This document shows positions 1 to 31,692 of a stretch of DNA of 31,692 nucleotides, piece by piece. The position numbers and the translations under genes are program-made. The DNA is taken from NCBI GenBank assembly GCA_038044305.1, contig JBBTAF010000012.1, positions 1 to 31,692 on the forward strand. Direction: 5' to 3'. Position 1 is the first letter of the stretch; each line of letters starts with the position of its first letter. The stretch is from Nanobdellota archaeon. GTDB taxonomy: Archaea > Nanobdellota > Nanobdellia > Pacearchaeales > GW2011-AR1. Below the pieces are notes generated by a model. That model ran no database searches and was not told where the DNA came from. It worked only from the letters and a program-made list of their open reading frames with translations.

Positions 1-279
1 ACAGAAAGAAATACCAAAACTGCTCAAAAGATAATTAACAAACTAAAAGAAGAAATTCCAAATTTAAGAATAGACAGTGATTTCAGAAACACAACGGTAA
101 ATGATAAAGTCCGAGACTCTGAATTAATGAAAATTCCATACCTAATTACCATCGGAGATAAAGAAGAAGAAAAAGGCACTATCGCAGTAAAGAAGCGTGG
201 AGAAAAGAAACCTGAATTCGGAATCAAATTAGATTCGTTTATTAAAGAACTAAAAGACAAAATCGAAAACAGAAAATAA
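1..279 (+). CDS. thrS: 3' end of threonyl-tRNA synthetase (anticodon-binding domain), truncated by the window edge
   Basis: Frame +1, translated by hand (not in the ORF track), is open from base 1 to TAA at 277-279: ...RIDSDFRNTTVNDKVRDSELMKIPYLITIGDKEEEKGTIAVKKRG..., matching the class IIa HGTP anticodon-binding domain pattern typical of ThrRS. Confidence 0.8.
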   Translation, partial: TERNTKTAQKIINKLKEEIPNLRIDSDFRNTTVNDKVRDSELMKIPYLITIGDKEEEKGTIAVKKRGEKKPEFGIKLDSFIKELKDKIENRK

Positions 280-527
280 GATAATAGATAGTGCTATAAT
301 TTTATTTTGAAATTAGAAGAAATAACTTCCTAATAAATAAAACTACTTAGCAGACATCAAATAATTCTTTTACGTAATAATCAGCACAATTTATCTCACA
401 GTTAAAGGAATAAGATTTATTGCGTAGACTTTGAACATTAGATAATTCTAATTTCATAAATTAATCATCATATATACTATAAAAATACAGACACCAGATA
501 ATAAAAATTATTCTCTACATTAAGATA

Positions 528-1334
528 TCAACAAAAATGAGGACAGCATACATTTCCTGTTTCATCTCCCAAAATAGCCAAATCTCCCAGATCTGCAAAT
601 CCACTTTTGTCTATATCTGCTCCATTACACCAATTATTAGAAGCATCACAAGAATTATACCAATGAGTCGGATCACTAAGAAATGCTAAATCACCACCAT
701 CAACCTTTCCATCTTTATTTATATCCGCACCATTACACCAATTACTTGGATACACCACCGTTTCAGGATTATGAACTCCTCCTCCCTCCCCTACTCCTGC
801 TCCGCTACCAGGAGAACCTCCTCCCCCAGAAGTCGTTGCATTTGGGATAACAATTGGAACTGAAGGAGTCACACAATTAATGTCTGAAGAAACACAAATC
901 TTTATTGCTCCTCCATACAAAATAAACTCTCCAGAAATAGAGACCTTGGATATTTCGCTACCATTTGAGTTAACTATCAAATTCGCAGATTCTCCTGCAC
1001 TCACTCCACTTCCCAAACTCTCAACTCTACTAATTGTCTTCGCACTTCCGTCTTTATATTTCAAAGTAATCACTGTTTTATTAAGCATTTGAACACTCTC
1101 ATTAGATATTGTAGACTTAAAGGCAATATTATAAGCAGGTTTGCCCGAAGCAGTAACCCTCACACAACTAACAGGTTCAACCTTATTATCCAAACAAATC
1201 TGCGCACCACCAACAGAAATTCCAGCATCCCTCAAAGTTGGTTGAATAAAAACCCATATAGCAGAAACCGCCCCAACTACCAACAAAACTATTAGAACAA
1301 TAGTAACAATACCGCTCAACCCCTTATTACTCAT
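528..1334 (-). CDS. Archaeal type IV pilin/archaellin-like protein with C-terminal Gly-rich linker and dockerin-like (paired EF-hand-type) domain
   Basis: Class III signal peptide (MSNKG/LSGIVTIVLIVLLVVGAVSAIWVFIQP). GGGGSPGSGAGVGEGGG linker. Tandem repeats NWCNGADINKDGKVDGGDLAFL and NWCNGADIDKSGFADLGDLAIL. Start moved from 1349 to ATG 1334 because the TATA box TTTATAAA (1363-1356) lies 22 nt upstream of it. Confidence 0.8.
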   Translation of the reverse strand: MSNKGLSGIVTIVLIVLLVVGAVSAIWVFIQPTLRDAGISVGGAQICLDNKVEPVSCVRVTASGKPAYNIAFKSTISNESVQMLNKTVITLKYKDGSAKTISRVESLGSGVSAGESANLIVNSNGSEISKVSISGEFILYGGAIKICVSSDINCVTPSVPIVIPNATTSGGGGSPGSGAGVGEGGGVHNPETVVYPSNWCNGADINKDGKVDGGDLAFLSDPTHWYNSCDASNNWCNGADIDKSGFADLGDLAILGDETGNVCCPHFC

Positions 1335-1438
1335 ATAGTAAACATACAAAAGTAGTTTATAAATTTAAGCTCATTTATTAATATCTACAATAAACTTATA
1401 AACCTCTTTTTACAATAAGGATGAGGAGATAAAAAAGA

Positions 1439-2185
1439 ATGAAAATAAAACCTTATGTAGAAAAACTTTATGCATCAACAGAATACAAATCCTTTCAAAA
1501 AGAACACTCTGGAGCGTACATCACAGCAGGATTCTTTGTTCTTGATTTAGAAGCAGGAAAGCATATTCATCAAATTGACTTTTACGTTCCTAAAGAAAAA
1601 AAAGTTGCAGCATTCACTCTTGATCATGGAATAACAATGCAAATGCTTGCTCTCATTAACTCTAAAGTTCCAGAAAAACTAGATATTCAGACAAAAATTG
1701 ACCTTGGAGCATTAAAAGGAATACTAGATGATGAAATGAAAAATAGAAATATTACTGAGGAAATAAAAAAGATAATTGCAGTTCTTCAAAATATAGAAGG
1801 TAAAAAAATATGGAATATTAACTGTGTTCTATCTGGAATGGGAATACTAAGGGCGCACATAGAAGATGACACACAAACTGTACTAAAGATGGAAAAAGCT
1901 TCAATAATGGATTACATAAGAAAAATGAACCCTGCTGATCTTCAAAAAATGAAGTCACAAGTTGGAGCAAACAGTACTCAGGAAGAAGTTCAACCAAACA
2001 ATCAGCCAGAAAAAAACACAAAAGCAGATCCAAAAGAAAAGTTAAAACAACTCGAAGCACTTGAGCAAGCAATAGAAAAGGAAAAGAAACAAATCCAAGA
2101 ATCAACAAAACCAAAAACAGAAAAAGCAAATATACCTTCTAAAGTAGTTAAACAATCATCACAAAAAGTGACTAAAGGGAAATAA
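1439..2185 (+). CDS. Hypothetical protein with Lys/Glu/Gln-rich C-terminal tail
   Basis: 248-aa ORF with SD-like GAGGAG upstream; no family motif recognised. Confidence 0.75.
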   Translation: MKIKPYVEKLYASTEYKSFQKEHSGAYITAGFFVLDLEAGKHIHQIDFYVPKEKKVAAFTLDHGITMQMLALINSKVPEKLDIQTKIDLGALKGILDDEMKNRNITEEIKKIIAVLQNIEGKKIWNINCVLSGMGILRAHIEDDTQTVLKMEKASIMDYIRKMNPADLQKMKSQVGANSTQEEVQPNNQPEKNTKADPKEKLKQLEALEQAIEKEKKQIQESTKPKTEKANIPSKVVKQSSQKVTKGK

Positions 2186-2440
2186 TTTCTATTCTATTGC
2201 ATTTACCAACTAGCAAGTTTCTGCATACAAACAAACCCACTACGGCATAGTGTCCCTCTTCACATAACTTCTCCCCCTACTTATTTAATACTTAGAAAAA
2301 CAAAGTTATTATCTAATAATTCTATTTTAAGTTTTAGTTAAGAAATGTTGTCCAACTTATTTATCCATATAGCAAGCTGTAAGATATTACTATAAATAAA
2401 ATTATCTAAAGCCTATTCAAACTAAAATAGAAATTCACCC

Positions 2441-2478
2441 AGTTTTACTGGGCTAAAAAAATAAAAAAATAAAAAATT
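2441..2478 (-). terminator. Possible terminator of the second pilin gene (oligo-T tracts followed by a CCCAG/CTGGG hairpin)
   Basis: Minus strand after the stop reads several oligo-T tracts and then CCCAG-TAAAA-CTGGG. Confidence 0.4.
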
Positions 2479-2484
2479 GTATAC

Positions 2485-2940
2485 TTAAGCTGTACAAGCC
2501 GATGCCGACGACTGACACAATTGTGTTGATCCGTCTGCAAGAGTATATGTAGTACTTATCGTAACCTGATTAGCAGTTGTAGCAAGCGGAGCACTAGTTA
2601 TATTCGAACTCGAAGCGCCATTAGCTATATGTGAGTCGCCAGCAAGATTAACGACAGTACCATCTGCAAGCTCAAACACTAAATTCACTGCACTAACAGA
2701 CTGAACATTATTATCAGTATTTCTACTGTATGCAACAGTATAATCATTAGTAGTAGTGCTCTTCTTACAACTAATTGGATTAACAGTGCTAGTTATACAA
2801 ACAGTCGCCTTATCAATAGACTTCCCTGCATTTTTCAAAGTTGGCTGAATGAACATCCATATAGCAGAAACCGCTGCAACTACCAACAAAATGATTAGAA
2901 CCGTTGTGACAACATCACTTAAACCTTTTTTACCTTTCAT
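2485..2940 (-). CDS. Archaeal type IV pilin/archaellin-like protein
   Basis: Class III signal peptide MKGKKG/LSDVVTTVLIILLVVAAVSAIWMFIQPTL; N-terminus nearly the same as that of 528-1334. Confidence 0.85.
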   Translation of the reverse strand: MKGKKGLSDVVTTVLIILLVVAAVSAIWMFIQPTLKNAGKSIDKATVCITSTVNPISCKKSTTTNDYTVAYSRNTDNNVQSVSAVNLVFELADGTVVNLAGDSHIANGASSSNITSAPLATTANQVTISTTYTLADGSTQLCQSSASACTA

Positions 2941-3013
2941 TTTGACCTCCTTTTAGCTATTAAACTATAACTCACAAAAGTGCTGGATGTTTATAAATCT
3001 TTCTCACTCGACG

Positions 3014-4681
3014 CTACTTATGAGCAAACCAAAATTCAAGATTTCCCTTGTTCTTCCTATCCAATCTGCAAAAACCAAATCTTTCAAATTGGATCATTTC
3101 TCCCTCTTTTAAATCCTGAACAGCAGATTCTGCGATTCCTTCTATCCATTTTCCATTATCCATCAAAATTTTAACACTGACTCCTGAAGAAACCCAATTT
3201 ATTTTCTGAATAGGTTTATTATCAGAAGAAGTCCATATCCCATTTACTACTGACTTAACAACTCGCTCTCCAAGTTCAAAATTATAAAGATGAATCAAAC
3301 GAACTTCCTTCCCTTTTAACTGCTCAAAGTCTTTTTTAGAAATAAATAACTTTTCCCCAATTTTTATCTTTCTAGTTTCCTTTTTATTAGGATGTATCTG
3401 AACTTCAACCTCTTTAATTTCAGGATTTCCTTTAATTTTAAGTTCTATGGGATTTTCAACAAAAGAGTATCTATTTGCAATTGGATCAATTAGCTTTCTA
3501 TTTATCGCAGCAATCATATTAAATTCCAAATTAACTTGACTTTTTTTCAATCCTATCTCTTTAACTAACTCGTATATTGCCTCTTTTTGTATACCTCTTC
3601 GTTTCAAGGCTCTCAAAGTTATCAATCTAGGGTCATCCCATCCTATCAGTTTACCAGAATCAACTAACTCTCGTATCTCTCTTCCCTTAGTTGTAAAATC
3701 TACAACATTAAATCGTCCATATTGAACAATTTGTTGTTTTTTCAACTCCAACAAGTCTTTAATATATTCCTGTAACTCTACTCTCATATCAAACTCATTA
3801 CTTCTAAGAATTAAAGTAACACCCATTATGCTATCTTCAATAGGATTATAAAAATCATACATTGGCCAGACCTTATATTTTGTTCCAGTTCTGTAATGCT
3901 TAAAATCTAGAGATCTAAATATAACCGAGTCCCTCATTACATGATTCTGACTTTTCATGTCTCCCTTAATTCTAAGAACAGCTTCACCATCTTTATACTT
4001 TCCCTTTAAAAATAAAGTCCATTCTTCAATATTCTTATCTGTATTTTTACCTCGACACCCACACTCAATTCCCTTATGTCTAAAATCTTGCATTTTTTCT
4101 CTCTCACAAAAGCACATATACGCCTTTCCCATTTTTATCAATTTCTCAGCATTTTTGTATAGCATGTCCATATCATCAGAAACATATCTTATTCCATCTA
4201 ATTTTATGTCTAAATAATCAAGAACATCTTCTTTCATTGCATCCACATATTCTTGAGATACTTTTTCAGGATTAGTATCCTCAAACCTCAGCAAACATCG
4301 TCCGTTATATTTCTTAGAGTAAAGATAATTCAAAAGAAAAGATAACCCATGCCCTAGATGATTATATTTTGACGGTTCAGGAGCAAGTCTTGTAACAACA
4401 TTATTCAAACCAGAAACATCTATTTCAGGAAGTCCTTTTTCTTTTTCCTCATGAACAACCACTAAATTCTTATACTTCTCAAATTCTTTTTTCTGTTCAA
4501 CCTTACTTAATTTACTAATTTCATTTACAATTTTAACAATTTCAGGCATCACATTCTTTATGTCCTTCTTGTCCAGCCCATGCTGAAACAATTTGGATAA
4601 AACGTTACCAGCATCAGTCTTTCCATATTCAATAGCATTCCTTAAAGCATATGCTTTTATTTCCTTTGAAAAATCTTTCAT
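3014..4681 (-). CDS. gltX: Glutamyl-tRNA synthetase, archaeal type
   Basis: TRLAPEPSKYNHLGH (HIGH motif), LRFEDTNP, WPMYDF, GWDDPRL, RRGI, C-terminal QFERFGF. Confidence 0.95.
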   Translation of the reverse strand: MKDFSKEIKAYALRNAIEYGKTDAGNVLSKLFQHGLDKKDIKNVMPEIVKIVNEISKLSKVEQKKEFEKYKNLVVVHEEKEKGLPEIDVSGLNNVVTRLAPEPSKYNHLGHGLSFLLNYLYSKKYNGRCLLRFEDTNPEKVSQEYVDAMKEDVLDYLDIKLDGIRYVSDDMDMLYKNAEKLIKMGKAYMCFCEREKMQDFRHKGIECGCRGKNTDKNIEEWTLFLKGKYKDGEAVLRIKGDMKSQNHVMRDSVIFRSLDFKHYRTGTKYKVWPMYDFYNPIEDSIMGVTLILRSNEFDMRVELQEYIKDLLELKKQQIVQYGRFNVVDFTTKGREIRELVDSGKLIGWDDPRLITLRALKRRGIQKEAIYELVKEIGLKKSQVNLEFNMIAAINRKLIDPIANRYSFVENPIELKIKGNPEIKEVEVQIHPNKKETRKIKIGEKLFISKKDFEQLKGKEVRLIHLYNFELGERVVKSVVNGIWTSSDNKPIQKINWVSSGVSVKILMDNGKWIEGIAESAVQDLKEGEMIQFERFGFCRLDRKNKGNLEFWFAHK

Positions 4682-4725
4682 GAATATAACTACAAATCAG
4701 GTTATATAAAAGTTATTGATTATTC

Positions 4726-5133
4726 TCAAACATTTCCTATTTTTGATTCAACCTTGGAAATCTTTTCCAATAATCTTTCAATTTTATACTCCAAATCTTC
4801 CACCTTAATCCTAAGTGCATTTATATCTGAAGATGATGAAGACAAATCAGAAGACCCTGCACCAGAAACATTTGAAGTATTAGTTCCATAATATGAATCA
4901 GAACTTCCAGAAGAAGCAGAAGCCATTGAATCTAAAAAACCAAAGGGATTGCCCTCTCCATTTCCTTGAGATATAGCTGAACCTACTGGAACACTCGCTC
5001 CAGCAGACGAAGAAGCCGAGGTAAAATCAATCGTCTCACCAGAGGATTTTTGATCACTCTCTTTCAAAAGTCCCTTTTTCTTTAAAAGAGTATAGTCTAC
5101 GTATTCATTATTCGCCTCTTTAAATAATCCCAT
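4726..5133 (-). CDS. Hypothetical protein with Ser/Gly-rich middle and C-terminal coiled coil
   Basis: 135-aa ORF; TATA-like AGATTTAAATA about 25 nt upstream on the minus strand. Confidence 0.7.
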   Translation of the reverse strand: MGLFKEANNEYVDYTLLKKKGLLKESDQKSSGETIDFTSASSSAGASVPVGSAISQGNGEGNPFGFLDSMASASSGSSDSYYGTNTSNVSGAGSSDLSSSSSDINALRIKVEDLEYKIERLLEKISKVESKIGNV

Positions 5134-5181
5134 TATTAAATTAATAACCTATTTTATTTAAATCTGTCTATCCTATAAGGC

Positions 5182-5328
5182 TTAAAAGTTGTCTTAACAA
5201 CTTTTAAATAACGAGAATTTTCAATTCTCGGGATTAAAAATCTTCCTCAGAAGATTTTAAACATCAAAAACTTTTAGTTTTTGTGGCTTAAAAGTTCTAA
5301 GAAGGAACTTTTAAATAAACCCATTTCC
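5182..5328. repeat. Tandem hairpin array, copy 1 (five stem-loops; 5234-5328 is duplicated at 10279-10372)
   Basis: Stems: 5182-5207 (11 bp), 5212-5230 (8 bp), 5237-5258 (9 bp), 5265-5283 (8 bp), 5288-5314 (10 bp). Confidence 0.9.
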
Positions 5329-5353
5329 TTAAAAAAACATAAAAGAGGATAAA

Positions 5354-6931
5354 ATGACCATATCTATTCACAATCTCATTGCAACAATAAACCCAGACCT
5401 ATTCTGCGATTCAGAGGCAAAAAGTGCAGTCAAGAAACTAAAAAAAACTAAGGGAATTGCCGAAGCAACAAAAGAAGCAAAAATAAAATCCTCATCGTAT
5501 ATGGATTTTATAGAAATAGTTCATAAAAATGCTTCAGCCCTTGCAGGAATAAAATCGCCCATAGAAAAACACACTCTTTCCTATGATTCATTTGGAGAAG
5601 GACTTGAAGCAGTTTACTTTTGGCTTCTTGATAAAATGGGTGAAGACTTAAAAGTTGATAAAATTACAGATAATTTCGTTGCTTCCCCAGGTTCAAATCA
5701 CTTTGGAGAAATGGGAATAAGAATGTCAAAAATGCAGGAAGAAGCTTCGAAAATGTTAGGAGCAGCAAATACAGTAGTCAAATCTATACTTAATATCGTT
5801 TACGATTTAAAAGAATTTCAAACTCGTTTAGGAGTATATGACCGATTAAATTCAAAAGAAAAATCTATTAAAGATGCAGCATTACTTTCCCTAAAACAAA
5901 TTTGGATGGATACTGTAGACATCAAAAGAGGAAATAGCTCAATAAAAGCACTAGCCCTCTCTCAACAAGGAGGATTTGTAACTCTGATAGATGCATTTAT
6001 GGCAGCAGAAGACGAATCACTAACTTTTAAAGGCCAAGAAATGGATTTAAATGAAAGAATTAAAAGAATTATTCAGCAAAGAATAGTTGAATTTAATATC
6101 TGGTTAAAAGAATCTGAAAAAGAATTAAGAAAAAGATTTGAAATAGAAAAAACATATCTGAAAAGTCAAGTCAGTACAGTTCAACTCTATGCTCGTTGGG
6201 CAAAACCTTATTTAAGGGCTGCAAAAAAACTAGAACAATCTGAAAATTTCAACGGGAAAAATGAAATGGGAACTGCTACTCTTGTAAATTCATTTAATAC
6301 TGCTTTATTTGAACTTGTATTATTAGGAGAAGGAAAGTATAACCCAGCAGATGACATTTCCAACGGAGAGCTTCCTCCTTCAATGAGAACCCTTGTAAAA
6401 GAAAAGAAGGTAAGAACATATCATCAAATAGTTTTAGTAGAATTCAACTTTAGAACTATTCCTGAAAGAACCCAGCAGGGATATGGTTTTAGAGGAAGAG
6501 TGGATATCACATTCACAAGTTATGCCTTAAATGATGATGAAATAAAACTTTTAAGAAAACAAATAGAAAAAGATGATATAAACGACGTTCTCGGGTTAAT
6601 TGAAGGAGCAACAACAGAAAGCCTGTCACAGCTTCAATTAGATATAGACTCATTTCTAGGAAGCACAAAAGAAGAAGAAAAGGAAGAGGAAAAAGAAGAC
6701 ACAAATCCATTTTCTGCTTTGTTCTCAAGTTTCTCTGATTTGTTTGAATCTAAAAAAAATGAAGAAAAAAAGAAATCAGCTAAAGAAGAATCAGAAGAAA
6801 TAAAACCAGACTCCTATATGGAAGAGATATTGAGATCTCAAGCACTAATCGACGCTAGAAAAAAGTGTTACAGACTATATGATAGTTATAAAAGAGCACA
6901 TAAAATGCCAAGTTTGCCAGGATATGCCTAA
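5354..6931 (+). CDS. Hypothetical protein, largely alpha-helical/coiled-coil
   Basis: 525-aa ORF with GAGGA upstream; no catalytic motif recognised. Confidence 0.8.
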   Translation: MTISIHNLIATINPDLFCDSEAKSAVKKLKKTKGIAEATKEAKIKSSSYMDFIEIVHKNASALAGIKSPIEKHTLSYDSFGEGLEAVYFWLLDKMGEDLKVDKITDNFVASPGSNHFGEMGIRMSKMQEEASKMLGAANTVVKSILNIVYDLKEFQTRLGVYDRLNSKEKSIKDAALLSLKQIWMDTVDIKRGNSSIKALALSQQGGFVTLIDAFMAAEDESLTFKGQEMDLNERIKRIIQQRIVEFNIWLKESEKELRKRFEIEKTYLKSQVSTVQLYARWAKPYLRAAKKLEQSENFNGKNEMGTATLVNSFNTALFELVLLGEGKYNPADDISNGELPPSMRTLVKEKKVRTYHQIVLVEFNFRTIPERTQQGYGFRGRVDITFTSYALNDDEIKLLRKQIEKDDINDVLGLIEGATTESLSQLQLDIDSFLGSTKEEEKEEEKEDTNPFSALFSSFSDLFESKKNEEKKKSAKEESEEIKPDSYMEEILRSQALIDARKKCYRLYDSYKRAHKMPSLPGYA

Positions 6932-6932
6932 A

Positions 6933-7478
6933 ATGGCCAGAACAAAAAAGACAACTATTCTAAAAAGAGTAAAAATAAGAGAGATTAAAAGTAAGTTAAA
7001 AGTAAAAGACTTAAAAGATAACTCTGAAGAATTTGATGACGAATTTGAAGAAGAACCTGTATTTGTTCAAGAAAGACACACACCAAGAAGACTCACCTCA
7101 AAATTGAAAGTTCAACCAAGATCTTTGGAAGAAATTCCAGAGATAGAAACTGCTCCAGTCACCACAAATCAAAATAGAGAAGAAATAAAATATTCCTCTA
7201 CTTCAAAAGGAACTGAAACAAGAATAAGGTATGAAAGCCTAAGCGGAGGAAAACTGGAAAATTATCAAGGAGTAGGAAAAGATAAATATCATCATACAAA
7301 CGCAGTAAATGCTGAAGAAAAAATAAGAGAAGAACAAAAAGATAATAGAGCATACTCTGAAAGAAATCCATTCAACGATTCAAGCGAAAGACATTATCAA
7401 CCAAATGCATTCGATAATGGACTAAATTCTAAAGACAAGGAAAAAAGTGAGAAGGAAAAGAAAAGAGTAATGATGTAA
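6933..7478 (+). CDS. Hypothetical charged, low-complexity protein
   Basis: Track ORF is 6879-7478; ATG 6933 (MARTKK...), right after the upstream stop, is the more likely start. Confidence 0.65.
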   Translation: MARTKKTTILKRVKIREIKSKLKVKDLKDNSEEFDDEFEEEPVFVQERHTPRRLTSKLKVQPRSLEEIPEIETAPVTTNQNREEIKYSSTSKGTETRIRYESLSGGKLENYQGVGKDKYHHTNAVNAEEKIREEQKDNRAYSERNPFNDSSERHYQPNAFDNGLNSKDKEKSEKEKKRVMM

Positions 7479-7497
7479 CTGCTATTATTCTTCAAAA

Positions 7498-10227
7498 TTA
7501 CTTACGTTTAGTTCTTTTACCTTTTTTAAATATAAGTTTATATATTAAAAAGCCCACAATCAAAATGACAACAATCAAAATAATATAGATTTTTAATTTG
7601 TTGTAAGAATTATTATTACTATTTTCTATGGTTTCATTACTAACGTTTTGATTTTCCTGAGAAGAATTATTTTCTATCTCCTCATTAACCAACTTAGAGG
7701 AAATACTAATATCTGCTTTATATCCTTCAGAATTAATAATATTATGCAAAGTTATCAATAAAATTTTACCATCCAGAACAATCTCTTTTGTTTCTCCAAC
7801 TACTAGATTAATTATCTGAGGATTAGATGCAATAACAACAGTAACCATAGTAGAATTAATTGCGGATAATGTTAGTGTATGTCCATTAGTTCTAATGGCT
7901 AGTTTTATCTTTTCAGATAATGCTAAAGATTGATTTATAACTCCTGAATTGGATAAATCGGTTGATTCATAATCATAAACCTTTGCAACTACTGTTCCTC
8001 CTCCCCCTCCACCACTGCTACTTGAACTAACTACACTCTGAGAAGATGTTATAGTAAAAGAATACTGCGTTGAGTTTCCTATGTTTCCATATACATCAGT
8101 ACAATTAATACTCCAACTATGACTTCCTGCACTAAAAGACGTAGTAAATGTTGTATTTTGCTGATTTATATCAACCGAAGAATTAAAACTGGCAACACTT
8201 CCATCAACTATAAGAGAACAATTAGTATTGCTAATATCAGAAACATTAAACACAAAATTCAGAGAAGTTGATTCTGTGCTAAAAGAATTAGATGGAGAAA
8301 TCAAAGAAATAACTGGAGCAACAAGTTCAGGATCCGTTTTAAAATTAAGAGTATTTAACGCTCCTAAAACAATAGTAACATTAACACGTCCCTCCGAATT
8401 AGAATTAAGAGTACAATTAGAATTCAAAGAACAAGCAATACCATCATAAGATATGTTATAGATGCTATGCGATAAATTAAGTGCAACAGTAAAATTACCT
8501 CTTCCTTTTAATTGCAAAGTTGCATTTTTATTGTCATTATCATCGAACACATTAGAAAGCAATTGAGCATTAACTATATCACTTCCATTCTCTCCACTTA
8601 GCTGAACAATTCTAGGTCCTGTATAAAGATAAGTAAAATCAACAAAAGACTGCTGACTAAGATTTGAAAGAACAGAAGGTGTTGTTGCGGTCAATTTCAA
8701 TGAAATCCAATAGGGCCTCCATAAATAATCAGAAGTCAAGTTTAAACGAGTAAAATTGTTTACTCCAAATTTATAAAAATTATAACTTGTAATAACAGTT
8801 GTATAGTCTCCGTCTGTAGAATATGTTGCCCATTTTTCAAATTTAGAGCTAACACCACCATATGCAAGGTAAAACCATCCTACAGAAATATTTCTAATCA
8901 CAAAATAAGGAAATGTAATCATATCGGGCTGATATTGAACCCACTGTTCACAATGTCTTTCCTCAGAAGTGTTAGTTGGATAATTAAGGATAGAACCAGA
9001 ATCTGAACCATACCACGCCAATGGCTGTCCATGAGTAGGTTGATTTGCATGAAAATACATCCTCTGAGTATCTGAACTTACGTTTCCAACCAAAAAAATG
9101 AAATTTCTCATTTCAGTAATATTTTCATCTAAAATAGAAACATTTAACTTGAGAGTATAAATTCCTTGATTCATAGCACTAAAGTTTATAGTTAAATTTT
9201 CAGACCTATTTGAAGCCAAATATACCGAAGAAGGATATATAGTAAAATTATAGCGATAATTATAACTGGCAGTATTATTTGGATACAATATCGAAAATCG
9301 AAGAGAAATATTTGAATACTGAGCATAAGTTCTAGCAACAGATTCTAAGTCTAGCGAAGAATTAATCAAACTAGTTGCTAAATTATCAGCAAAACTGGAA
9401 TTTTTAACCACAAAACTGGCCTCACTATAAGAAAAAGTTTGTGCATTGAGGTTAGAACTTACAAAATTGAATAAATTATCAACAGCGTTATACAAATCAA
9501 AAAGTATAGAATTAGAATTAGCAGTTATATAACTAAAATTATTATTTCCACTATTCATATATAAATCAAAGCCCTTTCCATTAAAGTTAGAATTTACAAA
9601 ATTGAATAAATTGTACTCTGCACTATTAAAAAATACTCCGGCTGAATTAGAAGTAATATTTAAAAAATTAAAATTATTATAATCAACATTATCCAAATAA
9701 ACTCCTGCATAATTAAGTACTGCAGTTACCGAATTAAAAGTATTGTTATAAGATGACCCTGTCAACTGAATACCTCTAAAATTATTTAAAATAGTTAAAT
9801 TTTGAACTGTTAAATTTTGAATTGAAGATAAATATAATCCAAAATTATTAAAATTCACTGTATTATTTAGTAGAAGCGAATTATGTGCACTACTTAAATA
9901 AATTCCATACGCTCCTCCTTGACTTAAATTAAGAGTTACATTGCAATTTTTAATAGTAGAATTAATTTGATTAGAATATATCCCTATTCCAAGCAAAGAA
10001 ATATTTTTAATATAAAATCCCTTGCAATCCAGTACAATATTTTGTGCAGAAATATTGAAACACCCTGTATTATTGATTTGGTCTCCTTCTAAATTGTTAA
10101 TCATATCATAAGTGGTATTTGTCTGATTCAACTCTCTGCAAGAATTAACATTAACTGCATTAACCAACCCAATAAAAGAAAATAACGAAAATACAAAAAT
10201 CGCTAAGAAAACCTCTCTATTATTCAT
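7498..10227 (-). CDS. Cell-surface glycoprotein: signal peptide, NosD/CASH-like parallel beta-helix, Ig-like domain, C-terminal TM anchor
   Basis: N-terminal hydrophobic signal. CFNISAQNIVLDCKG and repeated GIYLxSxxN turns. APVISLISP...GSHSWSINCTDVYGNIGNS Ig-like module. Ser/Gly linker, TM helix and basic tail. Many N-x-S/T sequons. Confidence 0.8.
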   Translation of the reverse strand: MNNREVFLAIFVFSLFSFIGLVNAVNVNSCRELNQTNTTYDMINNLEGDQINNTGCFNISAQNIVLDCKGFYIKNISLLGIGIYSNQINSTIKNCNVTLNLSQGGAYGIYLSSAHNSLLLNNTVNFNNFGLYLSSIQNLTVQNLTILNNFRGIQLTGSSYNNTFNSVTAVLNYAGVYLDNVDYNNFNFLNITSNSAGVFFNSAEYNLFNFVNSNFNGKGFDLYMNSGNNNFSYITANSNSILFDLYNAVDNLFNFVSSNLNAQTFSYSEASFVVKNSSFADNLATSLINSSLDLESVARTYAQYSNISLRFSILYPNNTASYNYRYNFTIYPSSVYLASNRSENLTINFSAMNQGIYTLKLNVSILDENITEMRNFIFLVGNVSSDTQRMYFHANQPTHGQPLAWYGSDSGSILNYPTNTSEERHCEQWVQYQPDMITFPYFVIRNISVGWFYLAYGGVSSKFEKWATYSTDGDYTTVITSYNFYKFGVNNFTRLNLTSDYLWRPYWISLKLTATTPSVLSNLSQQSFVDFTYLYTGPRIVQLSGENGSDIVNAQLLSNVFDDNDNKNATLQLKGRGNFTVALNLSHSIYNISYDGIACSLNSNCTLNSNSEGRVNVTIVLGALNTLNFKTDPELVAPVISLISPSNSFSTESTSLNFVFNVSDISNTNCSLIVDGSVASFNSSVDINQQNTTFTTSFSAGSHSWSINCTDVYGNIGNSTQYSFTITSSQSVVSSSSSGGGGGGTVVAKVYDYESTDLSNSGVINQSLALSEKIKLAIRTNGHTLTLSAINSTMVTVVIASNPQIINLVVGETKEIVLDGKILLITLHNIINSEGYKADISISSKLVNEEIENNSSQENQNVSNETIENSNNNSYNKLKIYIILIVVILIVGFLIYKLIFKKGKRTKRK

Positions 10228-10278
10228 AAAAACACATTAATCCCTTTCCTTTTTATAGCTTTCTCTTTAGTTTTGTGG

Positions 10279-10372
10279 TTAAAAATCTTCCTCAGAAGAT
10301 TTTAAACATCAAAAACTTTTAGTTTTTGTGGCTTAAAAGTTCCCGAAGGAACTTTTAAATAAACCCATTTCC
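10279..10372. repeat. Tandem hairpin array, copy 2 (three stem-loops)
   Basis: 94 nt identical to 5234-5328 except the last loop region (GTTC-CC-GAAGGAAC vs GTTC-TAA-GAAGGAAC); same orientation, upstream of a plus-strand gene. Confidence 0.9.
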
Positions 10373-10379
10373 ATTAATA

Positions 10380-12293
10380 ATGGATAACAAAATGGGAGGA
10401 TATGAAAGTTTTTATGGCAGTTCAAACTATGGACTTAAGTCTAACTATGGAAATCCAATTAGTAACTATACTCCAGCAGGAAGTATTAATCTAGCATTAG
10501 ATCCCAGAACAGCCAATCAACTCAAAGAAGTATCTAAAAACCTTAACGCTGGAGCAAAATCTATGGAAGTTCAGCTAACTTTTCCACAAGTAGCAGAATC
10601 AATTCCAGATTCTCACTTAGAAGAAATAAACAGATTAAGAAAATTAACCAATATTGACCTTACTTTACACGGTCCACTTGTTGATCCAACTGGATTTACT
10701 GGAGAAGGAAATTTCGATCCAATAAAACAAAAACAAGCAGAAAGACAAATGTGGAATGCTGTGCAAAGAGCAACAAAGATTAATCCAGATGGAAATGTTA
10801 TTGTCACTCTTCACTCAAGCAATGGAATGCACGAGCCAGAAACAAGATATTGGGATGAAAAGAAAAATAAACATGTAGTTTCAAACATTGCAGTAGTAGA
10901 TGAAAGAACAGGACAAATTGGACAATTGCCACCAACAAATGCAGACTACTTATTAGAACAAGAAAAAGTAGCCGAAAAAGAAGGAAAGTCAGTAGCAGAA
11001 TTAAGCCTAGAAAAAAGAAACAGAGAAATCTGGCTAGACCAACTTTCTGGATTAAATCTGGAATTGCAAAGAGCAAAAGAAGTTTTGGATAGAAGAATCA
11101 TGACTCCAGAAGGAAAAATAGTAAAAATGGGAGGAGATGAAGGACAAAAAAATGCACTAGAAATGTTTAAGTTACATAAAGAAGGAAAAGGAGAAGAAAT
11201 AGAAAAGGTAGCTTTAGAATTAGCTAAAAAGTTCCCAGAAGAGATTAAACAAAAAGAGATACTAGAAAACACAAAAGAACAAATAGAAAACCTAGAACGT
11301 GCAGACATTTACATAAGACACTCATTCAATCAATTCAAAGAGTTATATAACAGAGCATATGGTGCAATTGAAAAAGATAAAAATGAACTAGACAAAGAAA
11401 AAATGGAAAACATAAAAAATAAAATAACAAAAGCAGTTGATACCAAAACAGGATATCTAAAGGACCCTTCTGAACTAATAAAATTTGCAGATACTTTAAC
11501 TGAAAGTATACAAACAATGAATTCAATCACGGAACCAAAAATGTTCAAGCAACTAAAAGAATTTGCCATTGAAAAATCAGCAGAAACATTCAGTAACATT
11601 GCTCTAAATGCATACAAAGAATTTAAAGATAAAGCACCAATTCTAAGTATAGAAAATCCACCAGTAGGAATGGGATTAAGTAGAGCTGAAGAACTGTCTA
11701 CATTAATAGAAGAATCGAGAGAACAATTCAAAATAAAACTTATAAAAGAAGGACTAAGTGAATCAGAAGCAAAAAAACAATCTGAAAAATTAATTGGAGC
11801 CACATGGGATGTAGGTCATATCAATATGCTTAGAAAATATGGATATGGAAATAAACAACTTCAAGAACAAGCAAAAATAATTGCTCCCTTTGTAAACAAG
11901 ATTCACCTTTCTGATAATTTTGGATATGAACATACTGAACTTCCAATGGGAATGGGAAATGTTCCTATGGCGGAACACCTAGAAGAACTTAAAAAAGCTC
12001 ATGGAGAAAAAATGAAAGAAATTAAGCAAGTCATAGAAACTGGAAACTGGTATCAGCATTTTCAAACTAATCCATTTGTAGAAACTCTTGCAGCATTTGG
12101 TTCTCCAATATACGGAGCAGGAAGCCAGCAATGGAACCAAGTAGCAAATGGATTTGCAGGTTATTTTTCAGGATACGGATTAAACCCAGACGTCCATCAT
12201 TCATTATATGGTGCAGGATTTGCAAATCTTCCAGCAGAATTAGGTGGCCAAATGCAAGGAAGAAGTAGACTTTCAGGTGCACCAATAGAATAA
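10380..12293 (+). CDS. Xylose isomerase-like/AP endonuclease 2 TIM-barrel protein with a large helical insertion
   Basis: Metal-ligand-like motifs LTLHGP, VTLHSS, LSIENPP, TWDVGHINM, IHLSDN, HTELPMGMGN; about 250-aa Lys/Glu-rich insert between TLHSS and IENP. Confidence 0.7.
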   Translation: MDNKMGGYESFYGSSNYGLKSNYGNPISNYTPAGSINLALDPRTANQLKEVSKNLNAGAKSMEVQLTFPQVAESIPDSHLEEINRLRKLTNIDLTLHGPLVDPTGFTGEGNFDPIKQKQAERQMWNAVQRATKINPDGNVIVTLHSSNGMHEPETRYWDEKKNKHVVSNIAVVDERTGQIGQLPPTNADYLLEQEKVAEKEGKSVAELSLEKRNREIWLDQLSGLNLELQRAKEVLDRRIMTPEGKIVKMGGDEGQKNALEMFKLHKEGKGEEIEKVALELAKKFPEEIKQKEILENTKEQIENLERADIYIRHSFNQFKELYNRAYGAIEKDKNELDKEKMENIKNKITKAVDTKTGYLKDPSELIKFADTLTESIQTMNSITEPKMFKQLKEFAIEKSAETFSNIALNAYKEFKDKAPILSIENPPVGMGLSRAEELSTLIEESREQFKIKLIKEGLSESEAKKQSEKLIGATWDVGHINMLRKYGYGNKQLQEQAKIIAPFVNKIHLSDNFGYEHTELPMGMGNVPMAEHLEELKKAHGEKMKEIKQVIETGNWYQHFQTNPFVETLAAFGSPIYGAGSQQWNQVANGFAGYFSGYGLNPDVHHSLYGAGFANLPAELGGQMQGRSRLSGAPIE

Positions 12294-12344
12294 TATATAT
12301 TCTGATACAGATATATCTTTAAATGAATATCAATTTGATAAAAA

Positions 12345-12671
12345 ATGGTTGAATTCAACGTAACAGAAGGAAAAACTCTCTATAAAGAAGGAAAAATAGA
12401 AGTCAGATATTTCAAAAATTCATTTGATGAACATAATGTTTGGATAGATAATACTTGTTTCTTACTTCAAAGAGGATGTTTAGAAGAATTTGCGCTAAAA
12501 ACTCATTCAGCAAGATTAGAGCAATGTTTGAGAACTTATGATGAAACTCTTCCCTATATACTTAGAGAAAATAAAATTTCTCCAGAAACATTTGCATTAA
12601 TTCTGGCTAGAGCAAAAATAAGTGAATTAGAAGTAGAATTAAGAGATGCAAGAAGTGAAAAAACAAGTTAA
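12345..12671 (+). CDS. Hypothetical protein
   Basis: 108-aa ORF with TATA-like TTTAAAT upstream. Confidence 0.65.
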   Translation: MVEFNVTEGKTLYKEGKIEVRYFKNSFDEHNVWIDNTCFLLQRGCLEEFALKTHSARLEQCLRTYDETLPYILRENKISPETFALILARAKISELEVELRDARSEKTS

Positions 12672-12754
12672 GTAAAGGTTCATAAAAACAAACTAAAATT
12701 AATTTTTACATAAGAAGATTTAAATAACTAACTGTGTATCTCTTACTGTATTCA

Positions 12755-13597
12755 ATGGAATCAAAAAAACAGGTGAAGAAAAAAACACAGAATGTTATAG
12801 AAAAACCTTCTGTGTTTGAAAATGAAAGAGAAATGGCTTTAGATTTCGCTATGAAAGTTCAGCAGAAGTTTGATAAAATAATTAAAGCAGTAGTTTTATT
12901 CGGCTCGCAAACAAAAAACGAGTCCCTCCCTGGTTCAGATATAGATTTAGTAATCATTATTGATGATGCATCCATACAGTGGGATATGGAATTAATAGCA
13001 TGGTATAGAGAAGAATTAGGAAAATTAATTCAAAACTCAAAATACGAAAAGGAACTCCATGTAAATACTATAAAATTGACCACTTGGTGGAATGACTTAA
13101 TGTATGGAGACCCTGTAATAATTAACATTCTAAGATATGGTGATGTGTTAGTCGATTATGCGGGATTTTTTAATCCGCTAAAAATACTTCTTCAAGAAGG
13201 AAAAATAAAATCAACCCATGAAGCAGTTTATGTAGCTCTTGAAAGATCTCCGAATCATCTTCTAAGAAGCAAGATTTCAAAAATAGGAAGTATAGATGGA
13301 ATATTTTGGAGTATGGTAGATTCAGCTCAGGCAGCATTAATGACAGTAGGAAAACTTCCGCCAAGTACAGAACATATTCCTGGAATGCTTCGAGAAACTT
13401 TTGTTCAAAAAGGAATGTTAAAAGAAAGCTATGCAGATGCTCTTAGAGACCTTTATGCAATTCATAGAGGAATAAATCATGGAAAAATACATGACATTCC
13501 AGGAAAAGATATTGACGAATGGTATAAAGTAGCCGATTCATTTTTGAACGAGATGTCTAGAATAATCAATACAATAATAGAATCTCAAAAGAAATAG
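12755..13597 (+). CDS. Minimal nucleotidyltransferase (MNT) fused to a HEPN-like helical domain
   Basis: VVLFGSQ...SDIDLVIIIDD Pol-beta NTase signature; C-terminal SAQAALM...HIPGMLRETFV typical of HEPN. ATG 12755 preferred over the track's GTG 12734. Confidence 0.75.
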   Translation: MESKKQVKKKTQNVIEKPSVFENEREMALDFAMKVQQKFDKIIKAVVLFGSQTKNESLPGSDIDLVIIIDDASIQWDMELIAWYREELGKLIQNSKYEKELHVNTIKLTTWWNDLMYGDPVIINILRYGDVLVDYAGFFNPLKILLQEGKIKSTHEAVYVALERSPNHLLRSKISKIGSIDGIFWSMVDSAQAALMTVGKLPPSTEHIPGMLRETFVQKGMLKESYADALRDLYAIHRGINHGKIHDIPGKDIDEWYKVADSFLNEMSRIINTIIESQKK

Positions 13598-13608
13598 AAA
13601 TAATTTTA

Positions 13609-14490
13609 TTATTGCTGTTTCAATGCTGAATAAGCCAGTCTAATTGCCGTCTCTTCAAGTTTTGAATTTCCACTATCTGCCATTTCATGAACAGCTCCTG
13701 CAACTATTTCTCTCACCTTATCTAGATAGTCCTCTCCAACTTGTTCTTTCAAAACCTCATTAGTATGTGATTTAACTGCACTCAATGCATTTTCATAATC
13801 TTTAGAACTTAATTCTCTAACCATCGTAGATGCTACTTTTGATACTGCAGAAATAGTTGCTTCGTTATAGTTTTTCCCTGAACCTCTTAAAGACTTAACA
13901 TATTTAGACATTCTATCATTCTGAACATGTTCCAAATAAGGAACAATAACCTTTTCCTCTTCTTTATTAAGACGTTGACCTGCCTTAACTTTTTCCAATA
14001 GAACGTCTGCCTGTAGTATCATCCTATACGCATCCACAAGAGGTCTATGTTCATGACTAATTCTTTCACTAACCTCTTTGCTCAAAGCAAGAGCCTCCAA
14101 ACCCTTAGCAAACTTTCCACCTTCTTTCAAAACCTCGTCCGATTTACCTGCCAAAGTAATCGCAGCATCACTTTTAGATGTTAAATATCTTGATTCAAAT
14201 CCTGCTGTAATTATTTCATTTCTCTTTGATTCAGGAAGACTAGCAATATATTGATTTCTTTTTTCTTGATCCCAATTATCCCAATCATTAGCTCCAGTAC
14301 CTAAAATTGCTTCACTAACTCCTAGAGGTTCAGTAAGTAATCCCTCTAAAGAATACGCCTGTCTATTATTAAACGCTTTAGCTCCATGTACTGAGCTTGA
14401 TAATGCTTCCTTAATTTGATCTCCAATTAAATAAATTTCTGCTCTTTTAAGAAAATTTTCTCTCTCATTAATAGATTGTCCATCTGTCAT
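13609..14490 (-). CDS. Hypothetical alpha-helical protein
   Basis: 293-aa ORF; AGAAAGATTTAAATA promoter-like sequence about 21 nt upstream. Confidence 0.75.
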   Translation of the reverse strand: MTDGQSINERENFLKRAEIYLIGDQIKEALSSSVHGAKAFNNRQAYSLEGLLTEPLGVSEAILGTGANDWDNWDQEKRNQYIASLPESKRNEIITAGFESRYLTSKSDAAITLAGKSDEVLKEGGKFAKGLEALALSKEVSERISHEHRPLVDAYRMILQADVLLEKVKAGQRLNKEEEKVIVPYLEHVQNDRMSKYVKSLRGSGKNYNEATISAVSKVASTMVRELSSKDYENALSAVKSHTNEVLKEQVGEDYLDKVREIVAGAVHEMADSGNSKLEETAIRLAYSALKQQ

Positions 14491-14597
14491 AATTTTTATA
14501 GCCCTAAAGAGTATTTAAATCTTTCTATTGTATTAACTATAGTGTAGTAACATAATTCTATATCTGCAAATTCGATTATAAAAATCGTTCTTTCAGT

Positions 14598-14729
14598 CTA
14601 ACAAAAGTCAAATCCCAACACTATCTTTATGAAATCTTCAATTTCCGTTATTCTGTCTTTATTTAATGAAACCTGTAATCCGTAGCTAGTGGGTTTTGTT
14701 ATAAGAAGTCCTGCTTTAATCAATTGATC
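14598..14729 (-). pseudogene. 3' remnant of a small conserved DPANN-type (winged-helix-like) gene
   Basis: Hand translation gives DQLIKAGLLITKPTSYGLQVSLNKDRITEIEDFIKIVLGFDFC*. An in-frame TAA lies a few codons upstream and there is no ATG. Family resemblance is from memory. Confidence 0.55.
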
Positions 14730-14783
14730 CGAGAGAATGTCGCATTATCGGGCGGTAAATTAGGTGTCGCATGACGGGAGTTA

Positions 14784-15143
14784 TTAATACAATTGAGCAA
14801 ATTCAGGTTCAAAACGCCCCATCTTCAACTCATCTACAACTTTTTCCATTTTTGACAAATGACTGCCAATATGATTAGTTAAAATTCTGTAATGTTCAAC
14901 TTCCCTTTCATCAAATTGCTTTTTGTTATTATCATAATATTTTTGTTCTTCTGATAAATCATCAGCAAGAGGAAATGAGCTTTCTTGACTAAATCTTCTT
15001 AGATAATTTCTGCATGATTGAGCATTTACCCTAATTTCTTTTTGAGCTAAATCAATAATTCTCGTATCGCTACTCAATTTAGGTAATTCTTCTAATAATC
15101 CTTTCTCTTTGTCTTCTAAGGTTTTAAGCCATTGTTCTAACAT
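14784..15143 (-). CDS. Hypothetical helical protein
   Basis: 119-aa ORF with AAAGTTTAAAAA promoter-like sequence upstream; lacks recognisable Avd motifs. Confidence 0.7.
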   Translation of the reverse strand: MLEQWLKTLEDKEKGLLEELPKLSSDTRIIDLAQKEIRVNAQSCRNYLRRFSQESSFPLADDLSEEQKYYDNNKKQFDEREVEHYRILTNHIGSHLSKMEKVVDELKMGRFEPEFAQLY

Positions 15144-15185
15144 ACAATTTTAAGAATATAGCCTATTTTTAAACTTTATTGATAA

Positions 15186-15335
15186 AATCTTATTGATAAC
15201 AAAATCGTAATTAAAACCAGAAGAGTTGGAAAATCAGACTTATTCAAACTTAACACTAACAACCCTGCAGTAAAACAATTAATAAAACTTGATTGGAATT
15301 TGATTAAAGGTTCAGAACAAGAAGTTTATGCTTAA
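15186..15335 (+). pseudogene. 3' remnant of a winged-HTH regulator gene
   Basis: Hand translation gives NLIDNKIVIKTRRVGKSDLFKLNTNNPAVKQLIKLDWNLIKGSEQEVYA* (recognition-helix end plus beta-wing); preceded by in-frame TAA at 15183-15185, no start codon. Confidence 0.6.
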
Positions 15336-15364
15336 CTAAAAATATTCTCCCTAATTTCTTCTAA

Positions 15365-15835
15365 TTAAATAGCCAAGAAGTTCAAAACTCCTGCAAACGT
15401 AACCCATAACAAATAAGGAACTAACATCCATGCAGCCTTTCTATCCAATCTCCATGCTAAGGAAATAGCCCAAACTATCGAGATGTCTAACAAAACAATG
15501 TCTATAAATGCAATAGCTGAATTCTGTAGCCCAAAGAAAAAGAAGCTCCATAATGCATTCAAAACCAAATTAAACCCAAACAAAACTCCAACTGCTCTTC
15601 TTTGTTTCATGCTATAGGCACTACTCCAACAAAAATAAAGAGAAAATGCAATTAAAATAAAAAGTATAGTCCATACGGGACCAAAAACCCAATCAGGTGG
15701 AGTAATAGAAGGTTTAACACCTAGATACCAATCACCCTTCACGCCAGAACCAGTAAAAATGCTTCCAAACGCTGAAACACCTATCATAATAGCAAAGCAT
15801 ATTGTAAGTAACCCTCTATTCCACTCTCGCTTCAT
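15365..15835 (-). CDS. tspO: TspO/MBR tryptophan-rich sensory protein
   Basis: WY..VKPSITPPDWVFGPVWTIL, LNALWSFFFFG, LVPYLLWVTFA. Confidence 0.92.
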   Translation of the reverse strand: MKREWNRGLLTICFAIMIGVSAFGSIFTGSGVKGDWYLGVKPSITPPDWVFGPVWTILFILIAFSLYFCWSSAYSMKQRRAVGVLFGFNLVLNALWSFFFFGLQNSAIAFIDIVLLDISIVWAISLAWRLDRKAAWMLVPYLLWVTFAGVLNFLAI

Positions 15836-15915
15836 CTAATAAAAAGAGACAGGAAGATTATAAACTTAACTCTCCATATCAAAACACTTAAAACCCATTT
15901 AAACAATCATAATAT

Positions 15916-16551
15916 ATGGAAAATAAAAAGAAGAGGATAATTATTTCTGCACTAATATCATTAATTATTTTTGTCGCACTAACCATTGCAGTGATTCAAC
16001 AAAATTCAACAATGAACAGTATAGATCTTTCAATTCAACAAAAAGTTTCAACAATAAGAACAAGTTCGGGAATATCTTTCTTTCAAACTCTCACTACAAT
16101 ACTAAATCCGGAAACACTAATAGCTATATTAGCTCTAATGGGATTTTATTTTTATTACAAAAAAAAGAACAAACTTGCAGGATTTCTAATTCTCGGAGCA
16201 GGATTAAGTTTTATAATCAAAGAACTTCTTAGTCTTTTGATTCAAAGAACTAGACCAATTCCTTATTTCATTGATGCTATTAGCTTTAGTTTTCCAAGCG
16301 GTCATGCAATAGGAGCAACGGTCTTTTTCCTAATTCTCTTTTTCATTCTAAGACCTAAAATTAAATCCAAACTCTCTAGAACTCTAATTCTCATGATTTC
16401 TATAATCATATTTTTATTAGCCTCGTTTGCAAGAATCTACCTAAATGTCCACTGGTTCTCAGATGTCCTTGCTAGCATCTTTCTAGGCACATTTGTAATT
16501 TGTCTTTCGTGGTTGATAGTCACAAGAAATAAATATAGTTCTTTGAATTAG
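15916..16551 (+). CDS. PAP2-family membrane phosphatase
   Basis: C1 K...RTRP, C2 SFPSGHA, C3 ARIYLNVHWFSDV; multiple TM helices. Confidence 0.92.
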   Translation: MENKKKRIIISALISLIIFVALTIAVIQQNSTMNSIDLSIQQKVSTIRTSSGISFFQTLTTILNPETLIAILALMGFYFYYKKKNKLAGFLILGAGLSFIIKELLSLLIQRTRPIPYFIDAISFSFPSGHAIGATVFFLILFFILRPKIKSKLSRTLILMISIIIFLLASFARIYLNVHWFSDVLASIFLGTFVICLSWLIVTRNKYSSLN

Positions 16552-16564
16552 TTATAAAAAGCTA

Positions 16565-17611
16565 CTATATCTTGCTCCATAAAACATCTATAATTTTTCT
16601 TTTTACTTTCTCACGTAACTTGTATGTATTTCCCCAAATTGCATAGGCTTGCCAACCTTGATAAGACTCATGTATACTATCAAAATTTAGAACTCCTTTT
16701 TCATAAAGTTCAATTTTCCTAAACATTGATTTATAATTCCTTTTTCTCAAGAGTCTTCTGTGATTAAAATTTCTAAAACCTACGAAATCAACTCCTCTTG
16801 AAAGAGAAATAACTCTGGATTTATTAGGATGCAATTCAATTTTTAAATTTTCTTTTAAGAAACCCTCAATTTGTTTTTTCCAAACTTTTAGTTGTTTTTC
16901 AGACTTATGAAAGATAACAAAATCATCAACATATCTGATATAATATTTTACTTTTAGAGTGTGTTTGACAAAGTAATCTAACTCGTTGAGATAGACATTA
17001 GCAAAAAATTGAGAAGTATAATTTCCCAAAGGCATTCCCTTAACTCGTTCTCCCCCCTCCTCCGAAATATTAGTCTGATTATTTAGAATCTGTTTGATGA
17101 GCCAAATAACCTCTTCATCTGCTATTTTCTTTCTCAAAATATTAATTAGAATTTCATGATCAATTTCTTGAAAGTAGTGCTTTATGTCTGCCTTAAAACA
17201 AAAAGCTCCTTGAGAAAAATTTTGGGTAACTTTTCTCTGAAACTTCCTAAATCTCTTCAAAGCGAATGTCGTTCCTTTTCTCATTTGATTAGCACAAGAG
17301 TCATATATAAACAACTTTTCCAAAAAAGGCTTAATTACATTGATTAAAGCATGATGAACTATTCTATCTCTAAAATCTGATTTAGAAATAACCCTAGTTT
17401 TAGGGTCTCTTAGAACAAATGTATTCAATGGGCGAGGTTTGTATGTCTTATTAGTTAATTCATAATGTAAATCTAATAAATTCTTTTCAGAATCCTTACA
17501 AAACTCAATCACATCTTCTCTGCCAGTTTTATCCTTTTTTGCTTTTCTCAATGCAATAAACAAATTTCCCATTGATGCTAGAAAATAATATAATTTATTA
17601 TAGGTTTTCAT
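16565..17611 (-). CDS. DGR reverse transcriptase
   Basis: RDRIVHHAL, ADIKHYF, GMPLGNYTSQFFANVYL, YIRYVDDFV, DFVGF; 348 aa with no maturase or endonuclease extension; adjacent to TR. Confidence 0.96.
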   Translation of the reverse strand: MKTYNKLYYFLASMGNLFIALRKAKKDKTGREDVIEFCKDSEKNLLDLHYELTNKTYKPRPLNTFVLRDPKTRVISKSDFRDRIVHHALINVIKPFLEKLFIYDSCANQMRKGTTFALKRFRKFQRKVTQNFSQGAFCFKADIKHYFQEIDHEILINILRKKIADEEVIWLIKQILNNQTNISEEGGERVKGMPLGNYTSQFFANVYLNELDYFVKHTLKVKYYIRYVDDFVIFHKSEKQLKVWKKQIEGFLKENLKIELHPNKSRVISLSRGVDFVGFRNFNHRRLLRKRNYKSMFRKIELYEKGVLNFDSIHESYQGWQAYAIWGNTYKLREKVKRKIIDVLWSKI

Positions 17612-17639
17612 TGTGAATCAATCATGCATGATTTTAGAG

Positions 17640-17724
17640 CTATTTGACCATTCGAGTTCGAGTTAGCAAGATTCTCGTTGTTCGAGTTAACATTGAGGTT
17701 CCTGTTCAAATACAACCTCGATAG
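17640..17724 (-). ncRNA. DGR template repeat (TR)
   Basis: 85-nt ungapped match to 18026-18110 and 20871-20955, with 15 mismatches, all at TR adenines (coding sense). Reads LSRLYLNRNLNVNSNNENLANSNSNGQI in the VR frame, with 10 AAY codons. Confidence 0.95.
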
Positions 17725-17969
17725 GATAGCCTTTTACTTTTCATGTCACCATCACTTCAGGTTTCATATTTCTATTACTATCTGTTGCGATTGTATTTTA
17801 TAGCTTAAATTAAGCCATAAGCAAAGGGCGTGTAGCTCAATCAAATATACGTGCATGATTGAGAATTTTAATTAAAAATACGCTCTTTTATTAATTTCGT
17901 TGAACGAATATGCCCTATTGAAACATACTATTTTCAAGTTCGCTTTTCATCTTTTCCTACCTTCTCTTC

Positions 17970-18869
17970 CTATGGAGCTCCAACCCCAAATTTTTTCGGC
18001 ACGGTGGCTTCGCCACTGACGCAAACTACCTGACCACCCGAGCCCGAGTAAGCAAGATCCTCGTAGTTCGAGCTAACATCGAGGACCCCGTACAAATACA
18101 ACCTCGATAGTCCAGAATTTATAGTCCATAATTGTCTATTCTTTCCATTTGGATCTGTACTATAAATCTGACTAGGTAATCCAGTTTGAGGATTCATTTT
18201 AGCAGAATCAATATAACTTCCGTTTTTACTCATCAGAATGGGTGCCTCAAAACATAAATCAGGATTGTTTAGAACAAAAGCCAATTTATGAGGAGAATTG
18301 GAATCTTTCTTTAATGATAGAGCATTTAGAGGAATTACATATGCACTATTATTTTTCAGTGAGGGATTATGTCTCCTCAATTGTACAGAAATATTCTTTG
18401 CCAGATACTCATTTGGATCTGCATCAGTTCTCCAAATTAAAGAAGATTCTTCATAATGATTTGCAAATTCAATACTTTTTTTATTAAGAATTGCCTCCAA
18501 TTCTCCTTGAGTTGCAGTTCTTATTTTCATTGGACTTAGAATCTGATTTGCAAGTATAACTGCAAATGGATTTGAGCCAGTAACAACTTTACCACTATCA
18601 TCCCAATTCAACACTTTCAATGCAGAAGCGTCTGCATAATCTCTCTTTACTCTTGCATTATACTCCTGAAGAAAATCTTTTCCAAATTGTCCTTTTAGCA
18701 AGAATGCAGATTTGAAAGTTATGACTCCAGTTGGTACTGGAGAAACTACTCCTGCATTTGGATCAGGTTGAACAACAGGAGCTACTGGAGCAGGAGGCAA
18801 TTTAGCCTCTTGGTTTTTTCTCTCTGCATATCTCATCAGCCAAGATTGATATAAATCAGAGTTGCTCAT
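17970..18869 (-). CDS. DGR target (variable) protein, copy A; probable C-terminal CLec-fold domain
   Basis: C-terminal GLSRLYLYGVLDVSSNYEDLAYSGSGGQVVCV carries the VR; Pro-rich linker near the N-terminus. The CLec fold is inferred from known archaeal DGR targets. Confidence 0.92.
   Translation of the reverse strand: MSNSDLYQSWLMRYAERKNQEAKLPPAPVAPVVQPDPNAGVVSPVPTGVITFKSAFLLKGQFGKDFLQEYNARVKRDYADASALKVLNWDDSGKVVTGSNPFAVILANQILSPMKIRTATQGELEAILNKKSIEFANHYEESSLIWRTDADPNEYLAKNISVQLRRHNPSLKNNSAYVIPLNALSLKKDSNSPHKLAFVLNNPDLCFEAPILMSKNGSYIDSAKMNPQTGLPSQIYSTDPNGKNRQLWTINSGLSRLYLYGVLDVSSNYEDLAYSGSGGQVVCVSGEATVPKKFGVGAP
18004..18016 (-). promoter_or_regulatory. DNA hairpin 3' of VR-A (putative DGR homing signal)
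   Basis: GTGGC-GAA-GCCAC, 9 nt downstream of the VR; contains the GCGAAGC mini-hairpin; absent after TR. Confidence 0.75.
18026..18110 (-). repeat. DGR variable repeat VR-A
   Basis: 70/85 identity to TR; 11 A>G and 4 A>T changes. Confidence 0.95.
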
Positions 18870-19011
18870 TATTTTCCTCCTCTGATTTAAGCAAAATGTC
18901 TAAACCTTGTTCGAGTGCGTGACTTTTATTTCTAAACTTGCCAAGTTCAACTAAGTTTTCAATTAGTTTTATCTTTTCTCCATCTATACTAATACTCAAT
19001 TTTTGTTTCAT
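18856..19011 (-). CDS. Ribbon-helix-helix (CopG/Arc/MetJ-like) DNA-binding protein, 51 aa (absent from the ORF track)
   Basis: MKQKLSISIDGEKIKLIENLVELGKFRNKSHALEQGLDILLKSEEENNEQL*: beta-strand KLSISI, helix, GKFRNKS turn, helix. ATGA overlap with the vWA stop codon. Confidence 0.8.
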   Translation of the reverse strand: MKQKLSISIDGEKIKLIENLVELGKFRNKSHALEQGLDILLKSEEENNEQL

Positions 19012-20795
19012 TCTGAACCTCCAATGATTTTAGGACTTTGTTTATAATAACTAGATACAAATGACACCATTGCTTTTGATAAGTCATCGTCTCCATTTAC
19101 ATTTACAACTGGAATGCCTATTCCCTTCAAGTAATTAGAGAAAGCAGTATCTCCGCCTATCTGAATGTGAGCATAATCTGATGTTCTAACCTTCGCCTCG
19201 AACCTTGTCTTTTGTGTATCATCTATACTAAATTCTCCATCAGAAATAGATAATACTAAAGAGTTCTCTTCCAATTCACTTTCCAATCCATTAATATCTA
19301 AAGAAGTTCCTCCAGAAGGTTTAGTTAATAATGACTTTGCAACAAGTGCAGAATTGCCTCTTACACTAGACTCTCCAGAGAATCCTATAACTCTATTCTC
19401 GATATACTGCCCAACTCCCTGTCTTTCGAAAAAATTGTCTATTCCGAAATATCCTTTCAGAGCAAAATGATGCTTGCTATTATCACCCCATGAAATATAA
19501 CTTGTATTTCCAATATTCACAGGATTTCCTGATGCATCTGTTTCATTTTTAGTATTCAAAGCCATACTTCCAGACCTATCTATTAAAGCCAACTTGAAAT
19601 TTGGAAATTTGTGAGGATGCTTTTTATATGAAACTGGATAATCAATTTGATGTTTTGTAGTTCTTACTTCCCATTCTCCATCTTTTAGTCCTATTCCTTT
19701 AAATTTGAATTTTCGTTCATCCTCTTTGACAAATCTTCTTCCAAATCTAACTAAAGGCATTGACTGACTTGCAGAATAATGAGTTGTTTCAACTGGAACT
19801 TCTTTTGAAATTCTTCTATATAAATCATAAAGTTGCTCTTCCAAGTTTCTATGAGCCAATGGAACTTCACCTGCCTGATACCTACCAAATGCAACATTCT
19901 GTCTATTAATAGGCATTTTCATTTCTCTGTCAAATGGATTTCTTTCCTCGGAATTTTCATCTCCTTCACCAGAGCCAAACATTTTTTGCTTTGGAATGTC
20001 ATCCAACAGTTTACCCAAATTAACTGCAAAATTATATCCCAATTGACCCCACATTTCTGCTCTTTGCTTTAAATCCCTCCGATTGAACAATTTCTCAAAT
20101 CCCTTCTTTTCATGGAGTCTAAAAACATTTTCTTCCTGAACCATAGTTTTCATTTCCCCTAAAAATCCATTCACTGCTTCATCTACTTCTTCTTTTCCAG
20201 TAAAAAATCTCCTCAACAAAGTATAATCAGAAGCATTACCTGCCAATCTCAAATTAATTTTCACAAATGCTTCATAAAAAGGATTGAACTTGCCCCTTTC
20301 TGAATTAACAATTCCCTGATTATTCCAAAATAATGTCTGCCCTGCAAAATTTGTATGCCTTCTACAATTAACATTATCTAAAACATCTTCAAATGCATTT
20401 GTTACATATGTTTCGAGTCCTTTTTTCCCAACTGAATCCAGTCCCCTAGTAATTGCATCTTTTATTCTTTCATGCGTTTCTATATCATAAGGACATCCGT
20501 ACCTTTCTCCAACTTTATTTTCCCTGTGTCCTGTTTCATGTTGCAAAATATCTTCTCCCACTTCCAGCAAGACATCTTTCATACTTTTCTTATATACAAA
20601 CGATTGAGTTTCCTCATCTGGAACTAAATTCAAATCTTCTCCATATGAAATACCTATTTCTTTCCAATCGGTAGTAATATATGCTGCAAGTGATTTCCCT
20701 CTAACTTCTTCCACTCTTAATCTAGTTCCAACTAAACCTATCCTATTCTTTTTCTTTTCGAGTTTTTGTTTAATTTGTTCAAGTTCGCTTTTCAT
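19008..20795 (-). CDS. vWA-domain protein with an N-terminal HExxH metallopeptidase-like region
   Basis: MIDAS elements LALIDRSGSM, GGTS, SISDGE; N-terminal ILQHETGH followed by NAFEDVLDN. Confidence 0.8.
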   Translation of the reverse strand: MKSELEQIKQKLEKKKNRIGLVGTRLRVEEVRGKSLAAYITTDWKEIGISYGEDLNLVPDEETQSFVYKKSMKDVLLEVGEDILQHETGHRENKVGERYGCPYDIETHERIKDAITRGLDSVGKKGLETYVTNAFEDVLDNVNCRRHTNFAGQTLFWNNQGIVNSERGKFNPFYEAFVKINLRLAGNASDYTLLRRFFTGKEEVDEAVNGFLGEMKTMVQEENVFRLHEKKGFEKLFNRRDLKQRAEMWGQLGYNFAVNLGKLLDDIPKQKMFGSGEGDENSEERNPFDREMKMPINRQNVAFGRYQAGEVPLAHRNLEEQLYDLYRRISKEVPVETTHYSASQSMPLVRFGRRFVKEDERKFKFKGIGLKDGEWEVRTTKHQIDYPVSYKKHPHKFPNFKLALIDRSGSMALNTKNETDASGNPVNIGNTSYISWGDNSKHHFALKGYFGIDNFFERQGVGQYIENRVIGFSGESSVRGNSALVAKSLLTKPSGGTSLDINGLESELEENSLVLSISDGEFSIDDTQKTRFEAKVRTSDYAHIQIGGDTAFSNYLKGIGIPVVNVNGDDDLSKAMVSFVSSYYKQSPKIIGGSE

Positions 20796-20814
20796 CTTTT
20801 CCTACCTTCTCTTC

Positions 20815-21714
20815 CTATGGAGCTCCAACCCCAAATTTTTTCGGCACGGTGGCTTCGCCACTGACGCAAACTACCTGACCACCCGAGCCCGAGTAAGCAA
20901 GATCCTCGTAGTTCGAGCTAACATCGAGGACCCCGTACAAATACAACCTCGATAGTCCAGAATTTATAGTCCATAATTGTCTATTCTTTCCATTTGGATC
21001 TGTACTATAAATCTGACTAGGTAATCCAGTTTGAGGATTCATTTTAGCAGAATCAATATAACTTCCGTTTTTACTCATCAGAATGGGTGCCTCAAAACAT
21101 AAATCAGGATTGTTTAGAACAAAAGCCAATTTATGAGGAGAATTGGAATCTTTCTTTAATGATAGAGCATTTAGAGGAATTACATATGCACTATTATTTT
21201 TCAGTGAGGGATTATGTCTCCTCAATTGTACAGAAATATTCTTTGCCAGATACTCATTTGGATCTGCATCAGTTCTCCAAATTAAAGAAGATTCTTCATA
21301 ATGATTTGCAAATTCAATACTTTTTTTATTAAGAATTGCCTCCAATTCTCCTTGAGTTGCAGTTCTTATTTTCATTGGACTTAGAATCTGATTTGCAAGT
21401 ATAACTGCAAATGGATTTGAGCCAGTAACAACTTTACCACTATCATCCCAATTCAACACTTTCAATGCAGAAGCGTCTGCATAATCTCTCTTTACTCTTG
21501 CATTATACTCCTGAAGAAAATCTTTTCCAAATTGTCCTTTTAGCAAGAATGCAGATTTGAAAGTTATGACTCCAGTTGGTACTGGAGAAACTACTCCTGC
21601 ATTTGGATCAGGTTGAACAACAGGAGCTACTGGAGCAGGAGGCAATTTAGCCTCTTGGTTTTTTCTCTCTGCATATCTCATCAGCCAAGATTGATATAAA
21701 TCAGAGTTGCTCAT
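20815..21714 (-). CDS. DGR target (variable) protein, copy B
   Basis: Identical 299-aa sequence; TAATG overlap with the ATPase stop codon. Confidence 0.92.
   Translation of the reverse strand: MSNSDLYQSWLMRYAERKNQEAKLPPAPVAPVVQPDPNAGVVSPVPTGVITFKSAFLLKGQFGKDFLQEYNARVKRDYADASALKVLNWDDSGKVVTGSNPFAVILANQILSPMKIRTATQGELEAILNKKSIEFANHYEESSLIWRTDADPNEYLAKNISVQLRRHNPSLKNNSAYVIPLNALSLKKDSNSPHKLAFVLNNPDLCFEAPILMSKNGSYIDSAKMNPQTGLPSQIYSTDPNGKNRQLWTINSGLSRLYLYGVLDVSSNYEDLAYSGSGGQVVCVSGEATVPKKFGVGAP
20849..20861 (-). promoter_or_regulatory. DNA hairpin 3' of VR-B
   Basis: GTGGC-GAA-GCCAC, same as copy A. Confidence 0.75.
20871..20955 (-). repeat. DGR variable repeat VR-B
   Basis: Identical to VR-A; adenine-only mismatches to TR. 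Confidence 0.95.
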
Positions 21715-23036
21715 TATTTTCCTCCGCCACTTTGATGTACTTGTTCCACAATTTCTCTAAGCTTAACTCTTGCAGAAGAGTTATCTAATTTATTCTTCTG
21801 AGCATAATCCTCTATCGCTTCTCTTACTGGAGACCATTTTCCCTTAACAGGTGAAATATCATTTAACAAATCTGCATCAGTTACTCCTGCCTCCGCCAAA
21901 GCAACTGCCTCCTCGAGTTTTGAAGATTTTTCAGATATCTCTGTTCTGTTCCCAGAATCGTTTCCAAGAAGAGTATCAAACGCAGAATAAACATCCCCTC
22001 CATGTTCCTGCTCAACATATCTAGGAGCCATTACTCCAGAATATGGAATAGTAAATCTCAAAGCATCCAAAAACAAAGGAATTACTTGAGGATTTTCTCC
22101 CTTTGCTTCTCCAATCATTTGCAAAGCACCTGTAAGAGCTATTGCAGACAAAACGCCTCTAGGAGAAAGAGGAAATAATTTATTTTCATCATTATCAGTT
22201 TTGATTCCTTCCAAATTTGGCCATCTTGAGTCACAGGCAATTTTACTATTTCCCTTTACATTTTCCAAATAGTCAAGTCCTTCAGTAAAATAAACACCTA
22301 AAATAGGAAGAATTGGATGAGTCTCTCTTCCTTTAAACTCTCTATTTAACGCCAAAATTTCTTCTCTTGTAATTCCTTTGGTATTAGTAGGCATATCCGA
22401 TTGAGGACTTCTCTTACCTCTAAAAACATCTAAAAGATTAACTGGTCTTGCTCTATAATCTGGATGATCTAATTTGACAATTAAATGCATTCTGTCTTTT
22501 AGAGCCCTATCAGAATCTGATACTCCCACATACTCACCATCACCCAAGTTTCCAGTTGCAAAACCTACACTATATCCATCAGTTCCCAAATTCAATATTC
22601 TACCATCGTGAACCAATTTTCCATCGAAAAAGTCGAAGAAATAGTTCTGTACTATTGGAGGTGCTCTATTTAGCTCATCTATAAAGAACAAGTTCTTTCT
22701 CACATTTTCAGTCAATTGAACTAAATCTCTGTCAGTTACTGCATTTTTAATTTTATCAAGTCTCATTTGCTTTAGTAATTCAGAAGGCTCAAAATCAGGT
22801 CTTCCCATAGCATAGCAAGAAGAATCTGGAAAACATCCTATTAAGTCATTGCCAAGCTGAGTTTTTCCTCTTCCAGTGCCTCCAACAAAATAGGCATTCA
22901 GTCTTGCAATTAATGGAGCTTTTACTAAAATATCTCTTGCAGTAAAAGATGCACCTCCAAGAGAGATTACTCTATCATTTTGATAACTTCCACTTTCCAA
23001 TTTTTCTATTGCTAACCTATTATTTTCGGATACCAT
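21714..23036 (-). CDS. MoxR-like AAA+ ATPase
   Basis: Walker A GGTGRGKT, Walker B FFIDELNRAPP, sensor-1 ATGN, DRALKDRM arginine-finger region; vWA partner in the same operon. Confidence 0.88.
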   Translation of the reverse strand: MVSENNRLAIEKLESGSYQNDRVISLGGASFTARDILVKAPLIARLNAYFVGGTGRGKTQLGNDLIGCFPDSSCYAMGRPDFEPSELLKQMRLDKIKNAVTDRDLVQLTENVRKNLFFIDELNRAPPIVQNYFFDFFDGKLVHDGRILNLGTDGYSVGFATGNLGDGEYVGVSDSDRALKDRMHLIVKLDHPDYRARPVNLLDVFRGKRSPQSDMPTNTKGITREEILALNREFKGRETHPILPILGVYFTEGLDYLENVKGNSKIACDSRWPNLEGIKTDNDENKLFPLSPRGVLSAIALTGALQMIGEAKGENPQVIPLFLDALRFTIPYSGVMAPRYVEQEHGGDVYSAFDTLLGNDSGNRTEISEKSSKLEEAVALAEAGVTDADLLNDISPVKGKWSPVREAIEDYAQKNKLDNSSARVKLREIVEQVHQSGGGK

Positions 23037-23049
23037 ATTTTAACTTAAA

Positions 23050-23083
23050 AGTAGTATAAAATACTACTATTTAAATCTTTCTA
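23050..23083 (-). promoter_or_regulatory. BRE/TATA promoter of the ATPase operon with an adjacent 8-bp inverted repeat (operator candidate)
   Basis: Minus strand TAGAAAGATTTAAATA (23083-23068); AGTAGTAT-AAA-ATACTACT at 23050-23068, between the TATA box and the ATG. Confidence 0.55.
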
Positions 23084-23163
23084 CTAGTGTAACTATATAA
23101 TGACACTATGATAAACACCTAAACCAAAGTAATAATTTATTAATATTCAAATCATAAAGCCCT

Positions 23164-23736
23164 ATGACACAACATACATTTATTATAGAACATCTAGAAC
23201 CAGAACTATTTCCTTGGTGCTTAATAGAATACAAACATATCTCTAAGTTAATCGGGAAAAATAGCCTCTGGTTTACTAACATCAAAAAGAAAGATAAAAA
23301 TAAATTGGAAAAATATGGAAAAATTTTCCAAGAATCAATAAAAAATCTCCCACTAAGTAATCTTTGTGTCTTAGATCCTGATGGAGAAAAAACACTCTCG
23401 CCTGAAGATTCTAAGTTTAGCTATTTCGTTTTTGGAGGAATTTTAGGAGACAACCCTCCAAGAAAACGAACAGGTCCAGAACTAACTAAATTTCTCCCTA
23501 ATGCAGAAAAAAGAAACATAGGAAAAGAACAATTCAGCACAGATAATGCTGTTTTTGTAACCCATAGAATACTATCTGGAACTTCATTGAATGAAATGCA
23601 ATTCCAAAATGAAGTAGAAATAAGAAAAAATAAGATTGAGTCTTTCATTCTCCCATACAAATATAATCTAGTAAATGGAAAGCCATATATAAGTAAAGAA
23701 TTAGTCAGTTTTCTAAAGAAAAAGAAAGGATTCTAA
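23164..23736 (+). CDS. Sfm1-like SPOUT-family SAM-dependent methyltransferase
   Basis: FIIEHLEPEL..W..IEY, LCVLDP...LSPED, FVFGGILGDNPPRKRT, QFSTDNAV. Confidence 0.85.
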   Translation: MTQHTFIIEHLEPELFPWCLIEYKHISKLIGKNSLWFTNIKKKDKNKLEKYGKIFQESIKNLPLSNLCVLDPDGEKTLSPEDSKFSYFVFGGILGDNPPRKRTGPELTKFLPNAEKRNIGKEQFSTDNAVFVTHRILSGTSLNEMQFQNEVEIRKNKIESFILPYKYNLVNGKPYISKELVSFLKKKKGF

Positions 23737-23775
23737 TTAGTAAAATTTATAAACTATAGCTCTCTATAGAATAAT

Positions 23776-24036
23776 ATGGTTACCACAATACAAATCGATG
23801 AAAGTCTAAAAAATAGACTAAATTCTATCAAGATACATAAAAGAGAAACATACAACGATTTAATTTTAAGATTAGTTCATTCATTCTCCCCAAAAAATCA
23901 AGATAAAGAAAGTCTTGTAGAAACGATAGAAATCCTGTCAGATCCTGAAATTATGAGGGGAATAGCAAAGGGAATAGATTATTATAATAAAGGAAAGTTC
24001 AAAACACTAAAGCAAGTAAGAAAGGAGATAGAATAG
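23776..24036 (+). CDS. Antitoxin (RHH-like N-terminus, ETIEILSDPE C-terminus)
   Basis: MVTTIQID...ETYNDLILRL DNA-binding pattern; 1 nt upstream of a RelE gene. Confidence 0.75.
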   Translation: MVTTIQIDESLKNRLNSIKIHKRETYNDLILRLVHSFSPKNQDKESLVETIEILSDPEIMRGIAKGIDYYNKGKFKTLKQVRKEIE

Positions 24037-24037
24037 A

Positions 24038-24316
24038 ATGCCTTTTGAGGTGATTCTTTCAGAGGAAGCAGAAGCATTCATAAAGAAATGTGATAAATCT
24101 ACTGGAAATAGAATTTTAGACAAAATTGAATTATTATCCGAAAACCCTAGATTAGGAAAACCTTTAACAGCAACTCTTGCAGGCTTTTGGAGTTTAAGGA
24201 TTGGAGATTACAGAACAATTTATCAAATAAAAGACAATGAACTTATTGTGTTAGTTATCAAAATAGGACATAGAAAAAATGTTTATGACTATACTCCCAA
24301 ATATCTTTTCTTATGA
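24038..24316 (+). CDS. relE: RelE/ParE-family toxin
   Basis: GKPL...WSLRIGDYRTIYQI....IVLVIKIGHRKNVY. Confidence 0.9.
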   Translation: MPFEVILSEEAEAFIKKCDKSTGNRILDKIELLSENPRLGKPLTATLAGFWSLRIGDYRTIYQIKDNELIVLVIKIGHRKNVYDYTPKYLFL

Positions 24317-25146
24317 ACTGTCATATACCTTCTAATAAAATACTTTACAAAACCCTCTTCATCTTTTTGTAATGCCTTATAATACGAACGTCTTTTTTTG
24401 TATTCTATTATTAACATAGGATATCCTGCCTTCCACAAAATATCATTCATTAATAATCTTCCAATTCTTCCGTTTCCATCGCCAAAAGGATGAATCTTTT
24501 CAAATTTATAGTGTGCTCTTGCAGACAATTCAACTGGATTAATCTTCGATTGCTCGATAAATTTTATCATTTTATCCATCATTCCTTCTACTTCCTGCCA
24601 ATCCGGAGCAAGATATAATCCAATTCTCACTAAATAGTCTCTAAATTTTCCAGAGATATCAGATTTACTCTCTCCAAATATCCTTTGATGCCATCCAAGA
24701 AGCAACTTATTAGTTATCTTTTCTCGTTTTTCTAGCATATTTAAAAATACATTACTATGCGCCTCTGCTTCCCTCACGTCTCTTATGGGTTTGTTAGGAG
24801 AAATTTTATCTTGAACAATTTCTCTAACCTCTTCCAAGGTAATAGTAGAACCTTCTATAGCGTTAGTATTATAAGTAAAAGCAATAGATATCTCTTCCAA
24901 TTCTTTTTTCTTTACACTTTCAGGAATATTTTTCCATTCTTTTTGAAAACTGTTTCTTATTTTTTCTATTCTATTCCAAAAATCTTCATTTGCCTCTCTC
25001 TCAAATTCTCTTTCTATTTCTTCAATATTTTTGGGAATTTCTTTGCCCAAGTATTTTTGCTTGCTTATTACCTTATTTCCTTTCCTTATATTAATATAAA
25101 GATAATAATACTTACTTTTTCCTTTTATTTTTTCCCTTATGACCAT
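24289..25146 (-). CDS. Fic-domain protein
   Basis: Canonical HPFGDGNGRIGR motif; YNTNAIEG; N-terminal YYYLYINIR...KYLG region. Confidence 0.93.
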   Translation of the reverse strand: MVIREKIKGKSKYYYLYINIRKGNKVISKQKYLGKEIPKNIEEIEREFEREANEDFWNRIEKIRNSFQKEWKNIPESVKKKELEEISIAFTYNTNAIEGSTITLEEVREIVQDKISPNKPIRDVREAEAHSNVFLNMLEKREKITNKLLLGWHQRIFGESKSDISGKFRDYLVRIGLYLAPDWQEVEGMMDKMIKFIEQSKINPVELSARAHYKFEKIHPFGDGNGRIGRLLMNDILWKAGYPMLIIEYKKRRSYYKALQKDEEGFVKYFIRRYMTVHKKRYLGV

Positions 25147-25297
25147 ATAATACTATGCTCCTACATATTTATATACTTTTGTATAATAAGATATAATGTA
25201 GGAGTATAAGGAGTATCATTTTTCAACCAAATAAACCAAATTACTTGCCTCGTTGCCATCAACAACCTTGACTTTTCTAAATTCTCTTTTTTTAAAT

Positions 25298-25795
25298 CTA
25301 TTGCCTCAATTTCTTTGCAAGCTCAATCAAATCTCCATCTTCAGCTCTTGGTCCATCATTTGAGGTAATGTAACCTAAATATTTTTCAAAATAAGTATTA
25401 ACTCCACTATGAACCTGCTTCCATTCTCCCTTCTTCATATATCCTGTCCCATTAAATGGCACTAGCTTTATATGCGCATGATCTATTCCAGTTCCTTCCA
25501 TTATTAGTCCAACTCTTCCAATATTATCCAATTTATCAACCATTAACTTTGCAACCTTTTTAGCTTCAATAATAAAATCCTTTAAATCAGAATCTGGCAT
25601 CTGCAAAACATCACTTCCATAATGCTTTTTAGGGATTACAACAGAAAACCCCTTTGTATTTGGAAAAGGAGATAACCAAGCAAGATATTTTTCAGTTTCC
25701 CAAAATTTTCCTCCTCCAAGAGGTTGCCTTTTTCCTTGAGCAATCTCACAAAATATACATTTTCCTTCCTTAGTCTTAGAATCATACTCTACCAT
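25298..25795 (-). CDS. HIT-family protein (HxHxK variant)
   Basis: CIFCEI, FPNTKGFSVVIPKKH, GIDHAHIKLVP. Start placed at ATG 25795 rather than the track's 25828. Confidence 0.85.
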   Translation of the reverse strand: MVEYDSKTKEGKCIFCEIAQGKRQPLGGGKFWETEKYLAWLSPFPNTKGFSVVIPKKHYGSDVLQMPDSDLKDFIIEAKKVAKLMVDKLDNIGRVGLIMEGTGIDHAHIKLVPFNGTGYMKKGEWKQVHSGVNTYFEKYLGYITSNDGPRAEDGDLIELAKKLRQ

Positions 25796-25796
25796 T

Positions 25797-25919
25797 TTAA
25801 AACAGGTATTTCCCCCAAACTTCCTCATCTTTCTTATTATCCAAAATCTCTCTCAAACCATCCTCCGCTAGAATAAACCAACCACTATTTTCTTTTTTGT
25901 CTAACGCTATTTTATCCAT
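25797..25919 (-). CDS. Small 40-aa ORF resembling an antitoxin-like C-terminal peptide
   Basis: MDKIALDKKENSGWFILAEDGLREILDNKKDEEVWGKYLF*; fills the gap between tgt and the HIT gene and stops 1 nt before the HIT ATG. Confidence 0.45.
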   Translation of the reverse strand: MDKIALDKKENSGWFILAEDGLREILDNKKDEEVWGKYLF

Positions 25920-25953
25920 ATTATTCCAACTTATTCATTAATTATATATCTTT

Positions 25954-27473
<1,520 letters not shown>

Positions 27474-27515
27474 AAAAAACTCACAAAAGAAGAGTATAAA
27501 AAGTCATCCAAATGA

Positions 27516-30500
27516 TCAATATTCTCCACTCAATTTCTTATAAAACGTCATAATCCTTGAATTAATCGTCGGATCAATCTTATCCAAAGACCCATAACTT
27601 TTCTTTATTTGAGCATACTTTTCTCTTGCCCCTGCAATATTACCCAAAGAAAACATTTTCTCACCTTCATCAAGTAATTTCTTAACTTCTCTAACTTTTT
27701 TTTCTCTATCAGAATAAGCATAATTCGAAGCAGTCTTGTTTTTATCATTTCCTTTCCTGCCTCTCAAAATTACCAAAACAATTACAATCACAACAATAAT
27801 TACTAATATCGAAGCACTCCAAATCACCCAACTCTTACTAAACAATTCCTTTAGAGAATCCAATAATGTTGAAGAAGAATCTGTAGAACCATTCTCATTA
27901 TCGCCAGAAGAAGAACTTCCGCTACCCAAACTCTCGTTTCCAAAAGGAACATAACTTTCATTATCAATAGGAGTCCCATTCAACACATTACCATTTGATG
28001 CTCCACCTCCTCCGCCTCCACCACTACCTCCGCTTCCGCCTCCTCCAGGACTCCCTCCAGTTCCAGAATCACCAATCACAATATTTCCTCCAATACATCC
28101 ACTAAAATCATATTGACAATTATTACAAGAAACATTTCCTCCAGTATAATTATTAGCTAAACATCCAGTTCCAATAGATAGACCATTTTCACAATCCTCT
28201 CCAAACTCAACAATAGAATTTCCACAGGTAGAAGAGAGAATATTATGAATTATACAATCACTTGCACAACCATCTCCATCAATTAAGTTTCCATCATCAC
28301 AATCCTCTCCCTTGTCAGTTTCTAAAATCCCATCGCCACATTTAGGTTCAATAAAACTCTCATTAGGTCCAACTGAGTTTCCAACTGGAAACAAAGAGTC
28401 CTCTTTTGCTATAAATATTCTATCAATTGCATAACCATCTTCTCTTTTTCTAAAGAATATTTCGTATTGTTGATTAGCATTAAGCAATCCCAAGGACAAA
28501 GATGAATTAAACGTGGTAGAATTAACCCAATGCCACTGATTAGGTTTCCAATTATCATTAACTTGATAGGACTGAGTTCCAAAAATAACAAAAACACTAT
28601 CGCTACTCCCATCAATAGCAAACGCCCTCCAGCTTAGATTGTAATTTCCAGTTTCATTCACTTTAAATCTAAATGAGATTTTAGCAGTCTCTCCACCTGA
28701 TGAACTCCCATCATCAGGCAAAGTTTTTACTGATAGAACAGAATTCCCAGAAATATTCATTTTTATCCACGAATCTCCTTGAGAGTCAGGAGTATTTATG
28801 CTTTCACAAAAGTTTTCAGCTTCAATGGTAATTGAAGTTTCTCCACTCCTTGGAATAAATGTCCCATTATGATTGTTACATGAAGGATTGTAAATACATC
28901 CTAAGTTAATATCGCACTTATATCCTACTGTACTACATTGAGTGTCATCAGGAATATGCAAACACCCTCCTATTTCGTTACAAGAATCAACTGTACATGC
29001 AACACCGTCACTGCAATCCCTTGGAACAGTATAAACACATGCCAACTGATTCAAATTACATTTAGGAGCGCTCCAGCAATTAGAAACACTTAATGGAATG
29101 CAAACTTTATTATTACATTGACTTGGAAAACTAGAACATGAATTAGCAATAGTACAATCCCTTGAACACAAAGCCTCATCTATTTGCCCATCGCAATTAT
29201 CATCAATATTATTATCGCATAATTCCTCAACTCCAGAATTAACATTCATATTGTTATCGTTACAATCAGGCTCATTCTTAAAACACCCCTTGGAATAACC
29301 ATAACGCCCTGCTACATTCTCACCATATCCATCATTATCAGAATCAACACAATTAATCACTGCTTGAACATAATCCCTCGCATCATTAGGAATATACGTT
29401 ACATTATTAGTAATAATAATTTTATCAATCATTGCACCATCTTCTCTTTTTTGAAGATAAATAATATTGTTTCCACTTGAAAGATTAACATAAAGATAAT
29501 CTTTACCCCACTGTTGTACTTTTACCCAAACCCATTTTTTAACCAAACTTGATAAAGTCCATATTTTTTCCAACTTAGAAGAGTCAAACTTAACAAAAAA
29601 GCTGTCACTTCCTCCACTTACATCTGGAACATAAGTTCTCCCCCAAACATAATAATAGTCTTTCTGATCGTCTCTTAAAGAAAAGTTATATTTAGCAGAA
29701 ATTGAAGAATTAAAGTTGTTTAATAAACCACTTCCCTCTTTCGAATAAACATAAGCACCGTTACTTGCATTATGCAAATCAAATTTAATCTCTAAACCCG
29801 AACCTGAGAGATTAAATTCCTCTGCTTCAATGCTTATTACAGTAGGAGTTCCAGCACCATTATCAATTATCCCATCACAATTATTATCCTTGCCGTCTTT
29901 TAATTCGATTGCAGTTGGATTAAATAATAAACTAGAATCATTGCAATCTATTCCATTATAGGTACATCCGCTTACAATATTCATATTTCCATTGCTAGCG
30001 CCATATCCATCATTATCAGAATCACTGCATATGCTTATAGTTGTGTTTACATAAGGATTTGCTATAAACCCATCAATTTCTTTAGTATTGACCCAAATAG
30101 TAGTATCTATAGGAGGATTGTCTGAAAATGAGATAACATCGGTCGTTCCATCTGAATTAATGATCTTTGCAGTCAATTCATCTCTTTGAGTTATAGTAGG
30201 GCTATTTTCCCCATCCTTAGTCGGATAATATATAGTAAAAAACCTAAACTCGTTAGAAAGATTTTTGTTCGAAATCCAGAGATTATGAATTGGAAAAATA
30301 TGAGGGTCATTATGAGTCTCAGAAATCGTAGAAGTATATTCTTTTCCAGTATAAGGATTCGTCAGTGCTGTTTCGTTTATTAAATCAAGATATTCAAGAT
30401 TTGAGGGATTTCCAATCATAACAAAGCTTATGGTTACATTGCCCTGTTTATAAGTTCCTCTCTTTGTTATATTATCTATTAAGAAATCATGATCATAAAA

Positions 30501-31670
30501 CATACTGTCCTTCCATGTATATCTTAACGGTATTTTTGCGCGTAAATTATCAAATATAACAAAATATTTGTTCTTGACAAACAAAATGTGACGTTTAGCA
30601 TCGGTAAGATTCTCTACATATCTTCTTGTAGCAGATGTACTAGCTTGCTTGTAAGCATTAACTGCATCTCCTGCAGAATATACATAATCGCTGGTATTCT
30701 TAAAAGAATATAACTGACACACATGTTTGTAAAAAGGTTCACCATTTGACTGATCTACTGAGTGTACATAAATAGAATTTTGAGCCATCAAAGAATCACT
30801 AAAGGAGTCTTCCACGCCTGCTCCACTAGGCATATTCAATTCTTGCCCATAAGCCCATAACTTAAAAGTATTATCATTAAAAAAAGAATGACTATATCCT
30901 CCTCTAGACCTGCATTCAAAGATAAAACCAGTTCCATTAAGAAAAGTACTCTTAGTATAAGGATTTTCTGAAGCAGCAGTAACCCATCCACTCCTATAAA
31001 GTTTAACAGGCGAAGCATCTAATTCCTTCACAGGATTCTCGGGCCATAGAAACGGATAGAAGATTTCTACAAAAGCTTTCTGGTAATGGTTATCTGGAAA
31101 GTTTGGATTTCTAAGTGCCAATATCTCTTCCTTCATACTTAAAAAAGTTTTAACTCCAGTTATAGCAGCATATGGACTATATATGGTATTTGCTTCAAAA
31201 GTAGGTATTGCACTATATACACCATACTCATCACGCTCAACCTCATTTCCTCCTACTCTTCCCCAAGGAGGTACTATCATTCCAATAGGCGCAGTTCTTC
31301 TAAGGAACTCAAATGATTTTGTAGTATCAGGACTTTTACCGATTTTAAAATCTGGGAACGCACTCTCAAGAGCAAGATTAGTGTATAGCTTAAGAGCCAA
31401 GTTGCCATTTGAATACATCTGTCCCTGAGTCGGTGTATCATATCCAAAATTACCAATAGATATTACAAAACTAGATGCATATTGAAAAGCAAATAAGGCA
31501 TAACCACTTGGATCTTTATCAAGAACAGATAAATATGCAGGAAGAAGTGAATAGATTATATGATTTGAATGTGATTCCATTTTTTTACTTTGTGAACCAA
31601 TACCGACATAGTGATATGGAAGAGGAGTTCCGTTAACTACACTAAACCATAATACTTCCCTCCTTATCAA
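27516..31670 (-). CDS. Large membrane-anchored surface protein: heparinase II/III-like domain, Cys-rich metal-binding repeats, two CBM-like beta-sandwiches, Cys-rich repeats, TM anchor; 5' end uncertain
   Basis: GGYSHSFFNDNTFKLWAYGQEL...AQNSIYV and YSAGDAVNAY...RHILFVKNKYFVIFD; CxDxDNDGYG...DCND...NCDG twice; IEAE...GSDS...W.W...KREDG.AID twice; CGDG...EDCDDGN..DGDGC; Gly linker; TM helix. TTG start with no signal peptide. Confidence 0.75.
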   Translation of the reverse strand: MIRREVLWFSVVNGTPLPYHYVGIGSQSKKMESHSNHIIYSLLPAYLSVLDKDPSGYALFAFQYASSFVISIGNFGYDTPTQGQMYSNGNLALKLYTNLALESAFPDFKIGKSPDTTKSFEFLRRTAPIGMIVPPWGRVGGNEVERDEYGVYSAIPTFEANTIYSPYAAITGVKTFLSMKEEILALRNPNFPDNHYQKAFVEIFYPFLWPENPVKELDASPVKLYRSGWVTAASENPYTKSTFLNGTGFIFECRSRGGYSHSFFNDNTFKLWAYGQELNMPSGAGVEDSFSDSLMAQNSIYVHSVDQSNGEPFYKHVCQLYSFKNTSDYVYSAGDAVNAYKQASTSATRRYVENLTDAKRHILFVKNKYFVIFDNLRAKIPLRYTWKDSMFYDHDFLIDNITKRGTYKQGNVTISFVMIGNPSNLEYLDLINETALTNPYTGKEYTSTISETHNDPHIFPIHNLWISNKNLSNEFRFFTIYYPTKDGENSPTITQRDELTAKIINSDGTTDVISFSDNPPIDTTIWVNTKEIDGFIANPYVNTTISICSDSDNDGYGASNGNMNIVSGCTYNGIDCNDSSLLFNPTAIELKDGKDNNCDGIIDNGAGTPTVISIEAEEFNLSGSGLEIKFDLHNASNGAYVYSKEGSGLLNNFNSSISAKYNFSLRDDQKDYYYVWGRTYVPDVSGGSDSFFVKFDSSKLEKIWTLSSLVKKWVWVKVQQWGKDYLYVNLSSGNNIIYLQKREDGAMIDKIIITNNVTYIPNDARDYVQAVINCVDSDNDGYGENVAGRYGYSKGCFKNEPDCNDNNMNVNSGVEELCDNNIDDNCDGQIDEALCSRDCTIANSCSSFPSQCNNKVCIPLSVSNCWSAPKCNLNQLACVYTVPRDCSDGVACTVDSCNEIGGCLHIPDDTQCSTVGYKCDINLGCIYNPSCNNHNGTFIPRSGETSITIEAENFCESINTPDSQGDSWIKMNISGNSVLSVKTLPDDGSSSGGETAKISFRFKVNETGNYNLSWRAFAIDGSSDSVFVIFGTQSYQVNDNWKPNQWHWVNSTTFNSSLSLGLLNANQQYEIFFRKREDGYAIDRIFIAKEDSLFPVGNSVGPNESFIEPKCGDGILETDKGEDCDDGNLIDGDGCASDCIIHNILSSTCGNSIVEFGEDCENGLSIGTGCLANNYTGGNVSCNNCQYDFSGCIGGNIVIGDSGTGGSPGGGGSGGSGGGGGGGASNGNVLNGTPIDNESYVPFGNESLGSGSSSSGDNENGSTDSSSTLLDSLKELFSKSWVIWSASILVIIVVIVIVLVILRGRKGNDKNKTASNYAYSDREKKVREVKKLLDEGEKMFSLGNIAGAREKYAQIKKSYGSLDKIDPTINSRIMTFYKKLSGEY

Positions 31671-31692
31671 AGTAAGTTGATATATTTTTCAT

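Follow-up and report, generated by a model that had tools for sequence, protein, structure and literature searches.

The window analysed here, a stretch of 31,692 nucleotides from a small groundwater DPANN archaeon, carries on its minus strand a compact series of seven elements. ORF analysis resolves them, in the order that the initial annotation of this DNA had described, as a MoxR-like AAA+ ATPase, a variable protein (target B), a protein with a HExxH motif and a vWA domain, a ribbon-helix-helix (RHH)-like protein, a second variable protein (target A), a template repeat (TR) and a reverse transcriptase (RT) of the DGR type; all the coordinates given below are on this strand. The junctions are also as described: the ATPase and target B genes share one base (TAATG), and the vWA gene, which starts after a gap of 19 nt behind target B, overlaps the RHH gene by ATGA. 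The RHH gene and target A in turn overlap by 14 nt. Thirty-two nucleotides upstream of the ATPase ATG there is a TATA-like box, TTTAAATA (23068..23075), which is the sole intergenic minus-strand match to this motif within the cassette. It should be viewed as a candidate operon promoter only, because its frequency in the window (18 matches for 14 expected) shows no enrichment. Taken together, the gene overlaps and this single box suggest that the cassette is transcribed as one operon. The probable RHH protein (51 aa, 18856..19011) gives weak matches to CdrS (7e-4) and ParD (0.014), both of which fall short of the family cut-offs; its homologues are found in 11 related loci directly before the ATPase and in two behind the vWA gene.

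The ATPase (440 aa, 21714..23036) has an intact Walker A (GTGRGKT) and Walker B (DE), and residues G52, T54, G55, G57, K58, T59, D120 and E121 are invariant. It had been called simply MoxR, and this label must be qualified: the protein is MoxR-like and belongs with AAA_5 (7e-8), but the Pfam model of the MoxR family proper, AAA_3, scores only 0.27. The same is seen in the relatives, whose ATPases match AAA_5 in 24 of 24 cases, bpMoxR in nine and AAA_3 in one, and the nearest Atlas clusters of our protein are AAA_5, AAA_3 and MoxR-like.

The partner protein (595 aa, 19008..20795) consists of an N-terminal helical HExxH domain (about residues 1-335) and a C-terminal vWA domain (about 395-586). 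Pfam gave no match for it, vWA models included, nor for its 26 relatives and five outgroup proteins. The vWA fold, together with an invariant MIDAS, is nevertheless solid: the modelled domain is matched by Foldseek with a probability of 1.0 and by VIA with Z up to 14.8 over residues 395-586, the matches including NorD, the MIDAS domain of Rea1/MDN1 and BchD, and the MIDAS is complete (DxSxS; D406, S408, S410, T497, D519) and unchanged in 26 sequences. The N-terminal domain is another matter. Its HETGH motif retains H86 and H90 invariantly, and E87 is a glycine in 10 of the 26 relatives. Since this is the catalytic glutamate, a peptidase activity of the HExxH effector first proposed becomes doubtful. 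Atlas provides leads only for residues 1-335, namely DUF2201_N, CobT, SprT, M48 and M78; DUF2201-type proteins (putative metallopeptidase plus vWA-like domain) and phage CobT-like proteins, the closest of the clusters that bear a name, display the same order of a HExxH domain followed by a vWA domain, and this likeness too is a lead only. No PADLOC model matched the vWA protein or the targets.

The two targets, B (299 aa, 20815..21714) and A (17970..18869), are identical, and each has a helix at its N-terminus, followed by a Pro-rich linker and then by a domain resembling C-type lectins (CLec) with the VR in its C-terminal part. The CLec-type fold attributed to them earlier finds support at modest Z scores. 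The best structural matches of the model in VIA are all DGR variable proteins (TaqVP 5vf4, Z 6.3; nanoarchaeal AvpA 5ioo, Z 5.6; TvpA 2y3c, Z 4.8), which have the C-terminal VR and the AAC-rich TR codons in common with the target and differ from it by the lack of the extra N-terminal helix and Pro-rich linker; dozens of C-type lectins and FGE-like enzymes follow. There is no detectable sequence similarity between the target and any solved structure. We consider the support for the fold as moderate, because Z remains below 8 and Foldseek gave no match, so that the variable proteins are probably, in our model, C-type-lectin-like. It had also been claimed that the target lacks a signal peptide and TM helix; indeed, no cassette protein contains a TM or signal-like stretch, and of the 101 proteins that occupy the same slot in relatives 100 are likewise free of one. 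Such a lack would also be compatible with unconventional export in DPANN.

The RT (348 aa, 16565..17611) matches RVT_1 at 3e-22 and the phage RT family phrog_1423 at 1e-111. The TR (17640..17724) ends 28 nt upstream of the RT start. Searches of Pfam and NCBIfam matched no cassette ORF to an Avd family; not all DGRs possess this accessory protein. The TR can be aligned over 85 nt with the VR of target B (20871..20955) and that of target A (18026..18110), and all 15 mismatches fall on TR adenines, which occupy 29 of the 85 positions. The TR codons are rich in AAC, and the VR encodes residues ~254-281 of the 299 in the target. The RT/TR unit rewrites about 28 C-terminal codons in each of the variable proteins, at positions templated by adenines. 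Furthermore, a contig from the public groundwater run X4 carries an alternative VR with 13 differing sites, all at TR adenines, at a depth of 3.4 of 6.6, or about half. As judged from assembled contigs and not from raw reads, diversification of the VR is ongoing in the population; the DGR is intact and probably active. Nine nucleotides after each VR, still within the ORF, there is a candidate hairpin, GTGGC-GAA-GCCAC, with a 5-bp stem and a GAA loop (18004..18016 for VR A; 20849..20861 for VR B, placed from the exact duplicate), the fold energy of which is no better than that of shuffled sequences.

The identity of the two targets deserves some attention. It extends over 948 nt without a single difference, VR included (17933..18880 for copy A, 20778..21725 for copy B), starting at the GGAGG ribosome-binding site and ending 37 nt beyond the stop codon, and also covers the initial 18 nt of the vWA gene. 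One could suppose that the second target, or failing that the identity of its VR, arose as an artefact of assembly, a single target having been duplicated or two targets with different VRs having been collapsed onto one path. An active DGR should indeed diversify the VR, the Logan contigs end at the repeat borders and across the VR, a second VR is present in run X4 at about half depth, and near-identical target pairs of relatives still differ in their VR. We take this explanation seriously and would put it a little short of an even chance. However, both 3' junctions are represented in public contigs, that of target A with the TR side (at 17933, in contigs from three runs) and that of target B with the vWA gene, and two targets are the usual layout in relatives. 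It is therefore very likely that the two copies are real, the doubt being limited to the identity of their VRs. Within-locus target pairs of relatives range from 58% to 97.5% nucleotide identity, and in two loci (L041 and L019) the pair is identical save in and just after the VR. In our best explanation, the targets on either side of the vWA gene undergo homogenisation recurrently, copies A and B being the most recent instance. Target copies would then evolve by repeated homogenisation around this gene, followed by re-diversification of the VR alone.

A DPANN setting had been predicted for this arrangement, and the relatives that we recovered are indeed Pacearchaeota, Woesearchaeota and Nanoarchaeota. 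Looking for RT and TR loci beside MoxR-like and vWA orthologues, as had been suggested, yielded adenine-specific TR/VR pairs in 33 related loci, with the RT downstream in 24 and a divergent RT upstream in nine. An RT is present in 13 of the 16 loci that were fully sampled, and the ATPase precedes the vWA gene in all 30 DPANN loci with at least 2.5 kb of upstream sequence. The VRs of these relatives lie in small genes that flank the vWA gene on one side or on both, and the slot between the ATPase and vWA genes holds from one to 10 target-type genes, the extreme being L057 with 10 in tandem. Far from usually lacking a target, DPANN ATPase/vWA pairs nearly always have target-type genes, in most cases with a DGR adjacent, and the initial annotation was right that a DGR target occupies a slot in an AAA+/vWA operon, both here and in the related loci. 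DGR-linked loci span the entire DPANN vWA clade; in the bacterial outgroup, the ATPase and vWA genes adjoin directly, and both a slot gene and an RT are absent. What is new here is that the ATPase/variable protein/vWA layout is conserved across DPANN and is not a one-off.

The cassette is nonetheless only one of the uses made of DGRs in this phylum. Among 200 high-quality genomes, this type of RT is found in 13 of the 22 with the vWA protein versus 42 of the 178 without it. The vWA cassette thus occurs in 11% of sampled genomes and in about one in four of the genomes that have this type of RT; because 42 of the 55 DGR-bearing genomes of the phylum are without the cassette, we regard it as one DGR use among several.

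Since the cassette recurs in dozens of related archaea, we think that it corresponds to a conserved machine with a hypervariable binder. The gene order, maintained in dozens of genomes, is (RHH), MoxR-like ATPase, at least one variable protein, the HExxH plus vWA (MIDAS) protein, another variable protein, TR and RT. In the known pairs NorQ/NorD, CbbQ/CbbO and BchI/BchD, and in Rea1, the MIDAS grips an acidic residue of a partner which the AAA+ ring then remodels. By analogy with these MoxR-type pairs, the variable lectins are most likely cytoplasmic binders, which would be partners or clients of the ATPase/vWA pair. The conserved N-terminal peptide and flexible linker of each lectin could act as a handle; a ligand, most plausibly of viral or other foreign origin, would be bound by the lectin and then read out or acted on by the vWA/ATPase pair. 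Our preferred reading, to which we assign a probability of about one half, is therefore that of a DGR built into an operon conserved in DPANN, the variable lectins forming a repertoire of cytoplasmic binders on which the vWA/ATPase machinery would act or report. That the variable protein is a sensor is plausible; we purely infer the distribution of sensor, transducer and effector roles among the components, and none of the cassette proteins is recognisable as a toxic or signalling effector. One may go further and imagine an anticipatory, immune-like recognition, with two to more than 10 cytoplasmic lectin receptors, continually rewritten by the DGR, that would dock through their conserved N-terminal peptide onto a MIDAS-vWA adaptor and a MoxR-like motor, the capture of a viral or host molecule eliciting a cellular response. 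We regard this extension as rather unlikely.

The most resistant of the competing views of cassette function is that the ATPase and vWA protein form a dedicated chaperone which folds, matures, clears or delivers lectins working elsewhere, for instance in host-cell attachment, with no sensing or signalling at all. Characterised MoxR-vWA pairs are chaperones or maturation factors, and NorD, BchD and the MIDAS of Rea1 are among our structural matches. The absence of a death or signalling effector domain from the cassette and the missing catalytic glutamate in 10 of 26 relatives point in the same direction, the tandem array of L057 would suit a machine with many clients, and reviews have tied DPANN DGRs to host interaction (PMC6349945, PMC8632793). 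Against this view, a signal peptide, TM segment or anchor is absent from the targets here and from 100 of 101 in relatives, and neither the ORFs nor the Pfam matches reveal secretion or surface-structure genes in the cassette. We keep this chaperone hypothesis as a tentative one, well short of probable. It is much less credible that the cassette is part of a virus or provirus, with the lectins as receptor-binding proteins and the ATPase/vWA pair helping virion or tail assembly. Its distribution is admittedly patchy (11% of sampled genomes and none of four genomes of the same family), both the ATPase and the HExxH domain have viral clusters in their Atlas neighbourhoods, and the catalogue of known MoxR-vWA pairs in PMC7159879 includes one tail-assembly pair from an archaeal virus. 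On the other hand, no capsid, portal, terminase or integrase gene was seen near the cassette, PHROG matches are limited to the RT and the ATPase, the flanks encode PAP2, TspO and an SFM1-like methyltransferase, and there is no tRNA in the window. Finally, that a DGR and its targets landed by chance beside an unrelated ATPase/vWA operon would agree with the occurrence of most DGRs of the phylum without the cassette, but is very improbable given that both major subclades of DPANN, and loci with either of the two RT positions, retain the interleaved succession ATPase, target, vWA, target, that the ATPase is present in 30 of 30 loci, and that target genes overlap or abut those of the ATPase and the RHH protein.

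No other reverse transcriptases are as common in DPANN archaea as those of DGRs, and the targets of DGRs have usually been guessed to be surface adhesins for host contact. With the present cassette, the molecular context of one whole class of them becomes defined: they are small proteins free of export signals, whose genes are interleaved with those of a MoxR-like motor and a MIDAS adaptor, and whose function could be addressed with three purified proteins. The archaeal variant is new, but bacterial MoxR-vWA systems with DGR-varied CLec sensors have already been published (Kaur 2020, PMC7159879; Doré 2024, PMC10907252), so that the cassette is a variant of a known idea. What it does is to carry this idea from multicellular bacteria to tiny archaeal symbionts, where, according to the published view, a link of this kind is absent. 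If the immune-like reading were true, the system would be the first of its kind among archaea and among genome-reduced symbionts, and would break the proposed tie of DGR-diversified conflict systems to multicellularity.

The resemblance to the VMAP ternary conflict systems of cyanobacteria and gammaproteobacteria (PMC7159879, PMC10907252) is real: there too, the genes of a MoxR-like ATPase and of a vWA component accompany a DGR-diversified CLec/FGS domain, for which the role of an intracellular sensor has been proposed, and in clade 5A of Doré (PMC10907252) a MoxR-like ATPase lies, as here, directly upstream of a free-standing target; a small DNA-binding protein is also present in that clade. 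The differences are equally clear. The lectin of the cassette is a separate small protein in one to 10 copies, and it is encoded apart from the vWA protein here and in all related loci, whereas the DGR-linked VMAP forms fuse the vWA to a variable FGS/CLec domain; our vWA protein has an N-terminal HExxH domain; and the hosts are genome-reduced DPANN archaea instead of multicellular bacteria. Searches with Pfam (E up to 10) for VMAP, trypsin, TIR, caspase, cyclase and adaptor families matched no cassette protein. As it contains neither a VMAP component, a vWA-MoxR-associated protein which has VMAP domains and carries an effector or adaptor at its N-terminus, nor a known death effector, the cassette is not a member of the VMAP ternary system, and the ternary layout originally invoked does not apply in the form described.

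The MoxR/vWA chaperone pairs (NorQ-NorD, CbbQ-CbbO, BchI-BchD, RavA-ViaA and Rea1/midasin) also have the gene of an AAA_5 or MoxR-like ATPase beside that of a MIDAS-vWA protein. The cassette is set apart from them by very distant sequences (no Pfam vWA match, AAA_3 at 0.27), by the gene for a hypervariable protein between the two and by the attached retroelement. As for AvpA, the literature that we examined contains no link of this protein to an ATPase/vWA pair. A last possible likeness concerns the candidate hairpin behind the VR: a GRA-loop hairpin within the ORF has been described for nanoarchaeal DGRs (PMC4372165), and in three related loci (L041, L019 and L014) hairpins with GAA, GGA or GCA loops and other stems are found at the same place.

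The cassette is a single minus-strand run, and the ORF listing, translation and inspection of the junctions bear out the arrangement read by the initial annotation. The ATPase gene (440 aa; 23036-21714) shares one base of its stop with the start of target B (299 aa; 21714-20815), giving TAATG; a gap of 19 nt, containing a purine-rich stretch, leads to the gene of the HExxH+vWA protein (595 aa; 20795-19008), which overlaps by ATGA with that of an RHH-like protein (51 aa; 19011-18856), itself overlapping target A (299 aa; 18869-17970) by 14 nt, and the template repeat (TR; 17724-17640) and reverse transcriptase (RT; 348 aa; 17611-16565) complete the run. The RHH-type matches of the 51-aa protein in profile searches were weak only. 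A TTTAAATA box lies 32 nt 5' of the ATPase start and is only a candidate promoter of the cassette, because the motif is not enriched across the window. A tRNA scan found no tRNA genes in the window.

This interleaved order is widely conserved. Scanning one genome per species with an alignment of the vWA family yielded 65 loci, nearly all from Woese-, Pace- or Nanoarchaeota, and their neighbourhoods were read from six-frame ORFs and iterated HMMER searches, with adenine-biased repeats sought on both strands. The ATPase is upstream in every one of the 30 DPANN loci that have at least 2.5 kb 5' of the vWA gene, and in all 33 loci with a TR and RT the variable repeats (VRs) occur in small genes flanking the vWA gene, most commonly one per side; DPANN orthologues of the ATPase/vWA pair nearly always come with target-type genes. 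An RT is present in 13 of the 16 loci sampled on both sides; TR and RT follow downstream, as in the window, at 24 loci, and a divergent RT with its TR stands upstream of the ATPase at nine. At 11 loci an RHH homologue lies directly 5' of the ATPase; in the subclade to which the window belongs it follows the vWA gene. In the vWA tree, DGR-linked loci are scattered throughout the DPANN clade and the position of the RT has switched several times. In three loci of the bacterial outgroup (L061, L063, L065) the ATPase directly precedes the vWA gene, with neither a target-type slot gene nor an RT. The two genes are 2 nt apart in L061 and L063, and 209 nt apart, with a sole 84-aa ORF between them, in L065; these outgroup ATPases (535-607 aa) exceed the DPANN ones in length, with additional sequence at the C-terminus.

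The slot between the ATPase and vWA genes holds one to three of the small genes, and ten in one locus. Iterated profiles for target-type genes strayed into RT ORFs, because some of these had been called with the TR inside, and were replaced by all-against-all clustering of the slot ORFs, which placed 79 in one sequence cluster alongside a few smaller clusters. The ten-gene array is in a woesearchaeal MAG (L057:1644-9996; L023 comes from the same MAG), where tandem target-type genes of 266-294 aa, with about 60% mutual nucleotide identity, lie between the RHH/ATPase and vWA genes, with no RT on the flanks sampled. The closest relative of the window's cassette, in a member of the Pacearchaeota (L001:7806-12815), has a vWA protein 71% identical to that of the window and shares its gene order, with RHH likewise downstream of the vWA gene; each of the two target genes is broken into two ORFs, there is no RT within 10 kb, and the cassette may be decaying. 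Among 200 high-quality genomes drawn evenly from the phylum, 22 (11%) have the vWA protein and 55 (27.5%) the window's type of RT, which is found in 13 of the 22 genomes with the vWA protein as against 42 of the 178 without; related genomes are not independent, and we take this co-occurrence as an indication only.

The targets carry a clear DGR signature. Each VR shows 15 mismatches to the TR in an 85-nt alignment, every one at a TR adenine, and is followed within the target ORF by a candidate hairpin (5-bp stem, GAA loop), an arrangement described for nanoarchaeal DGRs (PMC4372165). None of the 28 homologues in the target family has a Pfam domain, and the hypervariability in their alignment coincides exactly with the VR. 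The model of the target (pLDDT 76) comprises a helix (residues 3-21), a disordered Pro-rich segment (23-50) and a globular domain (51-287). Although Foldseek gave no significant match for this model in the PDB, and neither the target sequence nor the family profile matched PDB sequences, an exhaustive VIA search placed the DGR variable protein TaqVP first (Z 6.3) and nanoarchaeal AvpA third (Z 5.6); TvpA scored Z 4.8, and almost all remaining rows were C-type lectins or FGE-like proteins. The Z values are modest and the match list is consistent, so that the CLec fold first proposed is upheld as a prediction of modest strength. Beside its vWA gene, the nanoarchaeal SAG AAA011-G17 (L048) encodes a target-type protein, which is not the crystallised AvpA. 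The proposed lack of a signal peptide or TM helix also holds: no TM-like or signal-like stretch is present in the five cassette proteins, and 100 of 101 slot proteins of relatives have no TM-like stretch.

Targets A and B are identical base for base across 948 nt (17933-18880 and 20778-21725), both VRs included; the repeat starts at the GGAGG ribosome-binding site and ends 37 nt beyond the stop. It extends into the vWA gene by 18 nt, and downstream of copy A this gene start meets a stop, so the tract originates from the context of copy B. Public Logan contigs from four groundwater runs contain both 3' junctions (TR side to target A, vWA gene to target B), so the two copies are very likely real; the contigs are interrupted at the borders of the repeat and over the VR. 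In run X4 another VR occurs at roughly half the depth of its surroundings; it differs from the window at 13 positions, 13 of 13 at TR adenine sites, and the VR is therefore being diversified within the population. This half-depth VR also permits the reading that the two copies may in reality differ in their VRs, the assembler having threaded both through one path.

Within-locus target pairs of relatives range from 58% to 97.5% nucleotide identity, and two loci, L041 and L019, have pairs that match completely over the first 80-90% of the gene, with differences solely in and just after the VR. The exact duplicate of the window would be the extreme of this series, which probably reflects repeated homogenisation of target pairs across the vWA gene, by gene conversion or duplication, after which the VR alone would be re-diversified by the DGR. 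Two further variants were seen in the runs. A cluster of up to seven differences in runs X3 and X4, within the constant region of the target gene (18336-18390), could be strain variation or a true copy difference hidden by assembly. In X1, X3 and X4, contigs have a TR-like stretch (17641-17736) with eight differences and join it to 17422, skipping 218 nt; none of the eight departs from a TR adenine, so this is not DGR-type variation, and the stretch may be a strain variant or come from a related TR/RT unit in a different genome.

The "MoxR ATPase" of the initial annotation stands as MoxR-like rather than as MoxR proper: the protein matches AAA_5 (7e-8) and AAA_3, the MoxR family itself, only at 0.27, and its closest Atlas clusters are AAA_5, AAA_3 and MoxR-like. 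AAA_5 was matched by 24 of 24 relatives and bpMoxR, the MoxR of a described MoxR-vWA ternary system, by nine of the 24; the Walker A and B residues are invariant in the family alignment. Searching PDB sequences with the ATPase profile gave weak, non-discriminating matches to ClpB, ClpC, Hsp104, MCM and NorQ.

The 595-aa protein, which like 26 relatives has no Pfam match, was modelled at pLDDT 83. Residues 395-586 form a vWA domain in searches against the PDB (Foldseek probability 1.0, VIA Z up to 14.8), with matches that include NorD of the NorQ-NorD complex, the MIDAS domain of Rea1/MDN1 and BchD, and the MIDAS residues D406, S408, S410, T497 and D519 are invariant among relatives. The vWA fold of the proposed vWA/HExxH effector is secure; a peptidase role for it is doubtful. 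In the helical N-terminal domain, which bears a HETGH motif, H86, H90, E92, C101 and H108 are invariant or almost so, whereas 10 of the 26 relatives have Gly in place of the catalytic E87; the family thus keeps a metal site but does not keep peptidase chemistry throughout. The closest named Atlas clusters (DUF2201_N, CobT, SprT, M48 and M78 zincins) are leads only. Both PDB searches with the full model matched mostly the vWA domain. A likeness of the vWA-family profile to the sarbecovirus spike RBD (positions ~142-190; PDB sequences, best 2e-6) was short and low-scoring, and was discarded as chance.

In MoxR-type pairs already characterised, an acidic residue of the partner is held by the MIDAS, and the AAA+ ring remodels that partner. 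The variable lectins would be partners or clients of the vWA/ATPase pair, and their conserved N-terminal peptide and linker are a candidate handle for it; several of the N-termini sampled among slot proteins show an IPxxFMG..A..R.L-type peptide ahead of a low-complexity linker. We favour, with a probability of about 0.5, the view that the lectins are a cytoplasmic recognition repertoire read out by the vWA/ATPase pair. The initial annotation's recognition module is partly supported: its DGR target in the slot of a putative AAA+/vWA operon is confirmed and extended to related archaea, and its HExxH effector is doubtful. Pfam and PADLOC found neither VMAP nor a known effector in the cassette, and the lack of a recognisable effector, with the non-conserved HExxH glutamate, counts against a sensor. 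The main rival, which we regard as less likely, makes the pair a chaperone or delivery machine for lectins acting elsewhere, but an export signal is absent. Co-folding of the vWA protein with a target scored 0.00, which we count neither for nor against interaction.

Reviews tie DPANN DGRs to host attachment (PMC6349945, PMC8632793). DGR-diversified CLec/FGS sensors are known in the MoxR-vWA-VMAP systems of cyanobacteria and gammaproteobacteria (PMC7159879), and in Thiohalocapsa and other multicellular bacteria (PMC10907252), the latter including a form in which a free target is directly preceded by a MoxR-like ATPase and accompanied by a small DNA-binding protein. The cassette is therefore an archaeal variant of a principle already known from bacteria, namely a DGR-varied sensor joined to MoxR-vWA. 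It differs from the bacterial MoxR-vWA-VMAP systems in its free-standing, multi-copy lectins, in the HExxH domain of its vWA protein, in the lack of VMAP and of a known effector, and in its DPANN hosts. Outside Paul et al. 2017 (PMC5436926), the principal survey of DPANN/CPR DGRs, where an earlier depiction is possible, we found no published description of it.

The window's genome (658 kb) has no second ATPase or vWA gene in its 78.5% complete assembly, and contains three RTs of the window's type for one cassette. The extra DGR-type RTs, at G000:C38:401-1417 and G000:C4:18096-19103, are 63% and 55% identical to the cassette RT, respectively. Elsewhere in this genome (G000:C1:23115-23432), a 243-aa ORF matches positions 51-156 of the target profile (E 4e-8) and may be distantly paralogous to the lectin's constant part.

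Follow-up and report, generated by a model that had tools for sequence, protein, structure and literature searches.

The window, a stretch of 31,692 nucleotides from a Nanobdellota archaeon, contains a reverse transcriptase (RT) gene, a non-coding template repeat (TR), two copies (identical in the assembly) of a gene ending in a variable repeat (VR) and an operon encoding a MoxR-like ATPase and a von Willebrand factor A (vWA) protein. All elements of the locus lie on the minus strand, as follows:

16565..17611, minus strand: diversity-generating retroelement (DGR) reverse transcriptase, an uninterrupted ORF of 348 aa
17617..17642, minus strand: TR 3′ flank, running from the UAG of the IMH*-like end to 6 nt before the RT start codon
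17640-17724, minus strand: TR, a non-coding repeat of 85 nt with 29 A and, read in the VR frame, 10 AAY codons; it has no intron-like insert
17721..17863, minus strand: structured RNA Rfam RF03019 (RT-16), directly adjoining the TR 5′ end
17915..17950, minus strand: orphan stub MKSELENSMFQ*, of which the opening 18 nt duplicate the beginning of the vWA gene and mark where the 948-nt repeat ends on its downstream side
17970..18869, minus strand: target gene copy A, a putative C-type-lectin-like variable protein of 299 aa, containing VR-A
18004-18016, minus strand: GC hairpin GTGGC-GAA-GCCAC (GAA triloop) of copy A, inside the ORF
18026-18110, minus strand: VR-A, an 85-nt ungapped repeat with TR
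18856..19011, minus strand: ribbon-helix-helix-like protein of 51 aa, with a weak CdrS match
19008..20795, minus strand: HExxH-vWA protein of 595 aa, with an N-terminal HExxH-type motif domain and a predicted C-terminal vWA (MIDAS) domain
20815..21714, minus strand: target gene copy B, identical to copy A in the assembly, containing VR-B
20849-20861, minus strand: the same GC hairpin in copy B
20871-20955, minus strand: VR-B, identical to VR-A
21714..23036, minus strand: MoxR-like AAA+ ATPase (Pfam AAA_5, 7e-8), the first gene of the operon

TR and VR differ at 15 positions over their 85 ungapped nucleotides, and all 15 fall on the 29 adenines of TR (11 A>G, 4 A>T, and no A>C). At all 56 non-A positions of TR the VR is unchanged, and the chance of all 15 differences falling on A is 1e-7 by a binomial and 4e-9 by a hypergeometric calculation. 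The earlier note on this DNA, made from the sequence alone, had described this alignment and the residues that the ten AAY codons give in the VR (Y, V, D, S, N, Y, D, Y, G, and G), and we reproduced each of its numbers, the latter in the VR frame. Its estimate of about 6x10^11 variants from these codons was recomputed as 15^10 = 5.8e11, a figure that grows to 8e13 when other A-bearing codons are included and to 2e15 with the last two codons, and a stop codon is unreachable by mutation from any A-bearing codon of TR. The substitution spectrum is typical of the class: adenine is the starting base for 318 of the 345 TR-to-VR substitutions counted at 26 related loci (196 A>G, 109 A>T, and 13 A>C).

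The earlier note had taken all 15 substitutions as the signature of mutagenesis, a reading that stands for about 13 of them. The two 3′-most A>G differences account for the repeat ending in CAAATAG in TR and CAGGTAG in VR, which matches the fixed IMH*/IMH difference of Nanoarchaeota DGRs; both are kept in an alternative VR allele described below, and the second hits a nearly invariant Val of the target family. These last two differences are probably a fixed IMH/IMH* mark, and consequently about 13 of the 15 record mutagenesis. Besides this asymmetry, the locus has an inverted repeat on the downstream side of the VR, and related loci share these traits. Here and at 14 of 27 related loci the VR is followed by a GC hairpin with a GRA triloop, as compared to 26 of 842 control windows.

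The reverse transcriptase and comparison with known DGRs

The RT ORF is intact and encodes YVDD, as the earlier note had stated, together with the sequence LGNYTSQ, which conforms to the DGR RT signature motif ([I/V/L]GxxxSQ, as opposed to QGxxxSP), and an Arg equivalent to R74 of the Bordetella RT (bRT). It matches Pfam RVT_1 (2.8e-22), and its best solved relative is bRT: the top PDB match, 8ub7_A, extends over the full length (5.6e-35, with LtrA at 2.5e-18) and has the same length and opening residues as the RT in the Bordetella phage BMP-1 record. The ANMV-1 RT is 41% identical to it (2e-73); matches to the ANMV-1 protein and to a cyanobacterial DGR RT encoded next to avd are at 40-41% (~1e-72), and those to group II RTs at ~25% (~1e-15). 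The earlier note had proposed that the RT be placed in a phylogeny, and in our tree, which was built from DGR-type and group II intron RTs, it fell in a clade (100/100) with five known or phage-borne DGR-type RTs, apart from four group II RTs.

Several models of other RT types in NCBIfam and PADLOC (group II, Drt, and retron) also produced matches to this protein, all sub-threshold, which could be taken to mean that the RT is of group II intron, retron or defence type and that the repeat is an ordinary decayed duplication. These matches are far under their cut-offs: 144.8 bits vs. 300 for the group II intron RT/maturase model TIGR04416 and 54 bits vs. 235 for the retron St85 model NF038233. 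In addition, the RT signature is SQ rather than QGxxxSP, the tree sets the RT apart from group II RTs at 100/100, no retron RT is among the PDB matches, Rfam finds no group II RNA domain or retron RNA in 16400-19100, and differences confined to adenine would arise by chance at only ~1e-7. We give this alternative practically no credence, and it is refuted by the tests run.

The locus is a genuine, intact DGR of the Avd-less Nanoarchaeota/DPANN type, and we consider it likely to be functional; DGRs of this kind are already known from tiny groundwater archaea (Paul et al., 2015; PMC4372165). As a further case of DGRs that are known to abound in DPANN archaea, the DGR call by itself changes little. 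Shared with the Nanoarchaeota DGRs of that study (DUSEL4 and SCGC AAA011-G17) are a small DPANN genome with several DGRs, an orphan target protein of divergent, here predicted, C-type lectin fold that carries the VR at its C-terminus, a GRA-triloop hairpin inside the target ORF, a VR ending in GG where TR has AA, and a diversity of the order of 1e11-1e13 without stop-codon risk. The end motif differs (CAGGT/CAAAT here, TGGGGT/TGGAAT in the Nanoarchaeota DGRs), and the target occurs twice in a MoxR/vWA operon, unlike in the DUSEL4 DGRs. The target family is also distinct from AvpA (Handa et al., 2016, PMC5006420; PDB 5ioo), to which it has no profile match and a structural Z of 5.2.

The genome (658 kb) encodes three DGR-type RTs. 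Contig C4 has another complete TR/VR pair, in which all 12 mismatches are at A; it has a GGA triloop and GGGGT vs. GAAT ends. A candidate repeat pair on contig C38 (1440-1485 and 3058-3103) was rejected as a chance match, having mismatches of all types; this contig is too short to contain its VR.

Duplication of the target gene and variation in the population

In the assembly the target lies within a 948-nt exact repeat (20778-21725 and 17933-18880), and the identity of VR-A and VR-B means that there is no sign of independent diversification of the two VRs. This "exact" duplication may, however, be partly an assembly simplification. We give slightly less than an even chance to the explanation that the target copies differ in a central patch (18336-18651), that the assembler threaded one allele through both, and that the VR equality is merely a consensus. 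An independent assembly, L009, equals the window over 2683 nt save for 28 differences that are clustered in this very patch, and runs X3 and X4 (the latter from the same sample as X1) carry these variant letters as well. The X1 contig stops exactly at 18335, and depth drops from 13.7 to 6.8, as would be expected if two copies had been collapsed into a single one; the two copies in a relative are just 75% identical. Against this, the evidence comes from contigs, not reads, and two co-existing strains would produce an identical pattern; moreover, each repeat/unique junction in the stretch examined is present in contigs of three runs. The TR/VR observation itself is unaffected by which explanation is correct.

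Variation was judged on the assembled contigs of four runs (X1-X4), and contigs lose rare variants. One contig of run X3, assembled from a different sample of the study, has an alternative VR with 13 differences, 13/13 at TR-A positions and including A>C, at a depth similar to that of the window's allele. The contig is short and could derive from either target copy or from a different strain. The earlier note had suggested looking for polymorphism confined to TR-A positions, and at the contig level that is what the sole VR polymorphism in public data displays. This allele supports activity in the population. The contigs of the source sample, assembled and with rare variants dropped, have a single VR allele, and L009, in which TR is identical, has the same VR allele as the window with the gene differing elsewhere at 28 positions, so that turnover is not fast. 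The recent activity suggested by the earlier note gains some support, at the contig level, from the 13/13 TR-A differences in a different sample, and is weakened by the one VR allele of the source-sample contigs.

It is feasible, but in our estimation improbable, that the DGR looks intact and is now idle, its VR having been written at an earlier time and since inherited, with the alternative allele an old strain difference. The equality of VR-A and VR-B, the VR that L009 shares despite 28 substitutions elsewhere in the gene, the contigs of the best-covered sample without a VR variant, and the failure to find Avd are all consistent with an idle element. Yet an old strain difference would sit poorly with an allele that differs at 13 TR-A and no other VR positions when nearby strain differences are of all types. 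No TR/VR drift has accumulated at any of the 56 non-A positions, and neither the RT ORF nor its catalytic motifs are disrupted.

RT-16 RNA and the template in the absence of Avd

No Avd-sized ORF is located between the target and the RT, Pfam searches over all small ORFs of the window gave no match, and PF05635 (Avd) had no match over six frames of the 78.5%-complete genome. Avd is present in ~74% of DGRs and essential in Bordetella, where the RT is inactive without it. The lack of Avd in the locus and genome searches was counted against the functional-DGR reading. Avd is not family-defining, as DGRs of architecture A lack it (Wu et al., 2018; PMC5758913). The locus shares its core with the A1 DGRs of that study (target-TR-RT, without avd, HRDC, MSL or CH1), for which Avd-independent homing was already proposed, with no RNA element or mechanism given for the class. 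We infer that the RT at this locus works without Avd.

The RT-16 RNA matches RF03019 over the full model length (positions 1-158) beside the RT gene, with a covariance-model score of 101.6 bits, well over the gathering score of 50. It lies upstream of TR/RT at all three DGR-type loci of the genome, and at 27 of 28 related loci TR starts within -7 to +7 nt of the RT-16 3′ end, with the VR upstream. When RT-16 was described its function was left open, and a possible role in DGRs was raised for some RT motifs (Weinberg et al., 2017; PMC5737381); its fusion to a DGR template, here and in these 27 of 28 loci, goes beyond that description, and RT-16 RNA was not described for the Nanoarchaeota DGRs (Paul et al., 2015).

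The TR 3′ flank pairs with the 5′ part of RT-16 in a predicted closing stem of two helices, the inner formed by 17642-17630 with 17833-17842 and the outer by 17627-17617 with 17853-17863; the flank also contains a palindrome (17620-17633). The minimum free energy fold of 17596-17866 (-63.1 kcal/mol, z -3.66, with 0/200 shuffles as good) includes this stem, which covaries across loci (cognate duplexes with a mean of -11.2 vs. -6.2 kcal/mol, and 0/5000 permutations as low); cross-locus covariation is found for the outer helix too. Excision by tRNA-splicing endonuclease via a bulge-helix-bulge was considered and rejected, there being no 3-4-3 motif in the window or in the duplexes compared.

The Bordetella phage BPP-1 DGR (bRT, Avd, and the avd-TR-Sp DGR RNA; Handa et al., PMC6182149 and bioRxiv 10.1101/2023.10.23.563531) provides the model with which this anatomy can be compared. 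[quoted passage not shown] Unlike BPP-1, the locus here is without Avd, has 28 nt from TR to the RT start rather than a 140-nt Sp, and has its large structured RNA 5′ rather than 3′ of TR; its host is cellular and archaeal, and its target is not a phage tail fibre.

By analogy with the Bordetella model, the RT-16 RNA, TR (85 nt) and the RT gene would be carried on a single transcript. The RT would copy TR into cDNA, misincorporating opposite adenines, and the cDNA would replace the VR at the 3′ end of the gene for the C-type-lectin-like protein, with homing guided by the GG mark on the VR side (IMH; AA in TR) and by the GC hairpin with its GAA triloop just downstream.

The position and pairing of RT-16 suggest that it may take over the role of the Bordetella avd and Sp RNA segments, its 3′ end marking the 5′ boundary of TR (the stop) and its 5′ part pairing with the TR 3′ flank (for the start or for positioning). 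The 3′ helix of RT-16, which abuts the first TR nucleotide, would stop cDNA synthesis, and the duplex of its 5′ part with the sequence from the UA of the TR ...AAUAG end would loop the whole template. Such a loop would put the conserved CUA/CACG junction beside the first templated adenines, possibly as a cis-primer. The long-range stem would be an alternative state to the local 5′ hairpin in the Rfam model. The combined reading, in which RT-16 does the work of Avd and the Sp RNA through a 3′-helix stop, a covarying closing stem and alternative folds across the Avd-less archaeal DGR class, is one that we put forward tentatively, as a possibility that could well prove wrong. It would assign an orphan Rfam family a definite part in a mechanism. 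The locus is a clean Avd-less case with a compact, defined template RNA (RT-16, TR, and the 28-nt spacer), well suited to studies of how priming and stopping by a DGR RT occur when Avd is absent.

The variable protein and its operon

The VR corresponds to residues 254-281 of the 299-aa target, and the target family comprises 28 homologues, with variable columns at the AAY positions. The predicted model (pLDDT 74, pTM 0.76) had the DGR variable protein TaqVP as its best match in a fold search (Z 6.4), and almost all of the matches listed have C-type lectin/FGE-like folds, AvpA and TvpA among them. Foldseek gave no match of the model to the PDB (best E 0.39), nor did a profile of 29 homologues match any PDB sequence, including AvpA (5ioo); the AlphaFold DB clusters returned unnamed proteins only, and Pfam, NCBIfam and PADLOC had no match. 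The structural match is modest (Z 5-6.4) and points to a lectin-like fold for the target.

The 595-aa protein of the operon is blank against Pfam even at E 10. Its invariant residues (H86, H90, D406, S408, S410, T497, and D519) include the pattern DxSxS...T...D, and its model (pLDDT 82) matches vWA/MIDAS structures with a Foldseek probability of 1.00, among them Rea1-MIDAS and NorD, leading us to regard it as a probable vWA protein. Its gene shares the operon with that of the MoxR-type AAA+ ATPase, as in MoxR-vWA systems. A MoxR, a vWA protein and a DGR-varied lectin in one operon are shared with the MoxR-vWA ternary conflict systems (Kaur et al., 2020, PMC7159879; Dore et al., 2024, PMC10907252). 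Unlike in those systems, the lectin module here is a free-standing 299-aa protein, present twice and not fused to vWA, and the host is a DPANN archaeon rather than a multicellular bacterium. A DGR-varied lectin module in an archaeal MoxR/vWA operon is of interest: this arrangement has so far been discussed for multicellular bacteria and said to be inapplicable to CPR/DPANN DGRs. As the target occurs twice inside this operon, we propose that the element may vary the ligand-binding face of the system's third component.

In the relative L010, the corresponding operon has two diverged target copies and no RT-16, TR or RT within 8 kb, so that the TR-RT module is separable from the operon. The MoxR operon gene order is kept in L010 and L011, and an ORF of 51 aa occupies the position of the ribbon-helix-helix-like gene in L009 and L010-L013.

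The template and variable repeats and their reverse transcriptase

The window element is a real, complete DGR of an archaeal kind already described, and all of its elements lie on the minus strand. The template repeat (TR) and the two variable repeats (VR-A and VR-B, in target copies A and B) were returned by a repeat finder as an 85-nt family of three copies.

Features of the DGR and its operon
16565-17611, minus strand, reverse transcriptase (RT) open reading frame of 348 aa, open, with YVDD
17640-17724, minus strand, TR
17863-17721, minus strand, RT-16 structured RNA (Rfam RF03019), 101.6 bits against a gathering score of 50, ending inside the first TR nucleotides
17970-18869, minus strand, target copy A, a 299-aa ORF carrying the VR
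18004-18016, minus strand, hairpin GTGGC-GAA-GCCAC, inside the target ORF
18026-18110, minus strand, VR-A
19008-20795, minus strand, 595-aa vWA protein (MIDAS residues and predicted fold)
20871-20955, minus strand, VR-B

On realignment, which was gap-free, TR and VR differed at 15 positions, all 15 of them among the 29 TR adenines (11 A>G, 4 A>T) and none among the 56 other positions, a pattern with a chance probability of ~1e-7. These counts are exactly those of the earlier note, as are the ten AAY codons (in the target frame), which become Y, V, D, S, N, Y, D, Y, G, and G in the VR. Its estimate of ~6x10^11 variants (15^10) recomputes to 5.8e11 for the AAY codons and reaches ~8e13 when other adenine-bearing codons are counted; none of the adenine-bearing codons in the TR can mutate to a stop. 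The window TR has no insert relative to its VR. In the TRs of four RT-16 loci from related genomes (L019, L022, L024, and L017) the VR match breaks and resumes ~30 nt on, just before the ...CGGAATAAC end, indicating that those TRs hold an insert absent from the VR. A contig found in three runs is TR-like at 17677-17736, where it shows 8 mixed-type differences, and links 17422 to 17641; rather than a variant of the window TR, it probably represents the TR of some related element, e.g., that on contig C38 of the same genome.

The RT is uninterrupted, as had been stated, and its LGNYTSQ sequence has the DGR form of the signature ([I/V/L]GxxxSQ), whereas QGxxxSP occupies this place in group II and retroviral RTs. 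An arginine equivalent to R74 of the Bordetella phage DGR RT is also present. The best solved-structure match was 8ub7_A (5.6e-35, full length; LtrA, 2.5e-18), whose length and first residues equal those of the RT in the Bordetella phage BMP-1 record. The best phage-record match was the RT of archaeal virus ANMV-1 (41% identity, 2e-73) and the best plasmid match a cyanobacterial RT adjoining an annotated avd (40%, 2e-71), with group II RTs at ~25% and 1e-15. A tree of 24 RTs (20 DGR-type and four group II, with no retron RT included and the truncated rows L021 and L038 omitted) placed the window RT within the clade of 20 DGR-type RTs, split from the four group II RTs at 100/100, and nearest to the C38 RT and RTs of the same phylum; the DGR call therefore withstood RT phylogeny. 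A group II, retron or defence RT identity was rejected, all such models falling far below their cut-offs for this RT.

The window comprises all of contig C12 in a 658-kb genome (59 contigs, 78.5% complete, 32% G+C) that has three DGR-type RTs. Homologues of window proteins carry the names Pacearchaeota, Woesearchaeota or Nanoarchaeota, so the host is a DPANN archaeon, and the public runs containing the window sequence are groundwater metagenomes. One of the other two, on contig C4, is accompanied by a separate TR/VR pair, whose 12 mismatches are all at adenines, and by a hairpin with a GGA triloop; this third DGR-type RT (C4:18096-19103) lies within a 491-aa open frame that extends ~150 aa beyond the RT match. 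Over the YVDD region of the window RT (16878-17040) contig depth in run X1 rises to 210, vs. 5-7 in the flanks, with many loose ends and joints, which means that many related DGR RTs exist in the aquifer community.

Repeat ends and variation in the population

The Nanoarchaeota DGRs of Paul et al. (2015, PMC4372165) occur several per genome and have a GRA-triloop hairpin within the target ORF and a VR end TGGGGT vs. a TR end TGGAAT. The window element resembles them in the number of DGRs per genome, in a GAA-triloop hairpin within the ORF and in its GG (VR) and AA (TR) ends, although its end motif is CAGGT/CAAAT rather than TGGGGT/TGGAAT. The full window ends are CAGGTAG (VR) and CAAATAG (TR), and those of 26 related loci are mostly GGGGTAG and GGAATAG, respectively; a GRA-triloop GC hairpin follows the VR in 14/27 loci, compared with 26/842 control windows. 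The first end difference (CAA to CAG) is silent, and the second (ATA to GTA) falls at a nearly invariant valine of the target family; both are retained in an alternative VR allele from run X3. Based on the Nanoarchaeota-like ends, the near-invariant valine and this retention, we infer that the last two A>G differences are a fixed IMH/IMH* mark (the VR-side and TR-side marks at the repeat 3′ end), in which case ~13 of the 15 differences would record mutagenesis.

The earlier note had also suggested recent activity, which we examined in assembled contigs only, from four runs representing two samples of one study. The X3 contig (~18014-18169) differs from the window VR at 13 positions, all 13 of them TR-adenine positions (20 such among the 54 positions spanned) and one of them A>C, and its depth is about that of the window allele (3.4 of 6.6); nearby ordinary strain differences are of all types. 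Such confinement to TR-adenine positions is what the earlier note proposed to look for and, at the contig level, supports a DGR that has rewritten its VR within the population. Conversely, the sample in which the sequence is best represented has one VR allele alone among its contigs, the VR and TR of an independent ENA assembly (L009) exactly equal those of the window, and VR-A and VR-B are identical, all of which counts against fast turnover. The DGR reading thus stands in refined form, with a probable IMH mark at the repeat end, two identical VRs and contig-level evidence of activity.

The RT-16 RNA and a predicted closing stem

No Avd-like ORF (the DGR accessory protein) was found in the locus, nor any PF05635 match in the 78.5% complete genome, and the gap from TR to RT start codon is just 28 nt. 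A class of DGRs that lack accessory genes has been described (architecture A, 29% of one survey; Wu et al., 2018, PMC5758913). RT-16 was originally described merely as a motif near RT genes, its function open (Weinberg et al., 2017, PMC5737381), and our literature search found no later assignment. In this genome each of the three DGR-type RT genes has RT-16 ahead of it, and the RNA occurs in 35/151 genomes of the phylum vs. 0/14 control genomes. At 21 of 30 loci it is followed on the same strand, at 97-178 nt, by a DGR-type RT, and in 27/28 testable loci a TR adjoins RT-16 on its 3′ side, with a VR upstream. Across 26 related loci 318 of 345 TR-to-VR substitutions arise at adenine, and the TR 5′ boundary falls no more than 7 nt to either side of the RT-16 3′ end (27/27 loci).

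The RT-16 segment just 5′ of the conserved CACG (...GGGCUA) is complementary to sequence starting at the UA of the TR ...AAUAG end. Across 19 parsed loci cognate duplexes averaged -11.2 vs. -6.2 kcal/mol for non-cognate ones (0/5000 permutations as low). An outer helix, between the extreme 5′ end of RT-16 and the flank 10-30 nt past the TR, is strong in ~10/27 loci including the window, and this subset carries the signal of its permutation test (0/20000 as low). For the window, the 271-nt RNA folds at -63.1 kcal/mol (z -3.66) with a predicted 22-bp two-part stem (17863-17853 with 17627-17617; 17842-17833 with 17642-17630) enclosing RT-16 and the TR. In the Rfam model the 5′ end forms a local hairpin, with which this long-range stem competes. 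In the Bordetella DGR, the RNA segments on either side of the TR pair together, position the primer and stop the enzyme, and TR-flank pairings have been reported for other taxa from the 40 nt before and the 100 nt after the TR. In the window, the partner upstream of the TR is ~110-130 nt away from it. RT-16 may replace Avd/Sp functions, and the bracketing stem is the sole part of this element that may repay experiment. An A/T-rich, TATA-like stretch (TTTTTAATTAAAA, 17864-17890) precedes the first base of RT-16 by just 5-18 nt; were it a promoter, which is pure conjecture, RNA synthesis might begin within the 5′ arm of the RT-16 hairpin, favouring the long-range stem.

The target protein, its operon and its two copies

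The target ORF had no match in Pfam, NCBIfam or PADLOC, and its 28 homologues are all unnamed. In the family alignment the VR scaffold residues (L, L, S, L, A, S, G, VV) are conserved and the AAY-codon columns vary freely, so that the whole family looks DGR-targeted. A Foldseek search with the structure model (pLDDT 74, pTM 0.76) found nothing; exhaustive structural comparison placed the Thermus DGR variable protein TaqVP top (Z 6.4), and almost all rows listed were C-type lectin or FGE-like folds, including Nanoarchaeota AvpA (5ioo) and Treponema TvpA. From these modest scores and the near-uniform match list we read the modeled target as a putative divergent C-type lectin fold.

The operon runs AAA_5 (MoxR-like) ATPase, target B, 595-aa protein, 51-aa ribbon-helix-helix-like protein, target A, RT-16, TR, RT. 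The 595-aa protein has no Pfam match, and its >100 DPANN homologues form no Pfam family; H86/H90 (an HExxH-type motif in the N-terminal domain) and the MIDAS residues D406, S408, S410, T497, and D519 are invariant among them. Its model (pLDDT 82) matches vWA/MIDAS domains, including NorD and Rea1, at probability 1.00. Judged by its motifs, the protein may combine a metallopeptidase with a MIDAS domain. In bacterial MoxR-vWA systems a DGR-varied lectin domain is fused to the vWA protein (Kaur et al., 2020, PMC7159879; Dore et al., 2024, PMC10907252), whereas here the lectin is a separate protein and the host is archaeal.

The two target copies lie in a repeat (17933-18880 and 20778-21725) exact over 948 nt, whose edges take in the final codons of the ATPase gene at one side and the initial 18 nt of the vWA gene at the other, leaving an orphan stub (17950-17915) beside copy A. 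The two-copy layout is old, as a relative with the same order (ATPase, copy, vWA protein, 51-aa protein, copy) has copies just 75% identical, with homology reaching ~34 nt beyond the stop. The exact identity in the window may mean that copies A and B were recently homogenised or, with about equal probability, that the true copies differ at 18336-18651 and were both given a single allele by the assembly. Over 2683 nt L009 differs from the window at 28 positions, all within 18336-18651; its variant letters recur in runs X3 and X4, the latter from the same sample as X1, and the X1 contig ends at 18335, where depth halves. The TR/VR finding is independent of which reading holds. A JGI contig from a relative (L010, 3851-8909) carries the same ATPase/copy/vWA/51-aa/copy operon, with RT-16, TR, and RT all absent within 8 kb of it, and one of its VRs has many Asn codons, as though it had diverged little from a template; the template module seems separable from the operon, or acts on it at a distance.

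Just past the window operon are a VapB/DUF7557-type antitoxin with a ParE-family toxin and a Fic-domain protein (23776-24316 and 24289-25146). Elsewhere in the window a 103-nt direct repeat, 94% identical, occurs at 5234-5336 and 10279-10380, both copies being intergenic and of inverted-repeat character.
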